Shown here: positions 1 to 64,000 of the stretch, piece by piece
Numbering within the stretch: the stretch's first letter is position 1
Layout of the letters: every line of letters starts with the position of its first letter
From: Eledone cirrhosa
Taxonomy: Eukaryota
Length of the DNA stretch: 64,000 nt
Direction of reading: 5' to 3'
Assembly: GCA_964016885.1 (NCBI GenBank)
Contig: OZ024741.1
Coordinates: 345,216,001 to 345,280,000 of the forward strand
Made by a program: the position numbers and the translations under genes
Notes under the pieces: generated by a model
Told to the model about the DNA's origin: nothing
The model's database searches: none
Seen by the model: only the letters and a program-made list of their open reading frames with translations

Positions 1-100
1 TGATCTTATATTATGCATACTCCAGTCCCACAAACTGTAGAGTGCTTCTTATCCGATATCTGCATTGCTTTATTGTACTACAATAAAACTCACCTCCTAC

Positions 101-673
<573 letters not shown>

Positions 674-817
674 AATTAATATGCCCATGGGTACTAAGTA
701 CCCCTAGAAATATATATGTTGTCTATGATTTAAGGGCCAAAAGAATAGGTAAATATTTAAATTATATTTTTTAATTTTTTTTTTTAAATTGGTTGAATTT
801 TGCTTGTTCTGCTTATC

Positions 818-878
<61 letters not shown>

Positions 879-1088
879 TTTTTGGTAAATATCATCTTGG
901 TTAAGAGAGTGGGACTGGCTTTGTGCAGTGCCTTTGCTCACTATAAAAGCTTCACGGCACAGGCATTGTACCAGAGTTTTCAAGTCGCTGGCTGGACTAA
1001 AAAGTCACACTCGTTCAGCGCATCGGTAGGGGTTCTCCTACATGGATATAAAGTAGTGGCCGTACTCGAAAACGAGTTGGCAGCCACC

Positions 1089-1124
<36 letters not shown>

Positions 1125-1545
1125 TAGAAAGTGAGGTTTTTTTTCCAAAATGAAAAATAACCGAGGTGTCCTACACGAAAATGCAACTGGAGTCATATTT
1201 TTAAAAACCAATAAATATATATATTTTTTTAAATAAGATTCCAGTTGCATTTTCGATTTCATCTTTTTTTCTATATATATATATATATACTTTAAAACAA
1301 ACAGTTTTATGACATAGAACCAGGAACATTTTCAGATGGGTTGATATCAATTTAATGTGTCTTTACCATTGATCTAATTATTAATATTTTGTAAAAGAAG
1401 AGTGTCAAATACCTAACATCTCTGGGTAGTTGAATTTGTTCTGTGAGCTCTCCAGCTAATTCTAGGTGCACGCCTAACAACATACAGAATAAAAACATAA
1501 AACAGATCAAGTAGAATTAAGTTTGAGGTATATATCTGAAATAAT

Positions 1546-1731
1546 TGTTTCTACTTTTGGCACAAAGCCAGCAATTACCCAGTGCATTACTGGTACTTTA
1601 TTTTATCGACCCCGTAAGGATGAAAGGCAAAGTTAACTTAGGCGTAATTTGAACTCAGACCATAAAGGGACGTAATTATGCTGGAAAACATGGCGTCCGA
1701 TCCTCTACCGATACTGCCAATCCCCCGCCCT
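1546..1731 (-). mobile_element. tRNA-derived SINE, family A, full length with target-site duplication
   Basis: Minus strand has A-box-like TGGCAGTATCGGTAG, B-box GAGTTCAAAT and conserved body CTTTGCCTTTCATCCTTACGGGGTCGATAAAAT; TSD ATATATCTGAAATAAT at 1530-1545 and 1733-1748. Confidence 0.9.
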
Positions 1732-1899
1732 AATATATCTGAAATAATAAAGATAAATGAAGAAAACATCACCAAATCTATAGACAAAGATTAGGGAAAA
1801 TATCTCGCCTCCACACTAGAAAAAAAACATACAGAGGAATAAATTACTGTATCAATTATTGGATAATTCTAATTGGGTCTTGAAAAGACTCAGTTTATG

Positions 1900-2065
1900 A
1901 AAGCAAATTAACTACCTGGATAAAAAAAATTGCATGGCGTTAAGTCAGGTTTTCTCCTTAGCCATTCATACGGATCTCGACGGCTCAACTAACGTCCTGG
2001 AAATTGGACATTCATGGACAGTGCGGGCAAAATGAGGAGGGCCCCATCTTGCATGAATGTAAGAT
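1900..2065 (-). pseudogene. Tc1/mariner transposase remnant (catalytic domain)
   Basis: Minus-strand translation gives FMQDGAPPHFARTV and EWLRRKPDLTPCNFF, matching the QDGAPxH and WPxxSPDLxPxDF motifs; frameshifted. Confidence 0.75.
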
Positions 2066-2149
2066 GACACAGTAGACCAAACATCTTGAAGCATGGTTAA
2101 GGAGATTCTTTTTCCACCTGCCCTGTGTGTGTGTATATATATATAAATA

Positions 2150-2643
2150 CAGTGTGCCCCCGGCATTCGCGGTCGTCGTATTCGCGGTATCGGAATTCGC
2201 GGTTCCGGTTATTCGCGAAATTTTCATTAGTACCTAACTAATAATTCTTCGTGGAAACCACCGCATATTCGCGGAATCGTTAATATCTTCCGCGATTTTT
2301 TATGACTTTTTTTCGATATATATTTTTTTAAGGCTAAATTATTAATTGTTTCTTCTTTTGGCATGGGGCCAGAAATTACCCCAATGCATTACTGGTGCTT
2401 TATTTTATCAACCCCGCAAGGATGAAAGGCAAAGTTAACATCGGCTGGATTAATAACAATATACTGTATTTGATGGCCTATGGGAAGCCCCTTCGCATAA
2501 GAAGCTCCCTCTTTTTTTATTATATCTTACGTTAGATTTTGACATTTATAGGCATTTGTATGAAACACGTCCAATATTCGCAGTTTTTCACTCTTTGCGG
2601 GTGCTCTAGGAACGTAGGTCCCGCGAATACTGGAGAACAACCG
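2150..2643. mobile_element. Pogo/Tigger-like MITE containing a SINE-A fragment (~2345-2450)
   Basis: Imperfect TIRs CAGTGTGCCCCCGGCATTCGCGG / CCGCGAATACTGGAGAACAACCG, TA on both sides, subterminal ATTCGCGG repeats. Confidence 0.7.
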
Positions 2644-2669
2644 TATATATATATATATACATATATATA

Positions 2670-3500
2670 TTTATTAAAATAACAGATTAAAGTTTAAGCA
2701 AAGAATCGCTGCTTTCACCCTTAACGGGATCTTCTGAAACATACAAAGTCAATCTGTAAACGCAGAAGTGGATATTTCAAAAAGCGTTGCAACCGGAGGA
2801 AGACAGGAAGACGATACTTTGGTTCGTGGAAACGTTCGCTTCACAAAACATACGGGTAATATATACTTACCTATGCAAATAAGTAATGGTTTAAACAAAA
2901 CATATACTTAGCTCCCACATCAAGACGTAAAATATCCACGTATAGATCGTACTATCCGTTAGGGTATAACGTGGGGCTGTAATACAGGAAAGTTTTGTGC
3001 AATTTATGTTTACAATTTATGTTTTAGACTCCAGATATAAGCTGAAAGTGACGTCATATTCCTTCTTAGAGGGTAAGTAAAAGACAACCACACCCAATAT
3101 AAGTTACACTGGGAGATCCTAGCTAGGGCTAGATCGTATAACGGAAATAAAAGACCATGTGACCTCTGCGCCGCTGAGGCCCTGGAAATACTCTACGCCA
3201 CAGACCACATCTTAAACAAAAAATCTGAGGCAATTTCGGCTTGTAAACATAAATTGCACAAAACTTTCCTGTATTACAGCCCCACGTTATACCCTAACGG
3301 ATAGTACGATCTATACGTGGATATTTTACGTCTTGATGTGGGAGCTAAGTATATGTTTTGTTTATACTATTACTTATTTGCATAGGTAAGTATATATTAC
3401 CCGTATGTTTTGTGAAGCGAACGTTTCCACGAACCAAAGTATCGTCTTCCTGTCTTCCTCCGGTTGCAACGTTTTTTGAAATATCCACTTCTGCGTTTAT
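2670..3500. mobile_element. Fold-back fragment of Penelope-like family A (endonuclease C-terminus plus terminal repeat in both orientations)
   Basis: 2670-3015 is the reverse complement of 20330-20505 joined to 21395-21565; 3075-3500 is the direct copy of 20163-20505 joined to the terminal repeat. Confidence 0.9.
2692..2740 (-). ncRNA. Hammerhead-like motif, PLE family A terminal repeat (CAGAAGA core)
   Basis: Reverse complement: GTTT-CAGAAGA-TCCCgttaaGGGT-GAAA-GCAgcgattcttTGCTT^-AAAC. Confidence 0.6.
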
Positions 3501-3502
3501 AT

Positions 3503-4597
3503 AGTGGTAGAACACTGGAAGGTAATATCCGTAGTGGTAGAACACTCAGTCCATGGAACGAGTTAGGTAGAAGTGGTTACACAACAGTCAGTTCACCATA
3601 CCGAGAACAATTGTTTCACCTTAGCGGATCCTCAGCTCGTAATGGACATGGTTATACGGAACAGGAAGGACAACCGTACGAACGCGCATGCGCAGAAACC
3701 GGTCACTTCACACAGGCAATACTAAAATGCGTGCGAGAGGTGTAAGGGAGATAACTGCGAAAGTCCGAAAAGTTTTTAGTTCATAAGAAAATTATGATGT
3801 TGTAATGATTCAATCCGGAGCTTTGTAGTTATGCAAGAGGTGTTTCGAGATGTGTGGACAACGCGTGAAAAATTCATTTCTCGTGTTTAGGCAATCACTA
3901 TTGCATAATCTCTTTAGAATATTTATTCGTTCATCAATACATAGTCCACACGACGGATTTCCCCTTGCGTATGGCTTGGACTTAGTGATGGCTTTCCATT
4001 GAATGGAGTAGTCTATACCTGAGTCCTTGAGTTGCGAGTTTCGTGGATGAACGTCTGTCCGGGTACCTAAAGGTCGACTGGTGGTTCATGAAACGTTCCT
4101 TAAATCGGCCCTCCGCCATGCCCACATAGGATTTGACCTCCTGTGATTGGTTTGGTCGGTTGGAAGTGACCACAGCTTCATAAATTACAGCGGGTGTGTT
4201 GCATTGTTGTTGAAGGGGACAAGCTTCGGGCTTACGGCAAGAGCACCCTGGTGGGGTGTTGCTCCTAGGTCTGCTGGTGATGTGGGCCTTCATGTTCTTA
4301 GCGCAGGAGTATCCTAGTTTTACTTTGTGTCGGTTAAAGATGGAGCGGTATTTATGACCTATGGGAAAGTGTCTATCTAAGAGGGCTAGAAATTGTTTGC
4401 CTACATTGGTTTTAACGTTGAGTGAGAAGGGAGGGGAAAACCAGATAGTGTGTCTATTGTTACGCTTTCTTTTCTTATTGCTGTTGTTGATAGTGGGAGA
4501 GTAAGTGATAGGTTGCGAGAAGCCACTGTTAGCTAACGCCGTCTTATAGTAGGGTGCCGCCCTGTCAAAGATAGCCTTATTAGAGGAGAGGTATTTT
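3503..4597 (-). mobile_element. Penelope-like element family B, 5'-truncated (RT thumb, linker, GIY-YIG, 3' end)
   Basis: Translation includes IWFSPPF, SIFNRHKVKLGYSC, CSCRKPEACPL, VIYEA...SYVGMAEGRFKERF, CGLCIDE, CLNTRNE...CPH; small deletion/frameshift near 4030. Confidence 0.9.
3596..3645 (-). ncRNA. Minimal type-I hammerhead ribozyme, PLE family B 3' end
   Basis: Reverse complement: CCATtaCGAG-CTGAGGA-TCCgctaaGGT-GAAA-CAATTGTT^-CTCGgtATGG; palindromic stem III ACAATTGT. Confidence 0.75.
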
Positions 4598-5167
4598 AAT
4601 ATAGAAATGGCTTCTGCGGGACTAGAACGGTTTCATTCAAAAGAAATCACCAGGAAAGCTCAGAAGATTTCTTTTGAATGAAACAGTTCTATATTAAACA
4701 CTCTATTAATGTATTTAATACCTTGCTAAGAGTGGTTACCCCCGATTAACTTTAGACTCATACACCCTCATCATCCTTCACTGTATTTGTCTGTGACAGA
4801 TCGTGCATAAACATGACTTAGTTATTTTCAAAGATTCGTATTTTGCATGGCTTCGTTTATTTCATATAAATATGGAGCAGAACGTTTATAGACATTGTCT
4901 CTCCAGAGCCTTGGTGACCTTGCTCTATTTCTTTAACTATGAATCATACCTTCCATATATATTTTAGAAAAATATTTTTCGTGAACATTTTACATGACCA
5001 AATAGCTTCAGAGCTTTGCCTTTGACAATGCACATTATAGGAAGTAGTTCAGCAGCTTCTAGCTGATTCACAAATTTTGTATGCTCAAATGATTTTGAAG
5101 TTAAGCCTGATCGACGGAATATCTTTCTAGCCACTATGATCCGATCTTTGAAAGAGCTATCTAGGAC

Positions 5168-6133
<966 letters not shown>

Positions 6134-6389
6134 TGATGTCTTTTCTTCGGTTTATTATTGTTGTTATTCGTCGTCCTTGTTCCGGCTGCTACCTCTGATA
6201 TTGTTGTTGATGTTATTCTTGTTACACCTACTGTCAATGACTGCCACTAGATGTCACACTATTCTCATGTTGTCAATGACTGCCACTAGATGTCACCCTA
6301 TTCTCATGTTGTCAATGTTAATTATCAAACTTTCTTCTCAATAAGTTCGTCGTTTTGATGTGAAATTGCTTCAAATTGTTTGCTTTTAT

Positions 6390-6671
6390 TTCTTCTTCTT
6401 CTTCTTCTTCTTCTTCTTCTTCTTCTTCTTCTTCTTCTTCTTCTTCTTCTTCTTCTTCTTTTCATCACCTCTTCCTCCTCCTCTACCCTTTCTCCCCCCC
6501 TCCTCCTCTTTTTCTGCTCCTCCACTTCATCACCCCCTCCCATCCCTCTTCTTCTTTCTTCTCCTTCTTCTCCTTCTTCTCCCATCCCTCTTTTTCTTCT
6601 ACCCCTCCCTCCTCCACCCCTCTTCTTCATCATCACCATCTTCTTCTACTACATCTTCTTCTTCTTCTTCT

Positions 6672-6718
<47 letters not shown>

Positions 6719-6790
6719 TTCTTCTTCTTCTTCTCCTCTTCTTCTCCCCCTTCTTCTTCTTCTTCTCACCCACCTCCTATTCCCTTACCT
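6390..6790. repeat. (CTT)n and pyrimidine-rich tract
   Basis: Direct reading. Confidence 0.95.
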
Positions 6791-7087
6791 CCTCACCAAT
6801 CTTCTTTAAATGTATGTTTTAGTGTAATTTATTATTTGTTCCCTCGAGGCAAAGAGAAAATATCTTTACTACCATTGTTAATATTATTTTTGTTTTTGCT
6901 GTTGTTAATGTTTCTTTTTTTGTGTCATTGAAGACCGCCCAATTTCCCACCCCCCTATCCTATTATTCATTATCCCGATGGATAGTAAACAAACGTTTAC
7001 TATTAGTGTTGTTATTATGTTGTGTTGTCTTTGTCCTTGTATTGTCCTAAATGTCTTGAGCCCTTGTGGCCAATAAAAGAAATCATT

Positions 7088-7305
7088 GGTTTCTCATTTA
7101 GGCACAAGGCCAACAATTTGGGGAAAGGGGGAAGTCGATTCAATCGACACCAGTGCATTACTGCTACTTTATTTTATCGACCCCGTAAGGATGAAAGGCA
7201 AAGTTAACCTTGGCGGGATTTGAACTCAGAACGTAAAGGGCCATAGCTCTATGTTGCAAAACATGGTGTCTGACGCTCTACTGATACTGCCAATCCACCG
7301 CCCTT
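7088..7305 (-). mobile_element. SINE family A with target-site duplication
   Basis: Same body as 1546-1731; AAAAGAAATCATT on both sides. Confidence 0.9.
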
Positions 7306-7352
7306 AAAAAAAAGAAATCATTACTATTTGTATTGCTAGGTGTATGGCCTGA

Positions 7353-7495
7353 AGGCGCATGGCTTAGTGGTTAGAGCATTGGGCTTGCAATCGAAAGGTT
7401 GCGAGTTCAATTCTTGGACCGGATGATGTGTTGTTTCCTTAAGCAAGACACTTTATTTCACGTTGCTCCAGTTTACTCAGCTGTAGAAATGAGAG
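7353..7495 (+). mobile_element. tRNA-derived SINE family B with CORE-like domain
   Basis: GGCGCATGGCTTAGTGGTTAG (A box), GAGTTCAATTC (B box), then CCTTAAGCAAGACACTT resembling the CORE-SINE motif; partial second copy at ~22795-22935. Confidence 0.75.
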
Positions 7496-8130
7496 GATAG
7501 GGACTGAGGTCCCTATCATTAAATTACCCAAGACACCTCCAACGAGATATATCTTGGACGAGGCCAGCTAAACCTGCATAGGTGTGAGCTGTCACACACA
7601 TATTGCTAGGGCGGTGGCTTGGCAGAGTCGTTAGAGCGTCGGACAAATGCTTTGTAGATTTGATGCTTTAAAGAAAGTGTTAAATTATATTTTCATTTTA
7701 CATGATGTTACCTTTATTGTTGTTAAAAATTGATGGTTAATGTTGAACATTTGGTCATTCGTATAGTGCTATCGAAACGGCAAGAGCTCAGCCGTCAGGC
7801 TCTGACTCTCTACTACATTTACGCACCTATATCCCAAATATTGAATAATCTGCTGAATAATGGTCTTACTAATTTACAATCCTGGTATAATCCTGGTTTC
7901 TCACTCCCTCTCTCTCTTTCTCGCTATATATATATTCTTTAGGTTTGTTGGTTCACCACTGGATAGAATTGGTCATTCCGTATGGTCAATCTTGGTGTAA
8001 TATTGTGGAGAGTACTCAACGTAGTGCAGTTCACCCGTCTTCATTTGTGTAGTGGGTGGTGCTAATACGGAGTTAATTATAAATAAAGTAACAGGAGGCT
8101 GGACTGGTGTAAATCCTTGAAAGGTTTATT

Positions 8131-8188
8131 ATACTATGATCATTTCAATGACCGGGTTCCATATGAATCCGGTGATATCATCAGGTAT
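8131..8188 (-). ncRNA. Type-I hammerhead ribozyme
   Basis: Reverse complement: ATAC-CTGATGA-tatcACCGGattcatatggaacCCGGTcatt-GAAA-TGATCATA^-GTAT; palindromic stem III ATGATCAT. Confidence 0.8.
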
Positions 8189-8394
8189 TCGAAATATAAC
8201 AAAGGAATATGTAAAAACCATGGGTCCGAAAAATCAGAGACAGAGAGGACAACTGACCAACTAGCTGCTTTCACCTCGGCCAGTCGCCCACAGTAATGTC
8301 TGCTAATATCTTATCAACCCATAAATATATCTCTGCTCAGCTGCTGTCAACACAACTTCCTCAACCTTGATTCTCAACAGATGAACCTAAATCC

Positions 8395-8575
8395 TTGGCA
8401 GTATCGGTAGAGAGTCGGACGCCATGCTTTCCAGCATAGTTACGTCCCTTTACCGTCTGAGTTCAAATCCCGCCGAGGTTTACTTTGCCTTTCATCCTTA
8501 CGGGGTCGATAAAATAAAGTACCAGTAATGCACTGGGTAATTGCTGGCCTTGTGCCTAAAGTAGAAACAATTATT
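8395..8575 (+). mobile_element. SINE family A
   Basis: TGGCAGTATCGGTAG...GAGTTCAAATCCCGCCGAGG...CTTTCATCCTTACGGGGTCGATAAAAT. Confidence 0.9.
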
Positions 8576-9182
8576 AGACTACTACCACAGTCCGTAAAAC
8601 ATCACCTTCTTCCTGTTGTTATAAGTGTAGTCAGCGTGTTTTCTCTCTCTTTATATATATATTGCTTCCTTAACCTCTGTATTAACTTACCTATTATATT
8701 GCTACTCTGTTAATGTTATCTTATACATGCATGTTATTGATGATGTGAAAGCTAAACAACCCCAAGATTCGAACTAACAATCCCTTCATCTAATATAGAC
8801 CACTTAAATAATGAATCCGCTTTACACCACATAAAAATTACTATCCTCACTACAATGAAAATATTTTATCTGTCAGATAATAAATAATTCTTACGGTCAG
8901 CAAACCTACGGTAAAGGAAATGGTACATTGTTTCAAGCCCCGGATTATCTCTACACTATATATAATACACCCCATCACAGCTTTTACATGTCAATTTCAT
9001 ACATCTGCCTCATATCAGCTCGTTTTACATGCTAAAGTCATAAGTATACTCTATGTTGTACTTAGATTGATGTTGTGATTATTTCAACTAATTTATTGCT
9101 AACATTGTTAGTATTGTTATTATTGTTCTGATTTAATGCCATTACTATATATAGAAGCCATGCCTGTGTATTCCCTTCATTC

Positions 9183-9301
9183 TCGCAAGCTCTGATGAAT
9201 TGACTGGTTATAACTATGTATTGGTGATCGATTGACGCAGAGACAGGCGGGTAGCGATCTCTATACCTACCAGTTCAGAGAAACAATTGTCAGCAATGTG
9301 A
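9183..9301 (+). ncRNA. Type-I hammerhead ribozyme with extended stem II
   Basis: GCT-CTGATGA(9192-9198)-aTTGACTGGT...ACCAGTTCAGa-GAAA(9280)-CAATTGTC^(9291)-AGC; palindromic ACAATTGT, GUC triplet. Confidence 0.7.
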
Positions 9302-10038
9302 TTAAAGCCCTTATTGTATAGCAAACCGTGTCACTCTTCTTTCTTGATTTATCATTACTCCAAGTGTAAACTACATAGAAATCACCGCGTACTCGCAGCA
9401 TCACTATGGAAATACCTTGTTGAGTCAAACTTAGCCAAGCGTTGATACTATCCACTAGTCAGAGTACCCTAACTGGACTACATCTAAGTGGACTACCTAT
9501 AACAATAATTTGTTATCCCGTGTGTATATATATATGTAGTTTAAGATGGCAATATGGACGAAACATATTTCGTCCATATTACCATCTTAAACTTTGTTTG
9601 CAGTAATCACATAGCCTGCTTCGTTTCTTGTGATTTTGAATATATATATATACTAGCAGATTTACCCGAAGATGCTCGGGGTTTGAAATTATGCTAAGAA
9701 TATACAGCTAGGAAGTAAAAGAACATTATTTGTCCCCAACCTGTCAAAATAAGCAGAAGTCTTCAATAATTAATGCAAACGAATATATTTTGTGAAAAGG
9801 TTATCTCCCTTTTTTATAAGGATTGTCAATAAAGTTTGTATCTCCCTTACATCAATTTTTCTACCGATAATTTTGATAGCGATTTTTTATTGCTCAACGT
9901 GGGTCGATTTGAAAAATGTTTGTGATGTGACAATCTTAGCGACCTGTGCAACGTGCACAGAAAATTTGGTCAAATTCAGTTGGTAATTGTGAAAGCCTTA
10001 TGCATGCAAAGTTGTACACAGACACACACACATCCTCG

Positions 10039-10069
<31 letters not shown>

Positions 10070-10167
10070 TAGTAATCACACAGCTCCTTTCGTTTCATAT
10101 CATTATATATATATATATATATATATATATAATGTGGAGAGGAAGCACACGAGTTAGGATATATATA

Positions 10168-10246
<79 letters not shown>

Positions 10247-10481
10247 ACGGAGAAAAAGACGATTATGAGGAAGAAAAATTTTTTTTTTTTCCTTTTTTGT
10301 TTCTCTCTCTCTCTTTTCTGGGTTAGAAAAGGATTAAAACGAAATGTTTTACTTTGTGTGAAGTGTTAAGGTATTAGTTGATTTATTTATTATTTAACAA
10401 TGGCATTTATTATTCTTTCTGCACCTTCTGTTTAACATGTGCGACACCACACTAATACTATCATTTGATAATGCACACTAT

Positions 10482-10518
10482 CATTTGATAATGCATATAA
10501 ATGCTGAAACCGGTAATA
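10482..10518 (+). ncRNA. Hammerhead-like motif (U3:A8 core) at the centre of the 10241-10717 inverted repeat
   Basis: TTGATAA(10485)-tGCATataaATGCt-GAAA-CCGGTA^; stem I weak. Confidence 0.55.
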
Positions 10519-10756
10519 GACAATAATTAAATATATAAATAAATAAATAAACGCCATTGTTAAATAATAAATAAATCAACTAATACCTTAACACTTCACA
10601 CAAAGTAAAACATTTCGTTTTAATCATGTTCTAACCCAGAAAAAAGAGAGAGAGAAACAAAAAAGGAAAAAATATATTTTTCTTCCTCATAATCGTCTCT
10701 TTCTCCCTGTTTTCATATATATATATATATATATATCTAAGGCGGGTAAAATTCAG

Positions 10757-11290
10757 CATTCTCGTGCAGCACCCATCCACCATCTGAGTGAGTTTCTTGG
10801 TCAGTGTCCAAGTCTCAGACCCATACAGCAGCACAGACTCCACTACAGCAATGAAGAATTGTATGCGCCTTGCACTGGAGAAACACCAGGACTCTGGCTT
10901 TACTGTAGCACCCACTCAGAGCAGGAGAGTTAGGGCGAAAAAGGTATCGGATGCTGAATTTGCCGACGACATAGTTTTGGTGACAAATACAGTGAAGGAG
11001 GCAGAGGATTTGATGCGGGAGGTTGAGACTGTGTCGATGAGTGTGGGGCTGAGAATGAATGAGACTAAAACAAAATATCTGGTAGAGAATGTTGAGAAGC
11101 CAGAGGGGATCTCTAATGTAGGCGGGAAGCCGCTAGAATTGGTTGAGGGCTTCCTGTATTTGGGAGCAAAGATTGGGAATACGGAAGATGATGTGGTTGA
11201 GAGGAAGCGCAAGACCTGGGCGGCGTGCCACAGCTTGAGATCGGTGTGGAAGTCGCACGTTCGTAGAGACCTGAAAATCCGCCTCTTCAT
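10757..11290. mobile_element. RTE-clade LINE reverse transcriptase fragment with internal inversion
   Basis: Plus strand 10860-11290: EFADDIVL...GLRMNETKT...FLYLG...VWKS...LKIRLF; minus strand 10857-10757 continues IAVVESVLLYGSETWTLTK. Confidence 0.85.
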
Positions 11291-11327
11291 ATATATATAT
11301 ATATATATATATATAGGAACGAGTAGG

Positions 11328-11423
11328 ACCCCGACGGCTGAGCTCAAGCCGTTTCGACGGCTAATTCTGGACTAAATGGACATTTTTATCCTGGTATTTG
11401 AATAGCCGAGCTTCTCAAGGGGT
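11328..11423 (-). ncRNA. Type-I hammerhead ribozyme, U3:A8 core
   Basis: Reverse complement: ACCCC-TTGAGAA-GctCGGCTA...TAGCCGtC-GAAA-CGGCTtgagctcAGCCGTC^-GGGGT. Confidence 0.8.
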
Positions 11424-12165
11424 AATTCCATATATGGTAAAAGTGATTGTCACAAGGATTGGTCAAAAGTTTGTTGTTGAGACATATATTTCGTACGAGC
11501 ATTTATGTAGTTTGCACTAGAATTTTTGTATCGTGGCGGCACCCTTAGAGATAGTATTAGTATTCTTTTTCGGGATTCTGAATTATTATTTCGTATTAGT
11601 TTATTTTTTTGCACTAGGTGGTTGCTGGCCTTGTGCCTGGGGTAGAAACCTTTATTTATTATTTCGTGGTAGTTTCTTTAGTATTTTGGCCCCTCACTTG
11701 TTGACCCGTCACCGTAAGATATACTCGGTTTATTACTTATATCTCTTAAAAGGGTCTCATTATAATTCCGTCCCATCTAGTAAACCTTTCTTTAGCCTAG
11801 CAGCACCAGTGAGAGACTTGATAGCTGTCCTTAGGTCGTAGTAACCAGAAATTGTTTTGTTTTTTTTACTTTTAATTGCTTTTTAACACTCTCGGTATTT
11901 TTCTATATATTTACCCCATATTGTTTTACTTATTGTTTCGACTTCCTCCCCCTCCCCCTCCCTAGTATCTTCTTTGACCTCATGCCCAGCTGTAGTCGGC
12001 ACTATCAACGCATGACTGGGTCTCCTCCACCCCCTCTCCCTCTTTCTCCTACTGGCAGGTTCAGCTACCCCTTCCCTCCACAAATTGCCATGATAGAATT
12101 ATTATATCTCAACAACAAACTTTTGATCAATCCTTGTGACAATCACTTTTACCATATATGGAATT

Positions 12166-12261
12166 ACCCCTTGAGAAGCTCGGCTATTCAAATACCAGGA
12201 TAAAAATGTTCATTTAGTCCAGAATTAGCCGTCGAAACGGCTTGAGCTCAGCCGTCAGTGT
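12166..12261 (+). ncRNA. Inverted partner copy of the 11328 hammerhead (stem I damaged)
   Basis: ACCCC-TTGAGAA...GAAA(12234)CGGCTTGAGCTCAGCCGTC^AGTGT; further copies at 43786-43882 and a half-copy fold-back at ~49450-49530. Confidence 0.65.
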
Positions 12262-12660
12262 CCTACTCGTTCCTATTACCCACTCTACTACCCTAAGTAT
12301 TGAGTACGTTGGTGCGTTATGGTCCACCTGGTTCCTTACCACATTTCCTCCGTTATATATATATATATATATATATAAATAGGTAAAAATGAAAAAAGAC
12401 ATTTAAAGATTACGTTTTCTTTAAACCGACAGAATAAATATTTTTATAATTGTTACATTAAATGCATTTAAGTTTTGTCAAATATTACTGGTTTCAAATG
12501 GTATGTCAATCTTATCAAATATTTAAAATCATTCGTTCTCATATTCTATGGGCATATCAGAATTTTCTCTCAAAATCTCTTTTTATCTGTTCCTTATGAA
12601 GGTGGGGTCCAATTGAAGTGTATTTATTTTGTTTCAGTCACACAAACACACGCCCGCTCG

Positions 12661-12726
<66 letters not shown>

Positions 12727-12847
12727 AAGAAATAGGCTGTGTTCAGGCCTGGAACAAAAATGCCAAAAAATTCAGATATTCACGGTACTATCTACATATG
12801 AGGCCTGATGTAGTGGCCAAAACACTATACAATGCAGTCCATAGAAA

Positions 12848-12936
<89 letters not shown>

Positions 12937-13303
12937 TCTCTCTCTCTCTCTTAGACCTGTGGTGATAGATGGTCTCCGTTAGGTTTAAATGCCTAAGACA
13001 ATGTCACTACAGAACACATACATCTCACTTTAGAGCCTACAATCCAGGGTATGGTATGATCCGTTCTACATGAATTAAAGTATTTACACTAGGTACTGTG
13101 TACATGAATCATATCAAGGACGGCGACCAGACAGTTACGAAGCCATCTTCCTCACCACACCTCCATGCCTGCACCCCAATGTCAATTTTATTATATTTTA
13201 TTCATTTGTTTGTTTGTCTATTTATTGTTTCAAATCTTCGCAGTTAAATTATAATTTATTGATATATGTATGTGCTTGTATATAAATATATATATATACA
13301 TAC

Positions 13304-13334
<31 letters not shown>

Positions 13335-13351
13335 TATATACACATATATAT

Positions 13352-13401
<50 letters not shown>

Positions 13402-13515
13402 TATGTGTGTGTGTGTATGTGTGTAGTGTCGAGTTCGACTCGCATGCTAAATTCTCCTGGGCTCAATGTGGCCTTTATTGTTTTTCAAATAAGAATATAT
13501 ATATATATATATATA

Positions 13516-13679
<164 letters not shown>

Positions 13680-13818
13680 TTTATATAATATATATATAAA
13701 CATATATATTTGTATATATATATAAACATACATACGTATATAAACATATATATTTGTATATATATATGATATATGTATATATATAAACATACATTTCTAT
13801 ATATATATATATATATAT

Positions 13819-13891
<73 letters not shown>

Positions 13892-14117
13892 TGTGTGTTT
13901 AAAGTGAGGTTTGACAAACAGAAACAATAACATTTTACTACGTAGAAAACAAAAATATTTCTATGGCAAAAAAACAACTTTAATCTAAATAATCAATACA
14001 ATGTATACATTATGCATGCGTATAATTCATTATGCATTCACTTAATGATTATGCATGTATTTGTATATATGTTGTATTTAATGATTTTATAAATGAGGCG
14101 TATATTTATATATAAAT

Positions 14118-14224
<107 letters not shown>

Positions 14225-14258
14225 TGTAAATATGTTTTATATAAGCATCTATGTATGC

Positions 14259-14302
<44 letters not shown>

Positions 14303-15004
14303 CTTACGCGTGTGTGTGGGGGGGGGGGGGGGGTGCGTTTGTGCATGTGTGCAAATGTTGATTTTTTAAAGATTTATATTTGCAAATTTAATTTTTTTAA
14401 ATTGCGTGGGGCCTTAATATTTTATAAAAGACAACAAACACCCATACATGCATACATACGAAAAGGCATGCACACACACATGCATACATACCTATATACA
14501 TGCACACATTCATACATGCATACATATATACATACATATAAATATGCATGCATACATACAAGTAAAAATACATACATATGTAAAATACATGCACATATAC
14601 ATATGTTCATACATACATGCATACAAATATACATGGATACATACATATATAAATTCATACATACATACACACACATACTTACATACTCACACATGCATCA
14701 ATATATATATATATATATACGACTGTGTGTATATGTGAACATATATGTATGTTGGGGTACTAAACACATACGAGAGAAATAATACACCTTGTAAATACAT
14801 CATATTAAGGTATTCAATGGGTGATGATGCAACAAAACTCTTGAAAATTCGGTTTGAGTTATTACAAAAATCTTTGGAGAACAAACTGAAAGAATGAATT
14901 CCGAGTATAACCGTGTAAAGGAAATAAATATTTAACTTATGGCAAACTTCCGGAACATTTAGTCATTTCTGCGACTCGTTTCTGCCATTAGACCGCGGCC
15001 AGAC

Positions 15005-15116
<112 letters not shown>

Positions 15117-15326
15117 AAAGAATCGAGGTGTAACACACGAGTTATGATATATTGGTAAACGGAAAAGAAAATGCTGACAAATTGTTCACAGTGAAAAATA
15201 GTTTAATTAGGAATAAGTGAAAATTAGTAATAGTATTGGTTAGTATTCAGTTTTGGTTTTAAGTTTTACCGGTTGCGCATCTAATCAGATTAGAGCAAAC
15301 ATCACGGACGCTCTATCTCAAAATTA

Positions 15327-15362
15327 TTTTTGAAAAGCATTAGAAATGCGCAACCGGTAAAA
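15327..15362 (+). ncRNA. Hammerhead-like motif with TTGAAAA core and GCAA in place of GAAA
   Basis: TTT-TTGAAAA-GCATtagaaATGC-GCAA-CCGGTA^-AAA; same variant at 34305-34341; lies within the 15147-15476 inverted repeat. Confidence 0.45.
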
Positions 15363-15842
15363 CTTAAAACCAAAACTGAATACTAACCAATACTATTACT
15401 AATTTTCACTTATTCCTAATTAAACTATTTTTCACTGTGAACAATTTGTCAGCATTTTCTTTTCCGTTTACCAATATATATATATATATATATATCGAAG
15501 TAAATTCCACTGTTCTATCTTCCAAAAACCAATAACTTGCCTCTGCAAGTGAATTTTGTCGATTTCGGATTTACAGAAACCTAGCGGAGATATTATATAT
15601 TGTATGTGATATATATTATATATTATATATAATGTGTTATATATGGTATCGAAGCGATGGTCCAGGTTTGTCATATTTTATCCTGAGTTCAGTTTTTTTC
15701 GTCGGTTTGGTCAATGCAAAGCTGTCTAAACGTAATGTTATAACTCTAAGGTAATATACCTTATTGAGTGCTTAGCTGCGCACCACGACTGCATTCGTTA
15801 GCTTGGCTGCAACCAGAGCTTCGATGATGCTGTACTAAATTT

Positions 15843-15931
<89 letters not shown>

Positions 15932-16087
15932 TATATATATATTTAAGAGTTAAACAAGGTTCAATGAATACATCAAATAATGAGTTTTACAATAGATTGG
16001 AAGCACTCAACACAAAATTGTTTTCCAGAGTACTACCTTGATTGAATCTTAACCATCTACCATGTCAGGGTATGTCATGTATCATTT

Positions 16088-16154
16088 TATTTTATCTGAT
16101 GAGGACGTACTGTTGAACTTAACTCAGTACCTCTGAAATATGTATAATAAAATA
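16088..16154 (+). ncRNA. Type-I hammerhead ribozyme
   Basis: TATTTTAT-CTGATGA(16096)-ggacGTACTG...CAGTACctct-GAAA-TATGTATA^(16146)-ATAAAATA; 8-bp stem I, self-complementary stem III. Confidence 0.8.
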
Positions 16155-16194
16155 TAATTGATCACAAGAATATCTATTTTGTTAATATTTTGAA

Positions 16195-16289
<95 letters not shown>

Positions 16290-16433
16290 TAGTATCAGTG
16301 CTCGGAAATAGCGATGTACGTATAGTATATTTGATAATATATTGTATGTTTATTTAAAATCATTTTGAAGACCATTCGCTAAGTTTTAAAGTAGTGACTA
16401 TGTCACTTACTTTGTCTCGGCAAAAACAAAGGG

Positions 16434-16482
16434 AAGCAACCGACAGCTGTTTCTCGTTTGTTAACGGTTATCAAGATTGCTT
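16434..16482 (-). ncRNA. Type-I hammerhead ribozyme, U3:A8 core
   Basis: Reverse complement: AAGCAATC-TTGATAA-cCGTTaacaAACGa-GAAA-CAGCTGTC^-GGTTGCTT; palindromic ACAGCTGT. Confidence 0.8.
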
Positions 16483-16808
16483 ATCACTCCGCTTCTGCCG
16501 AGACTTATCGAAGCTGGATTCTTATAGAATTCCAGTGATGTTTAAGAGCTGATTAAGCAGAGCAGTTGCCGGTCCAGCAAAAATTAGAAATTAGTATCAG
16601 TGCTGAAATAGCGATGTCTGTATGAATGTATGTATAGTATATTTGATAATATACTGTATGTTTATTTTAAAACATTTTGAAGACCTTTTATGTTTGCCGA
16701 GACAAAGTATGTGACATAGTCACTACTTTAAAACTCATAGCGAATGGTCTTCAAAATATTTTAAAATAAACATAAACATACAGTATATTATCAAATATAC
16801 GATACATA

Positions 16809-16865
<57 letters not shown>

Positions 16866-16916
16866 CAATTCATTAATACATACGTACATACATACATACA
16901 TACATACATACATACA

Positions 16917-16948
<32 letters not shown>

Positions 16949-16983
16949 AGCACCTCTCTCTCTATATATACATATATATACAC

Positions 16984-17041
<58 letters not shown>

Positions 17042-17231
17042 TAAAGAATAGTTATGTATCATAAGAAAGGAGGAAAGAGAACAATGTCTGATAAAGTATA
17101 CTAGACGCCAATAGCCGAAGCGGGGTGTGCTCAATGCTTATGGGTGCAGTGTTAAATGTAACGAGCAGCCTCTTATAACTCTAAGAAGTGTCAATTATGT
17201 CTGATGGAAGCATATTATATTATATGATCAC

Positions 17232-17420
17232 GAGTGGTGGATTGGCAGTATCGGTAGAGTGTCGGACGCCTTGCTTTGCAGCATAGAGTTACGCCCATTT
17301 ACGATCTGAGTTCAAATCCCGCCGAGGTTAACTTTGCCTTTCATCCTTACGGGGTCGATAAAATAAAGTACCAGTAATGTACTGGGATAATTGCTGGCCT
17401 TATGCCAAAAGTAGAAACAA
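17232..17420 (+). mobile_element. SINE family A with target-site duplication
   Basis: Full A box, B box and body; flanked by TTATATTATATG(A/C)TCAC. Confidence 0.9.
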
Positions 17421-17934
17421 TTATATTATATGCTCACCTCATACACTTATTAACAAGGCAGAAACTGTAATAAATTGCCAACATAGGCTCCCCTACTCTT
17501 TCTCTAACAGGACCTTTGACCCAATGTAACCTTATTCTCAAACTTTCTCTCCTCCTTCAACCATAAAACCCCTATTAGCTACCTTTTATAGATTAACCAG
17601 ATTATCTAAATCATTACTGCTCATAATTAGCTATTTAACTGGAACCTAACTATAGCCCACAACGCACCACATAATATCAACCCTACCAGTGTCACTTAAC
17701 TTAGCATGTTATCATTATTAAACACCTTTTTTAATAAATGTAACATAGTTACCTCCCTTAGATTATAATGCCCCTTTGTAACCGCCATTTTTATTTACAA
17801 ATTGGGTTTATTAGAATTCATCGTCATAAGCTATGCACTCTGATGTCTTGTTACCTTTCCTTTAACGGATCTGTTATCCAAGGAATGATTAGTTGGACTA
17901 ACCTCAAATAACATCAATATAAACAATTTTTTTT

Positions 17935-18053
17935 TCTCTGAAGATTCTATATTAATATCATTAACAAATTAACAACAATGTATATGCGTGCGTACACGCA
18001 CAAATATATGTGAACTGTTACTCGTTATTGTATAGATGAAACACTGTGTAAGA
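17935..18053 (+). ncRNA. Hammerhead motif with ~80-nt loop in stem II
   Basis: TCT-CTGAAGA(17938)-tTCTATA...TATAGAt-GAAA(18038)-CACTGTGTA^-AGA. Confidence 0.6.
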
Positions 18054-18130
18054 TGTAAAGTTTGGTTTTAAACATTTTGCCTTCTCTTTCATTTATTCTC
18101 GTTATATATATATATATATATATAATTTGT

Positions 18131-18162
<32 letters not shown>

Positions 18163-18163
18163 G

Positions 18164-18239
<76 letters not shown>

Positions 18240-18347
18240 ATAATAATAAATTTGAAGACTAAAATCCAAAAAGGGCTCGATAAGGATAAATATATATCAA
18301 ATATATAAGAACCGTAGAGCAAATATTTATTAAAATAACAGATTAAA

Positions 18348-18396
18348 GTTTAAGCAAAGAATCGCTGCTTTCACCCTTAACGGGATCTTCTGAAAC
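18348..18396 (-). ncRNA. Hammerhead-like motif in the inverted terminal repeat of PLE family A
   Basis: Same sequence as 21490-21538 on the opposite strand. Confidence 0.6.
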
Positions 18397-18608
18397 TAAC
18401 AAAGTCAATCTGTGAACGCAGAAGTGAATATTTCAAAAAACGTTGCAACCGGAGGAAGACAGGAAGACGATATATTGGTTCGTGGAAACGTTCCCTGGCA
18501 AAGACGGGAAAAACGAATATAATACGGAGTATAAAATTTCGAAATAGGAGCAATTCCTTCCAGCAGGACCTGAAGAATAGAATTTGTTCTATTAAGGATT
18601 CTAATGCC

Positions 18609-20392
18609 GTGCACGTCCATTCCGACAAAACTGGCAATCTATATCAAGTGGAGCGCAGTACTTACCATCAACTGCTACATAATGCTGTAACTAAGGATTA
18701 CCGTAAAACTAATCGGTGCGTCATTAATGAAATCAACGATGCTGGGTTTAAAATCACTTCTGATATCAACATCCTGGACCGGACTGAACCTCTGGACCCT
18801 ATTTCGCCCCACTTTACCCTGAAGGATCACAAATCTAATTTTCCGAACAACCCCTCTATTCGGCTTATTAACCATACGAAGTCCGATTTAGGTAGACTTA
18901 GTAAAAGGATTCTTGATAGAATTATACCCGAAATTAGAAATTTGGCCCCTCTTGCACTGTGGAACAATTCTTTCGCGGTGACTGATTGGTTCAACGGCAT
19001 ATGCAACAAGAAACATTGCCGTTTTATCCAATTCGACATCAATAATTACTACTCCTTCATCACTTTACCACTTCTCCTTAGAGCTATCAATTTCGCTAAA
19101 ACACTCACAGTGGTTAAGGATTTCGAAGTTAATGTCATCCTCAATGCCCGTAAGTCGGTGATTAATTTCGACAACTCTATTTGGATTAAAAAATCCAATA
19201 GTACCCCATTCGACGTGCGATTCTGCGGAGGTTACTGATCTTATCGGCCTTTTCCTTCTTTTCTCTATCAAGGAAGAATTCCCCAAGTGGGCAGTGGTTT
19301 GTACCGTGATGAGGTCTTTTGACCATGACTAAGTGCGGCCCACGTGCTTGCGACAGGTTCAGAAAAGAACTCACAGCCTTCTTTAAAGGGTTCAACCTCT
19401 CCATACAGGTTGAGGCCAACCTCTCGGTCGTTAATTACCTCGACGTTACCCTCAATTTATCGAATGGCTTGCATTACTCGTATAGAAAGCCAAATGATAC
19501 GCTTAATTACATAAGTAAGCATTCTAACCATCCTTCCAGCATAACCAAGAACCTGGTAAGAAACGTTTCTTTGAGGCTTTCCCGTTTATCTACTAACGAG
19601 CATATTTTCAACGACCATTCCACATATTACAATGAAGTTCTTGCTCGGAGTGGATTTGTTGATAAGGTAGCATATACAGAGTACGAGAATAGACCTAGAA
19701 ATAGATCCCGACGCATTATATGGTATAACCCACCATATAATATGGAGGTGGCCACATCATTAGCTAAGATCTTTCTCTCCCTTATTATGAAGCATTTTCT
19801 CCCTACACATAAACATAGTAAAATTTTTAATAGAAATACTATTAAAATTTCTTACTCTACGACTCCTAACCTTGCACACAACATCACAGCTTCAAATTTA
19901 GCTAAACTACCTAGCCGTAGGAACACGTGCAACCCTGTAGTTAGTACTAACTGTAATTGTAGGAATCGGGTTGACTGCTCCCTATCCGGGAAATGCCTCT
20001 CTAGTAACATTGTCTACAAATGTAAGGTTGAAATAACCACGTCCCGTAGGGCCTACATAGGGTTAACCGCCAATAGATTCAAGCAGCGTCTTTACATGCA
20101 TACCCATTCTTTTCGTTACCCTTTTAGAAGGAATATGACGTCATTTTCAGCTTATATCTGGAGTGTAAAAGACAACCACACCCAATATAAGTTACACTGG
20201 AAGATCCTAGCTAGGGCTAGATCGTATAACGGAAATAAAAACCCATGTGACCTCTGCACCGCTGAGGCCCTGGAAATACTCTACGCCAAAGACCACATCT
20301 TAAAAAAAAAATCTGAGGCAATTTCGGCTTGTAAACATAAATTGCACAAAACTTTCCTGTATTACAGCCCCACATTATACCCTAACGGATAG
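18609..20392 (+). pseudogene. PLE reverse transcriptase plus C-terminal GIY-YIG endonuclease, frameshifted
   Basis: TLKDHK, RLINHTKS, FIQFDI, DSAEVTDLIG, GLYRD broken by an indel at ~19310, NYLDVTL, IIWYNPP, IFNRNTIKISYS, IVYKC...YIGLT...FKQR, CDLC; indels at 19215-19315. Confidence 0.9.
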
Positions 20393-21489
20393 TACGAACT
20401 ATACGCGGATATTTTACGTCTTGATGTGGTAGCTAAGTATATATTATGTTTATACCATCACTTATTTGTATAGGTAAGTATATATTACCTGTATGTTTTG
20501 TGAAAGTACGTATACTTTCTTGCACGTATATTTGATTGTATATGTTATGGCGTATAAATTATATATTCTGGTACATATGCTGTTGGTTATGTGTATACGT
20601 GAGTTTTGCGTCTGTGTGAGTATGCGGGTTCGTATGTATGTAGGGTGTGTGTATTTGTGTACTTCGTGTTTTGGTTGACGTACGTCTCTAAACATATGTG
20701 TATTTACATGTAGGTATGTGTGTGCGCTTGTTAATAACGTATTTATTTAATTATATACGTTTATTTAATTATATGTATACACGCACACACACACACACAT
20801 ATATATATATATTTTTTATATATATTTTATGTGTATTTGGTGTATACTTTCGTATGCGTGCGGGTACAGGCGTTGCGTGGGTTCTGTATGTGCGTGCGAT
20901 TTTTTTTTTTCGTACGTGCGTGTATTTGTATACCTGTGGCGAGTGTTTTCGCGTATGCTTGTGCATGTATGTATATGGATGCGTGTATACTCTTTTACTA
21001 TTTTACCTGTTTCAGCCATCCGGCTGAGGCCATGCTGGGGCACCGCCCTTGATGTATTTATTTAATTTCAATTACCTCTGTATTTTACTTTATTCTTAAC
21101 TCTGAAGCCGAGAATCATTCGGTTTCCTAGTTAGAATTTCAGTCTACCACTTCAGTTATACCATTTACGTGGTTTTGTCTTTGCGTACAATTGTTCTCCC
21201 CGCTCCACATATGACGTATTATCTTTGTTTTTTCCGTTCATTGCCAGAGAACGTCTCTATGAACCACCTAATAGAATATTAGTCTACGACTTCTTTTATA
21301 CTATAAACGTGGTTTTGTCATTGCGTGTAATTGTTTTTCACCGCTCCAATTAATGACGTATTATATTCCTTTTTTTCCCGCTCTTTGCCAGGGAACGTTT
21401 CCACGAACCAATGTATCGTCTTCCTGTCTTCCTCCGGTTGCAACGTTTTTTGAAATATTCACTTCTGCGTTCACAGATTGACTTTGTTA

Positions 21490-21538
21490 GTTTCAGAAGA
21501 TCCCGTTAAGGGTGAAAGCAGCGATTCTTTGCTTAAAC
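21490..21538 (+). ncRNA. Hammerhead-like motif in the 3' terminal repeat of PLE family A
   Basis: GTTT-CAGAAGA-TCCCgttaaGGGT-GAAA-GCA...TGCTT^-AAAC; mutated tandem copy at 21731-21779. Confidence 0.6.
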
Positions 21539-21887
21539 AACCTTTAATCTGTTATTTTAATAAATATATATATATATATATTAAAATAGCAGATTAAAGT
21601 TTAAGCAAAGAATCGGTGTATGTTTTGTGAAGGGAACGTTTCCACGAACCAAAGTATCGTCTTCCTGTCTTCCTTCAGTTGCAAAGTTTTTTGAAATATT
21701 TACTTCTGCGTACACAGATTGACTTTTTTAGTTTGAGAAGATCCCGTTAAGGGTAAAAGCAGCGATTCTTTGCTTAAACTTTAATCTGTTATTTTAATAA
21801 ATATTTCCTCTACAGTTCTTATGTATCTGATATATATTTATCCTTATCGAGCCCTCTTTGGATTTTAGTCTTCAAATTTATTATTAT

Positions 21888-21954
<67 letters not shown>

Positions 21955-22046
21955 TATATATATACATATATATATATATGTGTGTGTGTGTGTGTATGTG
22001 TGTGTGTGTAAGCTCGTCGTTACAAGCTTAAAGCTTACATATTGAA

Positions 22047-22138
22047 GCATATCTGAGGATCTTTCGATTCCAGAGTCAGGTTCGATCAATAATGGAGCGT
22101 TCCTCGAGCTGATCGACAGTGAAACATATGTAATATGT
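22047..22138 (+). ncRNA. Type-I hammerhead ribozyme with extended stem II
   Basis: GCATAT-CTGAGGA(22053)-tCTtTCGAT...ATCGAcAGt-GAAA(22121)-CATATGTA^-ATATGT; palindromic ACATATGT. Confidence 0.8.
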
Positions 22139-22189
22139 CATTAAATATGGTATGATGCAAAACTGATTCTTTGTTCCTTTCTTCTTATA

Positions 22190-22287
<98 letters not shown>

Positions 22288-22292
22288 ATATC

Positions 22293-22329
<37 letters not shown>

Positions 22330-22374
22330 CATACATACATAGATACATAACTAAACAAATTAAGATAACAGAAA

Positions 22375-22795
22375 GAAGTTTTTAAATCATTAGCCTCGTC
22401 TAATTTAGCTACCAGCTTACCACCCTTTCTATTTTTCTCTAATACTACTTCTTTGCTAAACTCTATCGAAATTATTCTAATCTCACTTTTGAGTACCGCC
22501 ATCACCACCACCACCTGTTGTTGACGACTTCCCCTGCCAACTTTTGCTTAACTAAATTGTTGACTTGGTCCCTGTAAGCCTTACGTATCGGAAACGACAT
22601 GTTCAACTTCCAGTAACCAGGTCCTAACCTGCGTGTCTTATGTAGGGCGACCATAGAGATCACAAACTTGTGATCTGAATAGACAACCATTTGAAAGTGT
22701 GGACAACCTATACTATTCTTATCTATTGTCCTAATGAAAAACCTATCTATATAAGATTTAGATGACCATATGCGTTTGGTCCAGGTCCACTGACG
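22375..22795 (-). pseudogene. L1/Tx1-type ORF2 AP-endonuclease C-terminal fragment
   Basis: WTW...SYIDRFF...YSDHKFV...GPGYWKLN motifs; frameshift at ~22505. Confidence 0.8.
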
Positions 22796-23399
22796 TAAGA
22801 TCGTAAGGACGTGAATTCGAATTAAAGACCGTTCAACACGTTGTCTCCTTGAGCAAGGCACTTTATTTCAAGTTGCTTCAGTCCACTCTCCTGGAAAACA
22901 TGTACATGTTATTCAAAGGACAAGCCTTGTCATACAGGTTACGCATGCATACACATATATGACAGGCACACATATTCATATACGCACATGCATACGTCCA
23001 TACATACATGAAGGTTGCACTCGACCATTCCCACTCTCTGAGCATCAAAAACACTACCCGAAAAGGACAACTGGTCAACATCATCGGATGCTTCCAAAGG
23101 CGCAGTTTTTTTGGGGGGGGGTTTCATTGTTTCCCTCTCTTAGAAAGGTGTTGTGACAACAACTGGAGGCCTTTCACTCCCATGTGGGGAAAAAAAATAC
23201 TATTTGGATGCCCGTTGTCTCTGCTGAGTTCCTCCGACCTTCGCCGGGTCTTGTATTTCGTCCCGCAGTGTGTCCAAATATCACCCTCCTCACCAAGCAA
23301 GCTTGGTGGGGTTGCCGGTTTAGTCGCCGACGATCCGACCATGAGACAGGTTGTACTAGGTTAGATGTTACCAGTAGCACCCGAGATCGACCTCACATA

Positions 23400-23514
23400 A
23401 GATACATACATACATACACATATACACACATACACACATACATACCTACATACATACGTACATACATACGTACATACATACATACATACATACATACATA
23501 CATACATACATACA

Positions 23515-23544
<30 letters not shown>
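23400..23544. repeat. (CATA)n tract upstream of the Dong elements
   Basis: Direct reading; tract resumes at 31852. Confidence 0.95.
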
Positions 23545-23546
<2 letters not shown>

Positions 23547-26500
23547 ATGGCGACCGTTGTGGTCAGTGTCCGATAATCGGACGTGTGTAATTACGGCTTA
23601 CATGAAGGCAACATATCATATATTGGAAAAAGTTGAGCTACATTACGCGGTAAGATTACATACAATAATTCTACATAAGTGTTTGAACTGTAAGTGTGTT
23701 GTAAAACACCTATTTATATGAACGATACATACACTTATGATATATGAACGATACATACACTTTAACATATAAATGCAACGTTGTTATATTACATTTATAA
23801 AGAAATATACAAGTAACGTTTTCGATTCAGAAACAAAAATATAAGTGTTTGAACTGTGAATATGTTGTGAATGGGTTGTAGAACACCTATTTATATGAAT
23901 GATACATAAACTTTAACATATAAATACAGCGTTGTTATATTATATTACATTCATAAAGGAATATACTAAGTATCGGTTCTTTTTGTTCTCGATTCAAACG
24001 ATTCAAGAGCAACGTTTAAAACACAGTTGTAGAATTAAAAACTAACTGAAAAGAAATATTACTCAAGCTGTGAATAACTTTAAATTTGATTCTGACAGAA
24101 CTTTGTCGTAACTTTTAAAGAAGATCATCGACTATTTTGAAAAATAAATACAAAATATTAGTGAATAGACGAACTCATCATGGCAAAAAGTACAAGTCTC
24201 CTTCGACCAAATCGCAATTACAACCGTTGTACACAGTGGAGCTACGAGCTTAACAAAGTATTATATGAAGCATACAAACAATCTGAACCCCAAAAGTTCG
24301 GTTTTATGCAAAGGCTAAAAACTTTATGGAACTCCAAACACCCAGAATTAGACTTTTCTCCAAAGCATTTAAATGAACAGGCAAAACGTACCATTAGATG
24401 TAAATTGATACATCTAACGGAATCGAGTGATACTACAAATACAGCCCTTGTAGACAACCACCCCACCTCCACTGACAGACAAAGAGAATGGCCAGCTAAA
24501 TCTAACAGTGAACAGCTCACCAACAATTTTGCTGAAATTCATCCCACTTCCACTGAAGAACAGCGAGAAAGGTCAGCTGACTCTAGTAGTAATTGTCACC
24601 ACATCAACAACGAGGCTGAAATTCATGACTCTACTGAACAAACAGAGCACCAAAAACTTGTGGGCTCCCTACAAGTGATATGGAATGATATGTTTCAAGA
24701 GATACACAGCCTTAATGTGAGTGACAGACCATACAACACTAGAGTCAGTAAAGAACCCACTAAATTGGAATTGGAAGCGGTGAACGAAATAGCTGGCAAT
24801 TATCTGAAGGCTATACGATCTAAAGGTGTAGAAACGACATTTGAAACGCTTAATGTTTTGTTATATGTTTCAGCTGTCACATTGCTATCATATAACACAC
24901 ATCTAAAACCACGCAATCAAGATACAAACAGAAAGCCTGAACCAGCGTGGATGCGAAATTTAAAAACCAAAATTTTGTCCCTGAGACGAAGTATCTCACA
25001 CATCGCAGTCGTTATGAAATGCAACATAGAGAGCAACTTCACACAACACCAGGAAGACCTAAAGAAAAAGTTAGAGAGAAGATTTGGAGATACAAAATTT
25101 AAAACTTTGAACTCCAAATTACACCAGTTGAAACAACAACTCACAGCTACAACAGAAAGACTAAAATATAAGTCAACAGCACATAAACGACAAGTGCTAA
25201 ATAGATTGTTTGCCAGAGATCCTAAATCAGTTTATCGCAGCTTCGGTGGCAAAAGCTCAATCTCTGTAAATGACACCCCTTTAAAAGAACAGGTTGAGAG
25301 CTACTGGAGATCTGTATGGGAAACGGATGACGGATTCAACAGACAAGCTAATTGGCTAAAAGAACTGGAACAGGACTACTGCCAACATGTCCAGACAAAA
25401 CAATATGACATAGATGGGTCAATACTGGAAACAGCTCTACAGAAAATGTCGAATAGGAAATCGCCAGGCCCAGACCTCATTACAGGATACTGGTTGAAGA
25501 ATTTCACTTTCTATCGGCAAGATCTCATACGGCTGTTTACAGAAACCATTAAGGGCACACAAGAACTGCCCAGATGGTTATCAACTGCCTCTACTCTCCT
25601 CATTCCCCAAAATAGCCAAACCACCCTTGCTAAAAATTACCGCCCAATTGCCTGCCAAAACATCATGTATAAATTATATACTGGGTGCCTTAACCTGTTC
25701 TTACAGGATCACTGTGCTACCAACAACATCATAACACCTGAGCAAGCTGGTGGAAAGAGGGAGGTGTGGGGTTGCATAGATCACCTACTAACTAACAAAA
25801 TGATTCAGGAAAAAACAACAAAGAATCGCAGAAACATGACTGTCGTGTGGCTGGACTATCAAAAAGCATTTGATAGTGTACCTCATGGGTGGATTGTTAA
25901 GGCTTTACAGTTAGCTAAAGTCCCACAACCATTGGTAGCTGCTGTTGAACGCCTGACCAAGAACTGGTACACCAGTTTGATCCTTAGAGGTGAGAAGGAG
26001 CAGGTTAAGACTGATAAGATACATTACCAGAAGGGCATCTTTCAGGGTGATAGCTTGTCAGTGCTACTCTTCGTTCTCTCACTGAATCCACTATCTTACC
26101 TACTCAGGAAACAAGGTGGACAAAGAAGTGGGACCAGAAGTATCTCCCATCTTTTCTTTGTTGATGACCTGAAGTTGTATGGGCCAAATATCAATGACAT
26201 CAAGAAACAATTGGACCTCATTACACAATTTTCAACCGACATCAAAATGAAATTTGGTGAGTCCAAGTGTGCATATTTGGCAGTAAAACGTGGAAGAGCT
26301 GTGCCCTCCTCTAGAAATCTAGAGATGAACGGCCTGACAATAAAACCTTTGCAGTCAGGTGACAACTACAGATATCTTGGACAGGATGAGAATGTCAGAT
26401 ATGATGGACCCATAAATAAGGAGAGAACCAGAACTGAATACCTCAGAAGAGTAAAGAAAATATGGTCATCAGAACTGTCAGCATACAACAAATACATTGC

Positions 26501-27770
26501 CCACAATACTTATGCTGTGCCAATTCTAACGCCAACATTTGGCCTACTGAACTGGTCATTGCAAGAACTAAGTGAGATGGATGTTAGAACTCGAAAACTT
26601 CTCAGTGTTACTGGGAACTTTAACATCAATGGTGATGTGGATAGGCTATACTTCTCACGCAAGGAAGGTGGCCGGGGTCTAAAATCAATATTAACAACAT
26701 ATGAGACCCGGATAGTGACACTGAAGCAACACCTTCAACAGAGGAAAAAGGTTGGCAACCATCTTGCCCAGGTTTATGACCATGAAAAAAGAAATATCAT
26801 TAGAATAGCGACTGATCTGGAGGAGAGATATGGAATAAAGCCTGATATAAATCTCTCACCCAGAGAAATCGGAATATCCTATTCAATGTTCAAACAAGAT
26901 AAAAAAATTGACCAATTTACAGAAAAAGTTGTGCATGGATACTTGAGGCGTAAAACACAGACCATGGAGGGGATAAACCACTCAAAAAGCCTGGCATGGA
27001 GTTCCGACAAGTTTATGACATCACACCTTGAGGGATATCTCTATGCAATACAGGAACAAGAACTCCCTACCAAATATCTGCTGCACAAAAGAGGAGGGCC
27101 AGCAGCTGACAATAAATGTAGGCTATGTAAAACAAAGATCGAGGATGTAAGCCACATTGTTGCCAGCTGCGAAAGAATGTCATCTCGCTACTACCTCCCC
27201 ATGAGACACGATGGGATAGCTAGAACCATCTGGAACGCACTTCGGAAAACAAAATTAACAACAAACGAGGAAGAATATATTGAGACAGATGGCACTAAGG
27301 AATACTGGTGGAACCTGAAAATAAAAACTGCCACCAAATTAAAGCACAACCGGCCTGATATTGTAGTTTGGGACCACACATTGAAAACGTGTTCTGTTGT
27401 GGAGATCAGCTGCCCACTTGATGTAAACGGTGTCAGAAAAATACAGGAGAAGGAGGACATCTACGGACCATTGATGAGGAGTTTACAAATCCAGTATCCA
27501 AGATACACCTTTAGCTTCATACCCATCATTATTGGTGCTACGGGTTATATACCAACCCGCTTGGACCAAAGTATGACTGAACTTGGATTTGCGGACAAAA
27601 AGCGCAGCTCCCTAATTCATAGTCTACAAATGGCTGCGATAGCTGGCACCTTCAAAATTTGCAAAACATTCTTGCGATTCAAGGGATGACAATTTCTTTT
27701 CTTTTACAACCTTGCCACCAGGAAGGTGGCCGGTCAAAAAAATATACTCAAAATTAAGAGAAAGAGAAAA
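23545..27770 (+). mobile_element. R4/Dong-clade non-LTR retrotransposon, apparently full length
   Basis: ~635-nt 5' region, single ORF, short 3' UTR with GCCACC/GGTGGC hairpin (27714-27730); CATA repeats on both sides. Confidence 0.88.
24180..27689 (+). CDS. 1169-aa RT plus restriction-like endonuclease protein (R4/Dong clade)
   Basis: N-terminal WxxELN...W...P domain typical of R4; KSPGPD, NYRPIAC, LDYQKAFDSVPH, GIFQGDSLS, FFVDDLK, YRYLG; CRLC-x8-H-x4-C knuckle, RHD, RPDIV, VEISCP. Confidence 0.93.
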   Translation: MAKSTSLLRPNRNYNRCTQWSYELNKVLYEAYKQSEPQKFGFMQRLKTLWNSKHPELDFSPKHLNEQAKRTIRCKLIHLTESSDTTNTALVDNHPTSTDRQREWPAKSNSEQLTNNFAEIHPTSTEEQRERSADSSSNCHHINNEAEIHDSTEQTEHQKLVGSLQVIWNDMFQEIHSLNVSDRPYNTRVSKEPTKLELEAVNEIAGNYLKAIRSKGVETTFETLNVLLYVSAVTLLSYNTHLKPRNQDTNRKPEPAWMRNLKTKILSLRRSISHIAVVMKCNIESNFTQHQEDLKKKLERRFGDTKFKTLNSKLHQLKQQLTATTERLKYKSTAHKRQVLNRLFARDPKSVYRSFGGKSSISVNDTPLKEQVESYWRSVWETDDGFNRQANWLKELEQDYCQHVQTKQYDIDGSILETALQKMSNRKSPGPDLITGYWLKNFTFYRQDLIRLFTETIKGTQELPRWLSTASTLLIPQNSQTTLAKNYRPIACQNIMYKLYTGCLNLFLQDHCATNNIITPEQAGGKREVWGCIDHLLTNKMIQEKTTKNRRNMTVVWLDYQKAFDSVPHGWIVKALQLAKVPQPLVAAVERLTKNWYTSLILRGEKEQVKTDKIHYQKGIFQGDSLSVLLFVLSLNPLSYLLRKQGGQRSGTRSISHLFFVDDLKLYGPNINDIKKQLDLITQFSTDIKMKFGESKCAYLAVKRGRAVPSSRNLEMNGLTIKPLQSGDNYRYLGQDENVRYDGPINKERTRTEYLRRVKKIWSSELSAYNKYIAHNTYAVPILTPTFGLLNWSLQELSEMDVRTRKLLSVTGNFNINGDVDRLYFSRKEGGRGLKSILTTYETRIVTLKQHLQQRKKVGNHLAQVYDHEKRNIIRIATDLEERYGIKPDINLSPREIGISYSMFKQDKKIDQFTEKVVHGYLRRKTQTMEGINHSKSLAWSSDKFMTSHLEGYLYAIQEQELPTKYLLHKRGGPAADNKCRLCKTKIEDVSHIVASCERMSSRYYLPMRHDGIARTIWNALRKTKLTTNEEEYIETDGTKEYWWNLKIKTATKLKHNRPDIVVWDHTLKTCSVVEISCPLDVNGVRKIQEKEDIYGPLMRSLQIQYPRYTFSFIPIIIGATGYIPTRLDQSMTELGFADKKRSSLIHSLQMAAIAGTFKICKTFLRFKG

Positions 27771-27778
27771 CATACATA

Positions 27779-30700
27779 GACAGTCAACGCGATCAGTCGC
27801 ATATTTTGGCGTGGGAGACTATTTAATAAATTTAAGATGAATACTATCTCCGACAGTAATGCCACAACTACAGTCAGGTTGAATAACTGGTTATTCTTCT
27901 AACTATCCCTTCTGAAGACACCTTTCATTCGAATTCGTAGAGATATCCGACTAAATACATAATTCATTTTACAAGGATTTGCTACAAGCAGCATGGCTGA
28001 ACACAACATCAACAAAAAAATTAAGGAAGTACCGAAGACAAATAACAAGGAAGGTAATCAAACTTTATTCAGTTGTAGCTGCAGAAGAAACCGAAATTAT
28101 AAATCGCATTTCTCTTGGAGTTGCGAACTTAATAATGGTTTATTTAATTGTTATAAAATGGCAGAAAACAATCCCTCCATTGGCTATATGAATAGAATGA
28201 AGCTACACTGGGACGAAATGCACCCAGAGCTAAATTATTTCACAGCGAAACAATTACGCCAACAAGCGACGTTTGTTGAACGTAAAAATAAGATAAATAT
28301 TATTAATTGTAAGTCCCCAACAACAAACATGTTATCAACGACACGTGCTACAGGTCGCCATGCTACTAGACTTCCTAGCAGCCAGGTCGAACAGCGTCTT
28401 GAAACAACTATGCCTGTAAGAAACTTGACACCACCTGTACCATCTAAGTCTACCACGAATGCTGGGGAAAACACTATCGATAATAATAATAATCGAATAA
28501 ATGTGACACCACGTGTACCATCCGAGTCTACCTCGACTGTTATGGAAAATACTATCGACAATGATAATCAAAAGTATAAACAATTGAAAATTTCCCTCAA
28601 CGAAATCTTCCAGAGAGAAATTAACTCATGTATAAATATCTCTCTTGCTGAACGTGTTAAAACCACAATGTTGAATAATAAAAAAAAAAACAAATAATGA
28701 AATACTACGTGTTATTGACGAAATAGGGGCTGAATATTTACGACGGATAAAAACCCCAACATTTTGGAAAATCAACGCCTGTTTATATGCCCTAGCAACG
28801 ACAGTGAAGCATTACCTTGGTGATAGCAGAGATATTAACAAGAACAAAACACCACCAAAAATCCATCATATATAACTAAAATAGAAAAAAAGATTGCTGA
28901 CCTACGAAAAAAATAGGGTATGTGACAATGCTCCTTACATGCAAACAAACACAAAAAAAACCTCACTCCTCACCAACAAAGAGTGAAAAATAAAATAGAG
29001 ACGATGTTTGGTAACAGTAGAACCAGAACTCTCCAATATAAGCTGATCACCCTCAAACAAGAATTGAGAGCTGTTAGCGAAAAACGCCGATACCTGAAGA
29101 AGGTAGATGAGAGAAAAGTGCTTAATAAAAGATTCAGACGAAACCAAACATCAGTCTATAGAGATATGAAGGGCAAAATAATAAGTGTCACTGAGGCCCC
29201 ATCCCAGAAAGACATAAATTCCTTTTGGAGAAAAATATGGGGTGAAAAGAAGAATGTCAACCAAGATACAGTGTGGCTAAGAGAAATCCGAAAGAACTAT
29301 TGCTCCTACACTACAACAAAAACATACGAAATAAGTGAGGGTACCCTTAAGACTGTGATAAGAAAACTCCAAGATAAGAAAATACCATGGAGAGACATGA
29401 TTGTCGGCTACTGGTACAAAAAACTGATATTCTATCGGAGGTATCTTACTGACCTCTACCAACAAGTTCTTAAGGGAGATACACTTATACCAGAATGGTT
29501 GACATTAGCACAAACATTACTGGTCCCCAAGAACAAAGACACCCACTTGGCAAAAACTACCGACCCATTGCATGCCAGAACCTGATGTATAAGATGTATA
29601 CAGCCAGCCTAAACCTATTCCTCCAAGATCACTGTGAAAATAATAACATCATCACAGATGAACAAGCAGCTGGAAAGAAAGGGTTTGGGACTGTGCTGAA
29701 CAACTCCTAGTCAACAAAACTGCGATGTCGGAGGTGCGACAACTTAGTCTGGCTGGACTACAGGAAAGCTTTCGATTCTGTTCCCCACTCTTAGATGATA
29801 GAGGCCCTCCAACTTGCTAAAGTCCCAGACATTATTGTCAGAGCCATAGAGAGGCTGTCTTCTTCTTGGGCTACTATCCTAAGGTTAACGACAGAGAGGG
29901 ATGACTCTATTTTCACTGATAAAATAAAATATTGCAGGGGTATATTTCAGGGGGACAGTCTCTCTGTGATATTATTCATCTTGTCATTAAACTCCTTGTT
30001 CTTGCTGCTCAAGAAATGTGAGGGATACATCATTGGCTCACAGAAATACGAACCTAACCCATAATTTCTTTGTGGACGATCTGAAACTCTATGCCAAGAA
30101 CATGGATGTGATGAAGAAAAATCTTGACCTGGTTACAACGTTCTCAAAGGATATGGGAATGGAGTTTGGCCAAGATAAATGCTCATACATGACTGTAAAG
30201 CGGGGAAAAACAACAACCCAATCTAGCAACATTGTCATCAATGGCCTAACTGTTTCATTGATATCTGATGAGGACTGCTACAGATACCTGGGGAGGATGA
30301 GAACATATCCTATAATGGTATCTGTAATAAGGAGCGCGTAACCAGGGAATAATACACTCGATTAAGAAAGATCTGGTCATCGGAACTCTCTGCGCAAAAC
30401 AAAACAGTGGCTCACAATGTGTTTACTGTGCCTGTCCTAACACCAACTTTTGGAATACTCAATTCTTACGATAGACGAAATCCGAGCAGTTGATGTTGGA
30501 ACTCGAAATATACTGAACAACACCGGAAACTTCCACATCAACAGTGACATAGACCGCCTTTACTTGAAACGTAAGCAGGGAGGCAGAGGCTTAACATCAG
30601 TCCAGACAACATTTGAATGTCGCATCATATCTCTCCGACAACATCTACGAACCTCGAAGCGTAGGAGCCCGTTTCTCGAGCAAGTTTATCTGCATGAAAC

Positions 30701-31851
30701 AGATAAGATCATGAGAGTTGGGAAGGAACTCCTCGAGAGATATTCCCTGTGTGATAATCAAAAACTCACACCCAGGGATGTCGCTCAGCAGTATCGCTGT
30801 GAATCCATGGATGAAAAACTGCATGCCTATCAGCAAAAAATCATGCATGGATATGTTGCCAGGAAGCTCCAGAGTGAGAGTAATATAGATAAGGAAAGTA
30901 GTCTATCTTGGACTAACAACCGCTATTTTGGCTCCCACTTTGAAGGATACGCTTTTGCAATCCAGGAACAAGAGATTAGCACGAAATACCTGATTCACAA
31001 AAGAGATAGGGATGCAGGCAAAACACCTAGATGTGATAATAAGTGCAGACTCTGCAGAACTAACATCGAGGATATCACCCATGTCATCAGCAACTGTCCA
31101 AAGATGTCATCGCGGTACTATCTTCCTATGAGGCATGATGTAGTGGCCAAAACACTGTACAATGCAGTTCGTAAAAAAAATAACCCCGATAATAAACATA
31201 TTAAAAGCTACAACAAAGTCGAAGACATTCATGTACATAATATGAAAGAGTACTGGTGGAATGTTCCAGTAAAAACCCCAATAAAATGCAGGCATAACAG
31301 ACCAGATATTATGATATGGGACAGGGAGAAGAAAATATGCGCAGTAGTGGAAATTCGCTGCCCAGTAGATGCCAATATAATATCAAAGATTAGTGAAAAG
31401 GAGAATATTTATGCAGAACTGATGAGAAATCTGCAGATACTCCACCCTGATTACACCTTCAGATTTATGCCTGTGATTATTGGGGCACTGGGATATGTTA
31501 GTAACTGTCTCAATACAAATCTTGAGAAGCTAGGCTTCACAGGAACAGAAAGAACACAACTAGTTAGGAAATTACAAGTACAATCCATTAATGGAACAGT
31601 AAAAATATGTAAAACATTCCAAAATGTTGCATCTAATAACTGCATATGCACATGTACAGACACATGCACACATACAACTCAAAACATACACATCCACACA
31701 TACAATAACATCTATATCTACACATGCATGCATACATACATATCTACCTAGTTGATGTTGTGTAAATTCCAATGAGAGAGTCTTGTGTCTATGTTAGAAA
31801 CCGACTCTCTCTCTCTATTGGCAAAACTTTGTGAAATTATAAAACCAGAAG
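27779..31851 (+). mobile_element. Second, divergent R4/Dong element; multiply frameshifted
   Basis: Collinear ORF fragments 27993-31640: GYMNRMKLHW, NYRPIAC, GIFQGDSLS, FFVDDLK, CRLC...H...C, RHD, RPDIM; 3' hairpin GAGAGAGTC/GACTCTCTC (31774-31811); ends at (TACA)n. Confidence 0.9.
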
Positions 31852-31871
31852 TACATACATACATACATACA

Positions 31872-31907
<36 letters not shown>

Positions 31908-32649
31908 TGCATACATACACATATTTATACAGACAAATTCGCAAAAGCACATATATACGTTCATCACACATACACGATCATGTCTGTACATTCATACATA
32001 CATACGTACATATGAATCCACATATGCATAATATATACCACTAGCAAACATAGAAATACTCACATACAGATAAACACGAACACACGAACATATTCACGCA
32101 CTGCGATACATACATACGGAAGCACACACACACACACATAGAGACACACGAATACACGCATAACGATAAATCCTACACATACACACGCACACACACTGAG
32201 ATACACACACACTCACACACAATTCCACACAATACAGAGAAACATTCACATACACAGATACATACAAATATAAATACACACGCACACCTCCAATACTGGA
32301 ACAACAACAACAATAATAACAACCACAACAACCAAACAAACACCTCCACCACCGCCAACACCACCGCCACGACCACCAACACCACGACCACCAACACTCA
32401 CCACCACCAACACTACCATCACGACCAACAATACCACCACCACTACCACCATCACCAGAAGAACAACAACATAACCAACAACTGACCACCACCACCACCA
32501 CCACCACCACCAACACCACCACCACCACCACCACCACAACCACCACGACCACGACGACGACGACCACCACCACCAACAACACCACCACCACGACCACCAC
32601 AACCACCACGACCACCACCACTACAACCACAACCACCACAACCACCCCC

Positions 32650-33165
32650 ACCACCAGATCAGCAACAACAACAACAACAACAGAAACAACAACAACAACA
32701 ACATAACCGAAGACAACAACAGCAGCAGTAGCAGCAGCACCACCACCCCCACCACCAGATCAGCAATAACAACAACAACAACATAACCGAAGACAACAAC
32801 AGCAGCAGTAGCAGCAGCACCACCACCCCGACCACCAGATCAGCAATAACAACAACAACAACATAACCGAAGACAACAACAGCAGCAGTAGCAGCAGCAC
32901 CACCACCCCAACCACCAGATCAGCAATAACAATAACAACAACATAACCGAAGACAACAACAGCAGCAGTAGCAGCAGCACCACCACCCCCACCACCAGAT
33001 CAGCAATAACAACAACAACAACATAACCGAAGACAACAACAGCAGCAGTAGCAGCAGCACCACCACCCCCACCACCAGATCAACAACAACAACAACAACA
33101 TAACCGAAGACAACAACAGCAGCAGTAGTAGCAGCAGCAGCAGCAGCAACACTAACAACAGCACC
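32650..33165. repeat. 80-bp minisatellite built from CAA/CAG/CAC triplets
   Basis: ACCACCAGAT recurs at 32751, 32831, 32911, 32991 and 33071. Confidence 0.9.
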
Positions 33166-33529
33166 AACGAAAATATATGAATATTCAAACACTTAGAGCG
33201 GCAAATTCTTGCTGTGAAAAATCGGCTGGTTTCGGGGTATGAAAAAAACATTGTGTGGAGTGTGCGTAGTTGTGTAGGATGTTGACGGAATGGAGGGCTT
33301 ATATGTAGTTATTTGTTTAGTGTTTCTTTTAGTTTTTAATTGTATTGTTGTTTTGTAGCTTCAAGCTACTTTATACACCGTTCTAAACACACATATGCAC
33401 ACATATGCACACATACATGCACACATATATGCACGCATACACACACACACACATACACACACACACACACACAAACACAGAAAAAAAACACACACGCTCA
33501 AATATTTCAACGGCGTTAAGGCAACAATA

Positions 33530-33594
<65 letters not shown>

Positions 33595-33720
33595 AACAGC
33601 TTGTAGTATTGGATTGATGGAAATTATCATTATTACTATTATAATTATTATTGATATTACGGTTACGTTGTTAAAATTTTGACCACTATATGATAATTTC
33701 AAAAGTTTTTCAATGTTGCA

Positions 33721-33830
<110 letters not shown>

Positions 33831-33847
33831 TACATACATATATACAT

Positions 33848-33937
<90 letters not shown>

Positions 33938-34147
33938 ATACGAAAAATTCGGGACCCCAACCGGTGAGCTCTTGCCGTTTCAACAGCTAGATCCGAACTG
34001 AATCGCCGGTATTCGGGCCGCGGGAAAATTTCTGGAATCCTCAGGGGATTTACTTGTCTGATTTACTCGTTTTATTTACAATCCTTTAAAATTATAATGA
34101 TATTAAAATAAAATAGTATGGTAGAATATTAAATATTAAATGTTAAT

Positions 34148-34186
34148 TGAACAAATACTTTCATGCTTTCGCAATCTTCAGGTTCA
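34148..34186 (-). ncRNA. Minimal hammerhead motif
   Basis: Reverse complement: TGAAC-CTGAAGA-tTGCgaaaGCAt-GAAA-GTATTT^-GTTCA; GNRA-capped stem II. Confidence 0.7.
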
Positions 34187-34221
34187 TATTCAGTGGTGAC
34201 AATCAAGTTTGCAATTTTCAA

Positions 34222-34273
<52 letters not shown>

Positions 34274-34488
34274 CAAACATCACGGACGCTCTATCTCAAA
34301 ATTATTTTTGAAAAGCATTTAGAAATGCGCAACCGGTAAAACTTAAAACCAAAACTGAATACTAACCAATACAATTACTAATTCTCATTTACTCCTAATT
34401 AAACTATTTTTCACTGTGAACAATTTGTCACCATTTTCTATTCCGTTTACCAATATATAATAACTTGTGTGTTACACCTCTATTCTTT

Positions 34489-34560
<72 letters not shown>

Positions 34561-34563
<3 letters not shown>

Positions 34564-35292
34564 GTAGAACACTGTAAGGTAATATCCGTAGTGGCAGAGC
34601 ATTCAGTCCATGGGACGAGTTAGGTAGAAGTGGTTACACAACAGTTAGTTCACCATACCGAGAACAATTGTTTCACCTCAGCGGATCCTCAGCTCGTAAT
34701 GGACATGGTTATACGGAACAGGAAGGACAACCGTACGAACCCGCGTGCGCAGAAACGATCACTTCACACAGGCAATACTAAATTGCGTGCGAGAGGTGTA
34801 AGGGGGATAACTGCGAAAGTCCGAAAGTTTCTAGTTGATAAGAAAATTAGGATGTTGTAATTCAATCCGGAGCTTTGTAGTTATGTAAGAGGTGTTTCCA
34901 GACGTGTGGACAACGTGTGAAGAATCCATTTCTCGTGTTTAGGCAATCACTATTGCGTAATCTCTTTAAAATATTTATTCGTTCATCAATACATAGTCCA
35001 CACGACGGATTGCCCCTTGCGTATGGCTTGGACTTAGTGATGGTTTTCCATTGAATGGAGTAGTCTATACTTGAGTCCTTGAGGGACTATTCGTGGCTCG
35101 CGAGTTTCGTGGATGAACGTCTGTCCAGATACCTAAAGGTCGACTGGTGGTTCAGGAAGCTTTCCTTAAATCGGCCCTCCACCATACCCACATAGGATTT
35201 GGCCTCCTGTGGTTGATTTGGTCGGTTGGAAGTGACTACAGCTTCATAAACTACAGCGGGTGTGTTGCATTGCTGTTGAAGGGGACAATGCA
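34561..35292 (-). mobile_element. PLE family B second copy (GIY-YIG plus 3' end) with hammerhead at 34653-34702
   Basis: Near-identical to 3503-4220; begins exactly at the end of a (TA)n tract. Confidence 0.9.
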
Positions 35293-35299
35293 ACACACC

Positions 35300-36050
35300 C
35301 GCTAGTTACTAGCGAGAGACTAATCTTTGAAAGTTGGAGTTAGTTGAATATGAATTGTGATCCAGCTTTGATGAATTACACTCAAGGCAAAGTGCAGCAC
35401 TGGATATTGAACTCCCGCCGACCCAGGAGGGGTCACACCCGACTGTAAATTGATTGCAACCTCCGGAGTCAATAATCTAAACGAAAACCACATGGCGGAA
35501 ATATAACAATATATGCTCATTCTGCCACATGTGATTCTGGAAGCGGAGTTTCCTATATACACTTTTTCTCTATATGTAACGGGATAGCCATCACGATTTG
35601 TATTTACTGTAGTACAGTTGTATGCGGTGCGATACATTGGTTGAACGCCAACTTGGACATACAGTGAAATTCACCTGGCACGTTGGATTGAGCGACCGAA
35701 TGTGAAGATTTCGGGGAATGCCAGTTTCTGCGGACCTGGCGTGTTTTCAATTTCCTCACATCTGTGCCGGCTGTGTATGTACCATACATTTCTTTAACTT
35801 GTCGTACTTTCTTTTATTTTTATTTTAGATTTTAGGTGTATATCCCAGACCGCCTATGGTGATAAATCCCCTGGGTATAGGTTTTGGAAAAATAGTGTTA
35901 TCTCACTTAACGTTCGGAACTGGAACATATCGATGTGGTTCGTAGGGTGCGGATATGATAAGGAGAATCGACCTGTTACAAGGCGGTATAATTGGAGTAC
36001 ACCATCCCTCATATGGACTATCATACATGTAAGGATGCACCACTGCTAAC
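35300..36050 (+). pseudogene. Possible heavily decayed PLE RT-thumb/linker remnant
   Basis: Short peptide similarities only (VYPRPPMVI, GTYRCG); a same-strand hammerhead lies downstream at 36551. Confidence 0.3.
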
Positions 36051-36550
36051 CAACTATTCTTTTCACAGACTCATGCTTTCAAACTCTCTTGATCTGCCTG
36101 TACACCCTCTTTTTGCACTGCTTGTGCTTTGATGCATCTATGCTTTGCTTTGTCTTATATTTTTTTGGGGGGGGGGGGGGGGTTCCGGGCTTTTTGTTCC
36201 TTTATTGTTTTGTATTTTTATATTTATCTCTTTTCTTATCCCTGTATTTTTGTATTTTTTTTATTATTTTTTTATTATTTTCTTATTGTTTCTGATCATG
36301 CTGAGTAATACCCTCACTCATCCCTTGCTACCCTCTCCCAACCTCTTTATCATCTATTGCACCATTTAAGTGATAAATCTTTGGTGTAATTTTTAATTTT
36401 TTAATTTTTAAGACATTTTATGACATTATGTGCATCATGTATTCTGTCTTTTTCCATATAGCGCTGGCCTCGGGACCCCCTGGTGGTCCTTTAACCTTGT
36501 TCTGGTGACGCAGCTCGATGGAGCATGCAACTACTGATATACTCATGTTT

Positions 36551-36605
36551 ATAGGCTCTGATGATTCCTGCCATGGTGTATGGATGAAACACTGTTAGCT
36601 AATAA
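36551..36605 (+). ncRNA. Type-I hammerhead motif
   Basis: GGCT-CTGATGA(36558)-tTCC...GGAt-GAAA(36586)-CACTGTT^-AGCT. Confidence 0.65.
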
Positions 36606-36696
36606 AACAATGTATTTCTAAGCACTCTTTGGTTATTCCTATAACTACATATATATATACATATATATATATATACACATTTATATACACACACAT

Positions 36697-36818
<122 letters not shown>

Positions 36819-37470
36819 CATGTATATATACATATATATATATTATTAAATTCAGTACTACAACGAAGACATAACACTAAGAAACGCCGCTAGGAAGTGC
36901 GTATTAGACAACTAACAGTGTTTCGTTGATAGGCACATTCTAGTTTCTCTGTGTTATATCTACACACCTCCTTTTCTATACACTACTTTTATGTGTATGT
37001 GTATGTATATATACGAAGAAATTCATATATACCTTTATATACCTCCCTACGTTGGCCAGTTCACGCGCACACGCTCATTCACACATACATGCATACGCAC
37101 GCACACGCACACACATATACACACGCTCGTATACACATACACATATCCAAAATATACACTGATTACCTCCCTTCCTAAACCTCTTTAATACATATGATAC
37201 CCACAGACCAATAACTCTTCAAAATGTCTGACTGAATATGCACGTGAGATTTTTTTCTCCATTTTTTCCGTCTATATTTTTCTATTTCATCTTTCATTTA
37301 TTATTCTATCTTCTGATGAAGAATTAGTGTTCGAACCGGTAAGACTATTATTTCAAGCGTTAAACTAATTTATTTCTTCATTGTACTGTGTCGTTTGCCT
37401 TGTTATTTTTGTTTACTTTTTACACACAGAGAAAGACAGACATGCAGGCAGCCAGACATACAGACAGACA

Positions 37471-37640
<170 letters not shown>

Positions 37641-37980
37641 TGTATGTACTATACATATATTTATGTCTACATCGCTATTTCAGAGCACCAATAATAATTA
37701 TATATATATATATATATATATACATTGGTGGTCTGGGTCTAAAAGTATTGGTAGCCAGGAAGAGATACAACTACAATACTATTATTTGATTTTTATATCA
37801 AATAAATAACAATTTTTTTTTAAATCCTCTCTATTTCTGTGTATGCCATTGACCATAAAATTGTAAAGTAAAAATACAGATTATAGAATATATTAGAAAT
37901 TTTTTACCCTCTCCTATAAAAAGATCTTGTGAAATATACACATCCACAAAATAGCAGTAATGAGTTTCGATTTTCCCACT

Positions 37981-38105
<125 letters not shown>

Positions 38106-38142
38106 ATGTGAGAAAAACCACAGAGCCTCCATCTCAACTCTA

Positions 38143-38178
38143 CTTTTGAAAAGCAGAAGAACTGCGAAACCGGTAAAG
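38143..38178 (+). ncRNA. 36-nt minimal hammerhead, U3:A8 core
   Basis: CTT-TTGAAAA-GCAGaagaaCTGC-GAAA-CCGGTA^-AAG; further copies at 49803-49838 (-) and 49915-49950 (+). Confidence 0.7.
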
Positions 38179-38541
38179 GAACCAAATAAATATATATATA
38201 TTTTTTTAAATAAGACTCCAGCTGCATTTTCGATTTCATCTTTTTTTCTTTATACTTTCACTCGTGTAGGACACCTCGGTTATTTTTCATTTTGTTTAAA
38301 AAAACCTCACTTTCTAATATATATATATATATGTATATATATATAAGAAAATCTTTGCTCTACATGGCTGAATACAATCTATGTAATCTGAATTTTTCAA
38401 ATATTTAGAATAACATTCGATTCGTTTGCAATTATGCAAACAAACCTCAATTTTATAGCCATGTCAGTAGAATCAGACCGATCAGTCACTGTGTATTTTG
38501 GAAAATAACATATATTTTCACTAGCTCTGACAGTTTGCTAG

Positions 38542-38607
38542 GTGAACAGTGAGCTGTACTGATGAAGGGTGATACCCAGAAACATTACTGTCTGCAGTTC
38601 TGTTCAC
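38542..38607 (+). ncRNA. Type-I hammerhead ribozyme with long stem I
   Basis: GTGAACAgtGAGCTGTA-CTGATGA(38559)-aGGGTgatACCCa-GAAA-CAttacTGTC^(38592)-TGCAGTTCTGTTCAC; centre of the 38346-38769 inverted repeat; relative at 40764-40809 (-). Confidence 0.85.
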
Positions 38608-38875
38608 ATGCCAACACAAGAGCAAGAATGAAGGTTTCATTCTACTGACATGGCTATAAAATTGTGGCTTGTTTGCATAATTGCAAACGAATCGAATGTT
38701 ATTATTAATATTCGAAAAACTCAGATTACATAGATTGTATTCAGCCATGTAGAGCGAAGATTTTCTTTTATATATATATTTCTCTATTTGCTAGACCTGG
38801 ATTTTATATATATATACATATATATATATAAAGTTAAATAAAAAGTCAAATGATTAAAATTTAGCTTCGTTTATT

Positions 38876-38930
38876 ACTGCTATATATATTTCAGTGACAG
38901 CCATCTTTGGCTGTGACCTCTTCAGGCAGT
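38876..38930 (-). ncRNA. Type-I hammerhead ribozyme (left arm of the 38830-39234 palindrome)
   Basis: Reverse complement of 39134-39188. Confidence 0.85.
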
Positions 38931-39133
38931 TTGAATTAGTATTGTATAGACAAGTACATATGTTGTTGAGGTGTGTGTATAATATTGTCAATACTCTGAT
39001 ATGCCCAGTTCCTGGTTGGGTTATTATTTCACTGAAATAACAACCCAACCAGGAACTGGGCATATCAGAGTATTGACAATATTATACACACACCTCAACA
39101 ACATATGTACTTGTCTATACCATACTAATTCAA

Positions 39134-39188
39134 ACTGCCTGAAGAGGTCACAGCCAAAGATGGCTGTCACTGAAATATATATAGCAGT
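39134..39188 (+). ncRNA. Type-I hammerhead ribozyme (right arm of the palindrome)
   Basis: ACTGC-CTGAAGA-GGTcACAGCCAaagaTGGCTGTcACT-GAAA-TATATATA^-GCAGT. Confidence 0.85.
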
Positions 39189-39335
39189 AATAAACGAAGC
39201 TAAATTTTAATCATTTGACTTTTTATTTAACTTTATTTTACACTACTCCGGAGTAACCAAACCAACCTGCGCACCTCGTCGAGTGCTCCAGCCTGCATAC
39301 TAAGGTGTTGGTATACAACCAACATAAATTCAAAA

Positions 39336-39413
<78 letters not shown>

Positions 39414-39559
39414 TATACATATGTGTGTGTGTGTACATGATGATGATGATGACTGCTATAGCCGATGGAAGCTATAGTCAGACCTACAACGCTTGTACTT
39501 GCGAGACAAGCGGGGCAATCCCCAGCGATGCTAATGCAAGCCATAACCTGCTACACAAC

Positions 39560-40340
39560 TCTAGAGCGTGCAAAGTGAGCGGTGCTTTCGCACAGACAGT
39601 CCAAAGGAAGCTATAGCCACAGCTAGAGCTTCCAATGTGAGCGGTGCTTTAGCACAGACAGGCCAAAGGAAGCTATAGCCACAGCTAGAGCTTCCAATGT
39701 GAGCGGTGCTTTAGCACAGACAGGCCAAAGGAAGCTATAGCCACAGACCCACAGCTAGAGCATCCAAGGCGAGCGGGGCTTTAGCACAGCGAAGCCAAAG
39801 GAAACTATAGCCACAGACCCACGGCTAGACCGTCGAAGGTGAGCGGTGCTTTAACACAGCGAAACAAAAGGAAGTTATAGCCACAACTTGAGCGTCCAAA
39901 GCGAGCGGTGCTTTAGCACAGCTAAGCCAAAGGAAGCTATAGCTACAAACCACGGTTAGATCTTCCAATGTGAGCGGTGCTTTAGCACAGCTAAGCCAAA
40001 GGAAGCTATAGCTACAAACCACGGTTAGATCTTCCAATGTGAGCGGTGCTTTAGCACAGCTAAGCCAAAGGAAGCTATAGCTACAAACCACGGTTAGATC
40101 TTCCAATGTGAGCGGTGCTTTAGCACAGCGAAGCCAAAGGAAGTTATAGCCACAGCTAGAGCTTCCAAGGTGAGCGGGGCTTTAGCACAGCTAAGCAAAA
40201 GGAAGCTATAGCCACAGACCCACGGCTAGACCGTCGAAGGTAGTGGTGCTTTAGAACAACGAAGTCAAAGGAAGCTAAAGCCACAGCTAGAGCGTCCAAG
40301 GTGAGCGGTGTTTTAATACAGCGAAGACAAAGGAAGCCCA
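39560..40340. repeat. 62-70-bp unit minisatellite, about 12 units
   Basis: CCAAAGGAA recurs at 39601, 39663, 39725, 39795, 39927, 39996, 40065 and 40134; units carry GAGCGGTGCTTTAGCACAG. Confidence 0.92.
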
Positions 40341-40562
40341 TATCTTCCAGATATCTTCTAGCTGCTCTCTGGAAAATATAGGGTTCAATTCCCCATAGCG
40401 GTCGTTAGCAAAAGTTGTCCACCCTATTGTATAAGCTATTGTATAAGCTATCTTTACAGCAGTTTTGCATTTAAACACTGTCTTTATACTTATATAAGTA
40501 CATATATTCTCATCGCTTTAAAAGCCGAAAATTCGGGTTCGTACATTGATTTTATATATATA

Positions 40563-40616
<54 letters not shown>

Positions 40617-40994
40617 CTTTTGTCGAAATATATATATTTTTCCAGTTTTTCGAATATTAATAATAATATTCGATTCGTTTTCAATTATGCAAACAGCCTC
40701 TTTTATAAGCCATGTCAGTAGCATGAGCCCCTCATTCTCGCTCTTGTGTTGGTATGCAAACAGAACTACAGACACTAATGTTTCTGGATTATTACTCTTC
40801 AGTGCAGTTTACTACCTTTATATATATATTTGACCCTAGTAAGCTTAATTGTTGTATTTGTTTGTTTGTTTTTTTTGTGTTTTTATTCTTTCTCTAGGAC
40901 TTCTGATATTTTCTTTGTATGCAACGTTGTATGTATTAATCCCCCGAAGGGCCCACTTGCCATCTAGAAAGCTGACGACTTGGCCAGTTCGCCA

Positions 40995-41034
<40 letters not shown>

Positions 41035-41418
41035 TGCCCCCTCGTTATCGAGAATGGCCATTGCACGATACACCGTTATTAATAATTATCAATTAATGCT
41101 ATAATGCCTGTGCGTGAACAAATTTTTAAGTGAGGAGAGACTGTGCACTGAGCCAATCCCATTCTCTGAGCGACAGTAGCTATAACCCAAAAAGAAGAAA
41201 GGATCAAAATCATCGGTAACTACTGAGCCACAGGTTTTATGTCGGGATTATCCCAGTTTCCTGATTTGCCTTCTCCTAGAAGAATGCCCTCCTAGTGGTT
41301 TAACGCGCGATTAGGTATGCAGCGCGATTATTTCTATGTCCCCGCGCATATATATACACATGCATACATGCATATACATACATACATACATACATACATA
41401 CATACATACATACATACA

Positions 41419-41454
<36 letters not shown>

Positions 41455-41532
41455 TATATATGAGATGGTGTGTGAGGATAAGTTGTTGTTTAGCCCTACA
41501 TACATACATACATACATACATACATACATACA

Positions 41533-41563
<31 letters not shown>

Positions 41564-41674
41564 GTATATACATATTTACACATTTTTGGATGGCCATTGA
41601 CTCTTATGAGTTCTTCCACCCTTTGTCAGGTTTTGTTTTTGTTCTCCAGGGTGTCCAAAATCCTCACCAAGTAA

Positions 41675-41731
<57 letters not shown>

Positions 41732-42611
41732 AAGTATTGCACCAAGAAAAATATAAACATCGGCGTGAAAGGAGATTAGGAATTTATTTGCTTTAACATG
41801 TGTTTCTGTGTCAATTTTAATCGTCTACATAACCTGACTACAATTGTTCAATCATATGCAATACCTAATTATAAGTGTGTGTGTGTGCGTGTGTGGGTGT
41901 GTGTCTCTGTGTGTGTGTTTATGGTAGCGTCAGTAACAACAATAACAATATCAATATAATATTGATGACACAACAATTGGCATTAACAACAATATTTCTT
42001 TTTTATTTGCATAATCTTAATATAAATGGAAGAAAAAGAAAAACAATAACAAAAATTAATAACATAAACGAAACGGTTTATTATGATAAATAAATCAACA
42101 ATTACAGGTTTTGGTTGTTTTTTCAAAAGATAACTTTAAAACGTTTAACATAACAGATTGTTGGGGGGGGGGGGGTAATGGTCGGAGGAAGACAAGGGTT
42201 AATAATGGAGTAATAATATTTTTTACCCTTTCACAGGAAGCAAATATAGGACGAGGTCGTGGGTTACGATCAGATAAGTTAATTCAGGTTAGAATTACCG
42301 GGAAGCGATTACGTGACGATTATAGTGGAAAACAACAAAAAAAAGGTATTGGTAGATAAAAGGTAAATTTTTTTTAGATATAACAAAAGAAAGAAAAAAT
42401 ATAAAGAAATTTTTTTTGTTTATATTCTGTTTCATTTTTCTTCCTTTGTAAGGTAGGGTGGAGTGAGATGGTGTGTGAGGATAAGTTGTTGTTTAGCCCT
42501 AAGCCAGCGCTAGTTGAGGTCAGTGGCCAATAATCAAAGGTGTTTCCAACTGAAATCATCCTCTCTGTATTTCGAGTGTGATATATTGAGTATCCAAACA
42601 CACACACACAC

Positions 42612-42664
<53 letters not shown>

Positions 42665-42691
42665 CATATATATATATAGAGATAGATAGAT

Positions 42692-42788
<97 letters not shown>

Positions 42789-42862
42789 CATATATATATA
42801 TATGTGTGTGTGTGTGTGTATATATAGTAATAATAATAAATTTGAAGACTAAAATCCAAATA

Positions 42863-42933
<71 letters not shown>

Positions 42934-43112
42934 TATATGTATGTATGTGTGTGTGTGAAAAGATTCCGGACCCCCACGGCTGAGCTCCGGTGGTTTCGAC
43001 AGCTAGATCTAGCCGTTGCTCCTGAATCTTTTCATATTACCCACTCTACTACCCCAAGTATCGAGTACTCTGGTGGGTTACCCAGATCCAACTGGTATCT
43101 TACCACACCCTC

Positions 43113-43198
<86 letters not shown>

Positions 43199-44414
43199 TT
43201 CTTCCCCCTGCCTCATCCTATCACTTCCTTCCACCCCTACTTTCTTCCACGTCTGTTTTCCCCTTTCGCCTACCCCGATGCAGCCCATCGGGCCTTGTAG
43301 CATCAGTTCCCCCACCCCTGTTATTGTAAGATAGAATTGGCCGAATACGTTTTTCTAACTACTTATAACAGATGTGTTAAACCCCTTTAATTTTGTATCT
43401 GTTTTGTAATTTCTACAAGTTTTTTTCTATTCTCAACTTATTAACCTGTAATTGTAAGATAGCATTGTGATTTCTTTATTCATTTCTCACTATCTAATTT
43501 TATATTTTTTATTTTTTTTATTTATTTCTAGTATCTTTTATTGTCTCCTACTCTCTTTCGATTTACCTTTTCTATAACCTCCCTCCCCCACTTCATACAC
43601 TATCCTTAGAATCTGATGTATACATATCACTTTCAACGCTTGACCGCTCCACTCACTCCCCTATTGTTCTACAGGCAAGTTCAGCCACCCCTACCTCCCA
43701 CCAAATACCATGATAGACTTATTTGTGTTTACAACAAATTTTAACCAATCTTCTTGACAACTACAATCTTCCCATATAAGGAAGTACCCCCGTGAAAAGT
43801 TCGGCTATTTATTCACCAGGCTAAAAATTCTAATTTAGTCCAGAAATAGCCGTCGAAACGGCTTGAGCTCTGCCGTCGGGGTCATACTTTTTCCTATATA
43901 TATATATATATATACATATGTATATATTACTTTTTTAATTGGGGCCATGTGCTATTTCCAGCAGATCGAGGGTAACGGTAAGGTTACTGGAAGAACTAAA
44001 GTGAAAAAAAAAGCCCACTCTGTTATCAAGACAAACATTGGAATTAGCTTCTGAGAAGTTAGTTTTTAAGAGGGAAACGAGGGAGATGGGGGCGAGACGT
44101 GGGAACAACCCCCAGCATAATGAAATAGTGTATAGTTTCTTTTTAATTAAATACAATTATTTAAATAGCATTTTTTTTTCACTTAATTATACATATACAG
44201 TATACATTTTTTAAAAAACAATAATGGAAATTTCTGGAAGAACTGAATTAAACATATATATTCACCGTATCAAGTCAAACACAAAACAATAATATATTAG
44301 GGGGAATATTCGAGAGAAATGCAAAGTTTAAAGAAGGGGATATCATTTTTTTTATTCAACATTCACTCTAAAGTATTATCTAATCGTTAAAAAATAATTT
44401 CTTTATCGCAATTA

Positions 44415-44595
44415 TCGTATATGCTGGCGTACAAGTCAATATTTTGGAGCCTAAAAATATCCCTCCAAAACCAGAGGTCGACTTGTCAGCCAAATATAAC
44501 ATATGGAAGTATGCGTGCTGTTTCACCTGAACAACACCTCAGAATTTTAGGGGTCGACCTATGCGCCGGATCGACTTGTATGCCAGCATATACGG
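44415..44595. mobile_element. Tc1/mariner-type MITE
   Basis: TIRs TCGTATATGCTGGCGTACAAGTC / GACTTGTATGCCAGCATATACGG, TA on both sides. Confidence 0.8.
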
Positions 44596-46105
44596 TATTT
44601 CTTTCTCCATTTTCAGCTCTTTCTTTTTCTTTGCAGTATAAGCCTTCTTTCTTTTTTCTTTCTTTCTTTCTTTCTTTCGTTTTCTGTTTCATTTCTTCGT
44701 TCTTTCATTGATAACTAAAAATTGTTAATTTTAGACTGTGAAATCCTTTGTTTTTACGTTGTTTTATTTTACGGGTGGGAGGAAGTATACCAATGTTCTC
44801 TACATTAACTAAAGAAGACAGAACCATTTTTTACAAGACCAAAGAGAAATAGAGGAAGTTAACGTTCATAATTCTGTAAAAAATATCTGAATTTCAATGG
44901 AAAAAACAAAAAAATTTGCATTATTAACAGGTGGCCTTGTGCCTAAATCAGAAATCATTATTCACGCCGTTGTTATTGTTTTCTTTTTTCTAATATAATA
45001 ATCACAAACCGATTGGTCAGCTAACTCATCTTGTAAGAGTTAATTAAACTGAACTTATATGTATGTGTCTATTCGCAGCTGGTGAAAGGATGCTGTGATG
45101 ACTGTTGAATTCCGTCAGCAAGCTTAATCGAAGATTTCGAACAAAGTCATGTTTTGTTCTGTGGAAGACGACGCTTGTTCTTAATTGTCAAAAAGTATGG
45201 CTTCCAGATAAGGTCCAGTTCATACTGTTTCGCATACAGGGGAATTGGAAGTTCTGATTTAACATTTTTAAAGAAATTGTCTTCTATACTGTAACTGAAT
45301 TACTGGGAAATGTTGGCAGCTTCTTATGTGCTAATTATGGAGAGGTGTGCAATAATTTAAATAGAGTAGATTTTCAAAGGACATGCCCTAAACTTTAGAA
45401 ATGAAAAGTATGAAAATCTTCAAACTAGGTACCACAGTATAATCATAAAAGGGCATACCGCCGCCCCTTGCAATTCAGTGATAGGTATCGTAAAGTACCT
45501 CTAGTACTGGGGTCGATTATTCCTCTATATCTCTTTCTCATTTCCTCTTTATCTCACTTTCTATCCTTCTCAAGAAGAAATCTGCTATGTTCAAACCTGG
45601 AGAGGGATGGGCTTAAATATACCCTAGAAATGCCGTATGCTTCTATAGCGCCCCTACGACTACCCCAGGAGTTACGGGACCATACATAGATTATAATAGG
45701 CTACAAGAACCATGACAATATATAATTTTCCCTAAAGTATAAGGGACCCTCAAAAACATGTGGTATCTCCTTGAAATATATGGAACATGCCTAAATTGTA
45801 TGGGCTCTGTAGAAAGGAAATGCCAGCACATTAAGACAGGTCCTGGGATAGATGTGTAAGATTCCCAAAGAGCCTATATCAGATTAGTAGACACGTGACA
45901 CATAAAAGAGGAAAATGCATGAGTACTGATGGTGGTGCTGCCATGTCAACAAACTCCATTCTAGTATAAATAAAACAAGGACAAATACACAACATGCACA
46001 TACATGCACATACATGCACAAACATGCACATACATGCACATGCATGCACATAAACATTTATGTGTATATGTAAAAATATAGATTCGTACATTTTCTAATA
46101 ATATA

Positions 46106-46168
<63 letters not shown>

Positions 46169-46208
46169 AGTGTATGTGTATAAAGAGGAGAATGTATATA
46201 TGTATGTA

Positions 46209-46308
<100 letters not shown>

Positions 46309-46409
46309 GAAATGACAGGAGGCTGGATTTGTGTAAATCCTTGAAAGGTTTATTATACTTATTGACCATACGGAATAGACCAGCTCTATACAGTGGTGAA
46401 CCTCAAACC

Positions 46410-46465
<56 letters not shown>

Positions 46466-46493
46466 CATATATACATATGTATCAAAAACAGAG

Positions 46494-46540
<47 letters not shown>

Positions 46541-46742
46541 AGTATATATTACACAAAGAGAAGTGTGTTACGCAGTGAGATGTGTGTAAAGAATTATTAC
46601 ACACATCTCACTGTGTAACACACTTCTCTTTGTGTAATATATACTTGCATTTGAGCACAGAAGGAAATTGTCTATCATTCCTTGAGCTAATTCTATTATT
46701 ATTATTACAGTGAACTGCGGAATACCCTTAATTCCGATCTTC

Positions 46743-46829
<87 letters not shown>

Positions 46830-46943
46830 TCCAGTTCCTCAGTGAAATAACAACCCAACCAGGAACTGGGCATATCACAGTATTGACAATATTATACACA
46901 CACCTCAACAACATATGTACTTGTCTATACCATACTAATTCGG

Positions 46944-46998
46944 ACTGCCTGAAGAGGTCACAGCCAAAGATGGCTGTCACTGAAATATATATAGCAGT
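46944..46998 (+). ncRNA. Third copy of the 39134 hammerhead, in a ~215-bp solo module between (TA)n tracts
   Basis: Identical core and stems; module 46840-47045 matches 39030-39237. Confidence 0.85.
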
Positions 46999-47043
46999 AA
47001 TAAACGAAGCTAAATTTTAAACATTTGACTTTTTATTTAACTT

Positions 47044-47357
<314 letters not shown>

Positions 47358-47589
47358 GTATATATATATATACATATATATATATACATATAAGTAAGAT
47401 GTATGGTAGGTCGTATGTGAATCGCGATGATCACGTCTGACTTACCAAATATGTGACGGTAGCTAGTTAAGCTCTATGCGTATACGCAGAGCAGAAATAT
47501 TAGTGAAAAAGAACAAAGGAACTATTATGACATTATAACAAGTTTATTGCCGACAGCCGTTTCGTCCGACCCCATGGTGGGACTATATA

Positions 47590-47636
47590 TGCCTTGATAA
47601 GTCCCGCCATGGGGTCGGACGAAACGGCTGTCGGCA
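47590..47636 (+). ncRNA. Type-I hammerhead ribozyme, U3:A8 core
   Basis: TGCC-TTGATAA-GTCCcgccatggggtcGGAC-GAAA-CGGCTGTC^-GGCA; within the 47512-47672 inverted repeat. Confidence 0.8.
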
Positions 47637-47722
47637 ATAAACTTGTTATAATGTCATAATAGTTCCTTTGTTATATATACATATATATATGTCTGTTTTT
47701 GATACATATGTATATATGTATG

Positions 47723-47778
<56 letters not shown>

Positions 47779-47807
47779 CATATATACATTCTCCTCTTTA
47801 TACACAT

Positions 47808-47949
<142 letters not shown>

Positions 47950-47950
47950 A

Positions 47951-48018
<68 letters not shown>

Positions 48019-48120
48019 AGTGTGTGTGTGTGTGTGTGTTTATCCTGGGTTCAATCGGAGGTAACCACAGTAAGTAAGGAACTCAATGCATAGCAGAGTA
48101 TAAATGTTTAATATAGAAAA

Positions 48121-48284
48121 GCTTCTACAGGACTAGAACTGTTTCATTCGTGAGAAATCATCAGAAAGCCGACTGTCCAAGTAATATAGTGGTATTTTAA
48201 ATGTATAAATACCACCATATTACTTGGAGAGTCGGCTTCCTGATGATTTCTCCCGAATGAAATAGTTCTAGTCCTGTAGAAGCC
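48121..48284. ncRNA. Divergent pair of hammerheads: 48121-48170 (-) and 48234-48284 (+)
   Basis: GGCTTC-CTGATGA-tTTCtcccGAAt-GAAA-TAGttctagtcCTGTA^-GAAGCC and its inverted copy. Confidence 0.8.
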
Positions 48285-49197
48285 ATTTCTATATTAAATA
48301 TATATAATTATATATATATATATGGGGGTTATGTATATATATATATGTATACATATACGTGTGGGTGTATATATGTATATGTGTGAATGTATATATATGT
48401 GTGTATGTGTGTGTGTGCGTGTGTGCGTGTGTGTGTGTGCGTGTGTGGGGGGCGTGTGTTTGTGTGTGTGCTTGTGGTGGGCGTGTGTGCGTGTGTGTGT
48501 GCGTGTGTGTGTGCGTGTGTACGTGCGTGTGTGAGAGTGTGTGCGTGTGTGTTCGCGCGCGTGTGTGCGTGTGTGCGTGTGTATGTGTGTGTCTGCGTGC
48601 GTGTGTGTGCGTGTGTGTAAATATATATATATGTATACATATACGTGTGGGTGTATATATGTATATGTGTGAATGTATATATATGTGTGTATGTGTGTGT
48701 GTGCGTGTGTGCGTGTGTATGTGTGCGTGTGGGGGGGGGCGTGTGTTTGTGTGTGTGCGTGGGGGAGGCGTGTATGTGTGCGTGTGTGTGTTTGCGCACC
48801 TATGTGCGTGTGTGCGTGTGTATGTGTGTGTGTGCGTGCGTGTGTGTGCATGTGTGTAAATATGTGCGGTTGTTTGTGTGTGTGTAAATTAGACCGTGAC
48901 TTGCCCAAACTCGCGACGAAAATACATCTAGAACAAACCAAAGCTATCGACGAAATAAGACTGTCGTTCGCCCTAACCTGCAAACCAAACGTACTCAGAA
49001 AGTCAGAGCCAACCACCAACTCAACCCTACACTCCAACCCATACATCATCCACACTTCCTGTTACATCAGCAAAATACACCCCATAAATATACACACAGA
49101 GAAGAACATATACATATGCACACACACACACACATACACATACACAGCAAAGCACACAAATATATACATATATATACACCTACACCTACACACATGT

Positions 49198-49230
<33 letters not shown>

Positions 49231-49266
49231 CATCCAGAGAGTGTAACGTGAAGTTACTGTATGTAT

Positions 49267-49375
<109 letters not shown>

Positions 49376-49638
49376 CTAAGGAAGTGTGGTAATGAACCAG
49401 ATGGACCATAACGCACCAGAGTACTCAATACTTAGGGTAGTAGAGTGGGTAATAGGAAAAAGTTTAACCCCGACGGCAGAGCTCAAGCGAAACGGTTTGA
49501 GCTCTGCCGTCGGGGTTAAACTTTTCCTATATATATATACATTTCGTTTCAGTAAATTCAACGCTAATATACATACACACACACATATATAATGTTATTG
49601 TAATGATTACTGCATTATATATATATATACCCATTTAG

Positions 49639-49675
<37 letters not shown>

Positions 49676-50955
49676 GTGAGGGTTTTTTACAAAATGAAAA
49701 ATAACCGAGGTGTCCAACACGAGTGAAAGTATAAAGAAAAAAAGATGAAATCGAAAATGCAACGAGTCTTATTTTAAAAAAATATATATATTTATTTGGT
49801 TCCTTTACCGGTTTCGCAGTTCTTCTGCTTTTCAAAAGTAGAGTTGAGATGGAGGGTGTGTGGTTTTTCTCACATCTTTTGGGTGTGAGAAAAACCACAG
49901 ACCCTCCATCTCAACTCTTGAAAAGCAGAAGAACTGCGAAACCGGTAAAGGAACCAAATAAATATATATTTTTTTTTTAAAATAAGACTGCAGTTGCATT
50001 TTCGATTTCATCTTTCTTTCTTTATGGCAGAACTCATAAGAGTCAACGGCCATCCAAAAGTGTGTAAATATGTATATACACATGTACATATGTATGTATA
50101 TGTATATGTGTATATACACATATACATATGTATGTATATGTATATGTGTATATACATATGTACATATATATGTATATGTGTATATACATGGGTGCATGTG
50201 TATGTATATGCGCGGCGACATAGACATAGTCGATCTGTACACCCGATCGCGCGGTTAAACCACTGGGAGTGAAGGACCCCTAGCCTTTGTCAGGGCATTC
50301 TTCTAGGAGAAGGCAACTCAGGAAACATGGATAACTTCGATATAAATCCTGCGGCTCAGGAGTTACCGATGATGTTGATCTTTTATTCTTTTCAGGTTAT
50401 AGCTACTGTCGCTCAGAGAGTGGGATTGGCTCAGTGCACAGTCTTTCCTCACTTTAAAAATATCTTCACGCACAGGCATTGCACGATAGAATTAATTAAT
50501 AATTATTAATAATGGTATATCGTGCAATGGCCATACTCGATAACGAGGAGGCAGCCATCATGTACGTAAATAAGCATATATGTATGATTGATAAATAGAC
50601 AGTTGTGAAACAGTAATAACTTGATCTCTGTAATACTGTTGTGTGTAATAATGAATAAGAGTATCCGTTGAGAATACGCTACGACTAGTTTACTATATAA
50701 AATGATAAGTGTAGACCGCGCAAATATAGGTGAGAGTAGACGACTGGCGTGATATAGATAGAAATAATTATGTTGACAATATATGCCAACTTATTGAAAG
50801 AAGAAATAAAACCTGTTTTCTATTACTCAAATGCATTGAAACTGGCATAGGGAATTAAACCTATCCCTATGTAACCGTGTATGTATGAATGTGTGTGAAT
50901 GCTCGCATGCATGTACGTATGTAAAATCCCGACTCTCCGGCACCAAGCTGTTTCG

Positions 50956-50990
<35 letters not shown>

Positions 50991-50997
50991 TTATATG

Positions 50998-51042
<45 letters not shown>

Positions 51043-52329
51043 GTTTATTTCTATATACATAAAGAAAGATTAATTTTGGTGATATCATATGGGTCAGCAT
51101 TGGATATATTTTGTATTAATGCTAAATAAAATTGATATCATATGTATTGTGGGTTGACATAATTAATATCATATGCCTGAAAGGTTGATATTGTTGATAT
51201 TGTATACATCAATGTTTGATATAGTTAATATATTCCTTTAAGTTTCATACGATTTATATCACATATATTCCATTATTTTATATGTTTGACGTCACACATA
51301 TTAACATTACAATTATGTTTGATATAAATGTTATCACGCATATTATTGTTCGATAGAATTGATATAACATGTGTCCCATTAGTGGATAAGTTTGATGTCC
51401 CATTGCTAGAAATTGCAATTTTGTTTCATATAAATGTTATTATTATGTGGTCATTGTTCATAACATTTGAAATAATTGATATTACATGCATTGACATTAG
51501 TAATAGTTAATATATCATGCATTCTCATTTGATATAATTAATATCGTATATATTAAACTTTTACGTTTGCCTTCATATAGATTAAGGTTTTATATGCTTG
51601 ACTCTATTTGTATTAAATATCTGACACACTGGATCCAAAGTTTGATATGTGTGACCTCATTTTTATGGACTTTATCATTTCCATAAAATTTCATCTCTTT
51701 AGCATAATACGTGGACCTTTTTCATATTAAAGTTTAACATAATTAGTATACCGGTTTGACCATTATGAGTTTCTTATCTGATGTGTGTTGTGGTTTGATA
51801 TCACGTATATAAAAGTGTAGGTTTTGTTATTGTTAAGGCTTGATAGGTAATCACATTCAGACCTAGTTTATTGGACATACACATATCTTCAATTTTTATT
51901 TCACTGCCCTAAATATCTGGACAATATTCAAACCTGATATTTTGAGCATCATACGCGTAGTGTTAAACTTGGAATATATATCCTAGTTTTATTTTGTTTA
52001 CTGTTTGCTCAGATTTTAAGACAATATTCACAAAGTTTGGTCCCAGTTTCACTAAGATCTAATATGTTTGATCTCGTATATGAATGACTGAACTCCTTGT
52101 TTTAGGTATTAGGGTCCAGTCAATAAAAGGACTTCCTCAAATGCTAGCCGCAGAATTGAACCCATATTGCAATGAAAATTGAGTTCAATAGAATGTTTAG
52201 TTTACTGTGCTGGCTCTGATTTTAACAGACCTCAGATATCTGTGACCCTAGAGCCCTTGCTTTCCCTTCCTTTTCCGTTTTCATAACCACAAAATATACT
52301 TGAATTTTTACAATAAATTTTCCTAATAC

Positions 52330-52716
52330 GTTATGGGAATATACGCAACTCTTTCGGCGTACACATTGCCGATTGAGAATGATTTGAAAGTTCAGCAATT
52401 GAAATTATTTATTGTGAAGTTCATGCAGCTTTGATATGTATGACGAGACTTGTCTACAAACGTTAGAATTGAGAAAAATTGACTTTATGTATTGGACAAA
52501 ATCTATTAATTCTTTTTTTTTTTTTATGATTTCCTTTGTCCAGTTTATATTAAATACAAGTGTTATAATATAGTTAAGATCTATTGTACTATAACCTTCC
52601 ACTAGCTGATACTCGTGTAAATACAATTTAAAAGAAAAAGAAAGAAAGGATTCTTCATTTTCTTGTTTATCGAATGTTTCTTTTTTTTTTCTCGCATAAT
52701 ATCTTTGATTCAGCAC
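52330..52716 (-). pseudogene. Possible hAT transposase C-terminal remnant
   Basis: Minus-strand SIGNVYAERV resembles the hAT dimerisation motif SxAxxERxFS. Confidence 0.35.
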
Positions 52717-53449
52717 ATTTGAGCACCTATGTGGTGATGCTCTTCAAACCCTAGGAAGAAAAATTAGGTTGGAAGCTACAAACAGTTCGTTACCGACAAG
52801 GAAGCCTTTTTAACTTTCGGCCATACTAGTAGGGATCTACGCCCTGAGTTCAAATCCTGTCGAGGTCAACTTTGCCTTTCATCATTTCGAGATTGATAAG
52901 CAAGTACCAGTCCAATAACGTGGTCATTTCTTCCTCTATATTTTTATTTCTCTTCTGTCTATCACTCTCTACCCTTCTCTGGAAGAAATAGGCTGTGTTC
53001 AGACCCGGAGAGGAGATGGGCTCTGCCAGGTTTTAAATGCCCATGAAACGATGTAAGACACTACGGTGTCCTTGCCACTTCACCAGAAGTTAAGGGTTCA
53101 TACATACTAGTTGAGAGATGTCCTCTCTTATATTTCTAGGTTTATTCTTTTAAAGGTGTTAGGTAATAGACTGACACCAATCTGAGTTTTAGTCAATCAT
53201 ATTAATACAAATTTCGTCGACCTACATTTATGGCTAAGTCCTCCGATATTAAAAATAAACATATATATTCTTTTACAACTTTACTGGTTTCCGTCACCAC
53301 CGTGAAAGATTTACCTGATCGTAGTGACCTCAGTACTTACTTTATCGATCTCTATTTGTCAAAACAGATATAAATATTACCGGGTGTATAGGTCATCAGA
53401 TTGTAAGTGGTGTAAACATACAATCTCGCACAGATGAGCGCGCACACAG

Positions 53450-53494
<45 letters not shown>

Positions 53495-53497
53495 CAT

Positions 53498-53538
<41 letters not shown>

Positions 53539-53579
53539 CATATATATATATATACATATGAATATATATATATATATAC

Positions 53580-53660
<81 letters not shown>

Positions 53661-53679
53661 CATATATATATACATATGA

Positions 53680-53717
<38 letters not shown>

Positions 53718-54242
53718 GTATATATACATATACATATACATATATATATACATATATATATATTTATATATTCAGTAGTTAAGCAAATCAAGACCACAAA
53801 TTCACATAGAAGACATTAGCCACAGAGTATCAACATTAAGTACAGTTTAATATAGTGTAAACTGACATTACTATCCCCTTTCTATATTAAACTGTACTTA
53901 ATGTTGATACTCTGTGGCTAATGTCTTCTATGTGAATTTGTGGTCTTGATTTGCTTAACTACTGAATATTTCCAGCTCTGTACACCTAACCTCAGCATGA
54001 ATCCAGTTTCCCAACTGCTTTCCACTGCATATTGCACATCGAGCACCCGCTTTTAAGCCTTGGCCTCTAACACCGTCACCAATCTCTCCTATCCTACTTC
54101 TATCTCTCTATTTAACATTGGTTTACTCTTGAACTGTCTATATATATATATATGGATATGTTTATCCCAGGTTCAATCGGGGGTAACCACAGTAAGTAAG
54201 GTACTCAAAACATAGCAGAGTATAAATATTTAATATAGAAAT

Positions 54243-54345
54243 GGCTTCTACAGGATTAGAACTGTTTCATTTTTCATTCGGAAGAAATCATCAGGAAGCT
54301 CTGATGATTTCTCTCGAATGAAACAGTTCTCGACCTGTAGAAGCC
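54243..54345. ncRNA. Back-to-back hammerhead pair of the 48234 family
   Basis: TCATCAG(54288-54294)-GAAGCT-CTGATGA(54301-54307); a decayed pair of the same family sits at ~4609-4695. Confidence 0.7.
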
Positions 54346-54444
<99 letters not shown>

Positions 54445-54463
54445 TATACACGCACATATATAT

Positions 54464-54498
<35 letters not shown>

Positions 54499-54721
54499 GA
54501 CAACAATATTAAGATATGACAGATTTTACTGGTGCACGAATTTTGCGCTACCCCGTGTGTTTATGTATGTGTGTGTGGCGAGCTTCCAACAAATATATAA
54601 CTTGAGATAGGGTGAGATCGAACGCCAAACCATGAGTTGGCGAAACCACACAAACATACTTGAAGATGTAATTTTACGAGATATATTAAATGTTATTCTT
54701 TGCTTTCTCCATAAGTCGCAT

Positions 54722-54930
54722 GATTGGCAGTGTTGGTAGAGCATCGGTCTCGTACATGGTTTGCAGCATATAGTTGTGACCCTTTACGTTATGAATTCAG
54801 TTCCCGCCGAAATTAATTTTGCCTTTTCATCCTTACGAGGTCGATAAAGTAGCAGTAACATACACGGGTTGATTTAATCAATTTCCGCTCCCTTAAAATT
54901 GTTGGCCTTGTGCCTAAATCAGAAACCATT
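54722..54930 (+). mobile_element. SINE family A, diverged
   Basis: TTGGCAGTGTTGGTAG...TTTGCCTTTTCATCCTTACGAGGTCGATAAA...GGCCTTGTGCCTAAATCAGAAAC. Confidence 0.8.
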
Positions 54931-55217
54931 CTTTGGTTCTTCATACGTTGTCTTACAAATGGCAGCTTACAAATAATTAGATACGTAACTTACATGATAA
55001 AAAAAAACGGTCTAATATGTAAGCCTAATATATTTTTATATTAAGGCTTAAATACAGAAATATGATTTCATATGTTGATAGATAACTTGAGCAATGCAGG
55101 TGGAAGACCAGTCGTGTATGACTGTGTCAATCATGGCATGATGTGTAGTAATTTCTCACGCTTACATACTAATTTTGATACACACACACGCTAAAAAGAG
55201 CTCACACACATGGGATA

Positions 55218-55251
<34 letters not shown>

Positions 55252-55396
55252 TCCCGAGTTCAATCGGGGGTAACCACAGTTAGTAAGGTACTCAATAGAT
55301 TAGTAGAATGTAAACATACATCATATATATATATACACATAGGGATATATATATATATATCTAATATGTATATACATATATGTGTGTGTGTATATA

Positions 55397-55462
<66 letters not shown>

Positions 55463-55473
55463 CACACACACAC

Positions 55474-55567
<94 letters not shown>

Positions 55568-55987
55568 CAATTCACAAACAAGATGAATATATTAAAAAGT
55601 CAATCTCATATACAGAGTGAGCCAGTGTAACAACAGTAACAAAAGAAACGAACGGAAAATAATTTGTGAATCAATCAATCAAATAGTAAATACTGATCAG
55701 TAATGAGGGTGCTTCTTTACTCTGCCTCCAAATGCAGGAGTCGATGACTCATCAGGCGCTAAAGTAGGTGTTTCGGGCCCGTCCACCGCGACACCAGAGC
55801 TACTTAAGTACCGTCACCATCACCACCCTCACCACCAGCAACACTACCACCACTACCACTACCACCACCACCATCTTATGTGGGCGACAAAACTCCTGCA
55901 AAATAGCACAATCTTTGGTGAGTTCGATGTTGTGACTGTCATATACATGTCCGCCCGTCCCTTCAATCTATCTTATTTCTCATTCTT

Positions 55988-56021
55988 TCTTCTGATGAAG
56001 GACTAGCGTCCGAAACGTTAA

Positions 56022-56023
<2 letters not shown>
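55988..56023 (+). ncRNA. Minimal hammerhead motif
   Basis: TCTT-CTGATGA-aGGACtagcGTCC-GAAA-CGTT^-AAGA; degenerate relative at 37309-37344; downstream tails repeated at ~56165 and ~56980. Confidence 0.65.
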
Positions 56024-56079
<56 letters not shown>

Positions 56080-56091
56080 CACATATATATA

Positions 56092-56155
<64 letters not shown>

Positions 56156-56418
56156 GGCTAATATCTGAAACGTTAAGACTCTTTCTACTATATCAAGCGT
56201 TAAACTAATATATATTTTCATTGTACTGTATCGTTTCCCTGTGTTGATTTTTTTCGTTTACTCTTCACTTTTATACATAGATATATATACATATATATAG
56301 AGATGTATATATATATAGATACATATATATATATTATTTTTTCTTATTGATGTTGTGACTCCGTCATATACACGTATACATGTGTGTATGTGTGTGTATG
56401 TATGTGTGTGCGCGTGTG

Positions 56419-56472
<54 letters not shown>

Positions 56473-56516
56473 CAATGATATTAAATAAATGGAAACTATA
56501 TTTATAAAACTATATT

Positions 56517-56767
56517 TATTCTATTATATATATTTCAAGGCTACCAAAACTTTGGTACGCTCTCATCAGATAAAATACAAAGTTTGTTTTATAAATTTTG
56601 ATATAACCAAGAAAATATACCTTAACGGTTCAAGTTTTTCTTGAAAAAAATTGAACCGTTAAGGTATCTTTTCTTGGTTATGTCAAAATTTATAAAACAA
56701 ACTTTGTATTTTATCTGATGAGAGCGTACCAAAGTGTTGGTACCCTTGAAATATATATAATAGAATA
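56517..56767. ncRNA. Divergent hammerhead pair, 56517-56577 (-) and 56707-56767 (+), in a ~340-bp fold-back
   Basis: TATTTTAT-CTGATGA(56715)-gagcGTACCAAagtgTTGGTACcctt-GAAA-TATATATA^-ATAGAATA; related to the 16088 motif. Confidence 0.8.
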
Positions 56768-56903
56768 AATATGGTTTTATAAATATAGTTTCCATTTATT
56801 TAATATCATTGAATATTATACTCCAGAAAAGCTGTCGAGTGCTCTGAATCAGTTATAAACATTTATATTTGTTGAATTACCAACAAATTGAATATCCCTT
56901 TTG

Positions 56904-56972
<69 letters not shown>

Positions 56973-57139
56973 GCTAATATCTGAAACGTTAAGACTCTTT
57001 CTAGCGTTAAACTAATATATATTTTCATTGTACTGTATCGTTTCCCTGTGTTGATTTTTTCGTTTTCTGTTCACTTGTATACATAGATATATATACATAT
57101 ATATAAAGATGTATATACATAAATATATATATAACAGTC

Positions 57140-58516
57140 TTATTTTTTCTCTTGAGATGAACTATGATGCAATGGAATTTGACGCAAGACCTTCCTAATG
57201 CTCTTGACAAAATGAAGGCCCCTTTTAGGAGTGTGCTCTTTTAGTTGGGTGTCAATGGTTGTGTCCTTCCCACATACACTACTGTGAAACGCTTTCTCGC
57301 CGTTTGGATTTTGGATCTGTATCTGCAATGTCACCTTATAAGGTATTTCCATTTTGCATTTGTCGTGGCTCATGTCGTTGCTCATTTGCAGTTTATCGCC
57401 ACTGATAATTTTGTTGCTACCCATCTTGAATACAAAATGCATTCGAATACTGAAGTCCTTTCCTCGAAGTTCATAGTAAAAAGGTTTGTCCTTCAATTGT
57501 TTCTGATTCTGAAGATGGTTTTCCAAAAGAGAATTTATCAGGAAGTTTTTCTTGCATACTCTGCAGTTGCATAGCTTTTCTCCCATGTGCATTTTAATAT
57601 GCATTTTGAGATTGGTGCGCAATACAAAGTCCTTACCGCACAATTCGCAGTGGAAAGGTTTCTCTTCAGTGTGCTGCGTTTTTGTGTGCATCTCCAATGT
57701 AAATACACATGCAAAGCTGAGACTGCAAATATCGCAGTGGAAAGGTCTTTCACCCGTGTGGGTCTTCATATGAGCTTCCAGTCCACAGCTCTTAAAGAAA
57801 TCCTTGCCGCACACCTCACAACGGTGCAATTTCTCGCCGATGTGTGTCTCTGTATGATTGCGTAGGGATGAAAACAGAGGGTAAGTCTTACCACATAGTT
57901 CGCACTCATACTCTTTGCCTTCTGATTTACTCTTCGACAACATCATCAGTGAGGCCTTTTCGAAGAAATCGTTGCCACATATCGTACAGTTTTCTGACGT
58001 CTTCTCTGCAACCTGCTTGTCACCATCTCCTATCTTCAGTACTTTCTTTATTTGGAATGACGGCGTTGAATCGTGTTTCGGACAAACATCTTTGCTCTCC
58101 ACATCTGTCCTTGAGTTTGAACATGTATTCACTTTACTGCTGCAGCTGTCACCTTTCTCGTTGATATTGTTGCCATGTTCATTGCCGCCTTCACTGATGC
58201 AACCGTTACAATTACCACCATTGCCACAATCCCCACCACCACCACCACCACCATCACCATCACCATCACCAATACCGTGACCACTAAAACTATCATAGTC
58301 ACCACTATTTCCAACTGCTATTGCTACCTCTGTTCTACCAACTACACCCCCTCTTACTCTTACTCCTCCAAATGTTTCTCCTCTGATTGACTCTTTTTCT
58401 GCTTCCTTCGGATCTATGTCAAATGCACTGCCGCGGAAACATGCTTCCAGATGACCCTTGTCGGCTACTTTACTCTTGCACAGCATCTTCCTGTGTATCA
58501 CTAAGTGTTTCTGCAT
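57140..58516 (-). CDS. C2H2 zinc-finger protein (four intact fingers plus degenerate ones); may be one exon of a larger gene
   Basis: CELC...H...H, CEVC, CDIC, CELC fingers with IGEKL/TGERP/TEEKP linkers; Gly-rich N-terminal part; C-terminal fingers lack Cys/His. Confidence 0.8.
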   Translation of the reverse strand: MQKHLVIHRKMLCKSKVADKGHLEACFRGSAFDIDPKEAEKESIRGETFGGVRVRGGVVGRTEVAIAVGNSGDYDSFSGHGIGDGDGDGGGGGGGDCGNGGNCNGCISEGGNEHGNNINEKGDSCSSKVNTCSNSRTDVESKDVCPKHDSTPSFQIKKVLKIGDGDKQVAEKTSENCTICGNDFFEKASLMMLSKSKSEGKEYECELCGKTYPLFSSLRNHTETHIGEKLHRCEVCGKDFFKSCGLEAHMKTHTGERPFHCDICSLSFACVFTLEMHTKTQHTEEKPFHCELCGKDFVLRTNLKMHIKMHMGEKLCNCRVCKKNFLINSLLENHLQNQKQLKDKPFYYELRGKDFSIRMHFVFKMGSNKIISGDKLQMSNDMSHDKCKMEIPYKVTLQIQIQNPNGEKAFHSSVCGKDTTIDTQLKEHTPKRGLHFVKSIRKVLRQIPLHHSSSQEKK

Positions 58517-58553
58517 GAATATGGATATGTGCGTATATCTCCTTACACTATAT

Positions 58554-58617
<64 letters not shown>

Positions 58618-59221
58618 TATATGTTACTGTTCCTCGTGAAACTATTTAAATGTATATTGGTGGAACTGACTTGAGGTTCTAATAGTGACTACCTGTAGTA
58701 CTTTGATTAACCTATACCTTTGTCAGACAACACTTAACGTATTAATAAATATTTTAATACATATATATTTACACTATATATATATATATATATGCTTATA
58801 ACGGACGTTTCTATATATGCTTGTGTGTATCAACGTATGTACCTGTATGGGCGTGGAAGTGTGTATGCATTTAATTTATGTAACGTGTATTTTATTGTGA
58901 TATGCTGTTGCTGCTAAAACCTTCAGTAGTAGTAGTAGTAGTAGTAGTAGTAGTTCGCCGTTTGTTAGTTATAGCCGACTAGAGCCATTATACGCATTCA
59001 GTCAGAAATACGCACTCATGCACACACATACACACTCATAAGCATATATATTAATGGTACAAGACTTTTATCCTTGGAATCCCCTCGCAAATTTCACCAT
59101 TCCAAAAACAAAAAGATATTTATGAATGTATTTCTATATCGTTTTAGTTATTAAACTTTCACTGCATTTTTGTTTCATTTTCCCGACTAATGTTGGATAG
59201 ATATATAAAGTTATAAAATAT

Positions 59222-59377
<156 letters not shown>

Positions 59378-59834
59378 TTCCCTTTTTAAACTTTTTTCCC
59401 TTCTGCAAATTGTTTTTTTATTACGTCCTTTACTCCCAAACTCGCATTGCTTAGCTGAGTTTACAAATTTTTATAAAAAATATTTATAGATCAGATTATT
59501 TTCAAAACTCGTTATATAGGTAACGTTTGTTGCTTGCCTTTGATAGAATTCATTTTCCCTTGCTTTATTGGTTTTTTTAAAGCTAATGTGATTTGTATGA
59601 GTTTTTAAATATAGATATTTTTCCCAGAATTGCTGTAGTATTTGAACTATGTTACATTGAATCTACTAAGAAATATAACATTTAGTTAGTCACCCATGGT
59701 AATAGTTTTAATTCAGACACTCCTATTGCTGCGGCTACTTTCGATGCCGCTGCTGTTGTTGTCTTAGAAGAGAAATTACTTCATTCATATTGGACTTGGG
59801 CTACAAAAAAAGTCGTTCGTGACCAAGTAGAGGG

Positions 59835-59940
<106 letters not shown>

Positions 59941-61012
59941 GTATGAGAGAGACAAATTAAAGCACATCAATAAATTAATTTATCAATTGATTAATCAGCT
60001 ATTTTTTTTTCTATTGATCTCATGTATTGACGGTCCCAATAACGCAGTAGTATCGGTTAATATGTGTGGAGTTGGGGTTGGGGTTGAAGATTAAGCAGCC
60101 ACTCGGTTACTTAAGTGAAGGAAAGGGAAGACAATAAATTATGTGATGGAAAATAGGAAAGAAGGAAATTATAAGGCAATGAGTTTTGATGACGTTTTAT
60201 GTTGTCTTTCGTAAACACCTATATAAGGGAGATGAGACATTTATGAGATTTAGGGGAGAAAAAAGGGGATCAACCACAATGACAGGTGAGAGGAAACAAA
60301 TATATAATAATAAAATAAATTATGAAAATTTCCAATATCTTAATTAGAAACCGGATCGCGAAACTCACTCAGTTCAGCAGGAGCTAAGAGCTTAGACTTT
60401 GCGACCTCCCTGAGGTTATATTGAAGTTGGCAAAAGCAAAAAAGGAAGTTGAAAAACCAAAATGGACGATAAAAAAAGTAAAATGTTAAAAAAAATAGAA
60501 AGAGAACGATGGAGGAAGAAGAAAATATAAAAAGAAAAATATGTAAGAGGTTGATTTCTTTTTTTTTTTTGTCTTTTTCTGGAAAATTTGTGTTTCTTTT
60601 TTTGTTGTATGTTTATCACTGGTTGATTTCAACCCAATTAGTTTGGGTTGAAATCTACCACCTGGGTAATATGCTTCTGTTTACAGTTTCATTTGGTTGC
60701 AGACCAGACCTTTATTGATTTGGACGATTAGCACTTCAATTGCAATCTCTCGTATTTTCTTCTTAAAATAGAAAATATAAAACTCTCTTCTTTTTACACT
60801 CCTATCACATTGGAATCTATTATCGTTTAGAAATCATCATTATTATTATTATTATCATTATTATTAAGTTAATTTTTTATATTACTTTCTTAATTTTTCT
60901 CTGTTTTGTAAATTGAAAAAAAGCCAAAAGATAGAAATATGGCGGAGTTTTGTAAGTTGGGAATTAACAGACTGTTGTTAAGAGTGAAGTACAAAAACGA
61001 TACAACAGTCTC

Positions 61013-61065
<53 letters not shown>

Positions 61066-61395
61066 CAAGAACAAGAAAATCAACAATAGTAATAACAATG
61101 ACAGAAATAATGATTTGGTGTGAATTAATCCTGTGCAAGTATAATATAAATCCAATGCACGTCCAGTTTTAGCTTTATCGTAGTCCAATTTCACAGCGAC
61201 AAACTTTATAGGTGACGTTCAGATGTTGAGATGTAGAGATTCAATTGGTCTCTTCTCAAATAATACAAAGATAATCCACTTTTTTTCTTCTTCGTATACT
61301 TGCTTATGTGTATATATATATATAGAGAGAGAGCGTGAAACTAATAAACCTTTGTTTGTACTGCCTCTCTGTTTTTGTTCCCGTTCCAGTTTTCA

Positions 61396-61498
<103 letters not shown>

Positions 61499-61605
61499 TG
61501 TGTTTATACACCCTTTTCCTGCTATTTCAAGCGTTAACCTAATATATTCCTACCATATACTGTACCGATTGTGTTGTTATTTCTGTTTACCTTTTACATA
61601 CATAC

Positions 61606-61719
<114 letters not shown>

Positions 61720-61980
61720 GTGCGTCTTATGAATCGTGTTTTCAGCTACAGTATGATTTTCACACTAATCAACGACGCGTGATCAACACAAGAAATCAAT
61801 GGTAACCCAACCAAATTTTGTTTATATATATATATATATGTGTGTGTTTGTGTGTGTGTGTGTGTGTGTGTATGAATGTATGTATGTGTGTGTATGTATA
61901 TATATGTGTATGTATATATGTATGTATGTATTTTATCTATGTATATATGTATGATATGAATGTATGTATATATGTATGTA

Positions 61981-62121
<141 letters not shown>

Positions 62122-62996
62122 TATTTGGCTATGGGCAGAATCTGTTGGCGAAAGTGTTTTTATTGGAAGATGATGTGGAAGTGCTATCACTAATAGTAAC
62201 AACAGACATCAATATCATCAGCATCAACAATTCCACCATCATCAGTGTCATGGCATCTTTGTGGCGGCCATCTTCATTCTCATTCTTCTCCTCCACCTCA
62301 TTACCATCATAATCATCCTCACTGCAATTATTGAATCAGCCGGTTATGAATTTGCTTCAATTATTCCATGATTATTCTAAAACATTTCATGTGTGCAAGG
62401 TGAGGGATTTAACGTTTTCCCGTCTGCATTTCTTCAGATAGAGTCTTTATATATGTTGTGTGGTGTGGTGAGGTGTAATAGTATAGTGGTTAGAGTCGTG
62501 TAGCTTTAGATGGAGGAGAAGTGTGAGTTATAGTTTCATGAGAGCAGTTTTATCAAAGAAATCTAATTAAAAATGAGAGACAAAGTAATCGTTGCAAATA
62601 TTATTGTCGGTGATGATGGTGATGGTAATATTGTTGTTGTTGATGTTGTCCTTGTTGTTGGGCTTCATGTTAGCCCTGATCGAGTAAATCTATTGTTAGT
62701 ATGGTGATATTTGAAGGGATCATTCGGCTGATGTTTCTAGCACTTTGTTCTTGTTGTTGCAGTTGCAGTGGTTCTTGTTGTTCCCGTTAAAGACAGTCGT
62801 TTATGAAATGATTTTATTTCAGTAGTTTTTTTTTAAATATTATTTCTGCTTTTCTCCCTTTTCATTTCTAATGTTTCCAGTCATCTGTAATTAAAAAAAA
62901 GGAAGAGAAATTAAATAAAGAAAAAAAAAAAAATGAATGCTATTATGAAACAGGGAGGAAATTAACGATGAGAAAATGTTGTTATTGTTGTTGTAA

Positions 62997-63220
62997 GGGT
63001 GGTGGATTGCCAGTATCGGTAAAGAGTCGGACGCCATGCTTTGCAGCATAGAGTTACGCCCCTTTACAGTCTGAGTTCAAATCCCGCCGAGGTTAACGTT
63101 GCCTTTCATCCTTACGGGGTTGATAAAATAAAGCACCACTAATGCACTGAGGTAGATTTAATCGACTTTCCCCTCCCCTTAAAAAAATTGCTGGCCTTGT
63201 GCCTAAAAGTAGAAACAATT
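62997..63220 (+). mobile_element. SINE family A, full length
   Basis: A box, B box and body; flanked by TTATTG(T/C)TGTTGT. Confidence 0.9.
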
Positions 63221-64000
63221 ATTGCTGTTGTTATTGTAGAAGTTGTTGTTTCTGCTGCTACTGTTGTTGGTGGTGGCGAATGCACAGTCCAAAAAAGTCT
63301 AGCGATCACATTGAATTCAAAAGAACAGTCAGAGACATAGCAAGCGACATGAATCCTGGTATTATTGCCGGCTTTGCAAAGCAATACGGACATGTAATAA
63401 GTAATGTAATAACGGGCATCTAATAAGTGCCAAAGTAGTGAGGAATGATATATAATTAAGAGGAGCAATATGGATGTTTAAGTACTAATGACCCCCTCAG
63501 CACCAAAAAAAGGCCATTCCAGAACTATTGTCTACTTCCTTTTATTTCAAGAAGGCAAAATATGTTTTCTATTCTGACATTTAACGTCTTTATATTTTCA
63601 AACATTTCATTTTGATCTTTTTATAAACATTTTCATTGGAATTGTTCATGGGAATTCTCTTTGTTGCCTCGTCTTCACGAGTTTCAACGGAGCACCAGAA
63701 TGGCGGCTAGGTCTCATCCATTTACAGTTGAAGTTCCTGAATGCAATCGCAAATATTCTGAGTTTCTTCCTTCGCACATCTCGCCTATCGAGTTCTCTTC
63801 TGGCTTCTTGCTTTACTAACTACTATAATTTGCTTTCAAACATTCAAAAGCAACATCAATGGTCACCTTCTCCCTCTTAGAATTACGCTTTCTCTACCTT
63901 GTCTTTCTCCCTTCTCAGTAAAACCTTGCCTTCTAGGGACTTTATTGTTTTGCTTGGGATGAGCAACAAAAAAGATTTTTAAAGTTCTCTAATGTAGCTT

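Follow-up and report, generated by a model that had tools for sequence, protein, structure and literature searches.

How do two different LINEs come to lie head to tail inside one tetranucleotide microsatellite? The question is raised by a stretch at 23,400–31,919 of the window, by which is meant the whole 64,000 nucleotides of DNA analysed (positions 345216001–345280000 of a contig in a 3.0-Gb genome). The first-pass annotation had described a head-to-tail pair of LINEs in a CATA repeat, and the layout found here agrees with it. Its features are as follows:

23011..23398, minus strand: relic of a repeat related to family X (outer limits set by eye)
23402..23545, plus strand: upstream (CATA)n tract, the target (TRF: (ATAC)n at 23402–23544, 35.8 copies, 89% matches)
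23546..27770, plus strand: element 1, a full-length, young R4/Dong-like non-LTR retrotransposon (ends common to other copies)
24180..27689, plus strand: single ORF of element 1, 1169 aa, no stop
24237..24398, plus strand: N-terminal three-helix domain, aa 20–73 (helices 22–34, 42–53 and 61–73 in the model)
25614..26357, plus strand: reverse transcriptase domain (FVDD), aa 479–726 (PF00078, E 6.8e-24)
27117..27170, plus strand: CCHC zinc knuckle C980, C983, H992, C997 (from the sequence; conserved in the alignment)
27345..27464, plus strand: restriction-like endonuclease core P1059-D1060, E1075, K1091-x3-Y1095 (from sequence and alignment)
27690..27770, plus strand: 3' UTR of element 1, 81 nt, with a predicted stem-loop core at 27714–27730 and no poly(A) (z −3.14)
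27771..27778, plus strand: 8-nt spacer CATACATA (from the sequence)
27779..31853, plus strand: element 2, frameshifted but full-length, from a second family that is older (ends set by comparison with other copies)
31854..31919, plus strand: downstream (CATA)n tract (TRF: 31852–31919, 17 copies)

Comparison with other genomic copies fixed both ends of element 1: the 3' end at 27770 is unchanged from the earlier description, and the start moves from 23545 to 23546, the junction base being ambiguous. The 8-nt spacer CATACATA is present as claimed. Element 2 lies on the same strand and is indeed decayed (at least four frame pieces) and divergent (31–50% amino acid identity by tblastn). Its family ends in ...CCAGAAGAA, which puts the end of the window copy, with a single substituted base at 31852, at position 31853; the CATA repeat behind it begins at 31854 rather than at 31852. 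Neither element carries a long poly(A), as had been noted. The stem-loop attributed to both 3' UTRs is good for element 1, where 1 of 200 shuffles was equally stable. In element 2 it is weak (z −1.55; 14 of 200 shuffles). No rRNA match was found within 22800–32100. On the far side of the upstream tract, at about 23011–23398, lies a third, non-coding repeat relic that had been overlooked; its positions 23203–23381 are 83% identical to positions 418–595 of family X, and it is likely antisense to both LINEs.

What kind of protein is encoded here? The ORF of element 1 is, as first reported, uninterrupted over 1169 aa. The seven top PDB fold matches of the predicted protein (mean pLDDT 79.9) are R2 proteins, the best PDB sequence matches are R2 too, and the closest named protein comes from Argonauta hians (62% identity over 64% of the region searched), which makes an octopod the probable host. 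The CCHC knuckle and the PD..E..K nuclease core are conserved across 23 aligned relatives; the core motif is named as in R2. There is no match to an APE endonuclease (PF03372 or PF14529) in the protein, nor any C2H2 pattern or finger-family match that would indicate an N-terminal zinc finger. Instead, an RxNRxY motif stands just before the three-helix domain, with a conserved Trp within the alignment. This domain is putatively Myb-like, an assignment that is weak. An Atlas Myb_Rap1 score of 0.84, below 0.9, is a lead only; Pfam gave no Myb match in the protein, and a fold search (single-sequence model; VIA list) returned no Myb fold, only generic helical matches with Z of at most 5.4.

Is the CATA repeat a target, or a tail that the elements bring with them? 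When the 3' junctions of both families were gathered genome-wide, most were found to run directly into CAYA (1908 of 2094 for element 1, 5298 of 6069 for element 2), 186 and 771 being without it. A 3' CAYA alone is compatible with a tail, and the 5' junctions were therefore examined. For element 1, the first 100 listed matches on one contig (C1, the source of most junction samples) were taken in position order, not chosen by flank; they yielded 95 copies, and removal of 2 from another subfamily (85% identity) and 14 with their 5' end outside the locus left 79. At least two CATA units lie within 30 nt upstream of 75 of these 79 copies and downstream of 74, far above chance, since only 2164 of 79,760 background 30-nt windows (2.7%), drawn from 40 evenly spaced 10-kb genomic stretches (400 kb), contain as many. 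Four of the 79 5' junctions have no CATA. The orientation is strict: CATA in reverse was seen in no copy upstream and in one downstream. Among 5'-truncated copies, 64 of 68 for element 1 and 15 of 18 for element 2 (loci chosen by 3' similarity) have CATA upstream, and for each family the 30 5' ends that were fetched all lie in CATA-type sequence. A 3' tail encoded by the element could not account for CATA at truncated 5' junctions. Behind the elements, the first four bases are CATA in 87 of 93 copies; the first 8 nt differ from pure CATA in 22 of the 93, as they do in 6 of the 27 copies that are young and full-length, more often than the divergence of an inherited tail would predict (p 0.0006 and 0.006, respectively). 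Truncated 5' junctions in CATA and degenerate 3' flanks together argue that the repeat is a pre-existing target. The suggestion of a lineage specific for (CATA)n thus gains support from the flanks, the strict orientation and the low background: the copies sit in CATA rather than in random DNA, and the repeat is not something written by the element's own 3' end.

Nor do the elements merely track repeat abundance, since CATA runs take up 2.3 kb of the 400 kb, whereas pure TA runs take up 16.4 kb (7 times as much) and pure CA runs 5.3 kb (2.3 times as much). The specificity is loose, as the flanks are often mixed CATA/TATA/CACA and one locus (L175) has plain TA upstream. On this sequence evidence, it is likely that the elements cut the CATA repeat on purpose. 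The explanation that we consider very probable as a whole is that two single-ORF, R2-like LINE families enter (CATA)n in a fixed orientation by sequence-specific target-primed reverse transcription.

How might such an insertion proceed? According to the available text of one study (PMC10499050), R2Bm depends on target sequence between −38 and −7 but on none from +6 to +37, and its Myb and zinc finger sit on the upstream motif; a Myb-like N-terminal domain (diverged Myb/SANT-like) has been reported for R4/Dong as well (PMC7998251). By analogy with R2Bm, the protein is predicted to hold the repeat on the upstream side of the cut, presumably through its three-helix N-terminus. The nick would fall on the TATG strand, and the 3' end would be joined just ahead of a CATA unit, with no poly(A) in between. 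The 5' end would be joined via short stretches that the new DNA and the repeat have in common; microhomology of at least 1 nt occurs at 34 of 44 clean truncated 5' junctions, against an expected 29%. Target would be left on both sides of each insertion, so that later copies could land beside earlier ones; downstream, as few as 3–8 bases of target remain. Target-site duplication was considered and rejected: the 11 candidates exceeded the 2.8 of a cross-locus control, but within loci the 7 duplications at the junction (of 157) were no commoner than the 4–10 at offset positions, and such candidates therefore reflect the self-similarity of the tract. None of the matches to the fetched loci was an empty allele, every one being another stack.

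Why is the repeat longer in front of element 1 copies than behind them? Pure CATA runs have a median of 45 nt upstream versus 19 nt downstream of the 68 truncated copies (p 2e-7), and 46 versus 18.5 nt around 54 full-length copies; the 18 element 2 copies show no asymmetry (18 versus 15 nt, p 0.73). It is possible, though on balance somewhat unlikely, that the targeting is as described above but that insertion also adds new pure CATA at the 5' junction, by copying either the target or an RNA leader with CATA over and over, the element thereby lengthening its own target. The upstream excess in truncated and full-length copies alike fits such a process, as does the finding that downstream lengths are those expected of random placement in tracts already present, whereas the upstream and total lengths are greater; this comparison is, however, weak as a test against random DNA, since the background comes from four loci, one of which supplies 13 of 19 long tracts, and the expected tract length is thus poorly known. 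An upstream binding footprint would produce asymmetry in the same direction, but a fixed footprint predicts a constant shift, and the upstream runs look stretched, not shifted. The bases immediately ahead of the 5' end go with subfamily: nearest neighbours share them in 16 of 27 cases, where 7.1 would be expected (p 0.0004), from which it would follow that full-length copies inherit a few leader bases. Short reiterated pieces are present at the 5' junctions of L034, L039, L016, L098 and L101, and L121 has an 18-nt duplication enclosing 28 nt of pure CATA; against these stand the junction duplications that are no commoner than at offsets, and the lack of an empty allele among the fetched loci.

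A second alternative places the specificity in the RNA: read-through transcripts carrying downstream CATA would prime on any nicked CATA strand, and the nuclease itself would be loose. With no poly(A) or fixed tail, a read-through RNA would have CAUA at its end; 3' homology aids a precise start in R2Bm (PMC10499050, in part), and the frequent mixed YA repeats in the flanks would suit an undiscriminating nuclease. However, copies with TATA, TACA, CGTA, CAGA or AAAA right after the 3' end exist, pairing at the 3' end leaves the long pure run upstream unexplained, and 3' homology is an aid that R2Bm does not require, according to the same text. We regard this reading as improbable. That there is no active targeting, the elements carrying or making a CATA tail and later copies annealing to such tails or surviving in repeat-rich DNA, would accord with CATA as the first four bases behind most copies and with the many tracts that also serve other elements as tail or flank (upstream neighbours in 38 of 79), but it is very improbable and already largely refuted by the truncated 5' junctions, which lie in CATA also beside unique DNA, as well as by the degenerate flanks directly behind young copies, the strict orientation, the sorting of sister families into TAA in the same genome and the rare use of the commoner pure TA and CA repeats.

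If sequence-specific entry into (CATA)n leaves target on either side, is the stack in the window anything special? Another element lies within 300 nt downstream of 41 of 93 copies (12 element 1, 4 element 2 and 25 family X, all in one orientation), and within 300 nt upstream of 38 of 79. The three families together make up less than 1% of random DNA. Stacking is the rule for these families, and the window stack is ordinary, requiring no special event; CATA targeting explains the nesting. Family X itself is non-coding, about 607 bp long, with one fixed and one variable end, and has at least 27,395 genomic ends. The idea that it is a passenger of elements 1 and 2 was rejected because of its opposite orientation and the absence of any common BLAST match.

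The order in which the two LINEs arrived may be read from their ages. Between the window copy of element 1 and its closest sibling in the set of 54 full-length copies the difference is 0.57%; for element 2 it is 3.1%, taken to the closest of the 13 other copies that are full-length. Element 1 therefore likely arrived second, 8 nt ahead of an older element 2. The spacer CATACATA would then likely be a remnant of the upstream tract of element 2; short spacers recur behind young copies that lie before older ones.

Both families are abundant, with 2094 3' ends (by a 19-base pattern) and 337 exact 5' ends for element 1 and 6069 3' ends for element 2. The full-length set for element 1 started from 72 5' starts in 70 loci, 53 of them with a recognisable 3' end, to which the window copy was added to give 54. 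An intact frame (at least 1165 aa) is found in 17 of the 54, and the most similar pair is 0.05% apart. For element 2, both ends were present in 13 of 20 fetched loci and none of the 13 is intact; its family is the older of the two. The young intact copies make it likely that the element 1 family was recently active, and it is likely still active. Contigs from three other runs (three organism labels, three studies) have the family 3' end running into CATAC; a fourth run was barely covered.

Where do these families belong? Two other families in the same genome, found by a search with a distant relative as query, have (TAA)n at the 3' end in 30 of 30 fetched loci, and one of them has intact 1216-aa ORFs with 31% amino acid identity to element 1. 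Among 80 metagenome loci, 4 are closer to the CATA protein and 76 to the TAA protein. Of the 4, one has (CTTA)n at either side, another has it only upstream, and no flanking run is present at the remaining two; by hand count, 34 of the 76 have a TAA-type run among the flanking repeats listed, most of the others being short contigs. An RT tree of 40 rows, including these 4 loci, 15 loci picked for their TAA flanks and 1 flanked by ATT, unites the two window elements with the CTTA loci in a single branch (99.3/100), which is joined to the TAA-flanked rows with 100/100 against APE-type and Ulp1-bearing outgroups. A further tree gave a similar result, and the element 1 RT joins TAA-flanked elements and a lepidopteran protein with 100/100, apart from APE-type and Ulp1-bearing LINEs. 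In neither tree do the two CATA families come out as sisters, although support for this is weak. No named Dong, R4 or Rex6 protein was among the protein-search matches or in ten clusters, and the trees were built without them and without HERO, CRE and R2. The R4/Dong label proposed at first is based on the domain layout and the grouping with TAA-flanked elements; the elements probably belong to the R4 clade. By their RT sequences, the CATA families form a branch separate from the TAA-targeting Dong elements. A more far-reaching reading, which we consider doubtful, is that an old, unnamed Dong-like branch switched from the three-base TAA to a four-base CWTA (CATA here, CTTA elsewhere), its reverse transcriptase writing CATA at the 5' junctions. 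If so, these elements would build the repeats used by themselves and by tens of thousands of antisense passenger elements.

How do the CATA families compare with known systems? As a target, the repeat itself is not new. The unrelated Waldo elements of the R1 clade (WaldoAg1, WaldoAg2 and WaldoFs1) target ACAY, including (ACAT)n, which is the same repeat as (CATA)n (PMC3812793, in part); they use an APE endonuclease, whereas element 1 has a C-terminal PD..E restriction-like nuclease instead. Another LINE with a restriction-like nuclease, Togen, uses (TG)n, according to the portion of PMC4640811 available. What appears new is the target within the R4/Dong group only: among the matches listed in full-text literature searches, there was no CATA- or CTTA-specific R4/Dong element, and Repbase, Dfam, subscription papers or supplements may contain one. 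Five Dong-R4 families with 1129 recent insertions have been reported in O. vulgaris (Bonar 2026, PMC13282606), and one full-length Dong in O. bimaculoides (Petrosino 2022, PMC9115989). In their accessible parts, the octopus and mollusc papers describe Dong-R4 as abundant or recently active and name no target (PMC13282606, PMC8967140, PMC9115989, PMC10294476), and the window families may already sit in octopus repeat libraries or supplements.

R2 (R2Bm, R2Tg) is the best match in PDB sequence and fold and has the same order of RT, linker, CCHC and RLE; upstream recognition is likely the same. Element 1 differs from it in lacking an N-terminal C2H2 finger and in entering dispersed microsatellites rather than 28S rDNA. 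The families widen the known targets of LINEs with restriction-like nucleases, and one genome supplies a matched pair of intact enzymes, the CATA-seeking 1169-aa and the TAA-seeking 1216-aa protein, 31% identical. Such a pair is suited to a direct test of which part, Myb-like domain or nuclease, determines the specificity for a microsatellite, so far argued by analogy with R2 only. Their value for gene writing is modest, since microsatellites are scattered over the genome and offer no single site.

The closest likeness is to Dong, which targets (TAA)n in silkworm, mosquito and snail (PMC3812793, in part). In the available text of PMC7998251 and PMC3812793, the Dong/R4 elements (Dong of Bombyx mori, DongAg, DongBg and ostracod Dong) share with element 1 a single ORF, an RT with a restriction-like nuclease, a microsatellite target and a three-helix N-terminus lacking zinc fingers. 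Bombyx Dong carries a 5' HDV-like ribozyme (PMC3774820, in part), whereas in element 1 Rfam gave no match to one and a custom descriptor, run without a positive control, was also blank; for the TAA family, the regions examined may stop short of its 5' end. The window families differ further in targeting (CATA)n rather than (TAA)n and in forming a separate branch with the RxNRxY motif, at 31% amino acid identity to the local TAA family. The CATA families work like Dong, but are not Dong in the strict, TAA-specific sense.

The window copy of element 1, the young R4/Dong-like retrotransposon in (CATA)n, differs from its relatives near the nuclease core, where positions 27429-27431 encode Gly, versus Val in all 14 other intact 1169-aa copies among those listed; the catalytic residues are retained. 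At the other end of the element, the AATGGCG at its 5' terminus (23546-23555) may resemble the YY1 site of L1 promoters. Two young subfamilies of element 1 are distinguished by their 5' regions. One (L164, L185, L186, L213, L221 and others) lacks about 200 bp of 5' UTR, and 7 of its 12 copies have the leader CATATATAA in common; in the second, the junction is always CATAC|AATGG. Directly ahead of the junction at L034, L039, L043, L044, L016, L098 and L101 stand short repeats of the inserted element's 5' end, or internal fragments, which look like the products of template jumping.

Relatives with other microsatellite flanks also occur. Two in the same genome target TAA (L321-L326, e.g. G000:C3:356562800-356568300, and L291-L299), one of them with many intact 1216-aa ORFs. 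On the CATA/CTTA branch of the RT tree, which holds both window elements, fall two metagenome contigs with (CTTA)n flanks, L333 and L335, whose reading frames run for 1165 and 1153 aa without a stop. The TAA-branch relative L348 is flanked by ATT runs of polarity opposite to that of its tree neighbours.

The CATA tracts are probably shared with family X, a non-coding repeat of about 607 bp (L035:803-1409) with at least 27,395 ends in the genome. Its relatives in the window, and a further repeat, are:

876-1090, family X relative
23203-23381, family X relative
41103-41216, family X relative
41584-41678, family X relative
50257-50482, family X relative
32681-33136, tandem repeat of CAA/CAG/CAC runs (80-bp unit, 5.7 copies, 96% matches)

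Since one end of family X is fixed and bears a hairpin, with apparent covariation among subfamilies when judged by eye, and the other end is variable, family X is likely to lie antisense to the Dong-like elements within the same tracts. It resembles the RTE-derived SINEs.
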